NCBI GenBank assembly: GCA_963716565.1 | Contig: OY970318.1 | Span: 580,284 to 644,283 of the forward strand | Direction: 5' to 3' | From: an uncultured Candidatus Saccharibacteria bacterium | GTDB lineage: Bacteria > Patescibacteriota > Saccharimonadia > Saccharimonadales > CAIOMD01 | Length of the DNA stretch: 64,000 nt | Shown: positions 1-64,000 of the stretch, piece after piece | Layout of the letters: each line of letters begins with the position of its first letter | How positions within the stretch are numbered: position 1 is the first letter of the stretch | Notes under the pieces: model-generated | What the model was told of the DNA's origin: nothing | The model's database searches: none | What the model saw: the letters and a program-made list of their open reading frames with translations, nothing else | Program-made: the position numbers and the translations under genes

Positions 1-2
1 AG

Positions 3-626
3 TTGTGCCAAATAATTGAGACCTTAATTAAAAACGGCTACTCATTAGCCTGTATTGTGGGCGCTGGCAACTTAGTGAGGGGCAGGGACATGATGAACGC
101 CGGCTTTAGTAACCTGCTTACGGCCGACAAGATGGGGCTATTGGCCACCAACATAAACGGGCTATTCTTGTGTGAAATTTTAAAAGCGCGGGGCAACAAG
201 AATGTTAGCGTAGTCAGCGCCGTACCGGTAAAAGACATTCTAGATAACGCCGATTGGCCAAAAGTAAAACAGGCTCTAGACGGCGGGCAAACAGTATTAA
301 TTGCCGGCGGAACGGGCCGGCCAGGCTATTCAACCGATACAGGCCTACTAGAAGCAGCCAAATTACTAAACTGCCAAACAGTAGTAAAAGCCACTAAAGT
401 AGATGGGGTATACAACAAAGATCCGGCCAAATACCCAGAGGCCGTGCGCTACAAACAACTAACCTACAGGCAGGCCTTAGATAATCCAGAAATTAAAGTT
501 ATGGATAGAGAGGCTTTAGAGATTGCCGCCAAAAATAACATCCAAATTGCCGTTTGCCAAGCCGAGCCCAAAGCCGTACTAGCCGTATTAGGCGGTGACA
601 CTAAACAGGGAACCATTATCTCTTAA
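3..626 (+). CDS. pyrH: UMP kinase, N-terminus cut by window edge
   Basis: ORF open to the window start. It carries amino-acid-kinase/PyrH motifs GAGNLVRGRD, IAGGTGRPGYSTD and VDGVYNKDP. Confidence 0.9.
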   Translation: MCQIIETLIKNGYSLACIVGAGNLVRGRDMMNAGFSNLLTADKMGLLATNINGLFLCEILKARGNKNVSVVSAVPVKDILDNADWPKVKQALDGGQTVLIAGGTGRPGYSTDTGLLEAAKLLNCQTVVKATKVDGVYNKDPAKYPEAVRYKQLTYRQALDNPEIKVMDREALEIAAKNNIQIAVCQAEPKAVLAVLGGDTKQGTIIS

Positions 627-802
627 GCTTCGCCAAACACCAAGCCGAGGACGTAGTAGAGAATAACAAACAATAAAATCATTGATACGACGGCGGCGAT
701 TATGGCAGTTTGCCGATTATTGCCAGTCTTATTCATTAGCCAGTTATAGAACCAAGTACCGGCCGCCAAACAAACAAAAATAGCTATTACGGTGTTAGAC
801 AT
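623..802 (-). CDS. small two-helix membrane protein (59 aa, below ORF-track cutoff)
   Basis: Hand translation gives MSNTVIAIFVCLAAGTWFYNWLMNKTGNNRQTAIIAAVVSMILLFVILYYVLGLVFGEA. Its ATG (802-800) overlaps the TAA stop of the upstream HIT gene (TAATG). It fills an otherwise empty gap. Confidence 0.45.
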   Translation of the reverse strand: MSNTVIAIFVCLAAGTWFYNWLMNKTGNNRQTAIIAAVVSMILLFVILYYVLGLVFGEA

Positions 803-1206
803 TAATTTTCCTTTATTTTTAGTTCTTGAGCCATTTTATCCAGTTCTTCATCGCTAGCAATTGGTCCAGTACCAACCGGTACAGCATACACCGCCTTAGG
901 GTCATTAAACGGGATAAGATGCACGTGGGCGTGAGGCACTTCGGTGCCAACAATAACTACGCCAACCCGCTGGCAACCTAAAACCTTCCTTTGGTTTTGG
1001 GCTACTAACTTGGCAGTACGCCAAACCGCTTGGTAAACATCATCTGGCATATCTTCAAAATGGTCGATTTGCTGCTTGGGTATTACCAAGACATGACCGG
1101 GCTGAACGGGTTTGATGTCTAAGAAGGCCAGGGTAAGTTCATCTTCGTAAACTTTTTGGCAGGGAATTTGGCCGTTGATAATTTTGGTAAAAATAGACGG
1201 TTGCAT
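802..1206 (-). CDS. HIT-family (histidine triad) nucleotide hydrolase
   Basis: Histidine-triad motif HAHVHLIP and PGHVLVIPK loop; size 134 aa. Confidence 0.9.
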   Translation of the reverse strand: MQPSIFTKIINGQIPCQKVYEDELTLAFLDIKPVQPGHVLVIPKQQIDHFEDMPDDVYQAVWRTAKLVAQNQRKVLGCQRVGVVIVGTEVPHAHVHLIPFNDPKAVYAVPVGTGPIASDEELDKMAQELKIKEN

Positions 1207-1216
1207 AGCTAATAGT

Positions 1217-1286
1217 TTATAGGTTTTAGGTTGCAGGTACTAGGCGCAAAGCTAGAACCTAGCCACTAACACCTAGAACCTGATAA
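1217..1286. repeat. imperfect palindrome built from 7-nt TAGG-type units
   Basis: Left arm is ATAGGTT TTAGGTT GCAGGTA CTAGGCG; right arm is CTAGAAC CTAGCCA CTAACAC CTAGAAC CTGATAA. AGGTTTTAGGT (1221-1231) pairs with ACCTAGAACCT (1271-1281), and CTAGG (1240-1244) pairs with CCTAG (1258-1262). It lies between divergent gene starts at 1206 and 1297. Confidence 0.7.
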
Positions 1287-1296
1287 TATTATAACC

Positions 1297-2499
1297 ATGA
1301 GGATTTTACGCTGGGTCGCCACAAGATTGCTAGCCTTTGGTTTAAGTATCTTCTTAGCCCTTTTGTCGGTGTGTGCAATTGTTTATGCCACAGTTGGCAA
1401 CGCTGGTTTTATAAAATCGGTTTTTGATACTAGTGGCTTATACAACAACTTTGTGGATAGCGGACTAAAGCTGGCCTCGGTCAGTTTGGAGGGTGAAGAC
1501 GCTCAAGTTGGCCAGATTATTAGCGAGTTAACGCCTACGGTTAAAAAGGTAATCACTCCGCAATTCTTACAAACTAGCTCCGAAGAAATTATCGACGGCG
1601 CAGGCAATTGGCTAAAAGGCCAAACTGCCGTTCCGGAGTTTTCTATAGATACTGGCAGCATTAAAGCCGATTTAAACACCGAGCTGGTTACTTATTTAAG
1701 CCGGCGCATTGCAACCTTGCCAGATTGCCAAACTTACGCCGCTATTAACTCGCTAGATATTTTTACCACTAGCTGCAAGCCGCATATTCCTATCGACCAA
1801 CCCACTTATTTAGTAGCAGCCAATCAGTTTACGTCCGAAATACCGATTTTTGATAAAAACAGCTTAAGCTCATCGGAGCTTATAAAAAACACCAGCGACA
1901 GCATTTGGAAGACCGCACCTAGTGCCTATAAGTTCGTAAGATTGGCACCATATATTGCTGGTGGTTTGGTTTTAATATGCTCGGCCTTAATTATGATTAT
2001 CAGCGCCAATCGAGCCCGTTCTTTGCGCAGAATTGGCCATATCTTTGTTAGCAATGCCGCTATCTTATTAATCGCCGGCACCGTAATAACCATATTTTTG
2101 GGTCGTGGCGAAGTTAACTTTATTAATAGTGATAGCGTTGAACAAGTTACTTTTGCCAAAGAAATCATCGAGCCACTGATACATGGCATTGCTAAGACGT
2201 TTGGCAGCTGGCTGCTGTTTTTTGGTGTGGGCTATAGCCTAGTAGCTATAGCTTGTTATTTTGTAGCCCACTGGTTAGCCCACCGAAAAGATACCCCTGC
2301 AGATGCTAAACCCAAAAAAGCCAATCAGGAAGCCACCGCAGACCAGGTGACCGAACAGTCGGCCCCAGAAGAGCCTTCTTATGCAGAAGAAGTATTAGTT
2401 AGCAACGATCCACCGGTTTACAAAACAAGCTTTGACGATCCATCTAATAAACCAACCGCACCTGGCCCTCCGCCGCCAAAACCACCTTTGGTACAATAG
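1297..2499 (+). CDS. membrane protein, unknown function, Pro-rich C-terminal tail
   Basis: 400-aa ORF with an N-terminal TM helix, 3-4 further hydrophobic helices around residues 215-330, and a C-terminal PGPPPPKPP tail. No recognisable catalytic motif. Confidence 0.6.
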   Translation: MRILRWVATRLLAFGLSIFLALLSVCAIVYATVGNAGFIKSVFDTSGLYNNFVDSGLKLASVSLEGEDAQVGQIISELTPTVKKVITPQFLQTSSEEIIDGAGNWLKGQTAVPEFSIDTGSIKADLNTELVTYLSRRIATLPDCQTYAAINSLDIFTTSCKPHIPIDQPTYLVAANQFTSEIPIFDKNSLSSSELIKNTSDSIWKTAPSAYKFVRLAPYIAGGLVLICSALIMIISANRARSLRRIGHIFVSNAAILLIAGTVITIFLGRGEVNFINSDSVEQVTFAKEIIEPLIHGIAKTFGSWLLFFGVGYSLVAIACYFVAHWLAHRKDTPADAKPKKANQEATADQVTEQSAPEEPSYAEEVLVSNDPPVYKTSFDDPSNKPTAPGPPPPKPPLVQ

Positions 2500-2506
2500 T
2501 TAACTA

Positions 2507-2956
2507 ATGAGTACCGCCAAAAAAACATTTGTATTAATAGCGCTGATTGTGGCTATTATCTTGGTAGCCATCCTACTAAATAGCACCGGCTGCAAGGGTG
2601 ATAAATGCCAATCTGCCACCCCAGCGCCCGCTCCAACACCTACGACCCAACTAACCATAGCCCAACAAGTGACAGATACCGGTGGGACGCTAATCGATGT
2701 ACGCACGCCAGAAGAGTTTGCCGAATCTCATGCTAAAAATGCCATAAATCTGCCCCTAGTAGACATCCAGCATGGCATTTATCCAAACATTGCTAGAAAT
2801 CAGCCGATCTATGTATACTGTCGCACTGGTAGCCGGGCAAGACAGGCAGTAAGGATTCTAGAACAAAACGGGTTTATTAACACTACAGATATCGGTAGCT
2901 TGGCGGACTGGCAAAAACAGGGCGGCGAAGTGGTTAGTAGCGAGTTGCCAAGTTAG
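2507..2956 (+). CDS. membrane-anchored rhodanese-domain sulfurtransferase (paralog A)
   Basis: N-terminal TM helix, APAPTPT linker, and rhodanese core LIDVRTPEEF with active-site loop YCRTGSRA. Confidence 0.85.
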   Translation: MSTAKKTFVLIALIVAIILVAILLNSTGCKGDKCQSATPAPAPTPTTQLTIAQQVTDTGGTLIDVRTPEEFAESHAKNAINLPLVDIQHGIYPNIARNQPIYVYCRTGSRARQAVRILEQNGFINTTDIGSLADWQKQGGEVVSSELPS

Positions 2957-3019
2957 CAAGTTAGCAAGAAATCGAGTATTAAAACTTTTTTACTCGCCAA
3001 CTTGCTACTTGCAAACTAG
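2950..3019. repeat. long imperfect hairpin built from tandem AAGTTAGC units, overlapping the rhodanese stop codon
   Basis: The sequence is caagttagcaagttagcaag ... ccaacttgctacttgcaaac. Inner stem is cgagta (2973-2978)/tactcg (2991-2996). GCAAG (2964-2968) pairs with CTTGC (3001-3005). The TAG stop at 2954-2956 is part of the first repeat unit. Confidence 0.6.
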
Positions 3020-3108
3020 TAACTATTCCGTTGTAACGCCGTCAAAATCATGGTTATCGGCTTCGTAGCCATCTCTCATCCAATAAGCTCTGTTGATATT
3101 GAACGGTA

Positions 3109-3150
3109 TTGACACTATCTATTATGGGTATATACTCGTAATAGATAGTG
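3109..3150 (+). promoter_or_regulatory. sigma70-like promoter with a perfect 12-bp inverted-repeat operator bracketing the -10
   Basis: TTGACA (3109-3114), 16-nt spacer, TATACT (3131-3136). CACTATCTATTA (3113-3124) is the exact reverse complement of TAATAGATAGTG (3139-3150). Confidence 0.55.
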
Positions 3151-3192
3151 GTCGGTCTATCTAAATCCAACAATGAAAATAGGAGAATTATT

Positions 3193-3450
3193 ATGCCAAG
3201 ATTTGATGGTGCTGGCCCGCAAGGCCAAGGCCCAATGACTGGTCGCGGTATGGGCCCTTGTGGCCGTGGACGCGGTTTTAAGCGTGGCTGCCGCGGTTTT
3301 TACGGTTGCCCTTGGTGCGGAGCACAACCGGGCTTTTTATCTGACGAGGACGAGTTAAAAGCTTTAGAGCTAGATAAAAAATATCTGCAAGAGGAACTTA
3401 AGTCTCTAGACGAAGAAATCGCCAAGTTAAAAAAAGTCGAGAAAGAGTAA
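3193..3450 (+). CDS. DUF5320-like small protein (Gly/Arg/Cys-rich N-terminus, coiled-coil C-terminus)
   Basis: MPRFDGAGPQGQGPMTGRGMGPCGRGRG... followed by a heptad-rich tail. AGGAG lies at 3181-3185 ahead of ATG 3193, and the longer ORF-track start at 3148 lacks an SD. Confidence 0.7.
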   Translation: MPRFDGAGPQGQGPMTGRGMGPCGRGRGFKRGCRGFYGCPWCGAQPGFLSDEDELKALELDKKYLQEELKSLDEEIAKLKKVEKE

Positions 3451-3504
3451 AAGAAGGCGCGGTGCCCGGCCTATCTTTTGATAGGCTGGGTTGCCTTCTT
3501 TTAC
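3451..3504 (+). terminator. rho-independent terminator
   Basis: Nested stem: aagaaggc (3451-3458)/gccttctt (3493-3500) and cccggcctatc (3465-3475)/gataggctggg (3480-3490), followed by a T-rich run. Confidence 0.7.
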
Positions 3505-3542
3505 AAACTGTATTTTAAGCAAATTGTGAGAAAATTACTATT

Positions 3543-3953
3543 ATGTCCAGACCGCGTTCATGCAGACACATAGATTTTGACCCATCAGTTACCTATTTTA
3601 AGCCTCAGGGCGTACCGATGAGGTTTTTAGATATGGTTGAGTTATCGTTAGAAGAAGTCGAAGCTTTAAGATTAAAAAACATCGAAGACTTAGACCAAAC
3701 GCAGTGCGCTAAAAAGATGCACACTTCGCAAAGTACATTCCAGCGCATATTAACTTCGGCTTATAATAAGATTAGTTATGCTTTAATAGAAGGCAAGGCT
3801 ATTAAAATTATTAATAAAGAGGGGACGCATGAAAGTATTAAAGTTCGGAGCCATATGGTGCCTAGGATGCCTGGTAATGAAACCTCGCTGGGCCGAAATA
3901 GAACAAGAAAACACTTGGCTGAGCACCGAGTACCACGATTTCGACACCGATAA
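3543..3953 (+). CDS. DUF134 (UPF0251) putative DNA-binding protein
   Basis: N-terminal RPRSCRHIDFDPSVTYFKPQGVP signature and an HTH-like LSLEEVEALRLKNIEDLDQTQCAKKM segment. The last ~40 codons overlap the next gene and look like out-of-frame read-through. Confidence 0.7.
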   Translation: MSRPRSCRHIDFDPSVTYFKPQGVPMRFLDMVELSLEEVEALRLKNIEDLDQTQCAKKMHTSQSTFQRILTSAYNKISYALIEGKAIKIINKEGTHESIKVRSHMVPRMPGNETSLGRNRTRKHLAEHRVPRFRHR

Positions 3954-4098
3954 AGAGGCGGTTGATAAGTATGGCATCACCAATATTTTGCCGGTTTTTG
4001 TGTTTCTAGATAAAAATGGGCAAGAGTTTTTACGCCTAAATGGCGAGGTTTCTAAGAAAAAACTTGTTAAAATCTTAAACGAAAATAAGGATAAATAG
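3829..4098 (+). CDS. small thioredoxin-fold protein
   Basis: WCLGC (CxxC) redox motif near the N-terminus; 89 aa; GAGGGG lies upstream of the ATG. Confidence 0.75.
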   Translation: MKVLKFGAIWCLGCLVMKPRWAEIEQENTWLSTEYHDFDTDKEAVDKYGITNILPVFVFLDKNGQEFLRLNGEVSKKKLVKILNENKDK

Positions 4099-4101
4099 AC
4101 C

Positions 4102-5331
4102 ATTAAAGCCTTTCTTAAAATATTACTAATAGCTTTTATATTAAGTTTTGCGTGTTTTTTAAGTGGTTCTCCGGCAAAAGCTTCGGCCACTGTTAATGCC
4201 TACTTATTCCATGGCGAAACTTGCCCGCACTGCGCTAAAGAAAGAGCCTTTTTTGAAGATTATTTACCCTCTCACCCAGAAGTAAATTTGTATATGTACG
4301 AAGTATATAACAGCCCAGAAAACGCTGATTTGTTCCAGCGCGTCAGCGAAGCTATAAATGTTAAAGTAAGCGGTGTGCCGTTTTTGGTTATAGGGGACCA
4401 AGAAATTATTGGCTTCGGTGAATCCACTACGCCTAAAGAAATAGAAGACAGAATAGCTTATTGTTTGCAATATAGCTGCCCCGATTCGATAGCTGCAATC
4501 GTAAACCCTGTGGCTACTCCAACACCCACAGAAACTGAAAACCCCGTACTTACTCCAACCCCCGAACCACCTACTAACTCTAAAATAATCCACATACCTC
4601 TAATTGGCGATATTGATGCTTACCGGTATTCTTTGCCCTTGCTAACTGTACTTTTGGGCATTTTAGATGGCTTTAACCCCTGTGCCATGTGGACTCTATT
4701 GTTTTTAATTAGCTTACTGCTAGGCTTTAAAGACCGTAAAAAAATGTGGTTGCTTGGTGGAGCCTTTATATTCACTTCGGCTTTTGTTTATTTTGTATTT
4801 ATGGCCGCCTGGCTAAACGTATTTTTAATCGTCGACCAAGAAAGGTTACTGAACTTAATCATAGCGACCATAGCCTTAGTTGGCGGTGCGTACGGAATAA
4901 TGAGCTATTTTAAAAACAAAAACGGTGGCTGCGAGATAACCGGTAGCGAAAAAAGACAAGCCACGTTCGAGAAACTCAAAAACATCGTAAAACACAATAA
5001 TTTATGGATAGCTTTGGGTGGCATTATACTGCTGGCTTTTGTGGTCAATTTAGTCGAGCTGCTCTGTTCAACTGGGTTCCCAGCCGTTTACACCAAAGCT
5101 CTAACCGTCAGCAGCCTGCCTACTTGGCAATATTACGCTTATTTATTGCTCTATATTTTCTTCTTTATGCTAGATGATTTAATAATTTTTATAATTGCCA
5201 TGGTAACTCTCAAAATGACAGGCATATCTACTAAATATGGCCGTATATCTAAATTGGTAGGTGGCATAGCTATGATTATTATTGGCATCCTGTTAGCAAT
5301 TAAACCAGAGTGGCTCAAATTTGGAGGCTAA
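4102..5331 (+). CDS. exported thioredoxin-fold domain (CPHC) fused to a DsbD/CcdA-like membrane thiol-disulfide transporter; start codon non-canonical or unresolved
   Basis: The frame is open from the TAG at 4096-4098 and encodes a signal-like segment IKAFLKILLIAFILSFACFLSGSPAKASA plus GETCPHCAKE upstream of the first canonical start (TTG 4288). The membrane part has GFNPCAMW and ELLCSTGFP Cys motifs. AAGGA (4087-4091) sits 10 nt before ATT 4102. Confidence 0.65.
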   Translation: MKAFLKILLIAFILSFACFLSGSPAKASATVNAYLFHGETCPHCAKERAFFEDYLPSHPEVNLYMYEVYNSPENADLFQRVSEAINVKVSGVPFLVIGDQEIIGFGESTTPKEIEDRIAYCLQYSCPDSIAAIVNPVATPTPTETENPVLTPTPEPPTNSKIIHIPLIGDIDAYRYSLPLLTVLLGILDGFNPCAMWTLLFLISLLLGFKDRKKMWLLGGAFIFTSAFVYFVFMAAWLNVFLIVDQERLLNLIIATIALVGGAYGIMSYFKNKNGGCEITGSEKRQATFEKLKNIVKHNNLWIALGGIILLAFVVNLVELLCSTGFPAVYTKALTVSSLPTWQYYAYLLLYIFFFMLDDLIIFIIAMVTLKMTGISTKYGRISKLVGGIAMIIIGILLAIKPEWLKFGG

Positions 5332-5335
5332 CATT

Positions 5336-5782
5336 ATGTTTAAAAAGCTTATTTTGCCGGTTATAGTTGTTGGCGTAATTGCCGTAGGCATTGTTTTGGC
5401 TCTAAACAACGATTGCGAAGGCGAGCAATGCACGGTTGCCAATATCGCTGCTACGCCCACTCCAACGCCAACGGCTCAACAAACTATTGTCCAACAAGTT
5501 TCTGGCGGCCTAAGTGCTGGCGGATTATTGATTGATGTACGCACTCCAGAAGAATTTGCCGAAGCTTATGCTAAAGATGCCATTAACCTTGCTTTGACAG
5601 ATCTAGAAGCTGGCACGTATCCCGATATAGCCAAAGATACAGCTATTTATTTATACTGCCGCAGTGGCAATCGAGCCGAGCAAGCTAAAACAATTCTAGA
5701 ACAAGCTGGTTTTACCAACGCTATCAACATCGGTAGCTTAGCCGACTGGCAAGCCCAAGGCGGCGAAGTTATCAGCAGCTAA
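5336..5782 (+). CDS. membrane-anchored rhodanese-domain sulfurtransferase (paralog B)
   Basis: GGAGG (5322-5326) lies before ATG 5336. It has a TM helix, a TPTPTPT linker, LIDVRTPEEF and YCRSGNRA, and its C-terminus IGSLADWQAQGGEVISS is near-identical to paralog A. Confidence 0.85.
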   Translation: MFKKLILPVIVVGVIAVGIVLALNNDCEGEQCTVANIAATPTPTPTAQQTIVQQVSGGLSAGGLLIDVRTPEEFAEAYAKDAINLALTDLEAGTYPDIAKDTAIYLYCRSGNRAEQAKTILEQAGFTNAINIGSLADWQAQGGEVISS

Positions 5783-5789
5783 TGCTGCA

Positions 5790-5817
5790 GGAAATGGGAA
5801 TCAGGTAATAGGGAGCA
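5790..5817. repeat. G-type heptad array (GGAAATG GGAATCA GGTAATA GGGAGCA)
   Basis: Four in-phase 7-nt units starting 8 nt after the rhodanese stop. They are related to units at 43661-43688. Confidence 0.6.
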
Positions 5818-5842
5818 AAACGGCGATTATCTATTGGCCAAT

Positions 5843-5870
5843 GTCTATCATCTAGCGTCTAGCGTCTACT
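5843..5870. repeat. TCTA-type heptad array, 4 units (GTCTATC ATCTAGC GTCTAGC GTCTACT)
   Basis: Strict 7-nt period. The CTA of the last unit (5866-5868) is the TAG stop of the minus-strand cupin gene. Confidence 0.8.
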
Positions 5871-6264
5871 CCGTGGTGACGCCGTCAAAATCACCTTCAC
5901 TAGCTTCGGCGTCAGCTTTTGTAGCTCTGTGCTCGCCATCTTTGTGGTGAGCGGGTGAGTAAATTGTATAAAGTTTTAGCTCTTCAGTTGCAGAGGTGTT
6001 AACTACATTGTGCTGAGCGCCAGCCGGCACAACTACCGCCGAGCCATCAGCTACGGCATATTCGTTGCCATCAATGAATACCTTGCCCTGGCCTTTTTCG
6101 AAGCGAAAGAACTGATCGTTATCGGTATGAACTTCCATACCAATTTCTTCGTTGGGCTTTAACGACATCACGACTACTTGGCTGTGTTTGGCGGTATATA
6201 AAACTTTCCAAAAATTGGTATTTTCTAGTGTTGCTTGTTCAATGTTTTGACAAAATCCGCGCAT
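5866..6264 (-). CDS. cupin-domain protein
   Basis: Cupin motifs GMEVHTDNDQFFRFEKGQG and VVVPAGAQHNVVN. GGAGG lies before ATG 6264, and the ORF-track start 6276 is a TTG inside the SD. Confidence 0.8.
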   Translation of the reverse strand: MRGFCQNIEQATLENTNFWKVLYTAKHSQVVVMSLKPNEEIGMEVHTDNDQFFRFEKGQGKVFIDGNEYAVADGSAVVVPAGAQHNVVNTSATEELKLYTIYSPAHHKDGEHRATKADAEASEGDFDGVTTE

Positions 6265-6343
6265 TTTTACCTCCAATAATAAACTTTAATACTACTTACT
6301 ATACTAGCAGATTAATTAGAGTAAAACTCTCGCAAAAACTACT

Positions 6344-7078
6344 CTACTTGGATTTTTTGGCTGTCATAAGCTTTTCAACATCAGCTTTGGCTAGTTTTTT
6401 GGTACAGAAGAACCAGTCGTAGCATTGCATGTCTGCCTTATTGGCCATGCGTTCCTTAGCTACACCGCAAGAACCAGCCGTAGGCACAATAACATCGTCA
6501 CCCGGTTGCCAGTCGGCGGGGGTGGCAATGGCATAGGCATCAGCCGTCTGCAAACCAATTAATACCCTATAAATTTCGGCAAAGTTGCGACCCAAACTTA
6601 ATGGGTAATACAAAATGGTACGGATTACACCCTTAGGGTCAACAAAGAATACCGCCCTAACAGCCTTAGTATTACTTTCACCGGGCTGAATCATACCGTA
6701 TTTTTTGGCAACATCCATAGTAATGTTTTCTATAAGGGGGAACTTAACCTCGACATTTTTCATGCCTTTGTATTCGATTTTTTCTTTAATGGTTCTTAGC
6801 CAGGCAATGTGGCTATATAGGCCATCTACCGATAAGCCAACTAAATTACAGTTGGCATCATTAAATCTTTTCTCTTGGCTGGCAAAGGTCATGAATTCGC
6901 TCGTACAAACCGGCGTAAAATCGGCCGGGTGGCTAAACAAAATTACCCACTTGCCTTTGTAGTCGGCCGGGAAGTTAATTTCACCCTGCGTAGTAACAGC
7001 TTTAAATTCTGGTGCTTTTTCGCCAATACGTGGCATAGCGTAACATTCTTTTTGTTCTACTGGTTTTGGTTCGTCCAT
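6344..7078 (-). CDS. peroxiredoxin (Prx6/1-Cys-like subfamily with Cys-containing C-terminal extension)
   Basis: FSHPADFTPVCTSE peroxidatic-Cys motif; AAGGAG lies 7 nt before the ATG. Confidence 0.9.
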   Translation of the reverse strand: MDEPKPVEQKECYAMPRIGEKAPEFKAVTTQGEINFPADYKGKWVILFSHPADFTPVCTSEFMTFASQEKRFNDANCNLVGLSVDGLYSHIAWLRTIKEKIEYKGMKNVEVKFPLIENITMDVAKKYGMIQPGESNTKAVRAVFFVDPKGVIRTILYYPLSLGRNFAEIYRVLIGLQTADAYAIATPADWQPGDDVIVPTAGSCGVAKERMANKADMQCYDWFFCTKKLAKADVEKLMTAKKSK

Positions 7079-7096
7079 AGTTTTTCTCCTTATAAT

Positions 7097-7525
7097 TTAC
7101 TTCTTACACTTATTGCAAATGCCTTCTAAAACGACTCTTTTACGCACAATACGGCTAGCCCCAACCACTTCTTGCGGCAGTGGCAGAGCGTCGTATCGTA
7201 CACATTTAAAGTCCGTTATAGAACCACATTCAACGCAACGAAAATGATGATGGGGCAAAGTGCTAGCATCGTAGCGCTTTGGGTCGCCATGCCCCTCAAC
7301 AGATCCCAGCAAACCCTTTTGCACAAAAGTATTAAGCGTACGATTTACGGTATCAAATGATATAGCAGGGTACTGTTTCTTTAATTTTTGGTAAACGATT
7401 TCAGCGTTGGGATGGCTATAATCGTTGGCTAGCATTTCTAATACAGCCAGCCGCTGCGGAGTAACCCGTAAGCTAGCTGCCTGTAATTTATTAATCAAAT
7501 CTCCGACCATATTAATCATAGTCAT
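7097..7525 (-). CDS. Fur-family metalloregulator (PerR-like by context)
   Basis: RVTPQRLAVLEML winged helix, HHHFRCVECG and CNKCKK zinc motifs, adjacent to the peroxiredoxin. ATG 7525 is preferred over the TTG at 7558. Confidence 0.85.
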   Translation of the reverse strand: MTMINMVGDLINKLQAASLRVTPQRLAVLEMLANDYSHPNAEIVYQKLKKQYPAISFDTVNRTLNTFVQKGLLGSVEGHGDPKRYDASTLPHHHFRCVECGSITDFKCVRYDALPLPQEVVGASRIVRKRVVLEGICNKCKK

Positions 7526-7583
7526 TACTATATTGTAGCTATTCTTATTGTGCAACAAAAAAATAAAGCCCTAAGAGCTTTAT

Positions 7584-7674
7584 TGGCGGAGAGGGTGGGA
7601 TTCGAACCCACGATGCCATTGCTGACATACCGGTTTTCGAGACCAGCGCACTAGACCAGCTATGCGACCTCTCC
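7584..7674 (-). tRNA. tRNA-Ser (anticodon CGA), CCA encoded
   Basis: Acceptor GGAGAGG/CCTCTCC, anticodon loop CTCGAAA, long variable arm, T-loop GGTTCGAATCC. Confidence 0.85.
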
Positions 7675-7752
7675 GTAACAGAGGTAATTATAACACCTTC
7701 GCTTACTTAATCGGAACGGTATAACTATAAATCAGCCACTCTTTGGCGTAAT

Positions 7753-8556
7753 CTATCTTACCTTTTTGGTGAAAACCGGGCCTAAATTTACCGAATATCC
7801 CACTTCTTCAACCTTGCTAAGACCAAGTAGCTTGGCCATTTTGACTGTCGAAAGGCTATCGTTACTGGGTTGGCCAAAAATATTGATATCAAATGGCAGC
7901 TCTTCGTTCTTAACTATTGAGCCAGCACTTAGGCTGATTAATTCATGAAGTTTGGCTCTTTCGCTTTGAGGCAATAAACCCCCAGCGGCTACTTCCATCC
8001 AGGTGCTGGGCGGAGCAGAGCTTTCAAGTATTTCTATTACGTCTTTCATAGCCGAGAAGCCAGGGTGGGCCAACAGGCCACGATGAGAATCTAAAACCTT
8101 AGTCCAGGCGGGAATGATGCAAAAATCGGGTAACTCGGGGCCGTATATTGCATGGGCATCCAGCACCGTTACACCATCGGCTTCTTTTTTAAAATACCTC
8201 TGTTTGGCAAGCCAAACTTTGGGGGCAACAACAATAGACATTACCCCAACGGGGTTTTCGCCTTCGTAGACAGCAAAGCTCTGGCTTCGAACGTTTTCAG
8301 GGTCAAAGGCGATGCCTTCGGCCGTAGAAGCAATGCCAGGCCTTGATTCTAAAACTGCCCTGTAGTCTAGGCCAAGACCAGCGCCTTCTAGCTGAGATAT
8401 CACCTCACCATCGGTCACGGGCACAGCCATTCGGCCTTCTCCGAACCTAGTCATCAATACGGCATCTTCTATCCTGTTGGCTAGTTCTACGTCTCTAAAA
8501 ATAGCTTCGCCGTAATTTTCGGCACCAGAACCTGGATGTTTTTCTGGGGTTATCAT
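7753..8556 (-). CDS. hypothetical protein (267 aa)
   Basis: Long ORF with no competing frame and no motif I can name. Confidence 0.55.
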   Translation of the reverse strand: MITPEKHPGSGAENYGEAIFRDVELANRIEDAVLMTRFGEGRMAVPVTDGEVISQLEGAGLGLDYRAVLESRPGIASTAEGIAFDPENVRSQSFAVYEGENPVGVMSIVVAPKVWLAKQRYFKKEADGVTVLDAHAIYGPELPDFCIIPAWTKVLDSHRGLLAHPGFSAMKDVIEILESSAPPSTWMEVAAGGLLPQSERAKLHELISLSAGSIVKNEELPFDINIFGQPSNDSLSTVKMAKLLGLSKVEEVGYSVNLGPVFTKKVR

Positions 8557-8578
8557 GTCCGTAGTATAGCAAAAAGAG

Positions 8579-8597
8579 GTACCCGACAGGATTCGAA
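8579..8597. repeat. duplicated 3' fragment of tRNA-Arg
   Basis: acccgacaggattcgaa (8581-8597) is identical to 8691-8707 inside the intact tRNA-Arg 110 bp away. The copy cannot fold into a cloverleaf. Confidence 0.7.
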
Positions 8598-8653
8598 AAC
8601 TGCTGGCGCACTGCGCCAGATCGTAGGCTCTAATCTATTGATATAAACCAAGT

Positions 8654-8680
8654 AAAAAGCCGGTCCAAAGACCGGCCCTT
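8654..8680 (-). terminator. rho-independent terminator after tRNA-Arg
   Basis: GCCGGTC (8659-8665)/GACCGGC (8670-8676) stem, followed on the minus strand by TTTTT. Confidence 0.75.
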
Positions 8681-8684
8681 TACT

Positions 8685-8760
8685 TGGTACACCCGACAGG
8701 ATTCGAACCTACGACCTTCGGCTCCGCAAGCCGACGCTCTATCCAGCTGAGCTACGGGTG
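8685..8760 (-). tRNA. tRNA-Arg (anticodon GCG), CCA encoded
   Basis: GCACCCG acceptor, D-arm GCTCAGCTGGATAGAGC, anticodon loop TTGCGGA, T-loop GGTTCGAATCC. Confidence 0.8.
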
Positions 8761-8813
8761 CTCGTCAGCGCCAATACTATAACAGATTAGCGCCGTTTTT
8801 TCTACTTCTAGAA

Positions 8814-9812
8814 CTATTTCTTTAGCTGACCAGAAACCACCCTATAACCAAGCGCGTGGCACCGTTTTTTACGCCAAGCCTGCATTTGCTCCTCGGCTTT
8901 GGCCATTTTTTGCGCCTCGGCTCTTGTTCTTGCTCGAGCATCCCAGACTTCCGGGTGATTGTGGCTTGTTAAAATATCCGCCACCGCTTCTACGGGCCTA
9001 GTCATAAAGTAAAACGAGCTGTGTTTAGATTCGCGATCAATGAATTCCTGATCATGTACAGTCTCGTCTTTGCCAAGTTGCAACCGCTCTACAGGGAAGG
9101 CAGTGTCTGAATGGCTCGAAATAAGGCTACAAAATACACCACGTTCTCTTAAATCGCTTAAAACTCGCCGGGTATCGCTGTCGGCTATATCGCCGATAGT
9201 CTTAAAAATAGTTTTTCTGTTTTTCCAAAGATCTGGAGTAAGTCCCTTCATATAGGCCATCGATTGCTTGAGGTCGCCAATAGTATAGTGGGGGTGAAAG
9301 GAATCAAGAATAAATCGTCCAGAGACTCTAGCGGTGCTGTCTTCGCCCATCAAACCAGCGCTACCCACAAACACTACCGCGCCAATAGATTCAATAAGCT
9401 CTGGCGCTTCTTTTATAAGTTTTAAGATTGCCTTCGAGCCATAATTGCCACCTTCGGATTGCAGTACAAAAGAGACCTTCTGGCCAGGATTTTTGCTTAT
9501 TGCATCCTTGGTAACCTCTAAAAATTTTTCAATTTTTTGAGGCTCTCTGTCGCCAATGGTAGTTTCGGCAGTAATAACTTTTTCGCCACACAGGTCGGCC
9601 AAATAGCTAACGGCAGGGGTCTGAAAGTCTAAATCAGCTCCAAAGCCGGTGGCCATCATAACAATCCCACCATCTTCTAACTTTTGTCCCTGGGCGGGCT
9701 CGTAGCTTCTACAAATTACGCTTTTGCCATCCGGCAACGGCAACTCATACTGCTCCGCAACTGCTTTAGAATAAGTACTTGAAATATTTGGGCTATCTTT
9801 TTGTTTTTCCAT
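8814..9812 (-). CDS. hypothetical protein, possibly alpha/beta-hydrolase fold
   Basis: Alternating beta-alpha pattern, a nucleophile-elbow-like VLQSEGG and a late SSHSD. ATG 9812 is preferred over TTG 9821. The fold call is weak. Confidence 0.5.
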   Translation of the reverse strand: MEKQKDSPNISSTYSKAVAEQYELPLPDGKSVICRSYEPAQGQKLEDGGIVMMATGFGADLDFQTPAVSYLADLCGEKVITAETTIGDREPQKIEKFLEVTKDAISKNPGQKVSFVLQSEGGNYGSKAILKLIKEAPELIESIGAVVFVGSAGLMGEDSTARVSGRFILDSFHPHYTIGDLKQSMAYMKGLTPDLWKNRKTIFKTIGDIADSDTRRVLSDLRERGVFCSLISSHSDTAFPVERLQLGKDETVHDQEFIDRESKHSSFYFMTRPVEAVADILTSHNHPEVWDARARTRAEAQKMAKAEEQMQAWRKKRCHALGYRVVSGQLKK

Positions 9813-9865
9813 ATTTAGCAATTACAATAGCACAGTTTTGACGTTTTGTCTAGTAGCTGCTTATG

Positions 9866-10570
9866 CTAAAAATGGATCTTGGAGGCTAATTTGTCAGTTA
9901 AATCACGTTTTTGGTGCTCAAACGGCAAGTATTTACCAAGTATTTCTATAATTTTATCGGCGTCTTTGGGCTCAAAATACATGGTAATAGCTACCGCAAA
10001 ACGTTTGTGTGGCAATAACTGAATGCTTGGTAAGGCGCCTTCGGCTATAACCGCAAAGCTGCGAAATTCTTCAAAACTAAAATGTTTTTGGCCAACTTGA
10101 ATACCGTCTGGCCCAATGGCGTATTCTAAAACTTTGGGTTTTAGAGCCCCGAAGATTGCAAAAACTATGGCGATTAGCACGATTACCACTGCCGAAAATA
10201 TTTCTTTGGTAATAAAGTATATAGCCGCGGCCAAGGCTAGGGCTGCCAATACTACATAGATGTACCAAATACTAGATTTTTCGTGATGCATGAATTCTGA
10301 AGCGTTCCAATTTATAGAATCACCACTCAAAGCTGGGGCTACATCGTTTGGCTGGCTAGCTGGCTGGTCTATCGCATTAGACTGGGTTAAGTTGCCAGAT
10401 TGGTATTGCCATTGCTGAGGCTCATCTTGAACTGGTTGTTCTGGTTGCTCGTCGAGCACTGGTGGCTGTTGAAGATTTTGCGACATAGGAACACTAGGAC
10501 CAGGCTGAGGCATCGCCCCAGGACTAGGAACATTCTGTGGCGTTTGGTTGTATTGAGTTTGCTCGTCCAT
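9866..10570 (-). CDS. membrane protein with Q/P-rich N-terminus and two TM helices
   Basis: Low-complexity N-terminus, two adjacent TM helices (IWYIYVVLAALALAAAIYFI, AVVIVLIAIVFAIFGAL) and a small C-terminal domain. ATG 10570 is preferred. Confidence 0.6.
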   Translation of the reverse strand: MDEQTQYNQTPQNVPSPGAMPQPGPSVPMSQNLQQPPVLDEQPEQPVQDEPQQWQYQSGNLTQSNAIDQPASQPNDVAPALSGDSINWNASEFMHHEKSSIWYIYVVLAALALAAAIYFITKEIFSAVVIVLIAIVFAIFGALKPKVLEYAIGPDGIQVGQKHFSFEEFRSFAVIAEGALPSIQLLPHKRFAVAITMYFEPKDADKIIEILGKYLPFEHQKRDLTDKLASKIHF

Positions 10571-10623
10571 CACCAATAATTGTAGCACTTATGCTTATTT
10601 ACCGATAAAGCCTTTATAAAGAC

Positions 10624-10652
10624 AAAAGCCCAGGGTTGCCCCGGGGCTTTTT
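10624..10652 (-). terminator. GC-rich bidirectional hairpin terminator
   Basis: The sequence aaaagcccagggttgccccggggcttttt has A-run and T-run flanks and lies 19 nt downstream of the 10671 stop. Confidence 0.75.
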
Positions 10653-10670
10653 ATCCTGATACGATGTCCG

Positions 10671-11189
10671 CTACGATGCGATGGCCTTGTATACCGGCCA
10701 CGGCATCTGCTTGATGCGGTCTTCCCGCCCATTCCAAGCTTCGCGAGTTTGAGTGCGCTCCTGAGTAGACTCAGGGGTAAAGCACTCTTCCTCGGGGAAC
10801 TTGGCAATCTCGTCAAGCGGGTAAAACACTTCTAGATCCGCGCCGAGTTCCTCGACCGCCTTGCGCATGTCGCGCCTGGCCCTCCACAGGTGGGGGAGCA
10901 GAGCGACTACGCAAACCTTCTTGAAGCCGTTCTGGACAGCATACTCCACCGCCGCTCGACAAACCCGAAGCGTTGGTGGAGGCTTCTTGCCTTCAACCTC
11001 TTTGATTCGCACAACCGGCACGTCTTCGTCGGGCTCTATATCCCGCTGAGTGAAAACGACGCCGTTTAGCAACCTCGCCAGGTTAGACCCCAGCTTGGCA
11101 AGCCATCTGTTAGGCTTGATCGACGCCGGGACTCCGAAGGCCAAGACGACAACAAGAAACTCTCTTGGTTGACCATTCAAAGGTACCAC
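10671..11189 (-). CDS. hypothetical protein, compositionally atypical (GC-rich); possibly DUF218/YdcF-like
   Basis: 172-aa ORF. Two hand-counted 60-nt lines (10681-10740, 10741-10800) are 58% and 57% G+C, versus 47% (16081-16140) and 40% (60601-60660). Confidence 0.55.
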   Translation of the reverse strand: MVPLNGQPREFLVVVLAFGVPASIKPNRWLAKLGSNLARLLNGVVFTQRDIEPDEDVPVVRIKEVEGKKPPPTLRVCRAAVEYAVQNGFKKVCVVALLPHLWRARRDMRKAVEELGADLEVFYPLDEIAKFPEEECFTPESTQERTQTREAWNGREDRIKQMPWPVYKAIAS

Positions 11190-11325
11190 CCCTTTCAGGG
11201 ACTTGTGATTGTCTCAGGACGCAGTTATTATATCATTTATAGTAGTTCTTGGCAATACCATAGCGCCAGCAATAACAGGACACTACCTACAGATATTATC
11301 TAAATTAATGGCTACCTATAGCAAG

Positions 11326-12603
11326 CTAACCGCTGCGCCTATTTTCTTCTCGTTCTGCTCGCCGTTCGGTAAGCGTCCTTAGTTTTAAAAGCATAGTTTC
11401 GTCAATATTTTGTCGGTCAAATTTTTTGTCTTCGCCATAATCTTTTTCTTGGTAATAGCAGCTATCTATATCTATACCATTGCGCCCAATGGTTGCAAGT
11501 CGGGCTACATAATGGTCAAAGATGCTCTGCTTGGCAAAGCTATAGACGTCAACTTCTGCACCAGAATCGTTTGCAGCTAGCTCAACCTCTGGGAATAGCT
11601 CAACCAGCTTGCCTGCGCGCTTTTGGCGCACCAACTCTACGTCCACCTTCCATTGCTCTTTATCTAGTTCTGCATCCTTGGTAAATTTGTTTTCGCGCTC
11701 AGCATGTAGCCCCCATGAGCTACCTAAAGACGTGGAAACGGGCACAAGCTCATCGACAACCTGTAATGCTCGCGCAATCTGTGCGCTAAGCTCATCCCTA
11801 GTTGTTGATACTCGGTGTTTTCGGGGGAGCACCGCTGTTATGTATTTATTATCAAGCACCCCTTTAATATTCACCTCTTTGGACCTTGGGTTAAAATCCT
11901 CAATCCTAGAAAGAGGTATATCCAGCACTACCAGTCCTTTAGCTCCGTAGCCGGCCGCCTCGTACGGATTATAAGAGGCTGATATATACGGCGTTATACC
12001 ACTGTCGCAACGACCACCACTATGTTTTATTTGTCCAAAAACAAGTTCCTGGCGCGTACTGTAGCCTTGTAATATGCCGTCTTCGATAATAGCTACGTCC
12101 TCATCTAGACGACGAACCTCTTCTTGTGATAGTTGTGGCCTAACTTTATCGACGTATGCTAGGAGGGCTGCATATGTTGGCCTCTCGGCAAGAGCGGCCA
12201 CTTCTTGTCTGACACTTTCCAATATTATTGGCTTTCCCGCTTCGTTCTCGGCCCTCATAGCATAGGGAACCTGTTCGAATATAGAGGCATCAAGATTATT
12301 CACGCCTCGGTATATACGAACGGTGTATTCTGCAGGCGTTTCTTTTTTATCCAAAATTATCGCCTCAGAAAATTCACCGCCATCCTCAATTTTTATTATT
12401 TTGAAGCCGACCCCTAGCTCTGCAAATGACTCAAGCAATTTCTCGGAAGAGGCACTCGTCGCTGCCGATAGCCGGATGGGTGGATATCCTTCGCCATCTT
12501 GGCTCCTGGCAGGTTCTTCGAGCGCTACGTCAGCCATCTTAATAACTACTGGCACTCTGGATGGCTCTTCGCTAACTTCTTCTGTTGTTAGTTGTTCAGG
12601 CAT
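11326..12603 (-). CDS. hypothetical 425-aa protein with a possible R-S-E ADP-ribosyltransferase-like core
   Basis: Ordered motifs VRIYRGV ... PYISASYNP ... SKEVNIKG. The C-terminal third is charged and helical. The fold call is speculative. Confidence 0.6.
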   Translation of the reverse strand: MPEQLTTEEVSEEPSRVPVVIKMADVALEEPARSQDGEGYPPIRLSAATSASSEKLLESFAELGVGFKIIKIEDGGEFSEAIILDKKETPAEYTVRIYRGVNNLDASIFEQVPYAMRAENEAGKPIILESVRQEVAALAERPTYAALLAYVDKVRPQLSQEEVRRLDEDVAIIEDGILQGYSTRQELVFGQIKHSGGRCDSGITPYISASYNPYEAAGYGAKGLVVLDIPLSRIEDFNPRSKEVNIKGVLDNKYITAVLPRKHRVSTTRDELSAQIARALQVVDELVPVSTSLGSSWGLHAERENKFTKDAELDKEQWKVDVELVRQKRAGKLVELFPEVELAANDSGAEVDVYSFAKQSIFDHYVARLATIGRNGIDIDSCYYQEKDYGEDKKFDRQNIDETMLLKLRTLTERRAEREENRRSG

Positions 12604-12739
12604 TTTTGTTTTTACTGATTACACGCCTACGATAACGCAAATGCGTTGACTTTTCAATATTGGGAACGTGCCAACACCAACCATGTACTCAATCAGCAGG
12701 AACTTATATGGCGAATACTGGGTTTTGGCTTTGGGCTAA

Positions 12740-12828
<89 letters not shown>

Positions 12829-12880
12829 TCTAAAAGATTATATCATCAGATGGCCCCGGTATTTCTTAAAAGCAAAAGGC

Positions 12881-12909
12881 TTTATCTAAAGTGCTCTCGC
12901 TGTTATAAT
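12881..12909 (+). promoter_or_regulatory. extended -10 promoter candidate upstream of tRNA-Ser(GCU)
   Basis: TGTTATAAT (12901-12909) with a weak -35 TTTATC (12881-12886) at a 17-nt spacing. Confidence 0.4.
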
Positions 12910-13080
12910 TGCCCCTGTTCCGTAGGCCAAGTTTTTTAAACCAAGAAGCTTAAGTCAGTTGTTCTAAACTAACTTTTCAAACCAAGACTTGTCTGTTTGA
13001 AAAGTTAAGAGGAAGAATTGCGAAAGGTGATAGTTTGTGAGCCTATCGAACAAACGAAAACCGATAGCAAATTCTGACGC

Positions 13081-13173
13081 GGAGGAGTACCCAAGTGGCT
13101 GAAGGGGACGGTTTGCTAAATCGTTAGGGGGGAGCAATCTCCCGCGAGAGTTCGAATCTCTCCTCCTCCGCCA
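13081..13173 (+). tRNA. tRNA-Ser (anticodon GCT), CCA encoded
   Basis: Acceptor GGAGGAG/CTCCTCC, anticodon loop TTGCTAA, long variable arm, T-loop GAGAGTTCGAATCTCTC. Confidence 0.85.
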
Positions 13174-13207
13174 AAATAAATAACCCCATTTTGGGGTTAT
13201 TTATTTT
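13174..13207 (+). terminator. rho-independent terminator after tRNA-Ser
   Basis: The sequence aaataaataacccc atttt ggggttatttatttt forms a 14-bp stem followed by a T-run. Confidence 0.8.
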
Positions 13208-13345
13208 GACTAAGATAAGATTTGAACTCTCGCGCAGCGGCGAAGCCGGTGATAGCGAGTGTTCGTACAGGTTTGAGCGTGCAGGAGTTTACTCCGAAAA
13301 GCGAAAACCGTGCCCCATCTATCCTCATATGTCTTACAAGGTAAA

Positions 13346-13374
13346 TTGACAATTAACCATTACTATGCTATAAA
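13346..13374 (+). promoter_or_regulatory. sigma70-like promoter
   Basis: TTGACA (13346-13351), 17-nt spacer, TATAAA (13369-13374), 30 nt upstream of ATG 13404. Confidence 0.5.
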
Positions 13375-13403
13375 TAACTTCATAAAATCAAGGAAAACAA
13401 AAA

Positions 13404-14084
13404 ATGACAGATTACGAAGAGCAGCCTGATTTAATTAAAGCCCTTGTAGACATTGGCTACCCTATTGAAGAGGCCAAGGAGATGCTATCTAAGCCTGATG
13501 TAGCTAAACGTATAGCTGCACTTGTTGGCGATGTCGCCACCGACGAAGTTGTTGATTTACCAGCACATTCGGCCGAACAAGAAAGTAGCGCCGAAGCCGA
13601 AATAAGGGCCATCTTAGACAGATCGCCGTCATCAATCCTTACCGGCCTAGATTCTACTGGCCACTACGAGTATGGCCAGAACGTAAGGTATGTTAGCAGA
13701 ACGGCTGAGAGCATCGTGTCTGCAACTCAAAACATGTTTCATCAATACCCTAAGCTAGATGAGTACGGTATAACGTTGGAACAGGCAAAAGCACACAACG
13801 AAAGAGTATATGCGCACGACAAGCCTGGTGGGCGCGAGACTCTTGTATTCTTTAGGCCAAAAGGTAATGATTCGGCCGTAACTGTTCTTTACGAGGCCAA
13901 AGGCTCCAGAGAGTGGACAGATCCAACTGGTAGGGCTGGGCAGGAATTATGCGTTGGCGTAAAAATGTCTCCAGAAGATGCTCGTAAGTTTGCTGGGCTA
14001 TTTAGTGTTAACCCATCAATAATCCGCGAAGTTGCTCAGCAAGTTACTATTGAAAGAGTTGGCGTTGAGGAAGAAACTGGATAA
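13404..14084 (+). CDS. hypothetical protein (226 aa)
   Basis: Clean ORF with its own promoter and an AGGAAA SD-like element; no motif recognised. Confidence 0.6.
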   Translation: MTDYEEQPDLIKALVDIGYPIEEAKEMLSKPDVAKRIAALVGDVATDEVVDLPAHSAEQESSAEAEIRAILDRSPSSILTGLDSTGHYEYGQNVRYVSRTAESIVSATQNMFHQYPKLDEYGITLEQAKAHNERVYAHDKPGGRETLVFFRPKGNDSAVTVLYEAKGSREWTDPTGRAGQELCVGVKMSPEDARKFAGLFSVNPSIIREVAQQVTIERVGVEEETG

Positions 14085-14271
14085 AGGGTGGTCCGCGAAC
14101 TAACGGCCAGCATATTCGCCCGCCATACGAAGTTTGGGATGCCGAAACGGATTCGCCACCGTCTATTCTGGTAATTAGCAATGATAAATCCTTAGGGTTG
14201 CCGCCGATTGATTATTTTTCGGTTGGGGGTATCAAAGACATTGCCCCTGCCCAAAGTTAAGTTAGAGCCTA

Positions 14272-14952
14272 TCATCTATTTTTTGGGGTATAGGCAAAAG
14301 TAGCACAATCAACCGAGTCAGCACAAGCCTTGAGCAAGGTTTTTGTACAGGCTTCGATAGTGGCGCCGGTGGTTATAACGTCGTCTACCAGCAAAATATG
14401 ATTGCTTTTAATGAGTCTAGTATTAACTGGCCAAAAAGCGTTTTGTAGTTGAGCCCTACGCGTAATACGTTTAGCGCCAAGCTGACGAAGTTTTGTCTGC
14501 CTCTTTAGCAGAGTTGATGTATGCCAGCCGCGCAGTTTGGCGAGTTCTTTGGCGATTAATTGGGCTTGATCAAAGCCACGCTCCCGCCGGCGTGACGGAG
14601 CAGTTGGAACGTACGTAACGAGCGGTGGCGCGGCGAAATACGGCAACGTATCATCTATCATCCCGGCCATTATTTTTGCCGCTTGACGTTTTTGCTCGAA
14701 TTTTAGAGCCTTAACTAGTTCGGCTGGCAAATCTTTGTAGGCTGTGCAGAACCAAGCATGTCCAGGACGCCATCTGTTAATGCATTTAGGGCAAGGCCTA
14801 TAATTGCGTGATAATTTACCGCAACCATAACAGATACTAGGCAGACGTTCGATTTGCTCGGCACATTCTGGGCAGAGAACTGAACCCTCAGCGCCACAAT
14901 TTAGGCAATCGTCAGGAGACAGCAAGCTCAAAATTCTTTCTATGGGGTTCAT
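14272..14952 (-). CDS. comF: ComF-family protein (phosphoribosyltransferase domain with N-terminal Cys4 zinc finger)
   Basis: CLNCG..CPEC and CYGCG..CPKC zinc knuckles, plus the PRTase motif ILLVDDVITTGATIEA. Confidence 0.85.
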   Translation of the reverse strand: MNPIERILSLLSPDDCLNCGAEGSVLCPECAEQIERLPSICYGCGKLSRNYRPCPKCINRWRPGHAWFCTAYKDLPAELVKALKFEQKRQAAKIMAGMIDDTLPYFAAPPLVTYVPTAPSRRRERGFDQAQLIAKELAKLRGWHTSTLLKRQTKLRQLGAKRITRRAQLQNAFWPVNTRLIKSNHILLVDDVITTGATIEACTKTLLKACADSVDCATFAYTPKNR

Positions 14953-15038
14953 CAGCTAAGACTAGCCAAGCAATTACAATTTTACAAGAATTATCAAACC
15001 TTTATTAAAAGCCGGCTCTTTTAGATATCCGCTACTTT

Positions 15039-15211
15039 TTGGCAGCAGAACACCTTCTGCAACCTTTTGTCCGCCAAAAGGTTGCGCCAAAACCGGCAGC
15101 GCTGCCACTAGCCTTGCGAGATTATTATGGTTTTAGCCGGCACTTGCAGAACTCCCCAGCTTCGCTGGGTTCGGCCAGCTCTATATTTAAGAGCGAGCTG
15201 GCAAACTGCCA
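15039..15211. other. GC-rich multi-hairpin non-coding segment (unclassified: sRNA, REP-like element or gene remnant)
   Basis: Hairpins: gcagaa/ttctgc (15045-15060); gcaacctttt/aaaaggttgc (15059-15085, 10 bp perfect); cccagc/gctggg (15155-15169); gccagctc/gagctggc (15174-15202). A possible closing stem is tggcag (15040-15045)/ctgcca (15206-15211). Confidence 0.4.
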
Positions 15212-15315
15212 GTGCATTATTCGTCTAAAACCCTAAAATCTCTTAGGTAGCGCCAGATGCTGGAATAAACCAAGGGATTCCAGGTTAAGAACCTGGAAAA
15301 TGCTATTTATTAAAT

Positions 15316-15357
15316 GTCTTATATCTATCATCTAGCATCTATTGTCTAATGTCTACT
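15316..15357. repeat. TCTA-type heptad array, 6 units (GTCTTAT ATCTATC ATCTAGC ATCTATT GTCTAAT GTCTACT)
   Basis: Strict 7-nt period, located in the comF/hsp20 divergent spacer. Confidence 0.8.
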
Positions 15358-15449
15358 AATTATTTATCCACCTTCTTTGTTCAATCGACTTTGTTGTCGG
15401 TACAATTTTTGGTGTTGTATAAATTATGTTGTCAATGTTACGTCTAAAC

Positions 15450-15479
15450 TTGCTTTAGGGGTTGAACGTCAGCTATAAT
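15450..15479 (+). promoter_or_regulatory. promoter candidate for hsp20
   Basis: TTGCTT (15450-15455), 18-nt spacer, TATAAT (15474-15479). Confidence 0.4.
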
Positions 15480-15538
15480 CTCATTTAAAGACAAAAACGC
15501 AACTTTCATTTAGTTTTAAGCGTGGAGGGTAACAACTT

Positions 15539-16000
15539 ATGGCAAGACGCACAGATAGTGATGATCTTCTTATGGAAGATGAATTGACTGCAGCTTTCTT
15601 GGGCGAAGAAGATTTAGCTTCACCACAAGCAATGCCACAGGCAATCGAAGAAGAATGGGACGCCGAGGAAGCAGTTCCCGGGCAATTAGCGGTCGATGTA
15701 TACGAAACCAAAGACAAGCTATTTGTTAAGGCACGAACAGCCGGCGTTAACAAGAATGATTTAGACGTTAGTATTTCTGACAACACCCTATCAGTAAAGG
15801 GTACTTTGTCGGCAGGCTACGAAGAAGATGTAGAAAATTACCACCTGCAAGAATGCTACTGGGGCGAGTTTTCGCGCAGTATTGTTTTGCCAGTGCCGGT
15901 AAAAGAAGATGAAATCGAAGCCGTTCTAAAAGATGGCGTTCTAACCATCAGCTTCGCTAAAGTTAAGCAAGACACAGTTAAGAAAATCCAAGTTTTGTAA
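15539..16000 (+). CDS. small heat-shock protein (Hsp20/alpha-crystallin)
   Basis: Alpha-crystallin-domain pattern AVDVYETKDKLFVKARTAGV ... FSRSIVLPVPV ... DGVLTISFAK. GGAGGG SD. Confidence 0.9.
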   Translation: MARRTDSDDLLMEDELTAAFLGEEDLASPQAMPQAIEEEWDAEEAVPGQLAVDVYETKDKLFVKARTAGVNKNDLDVSISDNTLSVKGTLSAGYEEDVENYHLQECYWGEFSRSIVLPVPVKEDEIEAVLKDGVLTISFAKVKQDTVKKIQVL

Positions 16001-16016
16001 TAATAAGCTTGGTAAT

Positions 16017-16050
16017 AAAAACACCTCCTGTAAAAAGGAGGTTGTTTTAT
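16017..16050. terminator. bidirectional rho-independent terminator shared by hsp20 and pilin P1
   Basis: The sequence aaaacacctcc tgtaaaa ggaggttgtttt has an A-run upstream and a T-run downstream. Confidence 0.8.
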
Positions 16051-16068
16051 TTTAGGGCCAAAAACAAA

Positions 16069-16491
16069 TTATCCCGTTGTAGTACCGTCGCCAACGTTAG
16101 TTATCACAAACCGAACAATTACCTGAGCTAGGGCAACAACGACTAAGCCAATAATGGCATACATAATCGTATTTTTAGCACCAGTAACGCCCTTTTCTTG
16201 GCCGCCAGAGGTAACGTATCTAAGACCAGCAATAATAATCATTATTACTGCAATTACGCCTACTACCCAAGATACAATATTGATAATCTTTTTAATAATA
16301 GACTGAGCAGATGATGTAGTTTCGTCATCTGGGATTGTACAGAGTCCATTCACCCATTCTCCGCCTCGCGTACCACATGCAAGTGGCGTGTCATCGGCTT
16401 GCGCCACAATTATTCCGCCGACACCCACAAAAGGGAACAGAGCCATAGACATAACACCAAGCGTTGCCAATATTGATTTAACTTTTTTCAT
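16069..16491 (-). CDS. VirB2/TrbC-like T4SS pilin paralog P1
   Basis: Signal peptide, Cys-bracketed loop LACGTRGGEWVNGLC, then the conserved two-helix core IVSWVVGVIAVIMIIIAGLRYVTSGG..AKNTIMYAIIGLVVVALAQVIVRFVI. Confidence 0.7.
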   Translation of the reverse strand: MKKVKSILATLGVMSMALFPFVGVGGIIVAQADDTPLACGTRGGEWVNGLCTIPDDETTSSAQSIIKKIINIVSWVVGVIAVIMIIIAGLRYVTSGGQEKGVTGAKNTIMYAIIGLVVVALAQVIVRFVITNVGDGTTTG

Positions 16492-16526
16492 CTACTTTTG
16501 TTCCTTATAGTTATTCTTATGCTTGT

Positions 16527-16536
16527 TTTATACCAC
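16527..16536 (-). promoter_or_regulatory. extended -10 element (GTGGTATAAA on minus strand) for P1
   Basis: TGnTATAAA lies about 30 nt upstream of ATG 16491. The same element and spacing occur upstream of P2. Confidence 0.4.
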
Positions 16537-16592
16537 TATTTACCCATCAAGACAATATGATTCTATGCAATTGGGCCAAGGATTTAGTTTTG

Positions 16593-17030
16593 TTAAACCT
16601 GTTTTATAACAAAATTAACAATTACCTGAGATAGGGCAACAACTACGATACCTATTAGGGCGTAAACAATTGTAGATCTGGCCTTTTTGGCCTTTTCGGG
16701 GTTGCCGGCCGACGTCGTAAACATCAGCCCCGAAGCTATAATCATAATCACCGAGATTGCGCCCACTACCCAAGAAACAATAGTGATTACCGTTTTGATT
16801 ACATCATTTACCGTAGAGGTGGGCGCGGCAACTGACGACGAGTCAAGATAGCATCCCGTAACACTGCCAACGGTAGTCCAGTCACCGTTCCTCGTTCCAC
16901 ATTCAGTCGGGGTAGTAATGTCCTTATTATAAGTAGGAGCCGCAAAAGACACCGCCGTAAAGCCCATAACTGAAACTAGCGATAATAACAAAATACCAAC
17001 GGCCGCTAACATCATCTTAATTTTTTTCAT
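16593..17030 (-). CDS. VirB2/TrbC-like T4SS pilin paralog P2
   Basis: Signal peptide, loop ECGTRNGDWTTVGSVTGC, core IVSWVVGAISVIMIIASGLMFTTSAGNPEKAKKARSTIVYALIGIVVVALSQVIVNFVI. Confidence 0.7.
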   Translation of the reverse strand: MKKIKMMLAAVGILLLSLVSVMGFTAVSFAAPTYNKDITTPTECGTRNGDWTTVGSVTGCYLDSSSVAAPTSTVNDVIKTVITIVSWVVGAISVIMIIASGLMFTTSAGNPEKAKKARSTIVYALIGIVVVALSQVIVNFVIKQV

Positions 17031-17061
17031 ACAATTTTATTCCTTTGATTACTTAATTACC

Positions 17062-17071
17062 TTTATACCAT
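17062..17071 (-). promoter_or_regulatory. extended -10 element (ATGGTATAAA on minus strand) for P2
   Basis: TGnTATAAA lies about 30 nt upstream of ATG 17030. Confidence 0.4.
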
Positions 17072-17132
17072 TAGAATTTTTAAACAGCAACCCGGCCATT
17101 AGCATAATTAAGAAGATTGGTGCCGTTTTGGT

Positions 17133-17513
17133 CTAGTTAACCTTTTTGATAACAAAATTAACAATCACTTGAGCCAATATAACAACTACTAATCCGATCA
17201 AGGCATACGTAATGGTAGATCTGGCCTTTTTTGTTTTTTCGGAATCACCGCCCGATGTTGCAAACGATAGCCCAGCAATTACTATCATAATGGCCGCAAT
17301 AACCCCCACTATCCAAGAAAGCAGATTAATTACTGTTTTAATCACTTTGTTAACCTCACCGCCACTAGTACAAACACCCGTGTCGGGGTTAACGCCCTTA
17401 CAAACTTCACTGGCTTGTGCGGCAACGGATACTGCCGGTACTGCTACAACCATAGAAGTTAACAGGCCCATGGCAGACACAATCACTATGGCAATTCTTG
17501 ACAATGTATTCAC
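17133..17513 (-). CDS. VirB2/TrbC-like T4SS pilin paralog P3
   Basis: GTG start preceded by GGAGGG; loop EVCKGVNPDTGVC; core LLSWIVGVIAAIMIVIAGLSFATSGGDSEKTKKARSTITYALIGLVVVILAQVIVNFVI. Confidence 0.7.
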   Translation of the reverse strand: MNTLSRIAIVIVSAMGLLTSMVVAVPAVSVAAQASEVCKGVNPDTGVCTSGGEVNKVIKTVINLLSWIVGVIAAIMIVIAGLSFATSGGDSEKTKKARSTITYALIGLVVVILAQVIVNFVIKKVN

Positions 17514-17527
17514 TAAAGCCCTCCTTT

Positions 17528-17935
17528 TTATAGCCTGCTAAGCGCAAACATTATTAATGTTCTGGCAACTAATACCACCGCTAGGCCGACAAGGGCATAG
17601 ATTATACCGTTGCGAGCCTCTGCCACCTTTTGCGAGTTACCTTGGGCGGTAGAAATTTTAATTGCCTGGATGATAATCCAAAAGACACCAATTACACCGG
17701 CTGCATAAGAAATCAGGTTAGTGACCTTGTAGACAATGCCATCGCTGCCAACTGGATCTTTATTAGGGTCACTTATAGACGCGCAATAGGCCGGCTTATC
17801 GCTGCCAGTCCAGCTCGCACAAATTTGTTCGGGAGTTTCAGCCAATACGGGTTGCCCTACAAACAGAAGTAGCGATACCGCGACTGTCAGCATAGCTACA
17901 AGCAGCATCCCCAACTTGGTCGTAAAACTACGCAT
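17528..17935 (-). CDS. VirB2/TrbC-like T4SS pilin paralog P4 (more divergent)
   Basis: Signal peptide, loop QICASWTGSDKPAYC, core LISYAAGVIGVFWIIIQAIKISTAQGNSQKVAEARNGIIYALVGLAVVLVARTLIMF. Its ATG overlaps the upstream stop (TAATG). Confidence 0.65.
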   Translation of the reverse strand: MRSFTTKLGMLLVAMLTVAVSLLLFVGQPVLAETPEQICASWTGSDKPAYCASISDPNKDPVGSDGIVYKVTNLISYAAGVIGVFWIIIQAIKISTAQGNSQKVAEARNGIIYALVGLAVVLVARTLIMFALSRL

Positions 17936-18711
17936 TAGACTGCCTTCTTAATTACAAAGTTGATAATCGTAGAGGCTAAAATCGCTACCGCCAAGCCGGT
18001 GAGGGCAAAGTAAATGGCGCTACGGGCTTTTTTGACTTTGTCGGGATTAGCGCTAGAAACCATAAACTGTATACCAGAAACGATTATAGTTATAACGCTA
18101 AGCGCGCCAAGTATCGTTAAAGCATAATTTGATATAGTCACAAAAGATCCAGTCGTGTCTGCAGTTACTAGGCCCCAATCATTTGTACCTGCGCTACTGC
18201 TTAATTTATTAGCGATAAAAGACACTGTTCGACCAGCGATTATAGCCATCACCGCGCCCACAATGGCGTTAGCTAGGGTTTTGCGGGCCGAAGCTATGGT
18301 ATCGGGCGCACCCTGGGCGGTCACGAATTTAAAACCGCCAATCATTACAAAAGCCACAGCCACCATGCCAGCTATCGTAAGAAGTATTTCTATCACCGCA
18401 AAGCCAATCAGCCAGATAGCCGTATGGTCGAACTTTCCAACCGGGCCCGAACCGGTATCCATTTTAATTGTGCAGTCATCTTTAAATGTTAGGTACTTAT
18501 ACCACAACGGAAAAATCAAGAAGCTGCCACCCCTGCATTGTTCGGCCGTCTTGTCGGCAAAGGTGGTTACTACTAATTCGCCTGCGTTTTTCTGACTAAT
18601 TGCTTTTGTTGGAGCCACCAAGAACAACCCAAACATCGCCAGCGCCACACAAAAACCAAATATTGTAAGACTAATCCGCTTTCTCAAAATACACCCCCCG
18701 GTATTAACCAT
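17935..18711 (-). CDS. tandem double pilin-module protein P5 (two VirB2-like two-helix cores in one chain)
   Basis: Module A: ILLTIAGMVAVAFVMIGGFKFVTAQGAPDTIASARKTLANAIVGAVMAIIAG. Module B: LTILGALSVITIIVSGIQFMVSSANPDKVKKARSAIYFALTGLAVAILASTIINFVIKK. The N-terminal loop is bracketed by Cys (EQC...DDC). An alternative TTG start lies at 18687. Confidence 0.65.
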   Translation of the reverse strand: MVNTGGCILRKRISLTIFGFCVALAMFGLFLVAPTKAISQKNAGELVVTTFADKTAEQCRGGSFLIFPLWYKYLTFKDDCTIKMDTGSGPVGKFDHTAIWLIGFAVIEILLTIAGMVAVAFVMIGGFKFVTAQGAPDTIASARKTLANAIVGAVMAIIAGRTVSFIANKLSSSAGTNDWGLVTADTTGSFVTISNYALTILGALSVITIIVSGIQFMVSSANPDKVKKARSAIYFALTGLAVAILASTIINFVIKKAV

Positions 18712-18968
18712 TGCAAGAAAGAATACAAGAATATATAAGCAACTATACCTATTAACACGTTAGTGATTTTAGTTTTAGCGGCCTTCACCCCATTAGGGTC
18801 GCCACCAGAAGCTGAATATTGTATAGCGCCAATAATAAGTACAATGACTGCCGCCACCAAAACTGCACCAGACAAAATGTTCACTCCCCATTTTAATAAA
18901 TCCATTATCTGCCCGGGAGGCGTTGCGCCAGCACCAACAAAACTAAGAAAGGCTTCTTTTATTTTCAT
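18684..18968 (-). CDS. minimal VirB2/TrbC-like pilin paralog P6 (94 aa)
   Basis: Core ILSGAVLVAAVIVLIIGAIQYSASGGDPNGVKAAKTKITNVLIGIVAYIFLYSFL. It has no Cys loop and is the first gene of the minus-strand pilin string. Confidence 0.6.
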   Translation of the reverse strand: MKIKEAFLSFVGAGATPPGQIMDLLKWGVNILSGAVLVAAVIVLIIGAIQYSASGGDPNGVKAAKTKITNVLIGIVAYIFLYSFLQWLIPGGVF

Positions 18969-19039
18969 TTATTTAACCTAGTTCTTATTTTTTCATCATT
19001 TACACGCTTTTACAATCGTTTGCCCTTATTAAGTCGGTT

Positions 19040-19068
19040 TTTACTTTTTAAAAATTAAGAGATATACT
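19040..19068 (+). promoter_or_regulatory. promoter candidate for the plus-strand T4SS operon
   Basis: TTTACT (19040-19045), 17-nt AT-rich spacer, TATACT (19063-19068), 23 nt before ATG 19091. Confidence 0.35.
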
Positions 19069-19090
19069 ACATCTTGTAATAAGCATAAGC

Positions 19091-22000
19091 ATGGGGCTAC
19101 ATGTAGTGGGCAATACAAAATTAAAATCCGTTAAGAAAAAAATATTCTTATTCTTATTTGGTGGCTTGTTTGCTCTGAGCCTTTTTATTCAATACATACC
19201 CAACACCGCAAGCGCAAATACCGCTTTTGATGAGCGTGCATATAGAGAGACTTGGGCTCATACAGCCATGCTTAAGCTTCATATTATTGATTTTGCAACA
19301 AACTGTTACATACCAGGGCTCTATACTGTCAACGATGCGCGAGGGGGCTATTTTTTGTGGAGTAACGAAGGTCAAAATGTAGATATAGGATTTTATAGTG
19401 AGCCCGATGACGGTCGGTATCATTGTTGGGAGCTTTCTGTGGCACTTGGACGCATCGTGAAAGATTACTGGGGATACAACGAAATAGTGGATTTCGTAGA
19501 AGCATCTGGTTTTCCTAAAATTATAAGAGATAGGCTGCAGGAGCCGGGCGGCTCTAACGATTTAATATTCCACCCCTATAGAAGCGATGGCAGCATTAAC
19601 GAGGATATTGTTTATAAATTAAACAGGGATACACAGCTAACCCATTCGGTAGAAGCGGATAGTTTTTGGGAGATTTTTGGGATGGATCACGACATGGATG
19701 AAAGGGCCGAGGATCTTGATCCCACATTTTTGTACATGAATCCAGACGCAGCCATAAAAGAAAGTGAGGGCGTTTATAGAATTACAAAAGATGTTCCTGA
19801 TGCATCAACAAGAAAATCAATTCTTTTTAAATTGTTTGATGCAATTCCCGATCAATATCAAGACGTAGTCCGCAGAGATGATGGTACGAGTGAAATAGCC
19901 ACAAAAGCTGTCTTATACAGCTTATTTTATTGGAATTTTGCCGATGGCAAATGTGGAGCCAAATTTAGCAGTCTGTATTCCGCGGCCGCTCCTGAGATAA
20001 AGGCGCAGGTAGATAAATTGGATACTGATCCAAACACCGACACGACATTAGGGGCAACCGGTGGCTTTCAGTATTTTCCAATATATGGCATAGACCCCGG
20101 CGGCGCGTCAGGGTATACCACGCAAAAGTTAGTTTTTTCACTGCCTTCTAATTTTAAGGAAGATGACGGGCGGCGAATGGGGTGGTGGGCTTACCAATAT
20201 GGCGTGAGGCAGCCCGGTGACGATGATGATGAAGTATATAGCTGCAGACAGGCTGCTTACTGGCTATACCACAATAAAGCTCAGGCTGATGCGTTTGGTC
20301 AGTGGCTACAAGCCAATGGTGTTGCGCCTAGACTACCAGGCGATAGCACGACTGATCCGCCACCACCCAGCCCAGACGATCCGCCAGGAGACGAAGACGG
20401 CACCGACTATTCGAATACCTGTGAGGCTAAGCTGTCTTTTGGTTGGTTAATCTGTAAAGTCCTTAACGGCGTAGATAACCTGGTTGATTGGATACCAGAC
20501 GCGATAAAAAGCCAGATGGAGATCACTCCGAAAGACTATGAAGGCGTAGACAATACGCCCACTAAGGGCTCTCTATATAAAACTTGGTCGACAGTAAGAA
20601 ATATTGCTACTATTGTTGTTGTCCTTATTGCTTTGTTTATGATATTAGCCCAGATATTAAGCTTTGACTTTGTTAGTGCTTATACGATTAAAAAAGTTAT
20701 GCCGCGCTTGGTAATAGCGGTTATATTCATGCAGCTATCATGGATTATCTTTGCAAACGTAATAGACATTTTTAATATTTTAGGCAACGGCATGATGGAA
20801 CTTATTTTAGGGCCTTTCGGCGGCGAATCAGACGTTGGTCCGATGATACAGCGCCTATACGAAGTAGATAAGGGCGCCGTGTTATCCGGAGCTGGCCTGG
20901 GCGCAATAGGCGTAATAATCTTAGGGGTCGCGGCCATAGGAGCAGCTGGCATTAGTTTTGTATTGATAGGCTTAGCCCTTTTCATATTTTTCGGCATACT
21001 TTCTGTGTTCGTCACGCTAGCAATCAGAAAGATAGTGCTGATATTTTTATTGGCCTTAGCACCGCTAGCAATAGTGTTTTGGGTTTTGCCCAATACCCAA
21101 AAAGCGTGGAAGATGTGGTGGAGTAATTATTCTAAGTTATTAATGATGTTCCCGATTGCCATGGGATTCTTAGCAATAGGCCAGGCTTTTGCCAGCATGA
21201 CTTCTTATAACGCCCCTAGCGGTGAATTTGTGGGCTATTTTATTATATTAATAGCCTATTTCGGACCAATGTTTATGGTGCCAAAAACCTTTAAGATGGG
21301 CGGTTCAATAATGGCAGCCGTAGCTAAGGGCGTGAGCGACCTTAAAGACAAGTCCAAGAAGGGCATAAAAGAATCTATGCCAATGAAGAATTTAAAAGAA
21401 TCTCATCAATACAACAAACAAGCCAGGGGGCGTAGTTTGGCTGCCTCTGGAAGCAATCGCTTATCCAGGGCTTATGGAAGATGGCAGGCAGGGACAACTT
21501 GGCGCTATGGTCAGCACGGAGATTCAGCCAGTAGTGCAGCCGAAAAACAAAGAAAAGAAGATGCCGAGAACAGCATCATATCAGCTACTCGTAATCTGCA
21601 GGGCGCTGCAAAAACCGAAGCGCTGAGACGCATCATGGAACTTAGAGAAGGTCAGCACGCAGAAATTAATGGCCACAGAATTACGCATAGCCAACATGCG
21701 GTATCTGTAGCAGCGAGCCAATTGTTGGCTACGGGTGGGGATGATCAATTTAGGTCAACTATGTATGATTTGCAAGCAGCAGGTCAAGCGGCAGCTGCGC
21801 GTGGCGATCATGCAGTAGCAAGACAGCTCTATGAACAATACGCAACTATACAGTCCGATAATTTCCCAGAAATGAAGAAATCTGCCGCAGACCTTATCAG
21901 GGCATACAACCCCAATGATCCAGCTTTTGGTGGCAATGCTAGCCTTACAACGCCTGGCTCTTTCGAATCATCCAACCTTTCGGTGGACCTACTTACTAGT

Positions 22001-22345
22001 GCATATAGGAACATCATCAGGCCTGCTAGCGCAACTTCAGCGACACCAGGCAGCGCCGATTATGACCCGACTCGGGGCACATATCAAAGAGATTTTCAGG
22101 CGGCGGTTACAGCCGGACCGGCTGCTATTGGTGAGCTCCAAGGATTTGCACAACAGATCAATACGATTGCTGGAGACCCTAAGACCCAAAGAGAGATGGG
22201 GCCGCAAAAAATGTCTTACTTTATTGGGCTGCATCCCGTCGTAGCACAGGTATTAAACAGTAACGGGGCAATGAGGATGGATGTTACTGGTGGAGTATTG
22301 CGCGCCGTTCCTAATGCTCCGCAAGAAGTACGAGTAATCCCTTAA
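19091..22345 (+). CDS. VirB6/TrbL-like polytopic T4SS channel protein with large N-terminal ectodomain (1084 aa)
   Basis: Signal-anchor helix, ~430-aa soluble region, Pro/Asp linker TTDPPPPSPDDPPGDEDG, a block of about 7 TM helices (nt ~20590-21300) and a ~330-aa hydrophilic tail. It sits immediately upstream of the PrgI/VirB4 genes. Confidence 0.5.
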   Translation: MGLHVVGNTKLKSVKKKIFLFLFGGLFALSLFIQYIPNTASANTAFDERAYRETWAHTAMLKLHIIDFATNCYIPGLYTVNDARGGYFLWSNEGQNVDIGFYSEPDDGRYHCWELSVALGRIVKDYWGYNEIVDFVEASGFPKIIRDRLQEPGGSNDLIFHPYRSDGSINEDIVYKLNRDTQLTHSVEADSFWEIFGMDHDMDERAEDLDPTFLYMNPDAAIKESEGVYRITKDVPDASTRKSILFKLFDAIPDQYQDVVRRDDGTSEIATKAVLYSLFYWNFADGKCGAKFSSLYSAAAPEIKAQVDKLDTDPNTDTTLGATGGFQYFPIYGIDPGGASGYTTQKLVFSLPSNFKEDDGRRMGWWAYQYGVRQPGDDDDEVYSCRQAAYWLYHNKAQADAFGQWLQANGVAPRLPGDSTTDPPPPSPDDPPGDEDGTDYSNTCEAKLSFGWLICKVLNGVDNLVDWIPDAIKSQMEITPKDYEGVDNTPTKGSLYKTWSTVRNIATIVVVLIALFMILAQILSFDFVSAYTIKKVMPRLVIAVIFMQLSWIIFANVIDIFNILGNGMMELILGPFGGESDVGPMIQRLYEVDKGAVLSGAGLGAIGVIILGVAAIGAAGISFVLIGLALFIFFGILSVFVTLAIRKIVLIFLLALAPLAIVFWVLPNTQKAWKMWWSNYSKLLMMFPIAMGFLAIGQAFASMTSYNAPSGEFVGYFIILIAYFGPMFMVPKTFKMGGSIMAAVAKGVSDLKDKSKKGIKESMPMKNLKESHQYNKQARGRSLAASGSNRLSRAYGRWQAGTTWRYGQHGDSASSAAEKQRKEDAENSIISATRNLQGAAKTEALRRIMELREGQHAEINGHRITHSQHAVSVAASQLLATGGDDQFRSTMYDLQAAGQAAAARGDHAVARQLYEQYATIQSDNFPEMKKSAADLIRAYNPNDPAFGGNASLTTPGSFESSNLSVDLLTSAYRNIIRPASATSATPGSADYDPTRGTYQRDFQAAVTAGPAAIGELQGFAQQINTIAGDPKTQREMGPQKMSYFIGLHPVVAQVLNSNGAMRMDVTGGVLRAVPNAPQEVRVIP

Positions 22346-22355
22346 GGCATTAACT

Positions 22356-23387
22356 ATGGCAGAATACAAAGTAATCCAAGACATCGAAGCCGAAAACAAG
22401 CTTATCGGCCCCCTAACGTTAAAACAGTTTATTTTTGCCTGTATATCTTTTGGCTCTGGGTTTTTAGGCTTTATGATTGCCTCTAAAACAAGCCCAGTCG
22501 CTTTTATACCGTTTTTGCCATTTGTTATAATCCCTGGCGTTCTAGCCGCTCCGTTTGGCAAAGATCAGCCCACCGATATTTGGCTAGCGGCTAAGATTCG
22601 CTTTTTAATCAAGCCCCGCAAGCGCATTTGGGACCAGAGCGGTATAAAAAACTTGGTAAACATTACTGTCCCCAAAAAGGTTGTCCAACAATTAACAAAA
22701 AACCTAAACCAACAAGAGGTTAAAAGCCACCTACAAGCTTTAGCCGATATTATGGATACTCGCGGATGGGCCGCCAAAAGCGAAGACCTCAACTTATATA
22801 CCACACCTGCCTACGAAGTAGCCACAGAAAGCGATCGGCTGATTGACATCGATACCACCCCCGTAGCAGTACCAGATGTTAACGTTACCGCTGCCGACGA
22901 TATTCTAGATACTCAAAATAATGCCACAGCCAAACAGTTCGACACCATGATTAAAACTTCTTCTGCCAAACAACGCAAAGCCGCCGTAGAGCACATGAAA
23001 AAACTTTCTAAAACCCTAGACGCCCAAAGAGCTACGGAAGCTACTGGGAGCAGCTCGGCACAAAATGGCTACACCGACTTAACTATGTTTGGCGAACAAG
23101 TGGTAGCACCCCATCAATCCATTGCAACGGCTCAATCTGAGCCATCAAATGAAGAAACCTTGCTAATTAACCAGTTCGATCAAGATAAAGACCGAGCAGC
23201 AAAAATCGCTCGGCTAACATCGCCACACCATAAGATTATTAATCCAACTTCTGGACCCGTGACATCCCTTAATAACCCTGATATAGTTAGTTTAGCAAAT
23301 GCTGACTTAAAGATTTCTACGATCGCCGGCCTAGCTAATCGTAAAAGCTCGGCAGACAGCGGTGAATTAACGGTCAATTTGCAATAA
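22356..23387 (+). CDS. PrgI-family / VirB3-like T4SS membrane protein with long low-complexity tail
   Basis: N-terminus MAEYKVIQDIEAENKLIGPLTLKQFIFACISFG followed by two TM helices, located upstream of virB4. Confidence 0.55.
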   Translation: MAEYKVIQDIEAENKLIGPLTLKQFIFACISFGSGFLGFMIASKTSPVAFIPFLPFVIIPGVLAAPFGKDQPTDIWLAAKIRFLIKPRKRIWDQSGIKNLVNITVPKKVVQQLTKNLNQQEVKSHLQALADIMDTRGWAAKSEDLNLYTTPAYEVATESDRLIDIDTTPVAVPDVNVTAADDILDTQNNATAKQFDTMIKTSSAKQRKAAVEHMKKLSKTLDAQRATEATGSSSAQNGYTDLTMFGEQVVAPHQSIATAQSEPSNEETLLINQFDQDKDRAAKIARLTSPHHKIINPTSGPVTSLNNPDIVSLANADLKISTIAGLANRKSSADSGELTVNLQ

Positions 23388-23393
23388 TGTGGG

Positions 23394-23411
23394 GTCCGGC
23401 AGCTGCCGGAC
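23394..23411. other. perfect 18-nt palindrome between cistrons
   Basis: GTCCGGCAGCTGCCGGAC is its own reverse complement. It lies between the stop at 23387 and ATG 23419. Confidence 0.8.
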
Positions 23412-23418
23412 GGCAATT

Positions 23419-24342
23419 ATGGACCCAGACGCACCATTAAACAACCAAAACCAAGATGTTTCTAGTCCAAATATGGGCGGGCTGCCCGGGTTCCCGGGCA
23501 TTGCTCCTATGCAAGAGGCCACACAACCCACCGGCCAAACAGGCACCGTTCAGCCTTCTTATACTTCACTATTAAATAAATCGAGACAACAGGGCACCCC
23601 TGCTGTTAGCCACCCAAAAGCTAACCCCAATAGCACCCAGAACACTCTGCTAATAAACGAAATCCGTGATGGGGTAGTTATTATGAACGACGGCTCATTC
23701 CGTTCGGTTGTAATGGCTAAATCTGTTAACTTTGACCTTATGAGCCCCCAAGAACAAGAGTCTGTTGAGTTTGCCTACCAAGGTTTTCTGAACTCTTTAT
23801 ATTTTCCAATTCAAATTTTTATTCATTCGCAAAAGATCGATATTGGCCCCTACATCGATAAACTAAGTAAAATCCGTAGCGAACACGACAACATGCTACT
23901 AGCTATGCTTATGGATGATTACGTAAGTTTTGTTGTTGATGTAGCCACCCAGGCTAATATTATGGATAAGAAATTCTACGTTGTTACACCGTTCTTCCCA
24001 GAAGCCGACACTCAAAAAGCCATTAAAGCCAGTAAGAACTTCTTAACCGGTATATTCGGTCAGAAAGACCAAACTGTAACTATTAACGAAGTCGATTTGC
24101 AAAAGGCCATCCAAGAGCTTCGCAATCGCACACAAGCCATCATGGGCGGCTTACAGCAATGCGGGATACAGTGCCTGCCGCTAGACACCCAAGAATTGAT
24201 TGAGCTCTATTATGATGCCTACAACCCCGATACTGCCACTCGCCAACAGCTTAAAAATTTTGATGATTTAACTGCGCCGGTTGTCACTAAGGGCATGGGC
24301 GTAGCCAGTCGGCCAAATCTAAGACGAGAGCTAGGGGATTAA
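23419..24342 (+). CDS. T4SS protein resembling the N-terminal (non-ATPase) domain of Gram-positive-type VirB4; possible split-gene half
   Basis: It has no TM helix. The segment DGSFRSVVMAKSVNFDLMSPQEQESVEFAYQGFLNSLYFPIQIFIHSQKID recalls VirB4/TrsE N-domains. Its stop at 24340-24342 is 1 nt before the virB4 ATG. Confidence 0.45.
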   Translation: MDPDAPLNNQNQDVSSPNMGGLPGFPGIAPMQEATQPTGQTGTVQPSYTSLLNKSRQQGTPAVSHPKANPNSTQNTLLINEIRDGVVIMNDGSFRSVVMAKSVNFDLMSPQEQESVEFAYQGFLNSLYFPIQIFIHSQKIDIGPYIDKLSKIRSEHDNMLLAMLMDDYVSFVVDVATQANIMDKKFYVVTPFFPEADTQKAIKASKNFLTGIFGQKDQTVTINEVDLQKAIQELRNRTQAIMGGLQQCGIQCLPLDTQELIELYYDAYNPDTATRQQLKNFDDLTAPVVTKGMGVASRPNLRRELGD

Positions 24343-24343
24343 A

Positions 24344-26377
24344 ATGTTTGGCCTAGGCAAAAAACAACAACTAACCCCCGAGCAATATGCCCAACAACAG
24401 CGCCTAAATGAAGAGCTCGAGGTCCAGGCTGCTTTTGCAAAAGGCGAAACTGCCCTAAGGGATTTTATTGCTCCGAGTTCAATCGAGTTCCAAAGCACTC
24501 ATTTCCAAATCGGCACTAGACTTGCCCGCACCTACTATGTATACGGCTACCCCAGGCAGCTCTATACTGGTTGGCTCAGCAGCTTAACCAACATAGACGA
24601 AGTTATTGATTTATCAATTTACGTTTACCCTGTCGAAAGCCGGGTTGTATTAGAAAATCTGCGAAAAAAAGTTGGCCAATTAGAAGCCGGCGTTGCAATC
24701 GATAACGAAAAGGGTCGAGTGCGCGACCCAGGTAAAGAGGCCGCCATTCAAGACGCCGAGGATATGCGCGACAAGCTGCAAGTTGGCGAAGAGCGCTTTT
24801 TTAGGCTTGGCCTGTACTTCACTATTTATGGCGGCGACAAAGAAGAATTAGAATTTGTCAGCCATAAAATCGAGTCCTTGCTAGCCCAGCAATTAGTTTA
24901 TTCTAAGCCGGCCAGCTCACAGCAAGAACATGGCTTAAATAGCGTCATTCCGCAATTCATGGATCAACTACAGATAAGACGTAACATGAGCACCGGTGCT
25001 ATTAGCACTACATTCCCATTTACCAGTGCCGATTTATCTGACGACCACGGCGTATTGTACGGGATTAACATGCACAACTCTGGATTGGTAATATTTGACC
25101 GCTTTAGCCTAGAAAACAGCAACAGCGTGGTCTTTGCTAAGGCCGGTGCCGGCAAGAGCTTTGCCGTTAAGCTTGAGGCTCTGCGCTATCTAATGCTGGG
25201 CACCGAAATTTTTATTATCGACCCCGAAAACGAATACGAAAAGATGAGCGATAGTGTAGGTGGGGCCTACATAAAACTATCGCTGAACTCTCCTACTCGC
25301 ATTAATCCGTTTGAATTGCCCAAGGTCGTTGACGCCGAAGAAGCCGATAACGCATTGCGCGGCAACCTAATTACTTTGCACGGCTTACTGCGCCTAATGA
25401 TGGGCGGAGCCCAGCTACAAATGGTTGGCGGCCAAACCGTACCAGCCTTGAACCCAGTAGAAGAGGCCGACCTAGATACTGCCCTAATCGAAACTTACGC
25501 CAAAGCCGGCATTACTAACGACCCGCTCACTCATCGTTCAACCCCACCAACAATATCCGATTTATACGATACTTTATTGCACATGGGCGGGACTGGTCCG
25601 CAATTAGCCCAACGCTTGCGCAAGTATACCAGCGGCACCTTTGCTGGCATTTTTAGCCAACAAAGCAATGTCGATATTAATAACCCAATGGTGGTATTTA
25701 ACATCCGAGACTTAGAAGACGAACTGCGACCAGTTGCCATGTATATTGTGCTTAATTACATATGGAACAAGACCAAGGCCGATCAACGTCGTCGCCTGTT
25801 GATAATAGACGAAGCCTGGCAGCTAATGAAATACGAAGATAGCGCTAACTTTATGTTTAGCTTAGCTAAGCGTTGTAGAAAATATAATTTGGGCTTAACC
25901 ACCATTTCGCAAGATGTAGAAGATTTTATAAGTTCTAGAATGGGACGAGCAATCGTGGCCAACTCATCCATGCAGTTGCTTTTAAAACAAAGCCCCAGCG
26001 CCGTTGATTTATTAGCCGATGTCTTTAAGCTCACCAGTGAAGAAAGTAAAAGACTAAGCCAGTTCCCAGTTGGTCAAGGGCTGTTCTTTGCCGGGCAAAA
26101 CCATGTACATGTTCAGATATTACCCAGCCCTACCGAAACCAGCATTATTTCTACCACTCCCGGGGAAGTACAACAAGAAGTAGGGCCGGCAGAGATACCA
26201 TTAGATAGTTCCTTTGAAGCAGCCCCCCCGAATGACAGTGAGGCAGCTGCAGCGCCAGTAGCTCCGGTCGTCCAGCCCAAAGAACAGCCAGCCACACCGC
26301 CCATAGCGCCCACAACAACTCCACCTAATCAAGCTAGCAGTCAAACAATATCCATTAACCACGACACCAAAGCCTAA
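24344..26377 (+). CDS. virB4: VirB4-family T4SS ATPase
   Basis: Walker A FAKAGAGKSF, Walker B RRLLIIDEAWQL and the N-terminal IAPSSIEFQSTHFQIGTRLARTYYVYGYP motif. The C-terminus is a Pro/Ala-rich tail. Confidence 0.85.
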   Translation: MFGLGKKQQLTPEQYAQQQRLNEELEVQAAFAKGETALRDFIAPSSIEFQSTHFQIGTRLARTYYVYGYPRQLYTGWLSSLTNIDEVIDLSIYVYPVESRVVLENLRKKVGQLEAGVAIDNEKGRVRDPGKEAAIQDAEDMRDKLQVGEERFFRLGLYFTIYGGDKEELEFVSHKIESLLAQQLVYSKPASSQQEHGLNSVIPQFMDQLQIRRNMSTGAISTTFPFTSADLSDDHGVLYGINMHNSGLVIFDRFSLENSNSVVFAKAGAGKSFAVKLEALRYLMLGTEIFIIDPENEYEKMSDSVGGAYIKLSLNSPTRINPFELPKVVDAEEADNALRGNLITLHGLLRLMMGGAQLQMVGGQTVPALNPVEEADLDTALIETYAKAGITNDPLTHRSTPPTISDLYDTLLHMGGTGPQLAQRLRKYTSGTFAGIFSQQSNVDINNPMVVFNIRDLEDELRPVAMYIVLNYIWNKTKADQRRRLLIIDEAWQLMKYEDSANFMFSLAKRCRKYNLGLTTISQDVEDFISSRMGRAIVANSSMQLLLKQSPSAVDLLADVFKLTSEESKRLSQFPVGQGLFFAGQNHVHVQILPSPTETSIISTTPGEVQQEVGPAEIPLDSSFEAAPPNDSEAAAAPVAPVVQPKEQPATPPIAPTTTPPNQASSQTISINHDTKA

Positions 26378-26502
26378 TCTAGGAGTCGGTTAATTTGCTC
26401 AATCAACATTTTTGCCCACAATCACAGTAAGAGAACTCTGCCACCTGGGTAGGCTCACAGGCTATCCAAAAAACACCTTAACCCCTATAATATAAATTGC
26501 TT

Positions 26503-29500
26503 ATGCCTGTATACGATTCGGAGACCAATGAGCCCAAAAAGTCCGCTACTAAAAGCGATGACATAGCTCAGAAAGAAGAAGCTGCAAGCGGAGATCCTGC
26601 CTATACCCAAAACGCAGGCGCTGGTGCAGAAAAAGAGCGCGACTTTTTTAAAAACGAAGCAGCCAATAAGCACAATGCTTCGGTTGGTGGCTTTAAGGGT
26701 AAGCTAAGTGGGTTTAGCTCAAAAAAAATAATAGCTGGTGGTGTGGGTGCGGGTTTAATAACGGCATTGATAGCCGTAGGCAGTCTATTTGGCTTTTTAA
26801 ATGTTTTTAAGCTTGAACATATCATGCAAAGCATTGAACAGCGCGCCTTTTCGCGCTACCAGGTATCTATGGACGGACGCTCCGACAGATGGCTTAGATC
26901 TTATATGCGGGCACGAGTTGGAGAAATCGACACAGTAGACGGAAAAACCGTAGATGTGAATCAACGCAGGAGTATATTTTTTACAGCCGACAAGGTCGAC
27001 ACCAATCACCCTTTTACAGATTGGTATAGAACACTCCGTACTTCAAAATTTGAAGCCGACCTGCTCAGGGAATACGGAATAAGCTTTAGTGGCGTAGCTA
27101 CTCAAAATGGTGATCTAGTTCAGTTTAGATCTGCGCGAATAAATTTTAGCCCCAAAGATGGCATTGATATTGACATGGGAGATTTTAACCAACAATTTAA
27201 AGACAGGTTTGGTACTGATTTTACGATTGACACTCTAAATGACCCTAATGGCGACAAGATGAGGTTTTTGAGCGAAAGATTTGACGTCGAAATAGAGAAA
27301 TTCGATAGCAACAAGACGGCTCGCCGGGCAATAAAAAAGGCCGTTAACGAAAAGACCCACTCATGGCAGGTTGTAAAACGGCGACACATTCGTAAATGGA
27401 TTCAAAATAAGACCGGTGTTCGTAGCTGGCGCTTTTTTGACAAAACGCGCACCAGAATGGAAGAAAAGATTATTTCAATACGTAATCGAATAATTAGACA
27501 AATGTTCCCAGATAGTACTGTTTTGGGCAAGTTTATTCAGTGCGTCTTTGGAGTCACCGCTTGCCGACCCGCCGCCGACCCGGGCAATCCAGACACCAAT
27601 GCCGATACCTCCAGCAACAGCAGCAACCGAAGAATGAGCGACAGACAAGAAGAATACCCAGACCCAAACGATCCAAACAAAACATTAACGTCAGGCGCCG
27701 ACGACGCCCTGGATAGGGTTGCAAAAGAAGGCACCGAGATTTTAGGTGAAAATCTAGCCGAAGATGGCACTCAACCTGCTGTACAAAAAGTACTATTAAT
27801 GGGAGCGAAGACAGAGGCGGCAAAGGCCGTCTTGGACGTTGCGAAGAAACTCATACCATTCGCAAATATAATTGACATGGCCGAAACGCTTAATGTAATA
27901 AACAAAATGTTTAAGGCCCACACTATTACAAAGTTAGTTGCTACCGCCAGGGGCGTTCAAGCCTTGGCGCTCTATACAACTTATCAGACGGCAGCTGATG
28001 AGTTAAAAGCCGACTCCACCGGGACGACGAACGAAGAAGTATCCGCGCTTATGACTACAATCGATTCCGTAAGTAAAAGTGAGGGCTGGGTCGGCGCTAT
28101 TGATTCCCCAGATTCAAGTGCCGAGGCCGAGGGAACTGTAGCATTCGCTAAGGATCGTAATGAATACTGCAGCGATACACACCAGGCCGCCATAGCAGCC
28201 AATCCTATCGCCTACGATGATGAATTCGCTTATGTGTGCGATGATAAAAAGATTGGCGGTTCAAGTTTGGGGGCGTCTATAGAATCCTGGTGGAATAACA
28301 GCGTTGGGCTTGCTATCAGTGGTTTATTGACTTTTTGGAACTCGCAGGGCAATGTTGGAAGGTGGCTCTGGAGGGGGCTCAACTGGCTACTTGGTGAAGC
28401 TGTCGGGATTATAATCGATGGATTCAAACTACTAGTACCTGGTTCTGTTGAAAAATGGGTTGGGGACACTATAGATTCCATGTTTGGTTGGGTAATAACC
28501 AAAATCCTCTTGTATATAGGCGCCGGGCCAATGCTGAACGGCGACGAGCCAAGCGGTGTTTTTGCCAACACTATAATACAAGGGGCAACCTACGCCGCCG
28601 AATCTTCATCCCGTAATAGCGGTGCCTCTTTGACTAATGACGAATCAGAAAGCCTAGCTATTGCAATGGCAGATCAATACTACGAAGATTATTACACTGA
28701 TCAAAGTCTTTTTGGCAGATATTTCGCCCTAGACAACCCAGACTCGGCTATGTCAAAAAGCCTATTCGCTTCTATAGAAAACAACACCGTAAACAACGTT
28801 GCCGGCTTATTCAGTCGGCTAGTCAAGACTGTTGGCAAGTTGCCTATGAGTTTCTTTTCTAAACCAGCAACCGCTGGCTCAGAGAGTGCCTACGCGGCAG
28901 CCAACTTTGCCGGCATTGACACCTTCGACTTCCCCCAACAGTGCTACGACCTAGACCCCCTAACTATGACCCCTCAACAAGCCACTAATGTTAATAACAT
29001 CCTTTCTCAGTTTGATGTGGAACAGTTCAGCGCAGACGAACTAACATGGGACATCTTAAATGATAGCGAGGCTTTTTATAATAAAATGTATTCCAAAATA
29101 AGAGACAGATACGGCGATGACTTTAATACCGATGCCTTTATGGACGTTATAGAGCTAAAGGGCTTCGACCCAAGAAACTATGGCGTCTTTGATGGATTAA
29201 GAACCGGGGAAATCGAGGACTTTGTTGGCCTTGGCGATGTAGAGATCATTGCCAAGCAAGTTTATAACTGTGCCGCCCTAGATACAACCGTCCGCGGTGG
29301 GCTTGGCTATGTTTATGGCTACGATAGCGACAATGGCCTGTCGGCGAACGATCAAAGCACCCCCTCAACAGGGAGTTGCGAAGGATTAACATTAGTTGGC
29401 CCAGAAAGCGGGCACGGAGGCAGCCAAGTAGAAGGCCACGACCAATATCAATTGCCAGCCGATAATCCCGGTTATTACATTTACCCCAACAACGCCGCCC

Positions 29501-29931
29501 AACGCGAGTCACAATGGGGTCGCAAAGAACTAATTCAAACAATCTGGCAAGTCGGCTTAAAGTGGGCCGAGTTGCACCCCGGTATTAAGTTTGGTGTTGG
29601 AGATTTAGACCAAAGCGATGGCCATGTGTCGCATGTAAAAGGCATTAATGTAGACATATCTGGCTGCCCGATGATGAGCACCTGTTCTGACTACAACCAA
29701 GATTATGCTATAGAGCTTGCAAAATTATTCTTCGATACAAGCACGCTGGGCAGTATTCTGTATAATGACGTGGCTGTTCAGAACGCCGTTAATACCTATG
29801 TAGATCAAAACGACTTGAATAAAAATGCTTTGAGTAACGGTTATGCCGGCGACATGCATTATTATGATAACCACGACAACCACTTTCATGTCACGGTTGT
29901 ACCTGGCATTACGCCCAAGGGGTGTGAATAA
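26503..29931 (+). CDS. giant membrane protein (1142 aa) with C-terminal LAS-type (peptidase M15-like) zinc metallopeptidase domain
   Basis: N-terminal TM helix IIAGGVGAGLITALIAVGSLFGFL and mid-protein TM helices. The C-terminal motifs are SHVKGINVD (HxxGxxxD) and HDNHFHV (HxH). ATG 26503 is preferred over TTG 26497. Confidence 0.6.
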   Translation: MPVYDSETNEPKKSATKSDDIAQKEEAASGDPAYTQNAGAGAEKERDFFKNEAANKHNASVGGFKGKLSGFSSKKIIAGGVGAGLITALIAVGSLFGFLNVFKLEHIMQSIEQRAFSRYQVSMDGRSDRWLRSYMRARVGEIDTVDGKTVDVNQRRSIFFTADKVDTNHPFTDWYRTLRTSKFEADLLREYGISFSGVATQNGDLVQFRSARINFSPKDGIDIDMGDFNQQFKDRFGTDFTIDTLNDPNGDKMRFLSERFDVEIEKFDSNKTARRAIKKAVNEKTHSWQVVKRRHIRKWIQNKTGVRSWRFFDKTRTRMEEKIISIRNRIIRQMFPDSTVLGKFIQCVFGVTACRPAADPGNPDTNADTSSNSSNRRMSDRQEEYPDPNDPNKTLTSGADDALDRVAKEGTEILGENLAEDGTQPAVQKVLLMGAKTEAAKAVLDVAKKLIPFANIIDMAETLNVINKMFKAHTITKLVATARGVQALALYTTYQTAADELKADSTGTTNEEVSALMTTIDSVSKSEGWVGAIDSPDSSAEAEGTVAFAKDRNEYCSDTHQAAIAANPIAYDDEFAYVCDDKKIGGSSLGASIESWWNNSVGLAISGLLTFWNSQGNVGRWLWRGLNWLLGEAVGIIIDGFKLLVPGSVEKWVGDTIDSMFGWVITKILLYIGAGPMLNGDEPSGVFANTIIQGATYAAESSSRNSGASLTNDESESLAIAMADQYYEDYYTDQSLFGRYFALDNPDSAMSKSLFASIENNTVNNVAGLFSRLVKTVGKLPMSFFSKPATAGSESAYAAANFAGIDTFDFPQQCYDLDPLTMTPQQATNVNNILSQFDVEQFSADELTWDILNDSEAFYNKMYSKIRDRYGDDFNTDAFMDVIELKGFDPRNYGVFDGLRTGEIEDFVGLGDVEIIAKQVYNCAALDTTVRGGLGYVYGYDSDNGLSANDQSTPSTGSCEGLTLVGPESGHGGSQVEGHDQYQLPADNPGYYIYPNNAAQRESQWGRKELIQTIWQVGLKWAELHPGIKFGVGDLDQSDGHVSHVKGINVDISGCPMMSTCSDYNQDYAIELAKLFFDTSTLGSILYNDVAVQNAVNTYVDQNDLNKNALSNGYAGDMHYYDNHDNHFHVTVVPGITPKGCE

Positions 29932-31331
29932 TGCTAATCCATCAACAACCAACGCCAACCTTAAAATTCTTTAGCTTAATAATAAAAACCCGTGTGCTAG
30001 CATTATTTGTCTTTGCGTTGCTTTGTTTATTATCATTCATGCTCCTGATGAAAAACGAGGCTTATGGGGCAGAAGATAGTCGGGCAACCGATTTGAAATC
30101 AATTTTTGAGGATTCAACTTTTTTTGAGCCAGATGCCTGCGTTCCAAGCACACCCAACGCAGCAACTGGCGCTGACACGGCTGTCAGCCCGAATGCCGCT
30201 ACCATCTGGAATTACTTGATAGATAAAGGACTGTACCCTATACAAGCAGCTGGGATTTTAGGCAACATTCAAAGGGAGTCCAACTTTAGCCCAGAAGCAC
30301 TTAATCCCAGCAGCGGATCATATGGCATAGTGCAGTGGCTCGGCGGTAGAAAAACTAAATTGCAAGCCTTAGCTAATTATCAAACGCTCGAGGTACAAAT
30401 GGATTATATGTGGTCAGAACTGCAGGGTGCCTATAAAAATAGCGTTTTTAACAAAATTACCGCCGCCGATACAATCGAAAAGACCACCTGGATAGTATTA
30501 ACAGCTTATGAAATACCCTGCATAGGCGACCCAAATATTGTAAATGGCTCCACGGGATGCAAGACAGAGTACGAAAAAAGACTCCAATTTGCCCAACAGC
30601 TCCTAGCCCAGCTTGACGATGGCACGGCTGCCGATAGCTGCTCGCAATCCATCGATGATCCCGTCTTTGTTAAGCTATACGAAAACGCCAGCGCAGAAAA
30701 CATGGAGGCAATAGATGCAATGGATCATGGCCCCATCGAACCAGATATTTTTGTAATTCATTTTACCGTAGGCAACACAGAAGGCATGGGTTTGGCTAAA
30801 TACTTTCATAGGAGCGGCCGAGGATTAGGTGTCCAATTCTCGGTGGGTAAAGATGGCACAACCTATCAATATTTCCCTATGGACAACATGCGTCGTACCG
30901 CTCACGCAAACAGCGTCAACAGCCACGCCCTGGGCGTTGAAATTAATGCTCGTGACGCCAACGAATTGCTAAATAACAAAGACCAGTTTAAAGCTATGGT
31001 TTCTTTGGCAAAATACGTGTGTGAATATTACAGCATGCCCTGCTCCGACCCCAAAGGCGACATTACAGGCTCGTCCGCAAGTGACGCTCAGGGATTGCTA
31101 GGGCACAGCGAAGCGCCGGGTAACACGCATAGCGATCCAGACACCATAAACGGCAACACCAGCTTATGTACGGGTAGATATATTGATAGGTCCGACGCCA
31201 GCACCCATGCCTATATGCTAAAACTAAGAAGAGCCTTGGGCTATACCTCATTCATCGAGGGTAGCGAAAAGTGCGCCAGCGGAGGACAATATGACGATCT
31301 GTTAAATAATTGGCTGGAGGAGTTTCGGTGA
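29931..31331 (+). CDS. bifunctional cell-wall hydrolase: lysozyme-like (phage-tail-lysozyme type) plus N-acetylmuramoyl-L-alanine amidase (amidase_2/PGRP) domains
   Basis: GILGNIQRESNFSPEALNPSSGSYGIVQWLGGRKTKL; then IFVIHFTVGN, AHANSVNSHALGVEI and LLGHSEAPGNTHSDP. TAATG overlap with the upstream gene; N-terminal TM anchor. Confidence 0.7.
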   Translation: MLIHQQPTPTLKFFSLIIKTRVLALFVFALLCLLSFMLLMKNEAYGAEDSRATDLKSIFEDSTFFEPDACVPSTPNAATGADTAVSPNAATIWNYLIDKGLYPIQAAGILGNIQRESNFSPEALNPSSGSYGIVQWLGGRKTKLQALANYQTLEVQMDYMWSELQGAYKNSVFNKITAADTIEKTTWIVLTAYEIPCIGDPNIVNGSTGCKTEYEKRLQFAQQLLAQLDDGTAADSCSQSIDDPVFVKLYENASAENMEAIDAMDHGPIEPDIFVIHFTVGNTEGMGLAKYFHRSGRGLGVQFSVGKDGTTYQYFPMDNMRRTAHANSVNSHALGVEINARDANELLNNKDQFKAMVSLAKYVCEYYSMPCSDPKGDITGSSASDAQGLLGHSEAPGNTHSDPDTINGNTSLCTGRYIDRSDASTHAYMLKLRRALGYTSFIEGSEKCASGGQYDDLLNNWLEEFR

Positions 31332-32002
31332 AATACTTAAATAAAAAACTAGTCATAGCATCCATCGTCGCACTACTCGTCTTATGCCTGGGCCTAATCG
31401 TAGGATGGCAATTTTATAAGCACGGAAAAGCCAAGCTTGTTATTAATATAGCCCCGCAAGACGCCCAAATATACTTGAACGATAAAAAGATTAAAAGCGG
31501 CACATCTTATATTAAGGCTGGAGATTATAACCTGTCTTTTGAGCGCAACGGATTCGATACATCTAGTGCCAGCGTGGTTGCTCGGGTAAATCAAACTACA
31601 ACCGTCTCTAGAACGCTAACCCCTAATAGCGAAGAGGGCAGGCTGTATGAATCCTTGCACATGCAAGAATTTTCTAAGGTTGCCGATATTATCGACAGCG
31701 AGCTCTTTCAATACAGCCCATATCTAAACGCCAATTGGACAGAACTAAACTATCCATTATTAACAATATTGCCAATAGATATGTCGCCATTATTTAGAAT
31801 TGAATATGGACAATCCCAAAAATACTCTGCTGACCCATACAAAAAAGCAGTCTACATATACTCGACTACGCCCGCCGATAAGCAGTCGGCGCTATTAAAT
31901 ATATATGTAAATGGTTTTGACCCATCAGATTATGAAATTGTTTTTGAAAATGACATCCCTAAGATAGAGAACCAATTTGAGGCACCAGAAGTTGGGGAAT
32001 AA
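31328..32002 (+). CDS. membrane-anchored beta-rich protein (PEGA-like segment)
   Basis: GTG 31328 is preceded by GGAGGAG (31316-31322) and overlaps the upstream TGA. It has a TM helix, then AKLVINIAPQDAQIYLNDKKIKSGTSYIKAGDYNLSFERNGF. Confidence 0.55.
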   Translation: MKYLNKKLVIASIVALLVLCLGLIVGWQFYKHGKAKLVINIAPQDAQIYLNDKKIKSGTSYIKAGDYNLSFERNGFDTSSASVVARVNQTTTVSRTLTPNSEEGRLYESLHMQEFSKVADIIDSELFQYSPYLNANWTELNYPLLTILPIDMSPLFRIEYGQSQKYSADPYKKAVYIYSTTPADKQSALLNIYVNGFDPSDYEIVFENDIPKIENQFEAPEVGE

Positions 32003-32033
32003 GACGAGATAACAGATAAACAAGGATGCAAAC

Positions 32034-32708
32034 ATGACAAGAATAATAAACAAACGAGGCCTCACAGTAATCACACTGGTAATTGTTATTATTGTTGCCG
32101 CACTGGTAGCATTATCATATTATTTGTCTTTTAAGAACGTTTTGCTATCTCCAACAGACGGCAACACAATAACCGTTCTGCAAAACAACCAAGAAATAGC
32201 ATCGACGTCTACGTCCAAAACAATGAAATTAAAAGCCGGACAATACTGTTTTAAGTTTTCAAAAAGCTCTGATTATCAAGAAATAACTGTGTGCAAAAAC
32301 ATTAATGAGAGCCAAGAGGTTGTATCTACCCTACTTAGTTACACCGCCAGTTATCTTAATGGGTTGTTGGCAGCCGAAGACCCCGGCATACAGTCCGCCC
32401 TATTAACCGTCGACAACATAAATGATTATCAGATTACAAATAAGCAGCTCTGCGTTAGGGGCGACTGGGCCGCTATTAGGCTCATGCCAAATGCCTGGTA
32501 CGACCCTAGCGTGCCGGCTGATTACTTGCCGCGACCGACTAACCCAAATAACACACTAGATATTGTTAAGGTAATCGCTCAAAAAGTTGATGGCCAATGG
32601 CAGATTGTGGCTGGGCCATCAGTTGTGTTCAGCATAGAAGACAACCCTAGCATCCCAGAAGAGGTTATTAGGGCAGTAAACCGCCTTGGCCTTGGCCTAG
32701 CCCAGTGA
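32034..32708 (+). CDS. membrane-anchored protein, unknown function (last gene of T4SS operon)
   Basis: N-terminal TM helix LTVITLVIVIIVAALVALSYY with a beta-rich ectodomain. Its 3' end overlaps the recF 3' end by 12 nt. Confidence 0.55.
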   Translation: MTRIINKRGLTVITLVIVIIVAALVALSYYLSFKNVLLSPTDGNTITVLQNNQEIASTSTSKTMKLKAGQYCFKFSKSSDYQEITVCKNINESQEVVSTLLSYTASYLNGLLAAEDPGIQSALLTVDNINDYQITNKQLCVRGDWAAIRLMPNAWYDPSVPADYLPRPTNPNNTLDIVKVIAQKVDGQWQIVAGPSVVFSIEDNPSIPEEVIRAVNRLGLGLAQ

Positions 32709-33764
32709 TATTCGGTTAATCGACTGCATAAACTCTTTTTGTACGACGTCGGCGTCGGTTGTGGTAATTATTGTCTGATAACTATTTAGGTGCTGAGTTA
32801 AGGTTTTACGACGCGAGCCATCAAGTTCACTAAACACATCGTCTAGCAACACCAAGGGCTTTTGGTCACGGGCCGCCTCAATTAGCCTAAGGGCGAGTAA
32901 TTTTAGGGCTATCACTAACGTACGAGTTTCGCCACGCGAAGCTACTGCGCCGGCTGGTTTTTTGTTTATTAAGACCTCAACGTCTTCGCGGTGCGGCCCA
33001 TAAGTAGTAAAGCCCCTAATTAAATCGATATCTATATTATTTTCTAGCTGGCGCAGCATGGTCGATTCGTAGGCGCTGGCCGATAAATCTGTGTCGTATT
33101 TTAGGCTAACGATTGTTTTGGCTTTAGCTATCTCACTATACGTAGAAGATAAACCGTTGTTTAGTCTATCGATTAAGCTAACCCGTGACGCCACGATCTT
33201 GCCAGCCAATTCACTCAAACGCACGTTCCAGGCAAATATCTGGGCGTTGGTGGTTTGCCGACCGGTTTTTAGTAAATGATTGCGCTGGGCCAAAACCCGG
33301 CGGTACTTCTGAGTAACAGACCCAAAGTCTGGCTGAGTTATCACCAAGATTTCATCTAAAAAATTACGCCTCGTTTCTGGCGAGCCGGTTAGTAGTCGCA
33401 TGTGCTCTGGTTCAAACAATATTACTGGCAGTTTTTCGTTAAAATTAAGCCGTTTTTTAGGCTTCTCATGAATCTCATAAACTTTTTCTACGACATCGCT
33501 AGTCTTAGTAAGCTTAACGACCCTAGTGCCATCTACCATATCGCCATCAATTCGAGCCCAGGCTTTATTGTTAGCAATAACGTCGCCAAAACCCGCCCTA
33601 TAAGATGAGTTGCCGCACAATATTAATATTGCCTCTAATAAATTAGTTTTACCGCTAGCATTTGGGCCAACCACAATGTTTACCGCTGGCGCCAGCTCAA
33701 CAGCAAAGTCTTTATAAGATCTAAAATTCTGCAACCGCAGCGCCGTAAAAGCGGACGATTTCAT
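32697..33764 (-). CDS. recF: DNA replication/repair protein RecF
   Basis: Walker A GPNASGKTNLLEAI, signature region and LVLLDDVFSELD Walker B; downstream of dnaN. Confidence 0.9.
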   Translation of the reverse strand: MKSSAFTALRLQNFRSYKDFAVELAPAVNIVVGPNASGKTNLLEAILILCGNSSYRAGFGDVIANNKAWARIDGDMVDGTRVVKLTKTSDVVEKVYEIHEKPKKRLNFNEKLPVILFEPEHMRLLTGSPETRRNFLDEILVITQPDFGSVTQKYRRVLAQRNHLLKTGRQTTNAQIFAWNVRLSELAGKIVASRVSLIDRLNNGLSSTYSEIAKAKTIVSLKYDTDLSASAYESTMLRQLENNIDIDLIRGFTTYGPHREDVEVLINKKPAGAVASRGETRTLVIALKLLALRLIEAARDQKPLVLLDDVFSELDGSRRKTLTQHLNSYQTIITTTDADVVQKEFMQSINRISLG

Positions 33765-33773
33765 AAATCGTCC

Positions 33774-33808
33774 TTAGATGTTAGACGATAGACGCTAGAC
33801 GATAGAAA
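33774..33808. repeat. TCTA-type heptad array in inverted orientation, 5 units (TTAGATG TTAGACG ATAGACG CTAGACG ATAGAAA)
   Basis: Strict 7-nt period. 33780-33794 is the exact reverse complement of 34222-34236. The array overlaps the recF SD. Confidence 0.8.
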
Positions 33809-33809
33809 G

Positions 33810-34181
33810 CTACAAATCATTACCGACCCGATGGGCTCTTAAAAGGCCGTTGAGCAACTTATGGGCCGTATCGGCCTGTTTTAATACCAAAAGATAGTTA
33901 TCTTCATTAATGTAGCTAAGGTCTTTGGCTATTAATAATTGGCTCTTTATTTCATAAAGAGAGCCCGAGGCCATTGTATAAAAATGTTCCTGATCGGCTT
34001 TTGAGGATCTGCCAAAACCCTCTGCAATATTAGACACAACAGAAATCGATGCCCGTCTTAATTGAGAGGTCAAAGAATAAACTTCTGCTGCAGGAAAGTT
34101 GGCAGAACTTTTATATATTTCGAGTGCCAGCCTATGAGACTCTTGCCAGACCTTCAAATCTTTAAAATCCACAATCATCAC
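33810..34181 (-). CDS. four-helix-bundle protein (23S rRNA intervening-sequence protein family)
   Basis: Family signature LKVWQESHRLALEIYK ... LTSQLRRASISVVSNIAEGFGR. Confidence 0.85.
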   Translation of the reverse strand: MMIVDFKDLKVWQESHRLALEIYKSSANFPAAEVYSLTSQLRRASISVVSNIAEGFGRSSKADQEHFYTMASGSLYEIKSQLLIAKDLSYINEDNYLLVLKQADTAHKLLNGLLRAHRVGNDL

Positions 34182-34201
34182 AATAATTTTAACATTTAAA
34201 A

Positions 34202-34236
34202 TCTATCATCCAGCGTCTAACGTCTATCGTCTAACT
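34202..34236. repeat. TCTA-type heptad array, 5 units (ATCTATC ATCCAGC GTCTAAC GTCTATC GTCTAAC)
   Basis: Strict 7-nt period. The CTA at 34231-34233 is the dnaN TAG stop. Confidence 0.8.
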
Positions 34237-35322
34237 CTTGAGCGGCATAACAAGGTAGGTGCTATCGGCAGATTCGCTATCAGTCACAACACAAGGCTCA
34301 AGCTTACCATTAAAACTAAAGGTCACGTCCTTACCGCTCAACACACTTAACACATCCAGCAGATAACGTGAATTTAAAGTAACTTCACCAGTACCCTGAA
34401 TGGTTGCCGGGGCGCTGGAAGTATTTTCGCCAAGCTGTGAGGCGATAGATGTAATACTGATTTGTTTCGTAGACTCATCAACCTTTAGGGTTATACTGCC
34501 AGCACTTTCGCGGGCAAACAAACTAGAAACCTTTGTAATGGTAATGAATTCGCTGCGATCTACTGTAGCTGAAATATTAAATTTGGTAGGTATGAGTTTA
34601 CGATAGTCGGGGTAGGTGGCATCGATTAGTCGGCTAACTAGCTCTAAATCACCAGCCCTGAATAACACCTGCTGGCTATCGGATATCACTTCAATTTCTT
34701 CTACGCCCTCTGGCAAAATACGCAGCAATTCTTGTAGGGCCATGGCTGGTACTAATAAAGATATCTCTTGGGTTGTTTTGATTAGTTTCTTTTCGGCTAA
34801 ACGGTAGCTATCGGTCGCTGCCCCATACAAATAGCCTTTTTGGGATTGCAACAACACTCCCGTTAAAACTGGACGGGTTTCATCCGAAGATGCGGCAAAC
34901 ACTACCTGTGCCAAACTGCGACACTCTTTAACTGGCAATGTCCAACTTTGGCCTTTATCAATTTCGGGCACAACTGGGTATTCGTCGGCAATAATGCCAT
35001 TGATTGTGGAGCGATACTGTTCGGTACTAATGTGCAGCTTGTGTTCTTCGAGCTCTAAGTCGAGCACTCCGCCAGGCAAACTACTAACATATTCTTGCAT
35101 CAAACGGGCGGGGACGGTTATGGCGCCATTACTATGAACCTTAGAACCGATCTTTTCGGTGATGGCAATCTCTAGGTTGGTAGCCGATAAGCTTAGTCTA
35201 TTATCGACAGTTTTTAATAGAATGTTATTTAAGATTGGTAGGGGGTTTCTGCTAGATATAGCTATTCGGGCAACATTGTTTAGTGCCTTGGCCAGATTTT
35301 CTTGGGTGACTTGCAGCTTCAT
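34231..35322 (-). CDS. dnaN: DNA polymerase III beta sliding clamp
   Basis: Three-domain clamp length (363 aa), typical N-terminus MKLQVTQENLAKALNNV..R..LPILNNILL, downstream of dnaA. Confidence 0.9.
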   Translation of the reverse strand: MKLQVTQENLAKALNNVARIAISSRNPLPILNNILLKTVDNRLSLSATNLEIAITEKIGSKVHSNGAITVPARLMQEYVSSLPGGVLDLELEEHKLHISTEQYRSTINGIIADEYPVVPEIDKGQSWTLPVKECRSLAQVVFAASSDETRPVLTGVLLQSQKGYLYGAATDSYRLAEKKLIKTTQEISLLVPAMALQELLRILPEGVEEIEVISDSQQVLFRAGDLELVSRLIDATYPDYRKLIPTKFNISATVDRSEFITITKVSSLFARESAGSITLKVDESTKQISITSIASQLGENTSSAPATIQGTGEVTLNSRYLLDVLSVLSGKDVTFSFNGKLEPCVVTDSESADSTYLVMPLKS

Positions 35323-35544
35323 AATATTACAATACTCCTTTTTAAGTTATTTAGCGTAGTAGTTATTATTAGTGGTGTGGAAAGTGCGCATAAACTATAT
35401 TTAACAGATGTAATTTGCCGTTCAAAACTGTGTAGATCCTGTTGGGATAGTGGTGCAAAATCGGAGTATAAAAACCCGGATGTTTGGCTGTAATTTTTTA
35501 TACCACTGGCTATGAACATCTTGTTCACAGTTTTATGAACAGTC

Positions 35545-36930
35545 CTAAACATTTAGGCGCTCCCTAATTTCTTTTAGATTATCTTTGAGCAGTGTGTCAA
35601 AGTGCAGTTCTCTTTCTATTTTGTCAACAGAGTGGATGGCGGTAGTGTGGTCTTTGCGGCCTAGTTCGTGGGCGATTTTAGGAAAGCTCAGATGCAGTTC
35701 GGTCCTAAGCAAGTACATGGCAATTTGCCTAGGTACCACTATGTCTTTATCGCGCTTGGGGCTTAGTATGTTTTCAACACTTAACTGAAAAAATTTAGCC
35801 GTGCGTTCAATGATTTGCTTAGCCGAAACTCTTTTCGGTCGAGCGCGCAAAGAGCCGAATAGTCCAACGGCCACGCCTAAATCAGGTTCTAGGTTGCGCA
35901 TCTCGCAAAAGGCTAATAGGTGGTTTAGGGCGCCCTCTAGTTCGCGGATGTTGGTTTGGACGTGGTTGGCTAAGAATTCCACCAAAGGTTGGTCTAGCGC
36001 AATGCCGCGCTGGCTGGCTTTGTTTTGCAAGATGGCACAACGAGTTTCGAAATCTGGTGAACCGATATCGGCAATCATGCCCCATTCAAAGCGCGATCGC
36101 AGTCTTTCTTCTAGGGTTGGGATAGCTTTGGGCGGCTTGTCGCTACTGATTATAATTTGCTTATTGGCCTGGTGTAGGGCATTAAAGGTATGAAAGAATT
36201 CTTCTTGGGTTTTTTCTTTGCCGGCAATAAACTGCATATCGTCTACAATCAAAACATCGGCGCTGCGGTAATGCCCAGCAAAGTCGGTAATTTTTTTGTA
36301 ACGGATGGCATCTAAAAATTCTTGCACAAACTGTTCGCTGGTAACGTAAACTACGCGGGCATTTTTATTATTGGCTAATATGCCGTTTCCAACCGCTTGG
36401 ATTAAGTGGGTTTTGCCCAATCCCACACCGCCATAAACAAATAGTGGATTATATTTAGTGCCCGGATTTTGAACAATTGCCTGGCAGGCGGCATAGGCTA
36501 GCTCGCTACCAGAACCAACAATAAATGAGTCAAAGGTATAGCGCTCATTCAGGCCCTGACGGTAAGAGTGGGTAACCGATAGGGCGCCATTGTTGCCTTG
36601 TTTTCCGTTTGTTTCTTCAACTGGCTGGGATAAGATGACGACCTCTGAGTCGTCTTCGGCGGTTCGTTTGGGTGAAGGCGAGGTAGCCGAAAAGATTTTG
36701 AATTCAACATCTAGGTCATTAGCGCCGTTTTTTTGCATTAAGTCCAGAATCATCTGTTTGTATTTAAGCTCTAGCTGTTGCTTGGCAAAAATGTTCGGTA
36801 CGCCAACAATTAATTGATTATCGCTACGCCGTAGAACGCGGGTATTTTTAAACCACGTGATGTAGCTACCCCTAGAAACGGTTAGCTCAATCTCACCCAA
36901 TATTGCCTGCCATAAGGTATCGTCTCGCAT
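35545..36930 (-). CDS. dnaA: chromosomal replication initiator DnaA
   Basis: AAA+ Walker A GGVGLGKTHL, Walker B LIVDDMQF and the C-terminal DNA-binding helix HTTAIHSVDKI. Confidence 0.95.
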   Translation of the reverse strand: MRDDTLWQAILGEIELTVSRGSYITWFKNTRVLRRSDNQLIVGVPNIFAKQQLELKYKQMILDLMQKNGANDLDVEFKIFSATSPSPKRTAEDDSEVVILSQPVEETNGKQGNNGALSVTHSYRQGLNERYTFDSFIVGSGSELAYAACQAIVQNPGTKYNPLFVYGGVGLGKTHLIQAVGNGILANNKNARVVYVTSEQFVQEFLDAIRYKKITDFAGHYRSADVLIVDDMQFIAGKEKTQEEFFHTFNALHQANKQIIISSDKPPKAIPTLEERLRSRFEWGMIADIGSPDFETRCAILQNKASQRGIALDQPLVEFLANHVQTNIRELEGALNHLLAFCEMRNLEPDLGVAVGLFGSLRARPKRVSAKQIIERTAKFFQLSVENILSPKRDKDIVVPRQIAMYLLRTELHLSFPKIAHELGRKDHTTAIHSVDKIERELHFDTLLKDNLKEIRERLNV

Positions 36931-37235
36931 GGTTTTTGCTGTTTCACCCCTCCAACCTTTTAAAACCTAGTAGTTAAACTATACAAAAGAAAGTGAAAGT
37001 TTTCCACAGGTTTTTATGATAATGCCCGATTGCATAAACCAAAATGCTTAACAGAGGTGTTTTTATACACACCCATTTTTTGCATCTAGTAATAGGTGGA
37101 AAAGTTAAACTGATTTGTGGACAAACTAGCAAAATTTGTTTGTAAAATATGTACTTTTTACAATCCTTTAAAACCAAAACAGATTTGCCGGCTTGTTAGC
37201 TTGGCCCTCTTGTGGTAAGATAACCAACTGAAATT
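36931..37235. promoter_or_regulatory. candidate oriC / dnaA promoter region
   Basis: DnaA-box-like 9-mers TTTTCCACA (37000-37008), TGTGGACAA (37116-37124) and GGTGGAAAA (37095-37103), plus an AT-rich stretch at 37131-37180. It occupies the classical rpmH-dnaA spacer. Confidence 0.55.
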
Positions 37236-37373
37236 ATGCCTAAAAGAACTTTTCAACCAAAGAAAAAACACCGCACCAGAGTGCATGGCTTTTTAAAGCG
37301 CATGTCTACCAGGGGCGGTCAAGCTATGCTTAAAAGACGCCGCCAAAAAGGCCGCAAGCAACTTATTCGCTAG
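37236..37373 (+). CDS. rpmH: 50S ribosomal protein L34 (45 aa, below ORF-track cutoff)
   Basis: Hand translation gives [45 protein letters not shown]; upstream of rnpA. Confidence 0.95.
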
Positions 37374-37424
37374 ATTGTTTTGATTAGCGTTACAATAAAT
37401 AATGAGCCAAAATAGGGGTTATTT

Positions 37425-37778
37425 GTGTTATCTAAAGAACATCGATTCCACGGCAAAAACGCTATTAATCACGTCTATCGCAAGGCTCAAACCGTGCGTA
37501 GCCCCTTTTGTGCTATGAAATTCTTGCCCGGCAAGCCAAACGAACCGTATCGCGTAGCGGTGGTGGTGGCCAAAAAAGTAGAAAAATCAGCACCGGGGCG
37601 CAACCGCATACGTCGCCGTGTTTATGAAGCCATCAGAACTCAGGCCGAAGGCCTATTAACCAACCAAGACATTGTGGTTAGCATATTCGACGACAAATTT
37701 TTAACTATGCCCTACGACGAACTTGCCAAATCTATTAAGCGGCAATTACAAGATATATCTAAAGCCACCCCAATATAA
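37425..37778 (+). CDS. rnpA: ribonuclease P protein component
   Basis: GTG start, basic 117-aa protein with the RNR-like motif APGRNRIRRRVYEA, in rpmH-rnpA-yidC synteny. Confidence 0.85.
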   Translation: MLSKEHRFHGKNAINHVYRKAQTVRSPFCAMKFLPGKPNEPYRVAVVVAKKVEKSAPGRNRIRRRVYEAIRTQAEGLLTNQDIVVSIFDDKFLTMPYDELAKSIKRQLQDISKATPI

Positions 37779-37806
37779 AATTTCATCATTTTATATTGGG
37801 GTGGCT
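37763..37806 (+). terminator. 19-bp hairpin overlapping the rnpA stop codon (terminator/attenuator candidate)
   Basis: agccaccccaatataaaat (37763-37781) pairs with attttatattggggtggct (37788-37806). There is no clear T-run afterwards. Confidence 0.45.
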
Positions 37807-37837
37807 TTAAGCTCTCGTGTTAAACTATTAAGCAAGT

Positions 37838-38779
37838 ATGTTTCATTTTATCGGCCAAGTTTGGCACATTATTATTGAGCGCCCAATTTTTAATCTGTTG
37901 ATTATTATATTGGCGCTTATACCAGGGCATAATTTGGGCCTGGCAATTATCTTGTTTACCATTATCGTGCGCTTGGCCATGTACCCGCTGTTAAAAAAGC
38001 AATTGCACCACGCCATGGCTTTGCGCAGGCTTCAGCCAGAATTAAAGCGCATTAAAAAAGAGGCTGCCGGCGATCGCCGCAAAGAGTCCGAAATGATGAT
38101 GGCGCTGTACAAAGAACGCGAAGTAAGCCCCTTTGGTTCGTTTGGCATCATATTAGTACAAATGCCAATTTTGATTGCCCTGTATATGGGTATCAATAAA
38201 ATCATTAAAGATCCAGGCAGCCTGCTTAACCTGTCGTATTCATGGCTAGATAATTTGCCATATCTTAAGACCCTGGCTGAGAACATTAATAACCTAGACG
38301 CTACATTATTTGGCTTTTTGGATTTAACTAAACTGCCAATGGGCAACGGCGGCATTTATTGGCCGGCCATGATATTGGTTTGTTTGAGCGTGGCCATTCA
38401 GTATTTGCAGAGTAAACAATTAATGATGCCCGACAAAAACGCTCGCGGTATGCGCCAAATACTAAAAGACACCGCTGCCGGCAAGCAGGTTGATCAATCC
38501 GAAGTCCAAGCCGCTACCGGCCGTATGACTTTGTTCTTTATACCTGGCATGATTTTTCTTATCTCGCTTAGCATTACGCCGGCCCTATCGCTGTATTGGT
38601 TCGTTGGCGGCCTGGTAGCCTTTTGGCAACAATCTAGGATACTAAAGCAAGATGTAGCCGAAATGGAAGCATCGGTAGATAAAGTGCCCGTAGAAGCCGA
38701 AATAATCTCTGATAACAAACCAAAACCAAAACACAAAAAGACTCCCGCTAAGCGTAAGAACGCTAAACGAAGGAGGTAA
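37838..38779 (+). CDS. yidC: membrane protein insertase YidC (short form)
   Basis: Five-TM YidC/Oxa1 core, motif MYPLLKKQ...M..LQPELKRIKK, basic C-terminal tail. Confidence 0.9.
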   Translation: MFHFIGQVWHIIIERPIFNLLIIILALIPGHNLGLAIILFTIIVRLAMYPLLKKQLHHAMALRRLQPELKRIKKEAAGDRRKESEMMMALYKEREVSPFGSFGIILVQMPILIALYMGINKIIKDPGSLLNLSYSWLDNLPYLKTLAENINNLDATLFGFLDLTKLPMGNGGIYWPAMILVCLSVAIQYLQSKQLMMPDKNARGMRQILKDTAAGKQVDQSEVQAATGRMTLFFIPGMIFLISLSITPALSLYWFVGGLVAFWQQSRILKQDVAEMEASVDKVPVEAEIISDNKPKPKHKKTPAKRKNAKRRR

Positions 38780-38781
38780 TT

Positions 38782-39447
38782 ATGGAAGAATCAATTTTAT
38801 TTGCCAAAAAATATTTGGAGGATCTTTTGTCGTTCTTTGGCTTGAACACCGATGTTCGGGCTACTAGCGAAGAAGATGTTATAGAACTGTCGGTGCCGTC
38901 TTCGCACATGAATGGCTTTTTGATTGGCCAGCATGGCGAAACAGTGCGCTCTTTGCAGTATTTAGTTTCTACAGCCTTAGGCAATGGTAATTACGCCTTT
39001 ACGCGCGTTAACGTAGATATAGCCGACTACAAAAAGAGCCGCCAAGACCGCTTGGCTGTGCAAAGCTTGCAGTGGATAGACAGGGTTAAAAGCTCTGGCG
39101 TGCAATACGAATTACAGCCCATGAACCCAGCCGATAGGCGAATAGTCCACAAAGTGGCTGGCGAGCATGGCCTGGCTACAGAATCGGTTGGTTTTGGCCG
39201 CGACAGACGCGTGATTATTAAGCCGCAAGCCGCTGACGATCACGATGAACCAGCCGAAGATGTAGCTAAGCCCAAAGATGAGCCCAAAGAAAAACCAGAA
39301 ACCGTGGCCGAAAAAGCTCCTCGCGTTAGAAAAAAGCCAACCGATAAATCTAAAGACCTTACCGAACTTTTTGCCAAAGAAGAAGCCGCCGCCAAACCCA
39401 AAAAGAAATTATTGGGCAAGCTAGTTAAAAAAGCCTCCAAAAAATAG
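38782..39447 (+). CDS. jag: Jag/KhpB-type RNA-binding protein (KH plus R3H domains)
   Basis: R3H motif MNPADRRIVHKVAGEHGLATESVG; downstream of yidC; Lys-rich tail. Confidence 0.85.
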   Translation: MEESILFAKKYLEDLLSFFGLNTDVRATSEEDVIELSVPSSHMNGFLIGQHGETVRSLQYLVSTALGNGNYAFTRVNVDIADYKKSRQDRLAVQSLQWIDRVKSSGVQYELQPMNPADRRIVHKVAGEHGLATESVGFGRDRRVIIKPQAADDHDEPAEDVAKPKDEPKEKPETVAEKAPRVRKKPTDKSKDLTELFAKEEAAAKPKKKLLGKLVKKASKK

Positions 39448-39452
39448 AGAAC

Positions 39453-39725
39453 TTATTTATAAACTTGGTTGTGCGTGCCAACGTCTAAAAAGATTATTGA
39501 GTCTTCGGTTTCTTCGTAGATTACCCTAATATCACCAGTTACAGAAAACGCTCGGCAGCCCTTATGTTTTCCCAGTAGGGGATGGTCATTCAGTAGTCTA
39601 CTAGCACGGCTACTCACAAATACCGATAATTTAAGGTCAAATTTCTCTGCCAGCTTTTTGTTGGGCTTAATGCGAATAATGTAGCTTTTATCAAACTTTT
39701 TAGAAAAAACTATTTGTTTTGGCAT
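39453..39725 (-). CDS. type II toxin, RelE/ParE superfamily
   Basis: 90 aa with a pattern ending LLGKHKGCRAFSVTGDIRVIYEE...VGTHNQVYK. It lies 5 nt downstream of a small antitoxin-like gene. Confidence 0.7.
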   Translation of the reverse strand: MPKQIVFSKKFDKSYIIRIKPNKKLAEKFDLKLSVFVSSRASRLLNDHPLLGKHKGCRAFSVTGDIRVIYEETEDSIIFLDVGTHNQVYK

Positions 39726-39730
39726 ATCTA

Positions 39731-40024
39731 TTAAAGATTATGCAGATGTTCGGTCATTTCTTCAATGGTTGAATAAGTCTTTAGCTTACCATCTTTAAGG
39801 TCTTTTTTAGCTTGTTTGGCAGCTTTATTCAATCTGGCAGCAGCAACGTCGGTCGGTTCTCCCCAGCTGTCGTAGCCAAAGTCTACGTGGCGATTTTCGG
39901 TTTCGGCTTTGGCCCAAAAGCGCACATAAGCTTGGGCCGAATCGAATCCAAGATCTTTAGCGCGAACTTCTAATTTGTCGCGAACAAGCTTATCGATAGG
40001 CACCTGTAATTTAACGCTATTCAT
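39731..40024 (-). CDS. type II antitoxin (ribbon-helix-helix-like N-terminus)
   Basis: 97 aa with N-terminal VKLQVPIDKLVRDKLEVRAKDLGFDSAQAYVRFW, upstream of the toxin. Confidence 0.6.
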   Translation of the reverse strand: MNSVKLQVPIDKLVRDKLEVRAKDLGFDSAQAYVRFWAKAETENRHVDFGYDSWGEPTDVAAARLNKAAKQAKKDLKDGKLKTYSTIEEMTEHLHNL

Positions 40025-40098
40025 AATACCAGAATAGTATCAAAATAGTATCAAAATGTCAACAGCCCTTGTGTTGAAATCCCCACTTCTGGGGCTTT

Positions 40099-40133
40099 AT
40101 CTATCATCTATCATCCATCGTCCAACATCTATT
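40099..40133. repeat. TCTA-type heptad array, 5 units (ATCTATC ATCTATC ATCCATC GTCCAAC ATCTATT)
   Basis: Strict 7-nt period. The CTA at 40129-40131 is the TAG stop of the 798-aa gene. Confidence 0.8.
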
Positions 40134-42525
40134 TTGGTTTGCGGGTGATGGCTCCCATGCCCAGGCCCAATATCAATAAGCCAAAGACTATTAAAAAGGT
40201 GTCTAGGCCCGTCTTTTCGGAGGTCACAAACGTGTTATCGGCCGGGCTGTTGGTTTGAATATTGTTTGTAGCATCATTTTCTATGCCGGCAACGCTGGTG
40301 AGGGGTAGCGGAGCCGGCTGGGTGATTGTTATGTTTTGTGAGGCTGCGGGGGTTTGGTTAATCATTATGGGTGTTGCAGTGGGTGTAGGCGTTGGCGTTG
40401 ATACGTTCTTGTCGTTTTCGTAAATATTTCCACTTTGGTCCGATTCGTTAACTGGTATATTTTCGATTGTTAAAACGGTGGGTTCGCTCCAGCCAGCCGC
40501 ATTACCGGCGCTTAGTGTAATTGTAAATGCCGATTCAGGAGCTGGGCTGATTATAAAACTGTTAGCATTGCTAATAAGCCCAAGTATCTCGTCGTTAGCG
40601 TTGGCGATTCTAACCATTACATCTTCGGTGTAACTATTGGCCCAAGATACCACCACGCTTGCGCCACTGCGCCCATAGCTGGCTACTGGCGCATCTGGGG
40701 CTACGGGTACGGCATCTTCTTTTTCTGCTACATTAACTTCTAGTGTGGCCTTGGCGCTGCCACTGTCGGCCGAAGTAGCCTCTAATACAACAAAGCCTTG
40801 ATAGGGCTGGCCGTAGACACACTCAAAAGTAGGCAAGGTGTTGCCGGTGGATTCAAAGACCCCGTCATTATTACAATCCCAACTGTAACTAGTTATGTAT
40901 CCGTCTGGATCATATGAGCTACCACCGCTTAGAGCCAAAGGTTCGCCAATATAACCCGTGTTTGCCCCGCTAATTTCAGCCACCGGCTGTAACTGCATCT
41001 TATCTAGGGCGCTAAGGCTGTATTTAACAGAATAATCACGCTGGCCGTTAGTAATTGTGCCATTGGTGGAGCTAATTAAATCAAGCACCGTGCTGTTAAA
41101 TTCTTCGTTCATTTTTTGAATGTCGCCAGGCTGAGGATAGCGGGGGTAATTAAGGGGTAGCGCTACAGCCGAAACCGATACCGGATCAAGTTCTAGGGCT
41201 CGCTGGATTACCTGGCTTTTGGTATAGTGGCCGGGGCCTGGGTCGGGGTCTTTGGCGGCTCCGTCGGTTATAACCAATATTTTTTTCTGAGCGCCAGGTC
41301 GCCAGCTTAGCTCGTTCATAGCCGTCATTAGGCCAGAATATAAAGCCTCTGGCTCATCGCCACCATAAGCTCCCTTTAAGCTGTTAATTTGCTCTTTTAC
41401 GGCTTCTTTGTTGTAGGTAAAATCGCCAATCTTTTTGGAGTAATAAAACGGAATCTTAACATTCTGAAAATCGCTGTAGGCCACAATACCTACTCGAGTG
41501 TCCCAGTAAGAATTAAATAGGGCCGAAACAAAGCCAGCCAGATTATTTTTTATAGTGCTAATCATGGCAATCATGCTGCCGCTGGTGTCTATTACCAATG
41601 CCAAGTCTAGCTGGTACAGCTTATCGTTCTTATTCAGCCAAGTAACAGCTTGGATTTTGCCAGCCAAAGCGGAGTTACGGTCTTTTAAAAGCATAGCAAT
41701 TTCGTTGGCGGCCTGGGGGATCCAGCGGTTTTGATAAACCTCTTGGTGAGTTTTGTTAATAAACTGTTCGTATATGGCGCCAACGGGCGTATTCGCCAAA
41801 GAATAATTGGCGCAAATGGGGTCGTTAATATCGCACCAGCTGGTTTTTAGGGCGATTTCGTCTGGCAGGTAGTTCTTGCGGGCCAACAGCACGCCAGTCT
41901 GGAACGAAGATGCGTTGCCCCGAACCCATGGCGCGGTCGTGGGCGGAATCATATTAGTACGCGGGTTAAATTTAGGATCGCCAAAAAGCGCTACATAAGC
42001 AATGCGCGGCCTAAAATTAGGCTTGATTTTAAACATGGCATCGCCCACAACGTGCGCACCCTGTGAATAACCACCCAAAATAACAGTTTGGAATGGGCAA
42101 GAGGTAAGTTTGTCTTCTAAATACCAGGCCAGCTCTTCGGCGCCATCGGCCACACTTTCGTAGTAGCGATTATAAACATCTGTGCGATGATTGGGCTTGC
42201 TAGTAAACCCATCAACCACGTCCACCGCCTCATACCCATATTGGTTGTACCTACCCTCAAAGTTGTGCAGAGAAACCCTCTCGACAGAAAGCCCGGTTGT
42301 CCTCTTGTTGATTTCCTCAAAGAAAGCAAAAGATTGCGGCTCGGCTCTTCCAAAAGTTATTGGATTGCTAGTTTCGTTTAGGTAGTTGTGTTCTAGGTTT
42401 TGTCCAGAGCCACGTGCAAAAATAATCGCCACATCTTTACACTCACTACTTTCACCAATAACCACCCGTAGTGGTGTTATTAATAAGGCGAATGCTGTTA
42501 GTAGGATTACTAACCTATTTTTCAT
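40129..42525 (-). CDS. surface-anchored multidomain protein: cutinase-like serine esterase, vWA domain, PKD-like domain, TPTP stalk, C-terminal TM anchor
   Basis: Signal peptide; GGYSQGAHVVG nucleophile elbow after FARGSGQ; MIDAS LALVIDTSGSM; YDPDGYITSYSWDCNNDGVFE; STPTPTPTATP; C-terminal helix FLIVFGLLILGLGMGAI. Confidence 0.75.
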   Translation of the reverse strand: MKNRLVILLTAFALLITPLRVVIGESSECKDVAIIFARGSGQNLEHNYLNETSNPITFGRAEPQSFAFFEEINKRTTGLSVERVSLHNFEGRYNQYGYEAVDVVDGFTSKPNHRTDVYNRYYESVADGAEELAWYLEDKLTSCPFQTVILGGYSQGAHVVGDAMFKIKPNFRPRIAYVALFGDPKFNPRTNMIPPTTAPWVRGNASSFQTGVLLARKNYLPDEIALKTSWCDINDPICANYSLANTPVGAIYEQFINKTHQEVYQNRWIPQAANEIAMLLKDRNSALAGKIQAVTWLNKNDKLYQLDLALVIDTSGSMIAMISTIKNNLAGFVSALFNSYWDTRVGIVAYSDFQNVKIPFYYSKKIGDFTYNKEAVKEQINSLKGAYGGDEPEALYSGLMTAMNELSWRPGAQKKILVITDGAAKDPDPGPGHYTKSQVIQRALELDPVSVSAVALPLNYPRYPQPGDIQKMNEEFNSTVLDLISSTNGTITNGQRDYSVKYSLSALDKMQLQPVAEISGANTGYIGEPLALSGGSSYDPDGYITSYSWDCNNDGVFESTGNTLPTFECVYGQPYQGFVVLEATSADSGSAKATLEVNVAEKEDAVPVAPDAPVASYGRSGASVVVSWANSYTEDVMVRIANANDEILGLISNANSFIISPAPESAFTITLSAGNAAGWSEPTVLTIENIPVNESDQSGNIYENDKNVSTPTPTPTATPIMINQTPAASQNITITQPAPLPLTSVAGIENDATNNIQTNSPADNTFVTSEKTGLDTFLIVFGLLILGLGMGAITRKPK

Positions 42526-43048
42526 ATTTGCCTATTGAAATACGAGACCAACTACCGATAACGCCTCTTGCGTTAGTGCTGTCCACGCTCAAATAGACTT
42601 CAACATCTCCAATATAGCCACCAGCAATACAAGAATAATCATCGTTTCGGATATCCTCAGTACTGCATTTCTGATAAGTGTTATCAATTAATGACAAGCC
42701 AGCATCAATTAATGGTTTCTGAAGCTGCGTTGTAATTGAGGAGGGACTTGTGGTTGTTAGCGGGTTACGACTGAACTCCGCGATATAATACGGGCATTCA
42801 GGCCCCTCTACTTGCAGGCAGAACAGGCCCCAAGTGCCTTTATTACTGCTTTCGCTAACTAATCGCCAGTCGCTGGGTATAAAAGCGCTGATTCTTTGGT
42901 ATTCCTTCTGCAAATCGCGGTAATTGGGGCGGTTGCTAAAATAAAGCACCACAAAAACAATGGCAATGGTAGCAACTACAACCCCGCCAATAATTGCAAA
43001 ACGTCTCCAGGTAGGCTTCTTAGCCCTCGCAGCTTTTTTAACTCCCAT
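42515..43048 (-). CDS. membrane-anchored hypothetical protein, co-operonic with the cutinase-vWA gene
   Basis: Basic N-terminus plus TM helix, and an ectodomain with 4 Cys. Its stop overlaps the downstream start by 11 nt. Confidence 0.6.
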   Translation of the reverse strand: MGVKKAARAKKPTWRRFAIIGGVVVATIAIVFVVLYFSNRPNYRDLQKEYQRISAFIPSDWRLVSESSNKGTWGLFCLQVEGPECPYYIAEFSRNPLTTTSPSSITTQLQKPLIDAGLSLIDNTYQKCSTEDIRNDDYSCIAGGYIGDVEVYLSVDSTNARGVIGSWSRISIGKYEK

Positions 43049-43106
43049 ATTGCTTAAGATTATGCTTTATTGGCCTTTTCTTGGCAAGATTTTTAAGAGA
43101 TTATTC

Positions 43107-43135
43107 TTGACAAAGGCATACATAATATGTATGCT
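43107..43135 (+). promoter_or_regulatory. TA-module promoter with palindromic operator
   Basis: TTGACA (43107-43112), 17-nt spacer, TATGCT (43130-43135). GCATACAT (43116-43123) is the exact reverse complement of ATGTATGC (43127-43134). Further ATGTATG/GCATACA half-sites lie at 43138-43144 and 43154-43160. Confidence 0.55.
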
Positions 43136-43141
43136 TTATGT

Positions 43142-43372
43142 ATGAGTACGAAAGCATACAATATCACACTGCCCCAAAAACTAGTTACTAGGCTAGATAA
43201 AACCGCTAAAGACAACTACATGACTCGCAGCGACTTTATTCGTTACGCCGTCGTTAAAGAACTTAAATTTCAAGAAGAAGATGGCTGGAAAACTGTAGTC
43301 GACTTCACCAAAATCAACAAAAATGGAGTCTCCGCTAAAGATATATTGGCGGCTCTTGAATCTTTAAAATAA
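43142..43372 (+). CDS. ribbon-helix-helix (CopG/Arc-like) antitoxin, possibly leaderless
   Basis: MSTKAYNITLPQKLVTRLDKTAKDNYMTRSDFIRYAVVKEL. ATG 43142 lies 7 nt after the predicted -10, and the ORF-track ATG 43127 would sit inside the promoter spacer. Confidence 0.7.
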   Translation: MSTKAYNITLPQKLVTRLDKTAKDNYMTRSDFIRYAVVKELKFQEEDGWKTVVDFTKINKNGVSAKDILAALESLK

Positions 43373-43624
43373 ATGGCCGACAAAATACAAAAGGCTTTAG
43401 CAAAACTTAGTCCAAAAGAAAGATTAATTGTGGCAACAATGATCAAAAAGTTGCTTAGCGGTGATTTGATGGGAATGGATATTAGGCAGCTTGTTGGCAA
43501 CCCTGGGATATTCAGGCTTAAAAAGGGCAGAATAAGAGTTATATTTTCTAAAACCGAAGTTGGCGATTTAACCATAATAGGCATTTCTCGCCGCGACGAT
43601 AAAACCTACAGAGATTTTAATTAG
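43373..43624 (+). CDS. type II toxin, RelE/ParE superfamily
   Basis: 83 aa with the pattern GNPGIFRLKKGRIRVIFSKTEVGDLTIIGISRRDDKTY. It starts 1 nt after the antitoxin stop. Confidence 0.7.
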   Translation: MADKIQKALAKLSPKERLIVATMIKKLLSGDLMGMDIRQLVGNPGIFRLKKGRIRVIFSKTEVGDLTIIGISRRDDKTYRDFN

Positions 43625-43632
43625 TAATTATC

Positions 43633-43702
43633 GGGTCTGGGCACTTTGAGTTGGGGCATGGGGATCAGGCAATGGGAAATGGGGCTAGCGGGTCCGGGCC
43701 TC
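43633..43702. repeat. G-type heptad array, 10 in-phase units, G-quadruplex-capable
   Basis: Units are GGGTCTG GGCACTT TGAGTTG GGGCATG GGGATCA GGCAATG GGAAATG GGGCTAG CGGGTCC GGGCCTC. GGG aaat GGGG ctagc GGG tcc GGG (43674-43698) fits G3+N1-7 x4. The array begins 9 nt after the toxin stop. Confidence 0.65.
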
Positions 43703-43716
43703 TGCGAATATGTTGT

Positions 43717-43862
43717 TTTAAGACCGTCAAATAAACAATTACTGTCCGACAGCTTTGCTCAAGCTTATTCCTTGAAGAGACAACAAAAGCTTGAGCCGAA
43801 CCCTTAAGCGATTAGCTGAATGGGTCGTTCTGGAGGCATTGTTTTATTTGACAGGGTCTTAA
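43717..43862. repeat. 146-bp element closed by ~22-bp terminal inverted repeats (MITE-like element or structured RNA)
   Basis: ttaagacc (43717-43724)/ggtcttaa (43855-43862); gtcaaataaa (43725-43734)/tttatttgac (43843-43852); caat/attg. The internal 10-bp hairpin is gctcaagctt (43757-43766)/aagcttgagc (43787-43796). Confidence 0.55.
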
Positions 43863-44014
43863 GAATTTATGAACAGCGCCCGGTCGGTTTGACCAACTTT
43901 GCCGAAACAAAGTTGGGAGTCTCAGGGCTTATCCCCTTGTTTAAGAGGGGTAGTTGAATAGTTTTACAATAAAAAAGATACTTTTCAAGATCCTTAGAGT
44001 ATGCTTACGCTTAG

Positions 44015-44350
44015 ATGCAAAAACCAGAAAAGAAAATAAAAGAGTACCCAGTGTCATCGTCGGCGGCAGAGAGTATTGCCAGGGGTTTGTCTGTGATTGA
44101 TGGTTTTCCGGATTCCGAATGCCAATTCACCTTGGCCGAACCGCCTGAAGATTATGATTTTTGGCCACTTGCTATAGGTTGCGTTGTGAACGGTACCGGC
44201 GAAGCAAGAACCGCCCTCGTTGCTCTTAGCGAAGGGGTGGCTATTGTTAGAGAGCGTAGTCGTGCTAAAAAGGTGCTGTATCGTGCCATCGGAAAACCTT
44301 GCCTAGATACTACTGTCGACACTACTACTGCTACTGTTTATTATCTTTGA
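44015..44350 (+). CDS. hypothetical protein (111 aa)
   Basis: ORF with elevated G+C and no motif. Its coding status is uncertain. Confidence 0.35.
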   Translation: MQKPEKKIKEYPVSSSAAESIARGLSVIDGFPDSECQFTLAEPPEDYDFWPLAIGCVVNGTGEARTALVALSEGVAIVRERSRAKKVLYRAIGKPCLDTTVDTTTATVYYL

Positions 44351-44375
44351 TTTAAGCTGCCCAAAATAGTAATAA

Positions 44376-44882
44376 CTATTTCTTCTTGGGCCTACGTTTT
44401 TTGTTTACAGGTTTCTTTGTGCTTGTCGAGGCTTTTTTAGGTTTTAAAGCTATCTTTTTAGCAATAACTTCTTTAACCTTTGGTAGTTCTTGGGCTACGA
44501 TTTGCTTCACCGATTTACGGGCATTAAGCGTCAAAATAAGTAGCGCGATTGCGGCTACAAATAATATAACTGCCAATACGGCAGGCCACTTCCAGTTAGA
44601 GGATTTCGTAGAGGCAACGGGCGTAGTGGTAGCGGGTGGTGCTATAACTTTTAATTCACCGGTAGCCGGCTGCTGCAAAACGCTCGCTGCGGCTGAACTG
44701 GTTGAGCTACTACTGCCTTGAGTTAGCGTGCCGCTAGTAGGGTTTTGGTAAAAAGAACTACTTGGTCTTTGGCCCATTAAGTCGTTTATATCCGCCGCGC
44801 CATTAGCACTAGCCGCTAAGACCGGAGCGCCATACAAAACAAGCGTAAGTATCGTCAAAAAAACGCTAATAACTTTTTTCAC
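44376..44882 (-). CDS. secreted/anchored Ser/Thr-rich protein with TM helix and Lys-rich C-terminal tail
   Basis: A GTG start gives MKKVISVFLTILTLVLYGAPVLA, a signal-like N-terminus. It has a low-complexity S/T region, the helix WPAVLAVILFVAAIALLILTL and a KKPVNKKRRPKKK tail. The ORF-track TTG at 44918 is an alternative start. Confidence 0.5.
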   Translation of the reverse strand: MKKVISVFLTILTLVLYGAPVLAASANGAADINDLMGQRPSSSFYQNPTSGTLTQGSSSSTSSAAASVLQQPATGELKVIAPPATTTPVASTKSSNWKWPAVLAVILFVAAIALLILTLNARKSVKQIVAQELPKVKEVIAKKIALKPKKASTSTKKPVNKKRRPKKK

Positions 44883-44929
44883 TCTCTGTATTATGAGCCA
44901 AAAGTGCCTTTGTTCCAAACTCTAACATC

Positions 44930-44971
44930 CAGCATCTATCATCCATCGTCTAGCTTCTATTGCTTAAGCGT
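44930..44971. repeat. TCTA-type heptad array, 6 units (CTCTAAC ATCCAGC ATCTATC ATCCATC GTCTAGC TTCTATT)
   Basis: Strict 7-nt period in a divergent spacer. Confidence 0.8.
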
Positions 44972-45010
44972 TAGCTTTTTGCCACACTATAGGTAACTAA
45001 AGGGGGCAGA

Positions 45011-45487
45011 ATGAAAAAAAGATTAGAACAGAGCGGTTTCCACATCTGGATAGTAGCACTCATCGTGGTCGTCGTAGCCGCTGTCGGTTTTGCCGGCTGG
45101 TATGTGTGGGATAAGAACAAGGCCGATGATAACACCAACGTCACAAACCCAACACCGACGCCAAGCGTTACGGTTACCGCAACGCCTACTCCAACTGTCG
45201 TTGCCGAAACCAAAAACGAGCTAGATACTCTGCGTGAATTCTGCCAAGGTGATGACCCTGACACCGTAGTTGGCGGCATCAAATATATAGAAACCAACGA
45301 TGGTAAATTTGGCTCTTGTGGCATTGGCAGCAGAACGTCCGAGGGCGGAGCCATGCTAATTAGCGCCTATGTGAATGAATCGTGGGTACGGGTATGGGCT
45401 GGCAACGGTATTATGGATAATAGCTTGTGTGCCCAATACAAGCTTCCTTCTACAATCTACGCCGACTGCATTGGCTTCTACGAATAA
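45011..45487 (+). CDS. anchored protein with conserved GFH...GFAGWYVWDKN N-terminal helix and TPTP linker
   Basis: MKKRLEQSGFHIWIVALIVVVVAAVGFAGWYVWDKN, a PTPTPSVTVTATPTPT linker and a small Cys-containing domain. Its N-terminus is paralogous to that of the 57074 gene. Confidence 0.6.
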   Translation: MKKRLEQSGFHIWIVALIVVVVAAVGFAGWYVWDKNKADDNTNVTNPTPTPSVTVTATPTPTVVAETKNELDTLREFCQGDDPDTVVGGIKYIETNDGKFGSCGIGSRTSEGGAMLISAYVNESWVRVWAGNGIMDNSLCAQYKLPSTIYADCIGFYE

Positions 45488-45488
45488 G

Positions 45489-46001
45489 TTATTTAAGTCT
45501 ATATTTTGGCCGACCGTAATCGTCTTGTAGACGGACAATGTCTGTTTCATCAGATAAGTCATTCGGGTCTAAGTGTTGCCAAACTTCGGCCACGATCCCC
45601 CAATCATCTAAACCATATAAACGATGCCTTTGGCCAACTTCGAATTGCACTATGTCGCCGATCGGCAAAATAATATGTTCTTCTGGCTGTTCATCGGTAT
45701 CGCTAACTTTTATTGCCATGGGGCCTTCAATAATTCGCCAAATCTCTTTACGTTTATTGTGGTACTGCCAAGAGAAACAACTACCGGGCATTAATACTAA
45801 GAATTTAGGACTGATATTCTCGAGCGTTGAGAAGGTGTGTTTGATATCACTAAAATAATAATCAATAAATTTTTCGGCGTCGGATAAATCAAAGCGGTAA
45901 GATAAACCATAGGGTCTATCAAGCTCTGTCTCAATAATCTTTAAGCCTAGTTTTTCGACTAGCCTATCAGTATGCCTTATCAATTCTTTTCTGTCTCTCA
46001 T
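45489..46001 (-). CDS. cupin-domain protein (mannose-6-phosphate-isomerase type II C-terminal-like)
   Basis: WQYHNKRKEIWRIIEGPMAIKV and VGQRHRLYG cupin motifs. Confidence 0.65.
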   Translation of the reverse strand: MRDRKELIRHTDRLVEKLGLKIIETELDRPYGLSYRFDLSDAEKFIDYYFSDIKHTFSTLENISPKFLVLMPGSCFSWQYHNKRKEIWRIIEGPMAIKVSDTDEQPEEHIILPIGDIVQFEVGQRHRLYGLDDWGIVAEVWQHLDPNDLSDETDIVRLQDDYGRPKYRLK

Positions 46002-46002
46002 A

Positions 46003-46037
46003 ATCCATCATCTAGCCTCTATCGTCCATTGTCTAAC
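46003..46037. repeat. TCTA-type heptad array, 5 units (ATCCATC ATCTAGC CTCTATC GTCCATT GTCTAAC)
   Basis: It fills the entire spacer between the stop at 46033-46035 (the CTA of the last unit) and the start codon at 45999-46001. Confidence 0.8.
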
Positions 46038-47130
46038 CTTTTAGGGCGGCTTCGTAGACCATCAGGGTCTCTTTGGCGGTTTTTTCCCAGCTATATTTGG
46101 CGGCTTGTTTGCGGCCAGCTAGGATTAGCTTGTTGCGTAGTTCTTTGTTGTCGAGTACTTCGCCAATGCATCTGGCCATGTCATTAACGTCTAGCGGGTC
46201 AAAATACCAGGCAGCATTGCCATAGATTTCTGGCAGGCTGGTAAGGGTGCTGCAAACCACCGGTGCGCGATGTAACATAGCTTCTAAGCCCGGCAAGCCG
46301 AAGCCTTCACTTAATGAAGGGAATATATAAGCCCTGCAACGGCGAAATAGCCACTTCTTTTGGGCATCGGTTATATAGCCGGTAATTATTACCGAATCGG
46401 CTACGCCAAGCCGCTGAGCCTCCTTAAAATAGCTGTCGTAAACAGAATCTTTGCGACCAGCTAAGACTAAAAGCAAATTGGGATGAGTCTTTTTTACTTC
46501 AGCAAAGGCCTCAATTAGGCGCTTTAGGTTTTTATGTGGTTGAGGTCGCCCAACGTAAAAAATAAATTCTTTGTCTCGCAGATTCTTTACTGCTTCTGCT
46601 GGCTCTAATATTTCATGGGCGGCCTCGTAGGTAACGATAACTTTTGTTGGTTTAACACCGGCAAAGTCAACCAGATCTTTCTTACTATATTCCGAAACAG
46701 CAATCACAAACTCGCTCTTCTTAGCTGCACGCTTAATAACAAATTTATAAACTTGTTGCTTAAACCAAATAATGCCTGCGTTTTTGGCTGGATTCTTAAA
46801 TCGAATCCCCGTTAGATCGTGAATTGTTGTAACGCATTTGCCCCTGTAAAGAATAGGTTGTTGAGCCATGCAAAAGTGTACTAGGTCTGGCTTTAAATCT
46901 TTTAGCTGTTTCTTAAAACCAAGCTGCTCGTCAAAAGTGAATTTGTTATGAGGGCAAGCTACTCTTACAAAGTTGCTATTAGTCGGTTCCCACTTAGCCA
47001 TGTCGGCTGGCTGCAATAAAACTAAATATTGGTTAACTTTGTCGATTTTTTGCAGACAGCTTAACAAGCATTCAATATAACGGCCCGTGCCGCTATCAAT
47101 TTCCCGCGCATCAATTGCTATTTTGGCCAT
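46033..47130 (-). CDS. glycosyltransferase family 4 (GT-B)
   Basis: C-terminal motif FPSLSEGFGLPGLEAM and Rossmann-like halves. Confidence 0.85.
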   Translation of the reverse strand: MAKIAIDAREIDSGTGRYIECLLSCLQKIDKVNQYLVLLQPADMAKWEPTNSNFVRVACPHNKFTFDEQLGFKKQLKDLKPDLVHFCMAQQPILYRGKCVTTIHDLTGIRFKNPAKNAGIIWFKQQVYKFVIKRAAKKSEFVIAVSEYSKKDLVDFAGVKPTKVIVTYEAAHEILEPAEAVKNLRDKEFIFYVGRPQPHKNLKRLIEAFAEVKKTHPNLLLVLAGRKDSVYDSYFKEAQRLGVADSVIITGYITDAQKKWLFRRCRAYIFPSLSEGFGLPGLEAMLHRAPVVCSTLTSLPEIYGNAAWYFDPLDVNDMARCIGEVLDNKELRNKLILAGRKQAAKYSWEKTAKETLMVYEAALKG

Positions 47131-47139
47131 AGTTATATT

Positions 47140-48114
47140 TTACTCGTTAAATTTATTAGGTTTACCGTGCCACAATATTTTATCTAATTCACGAGCTGTT
47201 ATTTTTTTAGATTGCTGAATAATTTTTCTTTGCCTTAAAGCATAGGGCAATAATTTAAAGAAGCAAAAGAAGCCTTTTACATAAGCCCAAAACCCGCCCC
47301 TAATAATGCTGGCGGCCATCATCCGTAAGTATCTGTATATGGCGTTTGGCAAGTACTTAACCATTAATCTTGTTGGCATATTTTTTACAAATACCAGCCA
47401 AAAGTTTCTAGAAGCATGGAATCGCGCAAAATAGCCTAACTTTGAGCTAGTACCTGTGCCGTGATGGAATGCTATGGCTTTTGGGGAATATTCAGCTTTC
47501 CAGCCCATAAGTCTTGCTCTAAAACTAATATCTACATCTTCTAAGTAGGCGAAAAACTTCTCGTCAAATAAGCCAACGTTATCAAATAGCTCGGCCCTGT
47601 ATAGGCTAGCTCCGGCACATACCCCAAAAACATCGGTATGTTTATCGTACTGGCCAGACTGTACTTCGTTGCGGCCCCTTGGGCAGGCCATCCCCGATTG
47701 GCAATAAATATCCCCAGTGCTATCAATGTGAATTTTATCTATCTGCATCAAGTTGCTGGCTGCCATTCCAAGTTTGTCGTCGCTATTTATTGTTGCTAGC
47801 AGTTCTTCTATCCAGTTCTTATCGGCCACCGCATCGTTATTAAACAAGGCTATATATTTAGCCTTGTTTTTTAAGGCGTATCTAATGCCCACATTAACAC
47901 CACCGGCAAAGCCTAGGTTTTTGGTTTGTTTTAAAACCGTAATTTCATCTTTATAAGCGGCCAATATTTTGTCTGAATCATCGGTAGAGGCGTTGTCTAC
48001 GATCACAATATTACATTTAACCGACTGTGCCAGCAGCGAATCAATACACTCTTTTATGTAGTGTGCACCATTCCAGTTGGGTATAACAACAAAGGTCTCT
48101 AAAGGCTTATTCAT
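47140..48114 (-). CDS. glycosyltransferase family 2
   Basis: VVIPNWNG...IVDNASTDDS...GFAGGVN...FNNDA and YLEDVD motifs. Confidence 0.85.
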   Translation of the reverse strand: MNKPLETFVVIPNWNGAHYIKECIDSLLAQSVKCNIVIVDNASTDDSDKILAAYKDEITVLKQTKNLGFAGGVNVGIRYALKNKAKYIALFNNDAVADKNWIEELLATINSDDKLGMAASNLMQIDKIHIDSTGDIYCQSGMACPRGRNEVQSGQYDKHTDVFGVCAGASLYRAELFDNVGLFDEKFFAYLEDVDISFRARLMGWKAEYSPKAIAFHHGTGTSSKLGYFARFHASRNFWLVFVKNMPTRLMVKYLPNAIYRYLRMMAASIIRGGFWAYVKGFFCFFKLLPYALRQRKIIQQSKKITARELDKILWHGKPNKFNE

Positions 48115-49082
48115 TGCGGCTTCCTAATATTTTTTGGCGGGATGCCATGAAACAGTAACGTATCTATATCTTTTACAGAGCTCTTTCTGCTTTTTTGGAT
48201 TAGCCGTCTTTTGGCAAAGGTTTTAGGAATGTGCATAATGCAAACGCCAAAGCCTTTTACAAAGGGCACAAAGTTACCAGTACGGGTATGTTTAATAAAC
48301 ATTAATAAATACCAAAAACTTGCTAGTGGTAAATATTTGTAGAATAGAAACCCGGGCATATTCTTGGTGTACAAATACCAGAAGTTTTTAGACCTATGGT
48401 AGGTGGTAAAGCCTTTTATTTTGCTACTTGTAGACCCAACGCGGTGATGAACAACGGATTTTGGGGCTGTAATAACTTGGTAGTCGGCTAAATGGGCCCT
48501 AAAGTTTACATCGTCTTCTTCGTAGTAGGCAAAAAAGTCTTCGTCGAAAAGGCCTATTTTATTAAATAATTCGGCCTTATACATGCTGGCACAGCCAGAG
48601 CCACCAAATACTAATTCTTCTTGGTCATATTGCCCGTTGTCTTTTTCGTTTCTACCCCTAGAAAACGGAGCGCCGAAGATTGAGTAACAGGTACCAACCG
48701 CGTCAAATAAGTTTTTGTTGAGCTGCAATATTTTAGAGGTGGCAATTGCGCAGTTTTGATTAGTTACAAGGGTATCAATCAAAGATTTTGCCCAATCTTT
48801 TTCGGCCACTGCATCGTTATTGAACACGGCTATGTAGTCGGCCTTATCTTCTAGGGCGTGTTTAATGCCCACATTAACACCGCCGGCAAAACCCAGGTTT
48901 CTGGTTTGTGGCAAGACTGTGACCTTTTGCCCATAAGCTTCAAGAAGTTGTATTGAGTTATCGGTTGAAGCGTTATCTACCACTATAATTTTACATTTAA
49001 CAGATTGCGTTAGTAGGCTATCGATGCAATCACCTAAGTATTTAGCGCCGTTTAAATTTGGTATAACAACAGATACATTCAT
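48111..49082 (-). CDS. glycosyltransferase family 2 (paralog of 47140-48114)
   Basis: VVIPNLNG...VVDNASTDNS...GFAGGVN...FNNDA and YEEDDV motifs. ATG 49082 is preferred because the ORF-track TTG 49124 would overlap the divergent gene start at 49107. Confidence 0.8.
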   Translation of the reverse strand: MNVSVVIPNLNGAKYLGDCIDSLLTQSVKCKIIVVDNASTDNSIQLLEAYGQKVTVLPQTRNLGFAGGVNVGIKHALEDKADYIAVFNNDAVAEKDWAKSLIDTLVTNQNCAIATSKILQLNKNLFDAVGTCYSIFGAPFSRGRNEKDNGQYDQEELVFGGSGCASMYKAELFNKIGLFDEDFFAYYEEDDVNFRAHLADYQVITAPKSVVHHRVGSTSSKIKGFTTYHRSKNFWYLYTKNMPGFLFYKYLPLASFWYLLMFIKHTRTGNFVPFVKGFGVCIMHIPKTFAKRRLIQKSRKSSVKDIDTLLFHGIPPKNIRKPQ

Positions 49083-49106
49083 GCTAGAATTAAGTGTACT
49101 AGATTT

Positions 49107-49898
49107 ATGAGATTTCTTAATCAAAAAAACCGTTCAATATTACGCGAAATGGTGGTATCGGACTTTAAGGTTCGCTACCAGGGTTCTGTTTTGGGTTATT
49201 TATGGTCGCTACTCAGGCCACTTTTTTTGTTCCTGATTCTGTATATTGTATTCACAAAATTCTTAAGAATCGGCGCCGGCATACCACATTACCCAGTTTA
49301 TTTGTTGCTTGGTATAGTGCTTTGGAATTTCTTTCATGAGGCAACCACTATTGCTGCAACATCAGTTGTTGCAAGGGGTGATTTAATCAGAAAAATTAGC
49401 ATCCCGCGCTATCTAGTAGTAGTTAGTAGTTCGATCTCATCACTTATTAATCTAGCTATTAACCTGTTAGTGGTATTGGCCTTTACGTTCATAAGTGGTG
49501 TTGATCCAATGAAAAGTTGGCTACTTATACCATTGTTGGTTCTTGAGCTATTTGCACTATCCTTGAGCGTAGGTTTCATATTGGCAGCTCTGTTTGTGAA
49601 ATATCGCGATATTGCTTTCGTATGGGAAGTAATTATGCAGGCCGGCTTTTATGCAACGCCAATTTTATATCCATTGACCATGTTGGCAGTTAAGTATCAG
49701 CAAGTATTAATGCTTAACCCCATGGCACAAATTATTCAAGATGCACGTTGGGCTTTAGTGTCTCACCAAACTACTACTGGCTGGGGCATTATAAGGCCAG
49801 TCTTTGCAGTTATCCCAATCATTATTTTGGCGGCCTTCGTTATTATTGCGATACCTTATTTTAAAAAACAATCCAAGTTCTTTGCGGAGAATATTTAA
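49107..49898 (+). CDS. ABC-2 type polysaccharide/teichoic-acid export permease (Wzm/TagG-like)
   Basis: Six TM helices, N-terminal DFKVRYQGSVLGYLWSLLRP motif, upstream of the ATPase. Confidence 0.85.
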   Translation: MRFLNQKNRSILREMVVSDFKVRYQGSVLGYLWSLLRPLFLFLILYIVFTKFLRIGAGIPHYPVYLLLGIVLWNFFHEATTIAATSVVARGDLIRKISIPRYLVVVSSSISSLINLAINLLVVLAFTFISGVDPMKSWLLIPLLVLELFALSLSVGFILAALFVKYRDIAFVWEVIMQAGFYATPILYPLTMLAVKYQQVLMLNPMAQIIQDARWALVSHQTTTGWGIIRPVFAVIPIIILAAFVIIAIPYFKKQSKFFAENI

Positions 49899-49900
49899 AG

Positions 49901-51079
49901 ATGTCTAGCAATCCAGCAGAACCAGCCATAGTTGTGAAGAATCTGACCAAGGAATTTGTAATTCCGCACAAGAGGCACGGGAGCTTAAAGTCCTTATTTG
50001 TTGATCTTGGCCGCAAAGGCAAAGCAGACAAGCGAAAAGTTTTAAACGATATCAGTTTTGCGATTGATAAAGGCGAATTCTTTGGGATAGTTGGCCGTAA
50101 TGGCAGCGGCAAAAGCACGCTTTTAAAACTATTGGCTGGAGTATACACCCCCACAAGGGGCGAGATTGGAGTCAACGGTTCCTTAACCCCGTTTATAGAA
50201 TTAGGTGTTGGGTTTAATCCAGAACTTACTGGTCGTGAGAATATTTATTTGAACGGTGCTCTTTTGGGGTTCACTCACAAGCAGATGGAAGGGATGTATA
50301 ATAGCATTGTCGACTTTGCAGAGCTTCATGAATTCATGGACCAGAAACTTAAGAATTATTCCTCTGGCATGCAAGTACGCTTGGCTTTTTCAATTGCTAT
50401 TCGGGCACAATCAGACATACTTTTACTTGACGAGGTTTTAGCAGTTGGAGACCAAGCATTTCAACAGAAATGCTATAGCTACTTCTCTAATTTAAAGAAA
50501 GATAAAAAAACAGTAGTTTTGGTTACCCACGACATGGGTGCGGTAAAACAATTTTGTGACAGAGCTCTTATTCTCGAAGATGGTAGGGTAAGGATGATGG
50601 GGGCGCCCCACAAGGTATCTCTTGAATATGAGAAATTAAATTTTGCCTCCTCGAACAAAGTGGATCAGAAAAAACCCGCATCATTCATAACAATAAAAAC
50701 GCTAGACACAAGTTATAAATCTACAACTCAGTACAAATATGGGCAAGACATTATATTATCAGCGAGATGGCCCAAGGAATTGGCCGTTGGTATCGTTGGG
50801 TTTATGTTAATTAAAAATGGTGAGTGCGTATTTGCTTCTAATACTATCGGCAGAAACGTTAATCTTGGTACTGGGGTTGCACGACTAAAACTAAAACCCG
50901 CGATAGGAGACGGTAGGTATAAAATAACAGTCGGGCTTTTCGGGAAGAATAGGCACGACATCTTAGAGTTCGTGGAGGGCCCAGAGATAGTAATCTATGA
51001 CCAACCAGAATGCAGTGGGTTCGGTGATGAATGGAAGGGCATAGTATATATAGAAAATGAATGGGAAACAGATGGGTAG
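49901..51079 (+). CDS. ABC transporter ATP-binding protein (Wzt/TagH-like) with C-terminal beta-sandwich extension
   Basis: Walker A GRNGSGKST, signature YSSGMQVRL, Walker B ILLLDEVLAVGD, plus a ~140-aa extra C-terminal domain. Confidence 0.9.
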   Translation: MSSNPAEPAIVVKNLTKEFVIPHKRHGSLKSLFVDLGRKGKADKRKVLNDISFAIDKGEFFGIVGRNGSGKSTLLKLLAGVYTPTRGEIGVNGSLTPFIELGVGFNPELTGRENIYLNGALLGFTHKQMEGMYNSIVDFAELHEFMDQKLKNYSSGMQVRLAFSIAIRAQSDILLLDEVLAVGDQAFQQKCYSYFSNLKKDKKTVVLVTHDMGAVKQFCDRALILEDGRVRMMGAPHKVSLEYEKLNFASSNKVDQKKPASFITIKTLDTSYKSTTQYKYGQDIILSARWPKELAVGIVGFMLIKNGECVFASNTIGRNVNLGTGVARLKLKPAIGDGRYKITVGLFGKNRHDILEFVEGPEIVIYDQPECSGFGDEWKGIVYIENEWETDG

Positions 51080-51629
51080 TATATATACAAGCGACTATCT
51101 AAATAATCCTGCTTATGAAATTGGAAAACATACTTACGGAAAGCCAAAGGTGTATGACTTTGGAGACGGCGGAAGGTTGATAATTGGCAAATATACCTCT
51201 ATAGCCGATGAAACAACCATTTTATTAGGAGGAAATCACAGGATGGACTGGGTGTCGACATATCCATTTCCTGCGCTAACAGATAAATGGCCAAGCGCCG
51301 TGGGTATAGTGGGCCACCCCCAGAGTAAGGGTGATGTAATTATTGGAAATGATGTCTGGATCGGAAATGGCGCAACAATCCTTTCCGGAGTAACCATAGG
51401 CGATGGTGCTGTTATTGGGGCTCGGGCGCTTGTCGTTAAGGATGTGCCACCCTACGCCATTGTTAGGGGTAACCCAGCAAAAATAATCAGGTATCGATTT
51501 CCCAAAAGAACAATAAAGAAGCTGCTTAAGTCAGCTTGGTGGTGCTGGTCTGATAAAGAGGTATCTGAAAATGTCAAATTGCTATGCTCCAATGACATTA
51601 ACTCTATAATTAAACGGGAAAAGCGCTAA
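51057..51629 (+). CDS. hexapeptide-repeat acetyltransferase (xenobiotic/CatB-Vat-like)
   Basis: GGNHRMDWVSTYPF motif and left-handed beta-helix repeats IGNDVWIGNGATILSGVTIGDGAVIGA. The start is ambiguous (51057 or 51072). Confidence 0.8.
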   Translation: MNGKQMGSIYTSDYLNNPAYEIGKHTYGKPKVYDFGDGGRLIIGKYTSIADETTILLGGNHRMDWVSTYPFPALTDKWPSAVGIVGHPQSKGDVIIGNDVWIGNGATILSGVTIGDGAVIGARALVVKDVPPYAIVRGNPAKIIRYRFPKRTIKKLLKSAWWCWSDKEVSENVKLLCSNDINSIIKREKR

Positions 51630-51633
51630 GATT

Positions 51634-52554
51634 ATGTCGAACTATACAGAGAACCAGATGACAGAAGATCAAAATCATGCCTGGAGAAAACTACTAAAAT
51701 TTATTCCAAACGATAAACAAGTTTTAGATATAGGCTGTAGTTCTGGGAGCTTGGGGGAATTGTTGGCGAAACAAAGAGGCTGCGTAGTGGATGGTGTAGA
51801 GCCAGATAAAGAAGATGCAGGCTTGGCATCAAAAAAACTGCGCAAAGTCTGGAACTCCGATATAGAAACTGCCGTAAAAGACATACACGATAAATATGAT
51901 GTGCTAATTTTCGCAGACGTATTAGAGCACTTGTTGTATCCAGGCAAAGTCCTGTGGGCAGCAAGAAGCTTATTAAAGCCGACAGGAAGAGTGGTGTTTT
52001 CTGTTCCGAACATGGCTCATATATCCGTAAGGCTAGCTTTACTAGCAGGAGATTGGCGACATACAGAAACTGGGCTACTTGATAAAACGCATTTGCACTA
52101 CTGGGACATAGACACGATTAAAGACGTGTTTAAGGAAGCTGGTATGAATTTAGTGGAATTAGATGCGGTGACGTATAAATATCCAGAAAAGTTAATACAG
52201 GACAGGCTCAATGACATTGGCTTAAGGGCCGACAAGAAGGGCCTTAATTTACTGGCAAGCAAGGAGGCCTCAGCATTTCAGATAATTGGATTTGCGGAAT
52301 TTTCTAAGTCCAGACACAGTAAAGCCATACTGCCCGAGCCTAGATTACAAAAAGATATCAGTTATCTGGCGCAATATTTAGAAGATCATATAAAGAACTT
52401 AGAAGAACACATAAAGAATCTGGAAGAATACATAAGGAATTCAGAAGAGCATACTAAGCAAATAGAGCGTCAATTAAAAGACATAAAGAGCTCTCGCTAT
52501 TATAAATTAAGGAAAAACGTGTCGTCTTTTAAGTCAAAGTTCACGAAGCGCTAG
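51634..52554 (+). CDS. class I SAM-dependent methyltransferase with C-terminal coiled coil
   Basis: VLDIGCSSGSLG motif I; C-terminal YLEDHIKNLEEHIKNLEEYIRNSEEH repeats. Confidence 0.75.
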   Translation: MSNYTENQMTEDQNHAWRKLLKFIPNDKQVLDIGCSSGSLGELLAKQRGCVVDGVEPDKEDAGLASKKLRKVWNSDIETAVKDIHDKYDVLIFADVLEHLLYPGKVLWAARSLLKPTGRVVFSVPNMAHISVRLALLAGDWRHTETGLLDKTHLHYWDIDTIKDVFKEAGMNLVELDAVTYKYPEKLIQDRLNDIGLRADKKGLNLLASKEASAFQIIGFAEFSKSRHSKAILPEPRLQKDISYLAQYLEDHIKNLEEHIKNLEEYIRNSEEHTKQIERQLKDIKSSRYYKLRKNVSSFKSKFTKR

Positions 52555-54734
52555 TGTAGCGCAAGTTCATAGGTGAAAATTGAAGTGACGGCAATCAGCG
52601 TCATTAGTACAACTGTTGTTATTCCGATATAACGTTTGTTTGAAATTATTTTGAACGGAGCTAAAGCGCCTAGGCCATAAAAAGCCATTACCATAAAAGG
52701 CGTGAAATATTTTCCATGTACACCTAAGATAACTTGTTCGCCGGGTTTATTGTCATGGTCGCCGATATATAGCAGGCCCATTACTATCGCACCCATAATG
52801 AGAGAGTACACTAAAAGCAGTAGCCCTTTCTTTTTGCTGGCACTATTAATCGACAATGCAAGAATTGTTAGCCATGTATAGATTGTCATTATTATTACAC
52901 CGTGCACATAAACACCGTTTCGCCCCATTACACCAACAGCCCTGCTTATGTAATCCGGCGACTCTTCGATGATGGTTCTTCCAAGCAATGCCGCGGTATC
53001 TATTGGGTGGGTGATTGACCACGATATCTTTTCAGTAGCAACCGACTTATCGCCTACCGCGCTCGTGAAACCTAAGCTCATAGAAACTAGTGCTAGTAGT
53101 ATTGTCGCGGTTGCAATACCGCCCATCTTTAGCCACTTATCCTTTGCGCTGTTAAAACGATCTTTCTTGACGAAGAATAGTAAACCAATAAGTAAAATAG
53201 AAGGTAGCTTGGCAAACGATAGCAACATTGAGGACGCGGCCAATAATAATACATTTCTTTTAGATATTTTTTGATTGCTGTTAATATTACGCAGGAATAA
53301 GGCAAAGAATAAAGCAACACTAGCTATGTTATATGGGTCGCCATTAATTGTGCCTGCGTATGATAAAACGGTGGGCAGCAGTAGAACGGTAAAGGTTAAC
53401 CATCTAGCCATGCTTTTACGTAAAATGTAAATTGAAAAGGCGCCAAGTATAAAAAATGGCATAGCGTTAAGTAGTCTGGCCATTATTATCGTAATATGTA
53501 CTGATAGATTTAATGCTTCGCCAATCCAGAAACCAAATGCTGCGCCAAGATATACGAGCGGAGAGTAGGCATCGGTGTTGCTGAATTTGACTGCTGTTGT
53601 AATGCTAGAATCCATCGCTTTATCAGCGAGATTAGTTAATGCTGCCAGATCCTTACTGCCAAGATCTTGTCTGCGGTAGAATTGCGTCCCCCATGAAGCA
53701 CTTTCTGCCTCATCCCAGCCGTATTTAAGTGTGTCGCGTAGGTTAGTCGGAACAGGATTGTCAACTGTGAGTAACTGTCCCTGCGATATGCTGTATGCTC
53801 TTAAGGCATGCGACATTTCATCGCCACCAAAACCAGGGGGCGTAATAATTGAAAAAGCAATGACTGTTGGAATAGCGATAGCCAAAAATGCGAGATGAGT
53901 CTTTTTAAGTAGAAAGTTTGTTGAATAGAGCAACATGTGTTGAAGTTTATTCTTACCATACATGTGAATGTATCTAGCTTGATATTTGCTGCTTTTCTTA
54001 ATGAGATCTCTAATCTTTAAGAAATTGTTTTTAGATACTGCTTTTAACTTTATAAAAGGGAATTTCTGATTTAATAGTTCTAAAGGGGCCTGAAAAATTG
54101 GGTTTACAATCGTTTTTATCGAAAAAATAGGATTTCTCATGTTCACAATGGCGTCATATTTGAATCCGGCATCACTGAGCATTCTCGTCATACCGACTTC
54201 GTAGTCTCGAATAACTTTCTTAACGTCCGTATGAACTTTTGTGCTACTCCAGAACTCTACAAAAGCTCTGCTTTTTATAACATCATTTTTAAAAGTCATG
54301 AAGTAGCTCTGTATGTGCTCGGGCACAGGTTTATTGGTGCCTGGCATACCATAAGATGTGGTCTTGTGTAGTGACGCCCCCCAAAAATCAATATTTAATT
54401 TTTTGTCAAACTTCTCAAAATATCTATCTATTGGCCAAATAGGGCAGTGACAGGTGTCATTCATCAGTGTTAACGAGTCGTATTTTTTTATCGTTGGCCA
54501 ACCAACGCTATCTATTCCTTCTTTCCAGGCCGAAAAATCAAACCCCATATTATTTCTTAGAATAACTTTATCCGACACTGTGTTTAGTAGACTTATGTCG
54601 TCGTCGGATAGGCTGCTGTTAGATACTACGATGACCTTATCAAATAGGTGTCGAATATTTTTGAGCGTATATAAGATCCTGTCATCAAGTTTATTTTTCT
54701 TGTCGTAGTGTACGAATAATAAAATACGCTTCAT
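52551..54734 (-). CDS. fusion of rhamnan-synthesis RgpF-like glycosyltransferase domain and a large polytopic membrane domain
   Basis: NNMGFDFSAWKEG, LMNDTCHCP and HIQSYFMTF match the RgpF pattern. The C-terminal ~450 aa has at least 10 TM helices. Confidence 0.65.
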   Translation of the reverse strand: MKRILLFVHYDKKNKLDDRILYTLKNIRHLFDKVIVVSNSSLSDDDISLLNTVSDKVILRNNMGFDFSAWKEGIDSVGWPTIKKYDSLTLMNDTCHCPIWPIDRYFEKFDKKLNIDFWGASLHKTTSYGMPGTNKPVPEHIQSYFMTFKNDVIKSRAFVEFWSSTKVHTDVKKVIRDYEVGMTRMLSDAGFKYDAIVNMRNPIFSIKTIVNPIFQAPLELLNQKFPFIKLKAVSKNNFLKIRDLIKKSSKYQARYIHMYGKNKLQHMLLYSTNFLLKKTHLAFLAIAIPTVIAFSIITPPGFGGDEMSHALRAYSISQGQLLTVDNPVPTNLRDTLKYGWDEAESASWGTQFYRRQDLGSKDLAALTNLADKAMDSSITTAVKFSNTDAYSPLVYLGAAFGFWIGEALNLSVHITIIMARLLNAMPFFILGAFSIYILRKSMARWLTFTVLLLPTVLSYAGTINGDPYNIASVALFFALFLRNINSNQKISKRNVLLLAASSMLLSFAKLPSILLIGLLFFVKKDRFNSAKDKWLKMGGIATATILLALVSMSLGFTSAVGDKSVATEKISWSITHPIDTAALLGRTIIEESPDYISRAVGVMGRNGVYVHGVIIMTIYTWLTILALSINSASKKKGLLLLVYSLIMGAIVMGLLYIGDHDNKPGEQVILGVHGKYFTPFMVMAFYGLGALAPFKIISNKRYIGITTVVLMTLIAVTSIFTYELALH

Positions 54735-56809
54735 GCCGAATCTCGCCTCAGGTCATCTATTATTCTGTAGCGGCTAGCATAATTGTTCCTTGCGATTTTA
54801 ATTGATTCTTGCGACATTTGAGATAATTTCTTATTTGGCGTCTTATCCTTATTTAAGACTTCTTCAAGGGCATCTACCAGCTCTCCCCAGTTAGACGTGT
54901 GAGTCAGCCATCCGTTCTTCCCCGCGATTAATTGTTCTTCCTGTCCAGATGACTCGCTGCGAATAATAGGGTGGCCAAACGCCATACCCTCAAACGTAAC
55001 CATCGACAAGGAATCCGCTAGGCTATACGTGATAGTAAAATTGGCATTCTTTAATATATCATGTATCTCCTCATGAGGCGTGTTGCTAAGAAGCTTCACT
55101 CTTTCTTTAAAATAGAGTGCTTCATTTTGTATAAATCTATTGTGAAAATCGTATCCATGATCGTCGCCAGCAACTGTTAGCGTAAAGTCGCGATATTTAT
55201 CTGGCGATCTTTGCACATGATATTTATCAACGACCTGTAGCGCATGCAAAACGTTAAGAATTCCTTTCCGAATCTCTCGCGAGCCTATAATGACAAATTT
55301 GACATCGTCAAAATCGTTCTCAGATTTCTGTTTGAACATTTCGTCATGGGGGGCAGTATGTCCGGGCATGGGAAATATATTATTGTTTGTGGCAAAATAT
55401 TTTTTCCAGTTATCGGCGGATTTAATGCTTGGAGTGTAGAAAGTTATTTTTCCATTGTCTAGCAAATGGCACAGACTTTCTTTGTATATGTTAGTGGCGC
55501 CTGTTGTACGCTCGTCATCCTCGTGTATATAAAAATAAAGGTGTTTAATTGTATCGTTCTGTAGCTGAGTTATGATCTTTTCATATAACCAATGTGGTTG
55601 AGCCGAAGAATTAATGATTACAACATCACCGTTGTTAAAATGGGCCTCGGACATACAAACTTCGTTAAAGTGGATTCCATCGGCATCAAGCTCGTTAAGT
55701 AGGGTACGGTCTACACGCGAACCAAATGGAAAGTTAAAGTATATCTCTTTTGGGTAATCATCGTCTTTGCGCCATTGTCGTATGATATCAAGTAGTACCA
55801 GGGGAGCGCCAGACTTTGTAATTTCATGCGACCATACCTGTATCTTTGGTTCGGTTGCGGATGACTTTTTCGCAAAAAAGCGATTATAAAGAATTGAGAC
55901 GACTTTTCTGCAAGCATCTTTGTATCCGTTTGCATGGCCATATTCAATAGTACTCACTAATGCCCTAAAGGCTCTATAAATGACGCCGTTGGATCTGACT
56001 ATTTTTGGCTCATGATGTTCGCTGACATATTGGGCTACTAGATTGTTGTATTCGGGGTAGCGCTTTAATAGGGTCTTGCCGTTTTTTCTTGCTAGGTCAG
56101 ACTGCCTTTTATCGCCAAAACTTTTTGAGCCGTGATGAAAAACAAAAACGTGATTTGCTATCGCGCACTTCCATCCGGCCTTTCGGGCTCGCATGGTGAA
56201 ATCATTTTCTTCACCGTATCCGCAACCATACACTTCGTCGAACAGACCAATTTTGTCTATAACATCTCTACGAATAAGCATACAAAAACCATGAACGGTC
56301 GGAGAAATATATTTGTCAGGAATTTGCCGCTTTAGTTTTAGCCATAACTTGTAAGATTTACGAGGCTTGTTTATCATTGAGCCGTCCATAGGCACAGACC
56401 AGACGGTAGCATTATTACTACGAGGACTTACTGCACATAGGTCATCTTGTGAGTATAGTATTTGAGACATCCCTTCCATAAAATCTTTAGTAATCGCTGT
56501 ATCGCTATTCAGCAGTAAAATATTCGCCTTTTTATTCTTTACAATTTTAAAAACTGCATTATTGCAGCTTTTAATAAACCCTAGGTTTTTTTCATTACGC
56601 TTGTAGTGAAAATTTTTTAACCTGCCAATAGCATTAATTATATTTTTTTCTAACATATCCGCTTGTGGGCCGCAGTCGTTCACATAATAAATTTCTACAT
56701 CGTCGTTATCTGCGTAGTATTTTTTAAGAGAAATGATGTTTTGTTTTAGCGAATTCCAATCACCATAAACAGGAATTACTATATTTACTTTTTTGTGGAT
56801 AGATTTCAT
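54731..56809 (-). CDS. two-domain glycosyltransferase (N-terminal GT2, C-terminal GT4-like)
   Basis: VIPVYGDWNSL...VNDCGP...LNSDT at the N-terminus; a GT-B-like C-terminus with RSESSGQEEQLIAGKNGWL. Confidence 0.7.
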   Translation of the reverse strand: MKSIHKKVNIVIPVYGDWNSLKQNIISLKKYYADNDDVEIYYVNDCGPQADMLEKNIINAIGRLKNFHYKRNEKNLGFIKSCNNAVFKIVKNKKANILLLNSDTAITKDFMEGMSQILYSQDDLCAVSPRSNNATVWSVPMDGSMINKPRKSYKLWLKLKRQIPDKYISPTVHGFCMLIRRDVIDKIGLFDEVYGCGYGEENDFTMRARKAGWKCAIANHVFVFHHGSKSFGDKRQSDLARKNGKTLLKRYPEYNNLVAQYVSEHHEPKIVRSNGVIYRAFRALVSTIEYGHANGYKDACRKVVSILYNRFFAKKSSATEPKIQVWSHEITKSGAPLVLLDIIRQWRKDDDYPKEIYFNFPFGSRVDRTLLNELDADGIHFNEVCMSEAHFNNGDVVIINSSAQPHWLYEKIITQLQNDTIKHLYFYIHEDDERTTGATNIYKESLCHLLDNGKITFYTPSIKSADNWKKYFATNNNIFPMPGHTAPHDEMFKQKSENDFDDVKFVIIGSREIRKGILNVLHALQVVDKYHVQRSPDKYRDFTLTVAGDDHGYDFHNRFIQNEALYFKERVKLLSNTPHEEIHDILKNANFTITYSLADSLSMVTFEGMAFGHPIIRSESSGQEEQLIAGKNGWLTHTSNWGELVDALEEVLNKDKTPNKKLSQMSQESIKIARNNYASRYRIIDDLRRDSA

Positions 56810-57073
56810 TCAGGATTATTTTATCACGGAGTCGACGGTGTAACATATTCCTAGGCCCTAGAACTAAACGCAAGCTGCGTTAAATCTAGCTGGAGGTCGT
56901 TAAATAACCCATAAGTTTTTTGCTTCTGCCCCGAATAGGCACAATTAAAAAGCGTGATAGCGAGTGTTCGGGGGCTACTGCAATGGGCGAAGAAGTTATC
57001 AAAGCAGCCGAAAGAGTTTATGCAAGCCCAGCAGTTCATTAATTTTAAGTTTATTTTCAACGATTAATACATT

Positions 57074-57814
57074 ATGCTTAAGTTTATGAATAAAACAAAT
57101 CAACGAGGTTTTCATCTTGTGATGATACCGCTTATTTTTGCAATTTTAGGTATTATTGGTTTCGCCGGTTGGTATGTGTGGGACAAAAATCAAAATCAAA
57201 CAACTGTTAGTAACCCGGATAATACAAACAATAATATAAGTAACTTAAATACACTTAAGTCCGAAAAAAGCCAAATAGTCTCTGTAATAACAGTTGATGC
57301 TATTCCAACCCCAACCCCGACTCCAACAGAATCGAATACCGAAGCGGAAGCGGTAACTAATACCGCTACGCCACAGGCTACAATTGATGAATATGGGCCT
57401 TCTACTAAGCTGGATAGGCCAAATGTCCACCCAGTGGTTCTGACGTTATACACAGTTTATTCAAATTACTTGTTTTTGCTTTGGGATGCAGATCAAGGCA
57501 GTCGGCAAAGTGTGTCAAACCAATACTTAGCTGATAATAGGCAGTATTTCAGTGATGCTTATTATAGCGGGAACATTAATAACACTAATAACTTGTCATT
57601 ATTGCTTCAAACCGCATATGTGGAATTGCCACGTAGCCTCAACATTGGATCGGCTATCGTGGATCCCGAAAACCCAAACATAGTCACGGCACAGATTCTA
57701 ATGGAACCAGACGTACCTTGGAGCATTCTTGTAGATGTTAAGATCGCTGACAGCTTAGGTAACTTCGGTACGATAGAAAAAGTCTATATTAGGCAAAATA
57801 GAAACCCTCTTTAG
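57074..57814 (+). CDS. anchored protein with conserved GFH...GFAGWYVWDKN N-terminal helix and TPTP linker
   Basis: NQRGFHLVMIPLIFAILGIIGFAGWYVWDKN, an AIPTPTPTPTES linker and a ~150-aa C-terminal domain. Confidence 0.6.
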   Translation: MLKFMNKTNQRGFHLVMIPLIFAILGIIGFAGWYVWDKNQNQTTVSNPDNTNNNISNLNTLKSEKSQIVSVITVDAIPTPTPTPTESNTEAEAVTNTATPQATIDEYGPSTKLDRPNVHPVVLTLYTVYSNYLFLLWDADQGSRQSVSNQYLADNRQYFSDAYYSGNINNTNNLSLLLQTAYVELPRSLNIGSAIVDPENPNIVTAQILMEPDVPWSILVDVKIADSLGNFGTIEKVYIRQNRNPL

Positions 57815-58077
57815 GCCAAGTTTGGTCGAAGACGAATGAGCGGGACAGTAATGTCATTTATAAGCGTCCAGGTAAACAAAGATGCGACGCTAACAATTCT
57901 ATTAATAGGAATCTTTTAAACCGGCACAAATCGCTGGAAGCATGCTATTGACCTGCAAGCCATCTTGACCGCCGGTTAGGCTTAAGGCGGATTACGTTTG
58001 ACATTGGAACTGTTTGTTACGCGAGACGGAAAGAAGATACGTCAACGGCCGGAAAGCGCATACTTTGAGTTGTAAAT

Positions 58078-59823
58078 CTAAACTGCAATTCTATTTTCTG
58101 CCAAGCCGTAGTTAACATAGTGCAAATAGTACAGCCATAGGTCTTGTCCAAAAGCAGCCTGTAGATCAATGTAATTTGCCCTATATGAGCTTACATTAAA
58201 ATCTGCATTACCTTGGCGACCCTCGCTCATGCCATAGTTTATAAAATGGCTGAGAGCACCGGTATCATCTAGTCCAAAAGCAGTCTTTATGTCTGGGTTG
58301 TTCTTCTCGTAATAGTCAAAACTGTAGACAGCGGAATAGTCGACTCCGTTGTACATACTTGTTCCGCCTAGGTAGTCACCAGTAGCGATACGTCCTTCGG
58401 ACTTACCATACAGAATATAGTGCACGGCATATGCTCGGGCATTATCACCATACACTCGACGTAAATCATAGTATCTATTTTTATATGAGCTTACATTAAA
58501 ATCTGCATTACCTTGGCGACCCTCGCTCATGCCATAGTTTATAAAATGGCTGAGAGCACCGGTATCATCTAGTCCAAAAGCAGTCTTTATGTCTGGGTTG
58601 TTCTTCTCGTAATAGTCAAAACTGTAGACAGCGGAATAGTCGACTCCGTTGTACATACTTGTTCCGCCTAGGTAGTCACCAGTAGCGATACGTCCTTCGG
58701 ACTTACCATACAGAATATAGTGCACGGCATATGCTCGGGCATTATCACCATACACTCGACGTAAATCATAGTATCTATTTTTATATGAGCTTACATTAAA
58801 ATCTGCATTACCTTGGCGACCCTCGCTCATGCCATAGTTTATAAAATGGCTGAAGGCTAGTATTTGATCTTCACCAAAAGCAGCTTCTATGTCGGGATTG
58901 TTATCTAAATAATATTGTGGATCAAAGACAATAGAGTAGTCTATCCCACTACATGTAAATGCAAGAGTGTTACCGAACCAGTCATTAAAATAGCGCCAAA
59001 AATTACGGTTGCCATAAGCGCTGCAGCCATCACCCGTACCATACAAATTAGCCAATGCCGCATCGTTTGGTGTATATGGAGTATATTTATAAAGCACCGC
59101 AGTAGCTTTATTTTCTATATATACCGACTTCGTGGCGCAGACTGCGTTTGGACTATAATATATATTTACTAAACCAACTCCAAAAGGGCCCCAGGCGCCT
59201 GGTACGGTTATGCCGTTCATGTCATTGCGAAATTGCCATGCAGCATCGTTAACTTGTTGGTAAAAACTAGAAGAACACGTTGCGATTCCGCCACTATCGT
59301 CACAGGCGTAGCCGGTCGCTTTTTCATACTGTGGCAATATCGGCCAGTCGTCAGTAACAAGCCCTTGCTCTTTTTGCAATAAGACAATTAATGCCTGGGG
59401 GTTTATGTTGTACTCTTGGCCTGCGTCCCATATTATTTGAGCCGCGCTTATGCCTCCCACTATAGAAGCTGGCGTTCCGTCTGGATTATATTGTCCGTAG
59501 TTGTTCGTTTTAGCTGTTGGGTTCTCTTGATAGTCTTTTAAACAAGTGTATGGCGGATAATAAGTGTTGCCGCTACTTGGGCTAGTATATATAGGATGAT
59601 CGATCCAGCAGGTGGGCATTTTTGAATTAAGAAATGCTTGAATTTGCTGCACGGTCATAGAATTTTTATTGGTAAATATTGCATCATCAATTATTCGACC
59701 AGCTTGGAAATCACCGCCCGATAAGGCGGAAGCCTTGCTGTCTAAATAAGAGCCAATTAGTAAAGTAAAGCCGAGGCTTAAGGCCACAAGAATTATTGAT
59801 AATTTGTGGATTTTTTTTGTCAT
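58078..59823 (-). CDS. secreted protein: N-terminal lysozyme/glucosaminidase-like region (weak call) plus C-terminal array of ~50-aa Y..DL..FG..HY..YG..EGR repeats
   Basis: Signal peptide; ISAAQIIWDAGQEYNINPQALIVLLQKEQGLV resembles muramidase/glucosaminidase helices. The C-terminal half is repetitive and contains the perfect 300-bp DNA repeat. Confidence 0.6.
   Translation of the reverse strand: MTKKIHKLSIILVALSLGFTLLIGSYLDSKASALSGGDFQAGRIIDDAIFTNKNSMTVQQIQAFLNSKMPTCWIDHPIYTSPSSGNTYYPPYTCLKDYQENPTAKTNNYGQYNPDGTPASIVGGISAAQIIWDAGQEYNINPQALIVLLQKEQGLVTDDWPILPQYEKATGYACDDSGGIATCSSSFYQQVNDAAWQFRNDMNGITVPGAWGPFGVGLVNIYYSPNAVCATKSVYIENKATAVLYKYTPYTPNDAALANLYGTGDGCSAYGNRNFWRYFNDWFGNTLAFTCSGIDYSIVFDPQYYLDNNPDIEAAFGEDQILAFSHFINYGMSEGRQGNADFNVSSYKNRYYDLRRVYGDNARAYAVHYILYGKSEGRIATGDYLGGTSMYNGVDYSAVYSFDYYEKNNPDIKTAFGLDDTGALSHFINYGMSEGRQGNADFNVSSYKNRYYDLRRVYGDNARAYAVHYILYGKSEGRIATGDYLGGTSMYNGVDYSAVYSFDYYEKNNPDIKTAFGLDDTGALSHFINYGMSEGRQGNADFNVSSYRANYIDLQAAFGQDLWLYYLHYVNYGLAENRIAV
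58182..58853. repeat. perfect 300-bp tandem repeat, 2.24 copies, in frame inside a CDS
   Basis: 58182-58481 is identical to 58482-58781 by line-by-line comparison. 58782-58853 repeats the first 72 bp before diverging. Confidence 0.9.
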
Positions 59824-60398
59824 TATTTAATTACGCCGTTTATTACTTGTGTGGCACCAACAGATTCAGATCCACTAGTTAATGTCACATCAGCTGTTAG
59901 ATCTCCAGGCGCAGGTATATTAGCAATATCAATAACGAAACCGTCACAGGCGTATAGGTTGTTTTGTCTTATAAGTGCAACTTGGGTTGTGTAAACCTCT
60001 AAGCCATTCTGAATAAGCTGCAAATTGCACGTGCCGCTAGTGGCACCTTGAGCCATAGTGCCAACATAGATAGATCTATCTGTCGGATTTTGCCCGGCAC
60101 CAGTAATGATTAGGTATATTGAGCTACTGGCAGTTGGAGTGGGGGTGACTTCACCAGACGTTTTAATGCTATCTATAGTAGGATCGTCTGTTTCATTTGA
60201 AGTAGGTGGTGAATAATTTACAGTGTTCGGTGGTGCGGGCTGAGAATCGACTTGGCTAGGTGATCTATGTATAAGATCGATAACGTGAGTTTTTTCAAGA
60301 ACTAATAGAGCAACGGCCGCAACGAAGATAACTGCAATTGCCAGAATTAGCCACTGTTTTTTAGATAACTTGCGCTTCTTCTGCACTTTAAATTTCAT
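59823..60398 (-). CDS. membrane-anchored hypothetical protein
   Basis: Basic N-terminus, TM helix WLILAIAVIFVAAVALLVL, a TPTPTASS linker and a beta-rich domain. TAATG overlap with the downstream gene. Confidence 0.6.
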   Translation of the reverse strand: MKFKVQKKRKLSKKQWLILAIAVIFVAAVALLVLEKTHVIDLIHRSPSQVDSQPAPPNTVNYSPPTSNETDDPTIDSIKTSGEVTPTPTASSSIYLIITGAGQNPTDRSIYVGTMAQGATSGTCNLQLIQNGLEVYTTQVALIRQNNLYACDGFVIDIANIPAPGDLTADVTLTSGSESVGATQVINGVIK

Positions 60399-60533
60399 AT
60401 TTATATTTTAGCTTAATCAGGTTAATGTTAACACTTTTTAATCTGTTTTGTCAACGTGTCGCGCTTGCTATAATTGTATCAACTGTGTAATGTCAATTCC
60501 TGTAGTATATTAATGCTGTTACATGGAAAAACA

Positions 60534-61679
60534 ATGAAGAAAAAAATAGCTATTTTCAATGGATACTTCTTTCCGCATATGGGAGGCATTGAACGTTATA
60601 CGGATAAACTAGCGGTCGCTTTAAAAAAGATAGGCTACGAGGTCATCATAGTAACTTCAAATCACAATGCTTTAAAAAACTACGAGAAAACTAATTGGTA
60701 CACTATTTACAGATTGCCGATACTAAGCATTGCTAAGGAAAGATATCCAATCCCTAAAATCAATTCAGAATATAGGCATTTATTAAAAAAGATTGAAAAA
60801 GAAAAGATAGATTATTTTATTGTAAACACTAGGTTCCATTTAACGAGTTTAATTGGTGCTAAATTGGGTAGGCGTAGTAATAAACCTGTCGTACTGATTG
60901 AACACGGAACGGACCACTTCACGGTAAATAGCAAGTTCCTTGATTTTTTCGGGCATATATATGAACATTTACTCACCTCTATTATTAAGAAGTATGTTGA
61001 TGGTTATTATGGCGTTTCAAAGAGGTGCAATGATTGGAGTAAGCATTTTTCCATAGATGCGAGTGGAGTTTTTTATAACTCCATAAATAAAAGCGACGAA
61101 TTAAATGTTGGTAATAAATACCAAAAAAAATATCCAAAGAACGAAATAATTATTACCTATGCCGGGAGACTCATCAAAGAGAAAGGTATTCTAAACTTGC
61201 TAGAGGCTTTCAAGCAGCTACTAGAAGATAATCCTAAAAAGAAGCTTAAGTTGGTAATCGCTGGTGACGGGCCACTACTTGCTGATATTAGAACAAAATA
61301 TGCGCATAAAAACATTGATATTCTGGGCAGGATTGACTTCAATGATGTGATGGCGCTCTATAAGCGAACGGATATATTTGTCTACCCTTCATTATTCCCC
61401 GAGGGCCTGCCAACTTCAATACTAGAGGCTGGGCTGATGAAATGTGCAGTTATTGCTACGCCGCGGGGCGGCACTGAGGAGGTAATTATTAATAATCAAC
61501 ACGGCATGATTGTTAATGGTAGCGTGGCTAGCCTGAAAAGATCGATGACACTTTTGATAAATGATGATAATCTTAAGCAACAATTGGCAGATAATATATA
61601 TGGTCGAGTAATAAAACATTTTGACTGGGACGATGTAGCTGCTCAACTTGATAAAGAGATTGGACCAAAGGAGAGTTAA
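60534..61679 (+). CDS. glycosyltransferase family 4
   Basis: MKKKIAIFNGYFFPHMGGIE N-terminus and YPSLFPEGLPTSILEAG motif. ATG 60534 is preferred over the upstream ORF-track start. Confidence 0.85.
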   Translation: MKKKIAIFNGYFFPHMGGIERYTDKLAVALKKIGYEVIIVTSNHNALKNYEKTNWYTIYRLPILSIAKERYPIPKINSEYRHLLKKIEKEKIDYFIVNTRFHLTSLIGAKLGRRSNKPVVLIEHGTDHFTVNSKFLDFFGHIYEHLLTSIIKKYVDGYYGVSKRCNDWSKHFSIDASGVFYNSINKSDELNVGNKYQKKYPKNEIIITYAGRLIKEKGILNLLEAFKQLLEDNPKKKLKLVIAGDGPLLADIRTKYAHKNIDILGRIDFNDVMALYKRTDIFVYPSLFPEGLPTSILEAGLMKCAVIATPRGGTEEVIINNQHGMIVNGSVASLKRSMTLLINDDNLKQQLADNIYGRVIKHFDWDDVAAQLDKEIGPKES

Positions 61680-62458
61680 TGGGCGAACTGTATGATGTTT
61701 TTTTGAATAACGGTCATACTGCGAGACAGTCAATGCTATTGTCGAATTTTAACTATCATATCATCGAAAACGTCATCAAGAATTTGAGTCTCACTAAAAA
61801 AGATGTCAGAATGCTCGAGCTGGGTGTTGGCAAAGGGTATTTTGCCAAAGCATGCCATAAATATAGCGAGGAACATGATACAAAGATTAGCTACAGCGCC
61901 TTTGATCGCAACGACAATATGCTGGCCAATCTCAAGAAAATTAACAAAGGCATCAAGACATATCATGGAGAATTGCCAAACCTAACAATCACACCTAGCA
62001 AAAAATTCGATGTTGTTTATTGTGCGTTTGTTGTTGAACATTTAAAAAGCGGGCTTGAGGTCAATGAGCTGATTGTCAACATCAAGAAGATACTAAATGA
62101 TGGCGGATTGATGATATTCTTTACGCCCAACGCCCTAAGCCAAAAGCTCGAATTTTATAACATAGACTATACACATCAATACCCAACCACAGCCCGTAAT
62201 GTGGCGATGGCGTTTTATGATTGTGGCATCAATGACGTGAGGTGTTTGAAAATTAATGGGTTATGTACTTATAGACATTTCGATAATCAGTTGCTGCGCG
62301 TCTTACACAAATTAATCTTTTTGATGTACAGCTATAGACTACTCGCGGTTTTAGCATACCCACTCTACAAAGTACCACTTTACAGGCTAAACAATTTTTT
62401 CTACCAGGTTTACTGTTTCTTTAAAGAAGAAAACTTGATGTTTATTGCTAGAAAATAG
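61679..62458 (+). CDS. probable SAM-dependent methyltransferase
   Basis: MLELGVGKGYFA motif-I-like segment and DVVYCAFVVEHL motif; ATGA-type overlap with the upstream stop. Confidence 0.55.
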   Translation: MGELYDVFLNNGHTARQSMLLSNFNYHIIENVIKNLSLTKKDVRMLELGVGKGYFAKACHKYSEEHDTKISYSAFDRNDNMLANLKKINKGIKTYHGELPNLTITPSKKFDVVYCAFVVEHLKSGLEVNELIVNIKKILNDGGLMIFFTPNALSQKLEFYNIDYTHQYPTTARNVAMAFYDCGINDVRCLKINGLCTYRHFDNQLLRVLHKLIFLMYSYRLLAVLAYPLYKVPLYRLNNFFYQVYCFFKEENLMFIARK

Positions 62459-62495
62459 TAGTTAAGTCGTTTATAAAATATAATAGGAATAATAT

Positions 62496-63575
62496 ATGGA
62501 AAAGATAAAAGTTGCTATCATTGGTGCCGGCAATATATCGAACACTCGGCATATTCCTGCGTTAAAGAAATTAAGAGATGTCCAAATTAGCGGTGTCGTC
62601 GGGGTAAACAAAAAGAAAATTGATAGAACAATTGCAAAATACGGTGTTGTCAACCGGCTAAAATTAAATACGGGTGATTATGTAGGGCAACTATCAAAAT
62701 GCGATTGGTTCGCATCGGTTGATGCAGTTGTGATTGGTGCCCCGCCGCGTGATCATTTCTCGCTTGTTGAAGCGGCATTATTGAATGGTAAGCATGTTCT
62801 GGTCGAAAAACCGATGACGATGAATATTGAAGAGGCTGACAAGTTAATTGCCCTATCCAAAAAAATGAAAAAAGTATTCTGTGTTATGCATAATTTCCAA
62901 TTTGCATCTGGTATACAAAAACTTGAGCGAGTTATTGCGTCCGGTAAGCTGGGTGCGGTAACGTCCTTTATGGAATTTCAGCTAACTAACAAGAATCGAC
63001 GATTACCTGAATGGTACAATGATTTACCGCTTGGATTGTTCTATGACGAAGCGCCACATTTTATGTACTTGCTGGAAAGGCTTGGCGGTAAATTGAAAAT
63101 ACAGAATGCTTTTGCGCAGCTTTCGGACGAAAAGAATAATAATACTCCAGTCATGCTAAGTGTTGCGCTAAAGGCAGGCCAATATCCGGCCACAATATTT
63201 CTAAATTTTGATGCACCGGTATGTGAATGGTATTTTGTTGTTAGTGGCTCAAAGAAGATTGCCTATTATGATTTGTTTAAGGATATTTTGGTAATTATTC
63301 CGACAGATAACGAACACTACGCGTCTGACATACTCAAGAGCTCTTGGAGAATGACTTATCAATACTGGGCTGGATTCATGAAAAACGGTCTTCGCATGTT
63401 GACTGGCAACCTACTCTACGGACACGAAATCGTTATGCGTAAATTCATTGATTCAATTATTGTCGGCAAATGTGTTGATTCGAATATTGACTGTGTTAGT
63501 GGTAAAGCGACCGTGCAATACATGGGCAGTATAGTGGATGCGGTCAGCAAAAGTGCTTCAAGAAAGGGTGAATAG
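62496..63575 (+). CDS. Gfo/Idh/MocA-family NAD(P)-dependent oxidoreductase
   Basis: N-terminal Rossmann KVAIIGAGNISNTRHIPAL and the EKPM motif HVLVEKPMT. Confidence 0.85.
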   Translation: MEKIKVAIIGAGNISNTRHIPALKKLRDVQISGVVGVNKKKIDRTIAKYGVVNRLKLNTGDYVGQLSKCDWFASVDAVVIGAPPRDHFSLVEAALLNGKHVLVEKPMTMNIEEADKLIALSKKMKKVFCVMHNFQFASGIQKLERVIASGKLGAVTSFMEFQLTNKNRRLPEWYNDLPLGLFYDEAPHFMYLLERLGGKLKIQNAFAQLSDEKNNNTPVMLSVALKAGQYPATIFLNFDAPVCEWYFVVSGSKKIAYYDLFKDILVIIPTDNEHYASDILKSSWRMTYQYWAGFMKNGLRMLTGNLLYGHEIVMRKFIDSIIVGKCVDSNIDCVSGKATVQYMGSIVDAVSKSASRKGE

Positions 63576-63925
63576 TGCAAAATATTTTAATATTCATATT
63601 CTACTTCTTGTTTACATGTGCCGGGATGGTGTTGATTAAACTCGGCAGTTCTCAGAAAGCCCTGTTTACATTTCCTGTTGTAGATTTCAAAATTGCGTCG
63701 CTTTCACTGGTCGGATTTGTGTTATATGCAATTAGCTTTTTTCTTTTCGCAGCGCTGATTACTAAATATGAACTATCTTTTCTCAACCCAATCGCTATCG
63801 GTATCGTGTCAATCATGATTTTTATATCTGCAGCAGTTTTCTTCGGAGAATCAATTGGTCCCGCAAAAATTCTAGGTTTATTTTTCATCCTGGCCGGGGT
63901 CTTCATCATAAACCTTTTTAAATAA
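63575..63925 (+). CDS. small four-TM DMT/SMR-like membrane protein (possible lipid-linked sugar flippase subunit)
   Basis: 116 aa with four hydrophobic helices, overlapping the upstream stop, in a glycan-locus context. Confidence 0.55.
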   Translation: MQNILIFIFYFLFTCAGMVLIKLGSSQKALFTFPVVDFKIASLSLVGFVLYAISFFLFAALITKYELSFLNPIAIGIVSIMIFISAAVFFGESIGPAKILGLFFILAGVFIINLFK

Positions 63926-64000
63926 GCAGAATAACTTATTAAAGGTGGCCTTGGTTAATAAAGTATGGTATGTGTTTACGGTTGTGAGTAAATTGCCAGT

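Follow-up and report, generated by a model that had tools for sequence, protein, structure and literature searches.

Knowledge of intervening sequences (IVSs) in 23S rRNA goes back to about 1990. Those that bear an open reading frame occur in Leptospira, Coxiella burnetii, Brucella and Xanthomonas (PMC4990558, citing Ralph & McClelland 1993 and Afseth 1995). The IVS of Coxiella burnetii, 428 nt long (428-444), is described as a selfish element in helix 45 of the 23S rRNA. It contains an S23p ORF with a poor Shine-Dalgarno sequence, its terminal inverted repeats make up a 28-bp stem inside which RNase III cuts, and three to four tandem GACAGAT heptamers, strain-variable in number, lie upstream of the ORF (PMC4990558). 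The origin and mobility of IVSs and the role of S23p are still regarded as open questions (PMC4990558), and the S23p domain has been called functionally uncharacterized (bioRxiv preprint 10.1101/2024.02.27.582315). Avd and the S23p family belong to one superfamily (PMC10053308), and four-helix-bundle genes of the 23S_rRNA_IVP type have been reported as cas-associated (PMC3936711).

Heptamers have also been described outside rRNA genes. Intergenic TAACTGA heptamers, which often overlap upstream stop codons, are present in Beggiatoaceae, Cyanobacteria and Bacteroidetes (MacGregor 2015, PMC4679880); the terms 'helix bundle', 'S23' and 'intervening sequence' are all absent from the text of that paper. 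Within our incomplete coverage of the literature, the Coxiella case was the only published link found between S23p genes and heptamer repeats. Nor was a paper found that describes inverted heptad arrays around S23p genes as a general rule, which, given the same incomplete coverage, is absence of evidence only.

We analysed a 64-kb stretch of DNA from a Saccharibacterium (TM7), referred to as the window, whose DnaN finds its best matches in Saccharimonadales genomes. On the minus strand the gene order is dnaA, dnaN, a small ORF and recF, and the surrounding ORFs encode a lysozyme/amidase, RnpA, YidC, Jag and hypothetical proteins. No rRNA was found in the window, and tRNAs were the sole known RNA families returned by Rfam. 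The locus comprises the following features, listed in the direction of transcription:

35545-36930, minus strand: dnaA, host gene
34231-35322, minus strand: dnaN, upstream host gene, co-oriented with the small ORF
34202-34235, minus strand: 5' arm, with sense heptads TAGACGA, TAGACGT, TAGACGC, TGGATGA and TAGA..; upstream boundary of the homology with a second cassette copy, L082
34179-34201, minus strand: spacer of degenerate heptads TAGATTT, TAAATGT and TAAAATT, kept in the related copies L081 and L082
33810-34178, minus strand: four-helix-bundle (4HB) gene of the S23p/PF05635/TIGR02436 family, 122 aa from ATG 34178, or 123 aa from the alternative GTG 34181
33774-33806, plus strand: 3' arm of inverted heptads, TAGAY on the plus strand and RTCTA on the coding strand
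32697-33764, minus strand: recF, downstream host gene, co-oriented

The original prediction had placed a small four-helix-bundle gene between dnaN and recF, and this proved to be correct. The ORF matches PF05635 (23S_rRNA_IVP) over its full length with E 2e-37 and 128 bits (cutoff 33.8), and TIGR02436 ('four helix bundle protein') with 115 bits (cutoff 24). Counted from the ATG, its product of 122 aa has the length of the database proteins. An AF2 monomer model displays four helices with a pLDDT of 95.8. It is structurally closest to Xcc0516 (2GSC; TM 0.90-0.97, rmsd 0.6 A, 39% identity, phmmer E 3e-18), followed by BT_0352 (2RLD) and then by Avd (PDB 4DWL, 8UBE), which shares the four-helix-bundle fold at TM 0.74-0.86. 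The dN/dS ratio of the gene is 0.07-0.11, indicating purifying selection, so the protein is maintained by selection, and from this we infer that it is functional. Given the Avd-like pentameric fold expected for it, binding of nucleic acid is plausible.

Three other affiliations of the gene were considered and rejected. It scores 19.5 bits against the Avd model NF033474, where the cutoff is 80, and neither a reverse transcriptase nor template/variable repeats lie nearby, so membership in a diversity-generating retroelement (DGR) was dismissed. PADLOC gave no match that would place it in a defence system. As to carriage by phages, 2.9 million viral contigs yielded one weak relative, which has no arrays.

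The gene is flanked by arrays in inverted orientation, each of about five GNTAGAY heptads, as had been predicted. The two arms (33774-33806 and 34202-34234) are 85% complementary over 33 nt, and a second register (33780-33806 against 34209-34235) is 89% complementary over 27 nt. Tandem Repeats Finder reports period 7 on both flanks. An exact 15-mer, GTTAGACGATAGACG, is located at 33780-33794 and its reverse complement at 34221-34235; the original prediction was right about the exact match and misplaced the second copy at 34222-34236. The TAG stop codon of dnaN (34231-34233) is itself the opening unit of the 5' array. The spacer leads over to the gene; its last heptad, TAAAATT, is followed on the coding strand by ATTGTG and then by ATG 34178. 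Past the 4HB stop codon, 3 nt precede the 3' arm, and the cassette ends downstream at the outer end of this arm, ...CGTCTAA. With five heptads per arm, the whole unit measures 460 bp (window 33774-34235). Its flank inverted-repeat score is 20.5, against a maximum of 11.5 among 634 pairs of segments matched in geometry and taken from other parts of the window and a 99th percentile of 12 among 1556 control ORFs of related loci. A chance origin of the inverted flanks is excluded.

Next, we compared the cassette with its relatives at other sites. The L082 copy is 82% identical in nucleotide sequence over 467 nt, corresponding exactly to window positions 33774-34233, and its protein is 84% identical. 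It lies in another genome, between a glycosyltransferase gene and a hypothetical gene, in flanks unrelated to those of the window, and beyond the outer ends of the arrays there is no further homology. More distant copies with the same arrays occupy the junctions efp|tlyA-like (L084) and beta-lactamase|ychF (L086). For the same genome pairs, the synonymous difference (pS) of the 4HB gene is 0.50-0.53, whereas dnaN, recF, GT4 and a 158-aa gene reach saturated values of 0.71-0.82. By this measure the cassette is younger than the DNA around it, with the reservation that some 85 synonymous sites underlie the low dS of the 4HB gene, part of which could be due to constraint. These comparisons show a discrete cassette, mobile in evolutionary time, and they bear out the original proposal of a unit of about 460 bp that ends at its arrays and is, or has been, mobile: it recurs at other sites, its homology ends at the arrays, it is younger than the host genes, most relatives have an empty site and unrelated clades of the gene occupy the one junction (see below).

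The original prediction had also raised the matter of target-site duplication, and here the outcome was negative. No duplication was detected in the alignment of the window with L081 and L082 or against empty junctions, no excision footprint was found there either, and a transposase was seen neither in the unit, whose sole ORF is the 4HB gene, nor near it. A duplication of TA (TA|GAC...GTC|TA) would be indistinguishable from the repeat itself.

The dnaN-recF junction is empty (gap of 60 bp or less) in 52 of the 76 related genomes that have both genes, so the empty-site alleles that the original prediction proposed to look for dominate among the relatives; the 52 include the nearest species representatives (DnaN identity 79-80%), with gaps of about 22 bp. 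A 4HB gene is present at the junction in 10 genomes, and inverted heptad arrays surround all 10; the sister genome L081 has the gene there as well. At least three clades can be distinguished among the 4HB genes at this junction. Clade A, to which the gene of the window belongs, is 42-52% identical to cyanobacterial genes as opposed to 29-38% to clade B. The array unit likewise differs, being TAGAYNN in the window clade and AAAGTNN in the second Saccharibacteria clade. Because unrelated 4HB clades are found at one junction, repeated independent arrivals there have to be assumed.

By the original prediction, arrays at this junction in genomes that lack the gene would speak against the mobile cassette, and this is partly the case: L011 has a heptad array without cargo, in L007 inverted arrays enclose a GIY-YIG gene and in L003 an AbiEi/AbiEii pair. 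Other cargo at the junction consists of PIN with Phd (L066, L067) and HEPN with nucleotidyltransferase/MNT (L078). The dnaN-recF junction is an insertion hot spot in Saccharibacteria (L001-L080). Inserts of unassigned nature were noticed at the same junction in L055 and L070.

To see the cassette in its family, we assembled 95 non-redundant members from Saccharibacteria loci, 80 metagenome loci and plasmid copies of cyanobacteria, Riemerella and Azospirillum. The flank inverted-repeat score has a median of 13 in these 95 genes versus 7 in the 1556 control ORFs; 59% of the genes lie above the control 99th percentile and 77% above the 95th, while in about a quarter to 40% of members the inverted repeat is not significant. 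The self-match of the 5' arm is 0.75 at lag 7 and 0.24-0.32 at every other lag. The heptad unit itself varies by lineage (GAATTNN, AGTATNN, AAAGTNN, TCAGGAG, GGAGATA, GGGAAAA and others), and the units of one arm have their counterparts in the other in corresponding order. Stop codons in three frames were tried as an explanation of period 7 and rejected; the difference between 5' and 3' arms is mild. The median length from arm to arm is 441 bp, and the 5' arm starts at a median of 7.5 nt past the first base of the upstream stop codon. The 4HB gene is co-oriented with the upstream neighbour in 74 of 76 cases and with the downstream neighbour in 68 of 80, and in 36 of 41 elements purines predominate on the sense strand of the 5' arm.

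Heptad-built flanks were also identified in Picosynechococcus, Trichormus, Nostoc, Riemerella and Geminocystis. Cassettes of cyanobacterial plasmids are located inside operons with co-oriented neighbours, namely between cmr2 and cmr3 (L090), between cas6 and cas4 (L089) and among conjugation genes (L091, L093). L089, from a Pseudanabaena galeata plasmid, is exceptional in having direct arrays, (CTAAAAG)x16 upstream and (CCAAAAG)x10 downstream. One element alone, the Azospirillum copy L095, resides inside a 23S/LSU rRNA gene, and it too has heptad-periodic inverted arms; none of the other 4HB loci displays 23S homology. The link to rRNA intervening sequences drawn in the original prediction is strengthened by this element and by the Coxiella IVS, which have the same heptad-based stems. 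Inverted, lineage-specific heptad arrays enclosing about 440 bp behind a co-oriented stop codon are the build around most members of the family, an architecture that appears to have received no general description so far.

Two members deserve separate mention. On the Geminocystis plasmid (L177) the cassette at 26300-26950 has arms GGGAAAA/TTTTCCC, a solo array with the same core is located at 23696-23722, 2.7 kb from the cassette, and the annotation places a reverse-transcriptase gene at 7500-8633. On the metagenome contig Ga0209541_10142243 (L106), 2.2 kb or less separates a 4HB cassette that has long arrays from a GIY-YIG-like ORF.

Heptad arrays occur in the window without the gene as well. 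Five such solo arrays, unpaired and composed of the unit of the cassette arms, were detected:

5830-5868, minus strand: solo TAGAY array
15324-15355, minus strand: solo TAGAY array
40099-40132, minus strand: solo TAGAY array
44921-44959, minus strand: solo TAGAY array
46011-46035, minus strand: solo TAGAY array

All five are situated at the 3' ends of genes, in four of them the first unit opens with the TAG that terminates the upstream minus-strand gene, and two are followed by a hairpin. The suggestion that the cassette had spread the arrays found no support, as no 4HB remnant is present beside any of the five; for the same reason they are not recently decayed cassettes. One array is shared between genomes, lying behind an orthologous glycosyltransferase gene at 46011-46035 in the window and at 2428-2500 in L082. 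In L082 it is followed by the 4HB cassette, in the window by a cupin-like gene of 170 aa, and there the array has no inverted partner. Since arrays exist without the gene or around other cargo, they are not simply the ends of a 4HB vehicle, and to this extent the mobile-cassette reading is only partly supported. The solo arrays may be landing pads, scars or sites of a trans-acting factor.

Several other segments of the window attracted attention. The array at 15324 is part of a 0.5-kb region without a long ORF (14953-15480) that also contains a hairpin and GC-rich paired segments and, even at E <= 0.1, matches nothing in Rfam. Two small minus-strand ORFs (39480-40030) follow downstream of the array at 40099, the second of which resembles, by eye, a putative RelE/YafQ-like toxin. 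A 300-bp unit is repeated 2.2 times with 100% identity at 58182-58853, inside the minus-strand ORF 58078-59823, and must have arisen by duplication very recently or else be an artefact of assembly. A 21-bp tandem repeat (52376-52448) is present in 3.5 copies with 78% match close to where ORF 51634-52554 ends.

What might the arms do in a transcript? In the predicted fold of the sense RNA, a stem of 22+4 bp closes the ORF in both the MFE and the centroid structure (z-score -4.3). The gene for RNase III, rnc, was not found within the 64-kb window. No Shine-Dalgarno sequence precedes the 4HB gene, and a scan for consensus promoters and intrinsic terminators gave no match at the cassette. The spacer nevertheless contains TGnTAAAAT seven nt before the ATG (TG at 34194-34193, TAAAAT at 34191-34186), on which the promoter scan was silent because no -35 hexamer accompanies it, and the motif is conserved in the form TGnTA(A/G)AAT. 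We infer that it is a candidate extended -10 box, from which a leaderless 4HB mRNA would start; such a transcript would be without the 5' arm.

Leaderless starts seem to be common in this group, because a TACAAT box is common before recF: it stands 6-9 nt ahead of the recF ATG in most relatives (e.g. L002, L004, L009, L058, L060 and L061), which suggests a leaderless recF mRNA. The box is absent before recF in the window and in L081, both of which bear the cassette. An SD-like AAGGA (33771-33775) that precedes recF in the window overlaps the outer end of the 3' arm, and recF is now probably dependent on read-through there.

Taken together, we consider it likely that the unit is an IVS-type selfish cassette, of the 23S-IVS kind, set in a protein-coding operon directly after the end of dnaN. 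When transcription reads through from dnaN, the arms are predicted to pair over 22 bp or more, and the ORF would be looped out from this stem. By analogy with rRNA IVSs, RNase III would cut this stem, whereby the insert would be removed from the host transcript or separated within it. Such removal would explain how elements of this kind are tolerated inside rRNAs and operons. Several observations speak against this reading: mismatches of the G:U type are not enriched in the stems, a start at the candidate -10 box would give a transcript lacking the 5' arm, arrays occur alone or around other cargo, L089 has direct arrays, and a sizeable share of the family has no significant inverted repeat.

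An unlikely alternative is a non-autonomous DNA transposon, MITE-like and ORF-bearing, whose arrays are terminal inverted repeats (TIRs) for a transposase encoded elsewhere and in which pairing of the arms is a by-product. Inverted termini, discrete boundaries, occurrence at several sites, a patchy distribution and an age below that of the host genes would all be accounted for in this way. The sense stems point in the same direction, for they contain no excess of G:U pairs (30 G:U versus 40 A:C mismatches in 56 stems), so that complementarity could be kept at the level of DNA, as DNA-level symmetry predicts. The purine-rich sense strand of the 5' arm (36/41), on the other hand, points to a strand-specific constraint and argues against a transposon, as do the lack of a transposase in or near the unit and of a target-site duplication. 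A classical TIR transposon would not be expected to share the orientation of its upstream neighbour in 74 of 76 cases, and the position after stop codons is atypical for cut-and-paste. Moreover, the tandem-heptad termini vary in sequence by lineage while their period remains constant, and the same architecture, when present in rRNA, is a demonstrated RNase III stem (PMC4990558).

It is also conceivable, if rather improbable, that the arrays are sites of post-transcriptional control by the host, similar to TAACTGA/STRR repeats, with the 4HB protein as their putative binder; on this view, what the cassette contains is a regulator gene that controls itself, and not a selfish element. The five solo TAGAY arrays at gene 3' ends, four of them beginning at the stop codon, fit this proposal, and so does the like solo array of the Geminocystis plasmid. 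Similar heptamers between genes, overlapping upstream stop codons, are on record (MacGregor 2015, PMC4679880), and strong purifying selection together with the fold of Avd, an RNA binder in DGR complexes, would suit a regulator. Against this, most close relatives are without the 4HB gene at dnaN|recF, and the proposal leaves unexplained the inverted second arm, the transfer of the whole unit, the low dS and the recurrent insertion at one junction. Host control is at the same time compatible with the IVS-type reading and does not exclude it.

We regard as very improbable that the 4HB gene is nothing more than a small member of the dnaA-dnaN-recF operon, passed on vertically and lost many times, its repeats serving as a local terminator or stabiliser. 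The same junction is indeed occupied in the sister L081 genome and in a number of Saccharibacteria that are more distant, but the genes found there come from unrelated clades, the pS of 0.50-0.53 contrasts with 0.71-0.82 for the neighbours, a copy 82% identical, arrays included, exists at another locus, and no intrinsic terminator was found at the cassette. An inverton, with the inverted repeats around a segment of about 400 bp acting as invertase sites, is scarcely credible, as the gene has one orientation in 74 of 76 cases, no invertase lies nearby, no promoter-switch logic is apparent and both orientations at one locus were never seen among the loci compared.

If the cassette is of the IVS type, as we favour, then IVSs appear not to be a speciality of rRNA and to represent a general cassette of about 440 bp, placed behind stop codons in operons of Saccharibacteria, cyanobacteria and Bacteroidota, its stems always composed of 7-nt units. 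The cas-associated 'four helix bundle' genes (PMC3936711) may, in an alternative reading, reflect insertion rather than function. Intergenic heptamer arrays that had no explanation are thereby tied to a gene family. Recently moved copies with defined ends make RNase III processing, binding of the protein to the repeats and mobility directly testable. A more far-reaching and speculative idea, which we think doubtful at present, is that the S23p pentamer reads its own heptad arrays and drives array-guided homing. The solo arrays would be landing pads able to pair in any register, the intermediate could be RNA (compare Avd and the reverse transcriptase in DGRs), and rRNA IVSs, 4HB genes scattered over cas, conjugation and housekeeping operons, and STRR/TAACTGA repeats would all belong to one hitherto unrecognised class of mobile elements.

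Finally, the cassette can be set against the known systems it resembles. With MITEs and TIR transposons it shares shortness, inverted termini, discrete boundaries and a patchy distribution; it differs from them in its conserved non-transposase ORF, the lack of target-site duplication, its fixed orientation and the tandem-heptad build of its termini. The TAACTGA/STRR heptamers are similar to the 5' arm and to the solo arrays, all being tandem, forward-oriented 7-nt units in intergenic positions, often over a stop codon; the TAACTGA/STRR heptamers occur just before the next start codon as well. Those are unpaired direct arrays without a linked gene, whereas the cassette joins an inverted partner array and a 4HB gene in one transferable unit.

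The closest resemblance is to the 23S IVSs. Both carry an S23p/PF05635 ORF in sense orientation to the host transcript, both are of similar size (428-444 nt in Coxiella and 460 here, in a class of about 0.4-0.75 kb), and in both a stem of 20-30 bp derived from terminal inverted repeats encloses the ORF. Tandem heptamers in the 5' part and a Shine-Dalgarno sequence that is poor or absent are likewise common to the two. RNase III cleavage has been demonstrated for the Coxiella IVS and is proposed for the cassette by analogy, and the Coxiella ORF is decaying while the 4HB gene of the cassette is under strong purifying selection. A 23S IVS lies inside 23S rRNA, in helix 25 or 45, whereas the cassette lies between protein-coding genes. 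Since all structural points but location match the Coxiella IVS, we class the unit as an IVS-type cassette of an mRNA operon.
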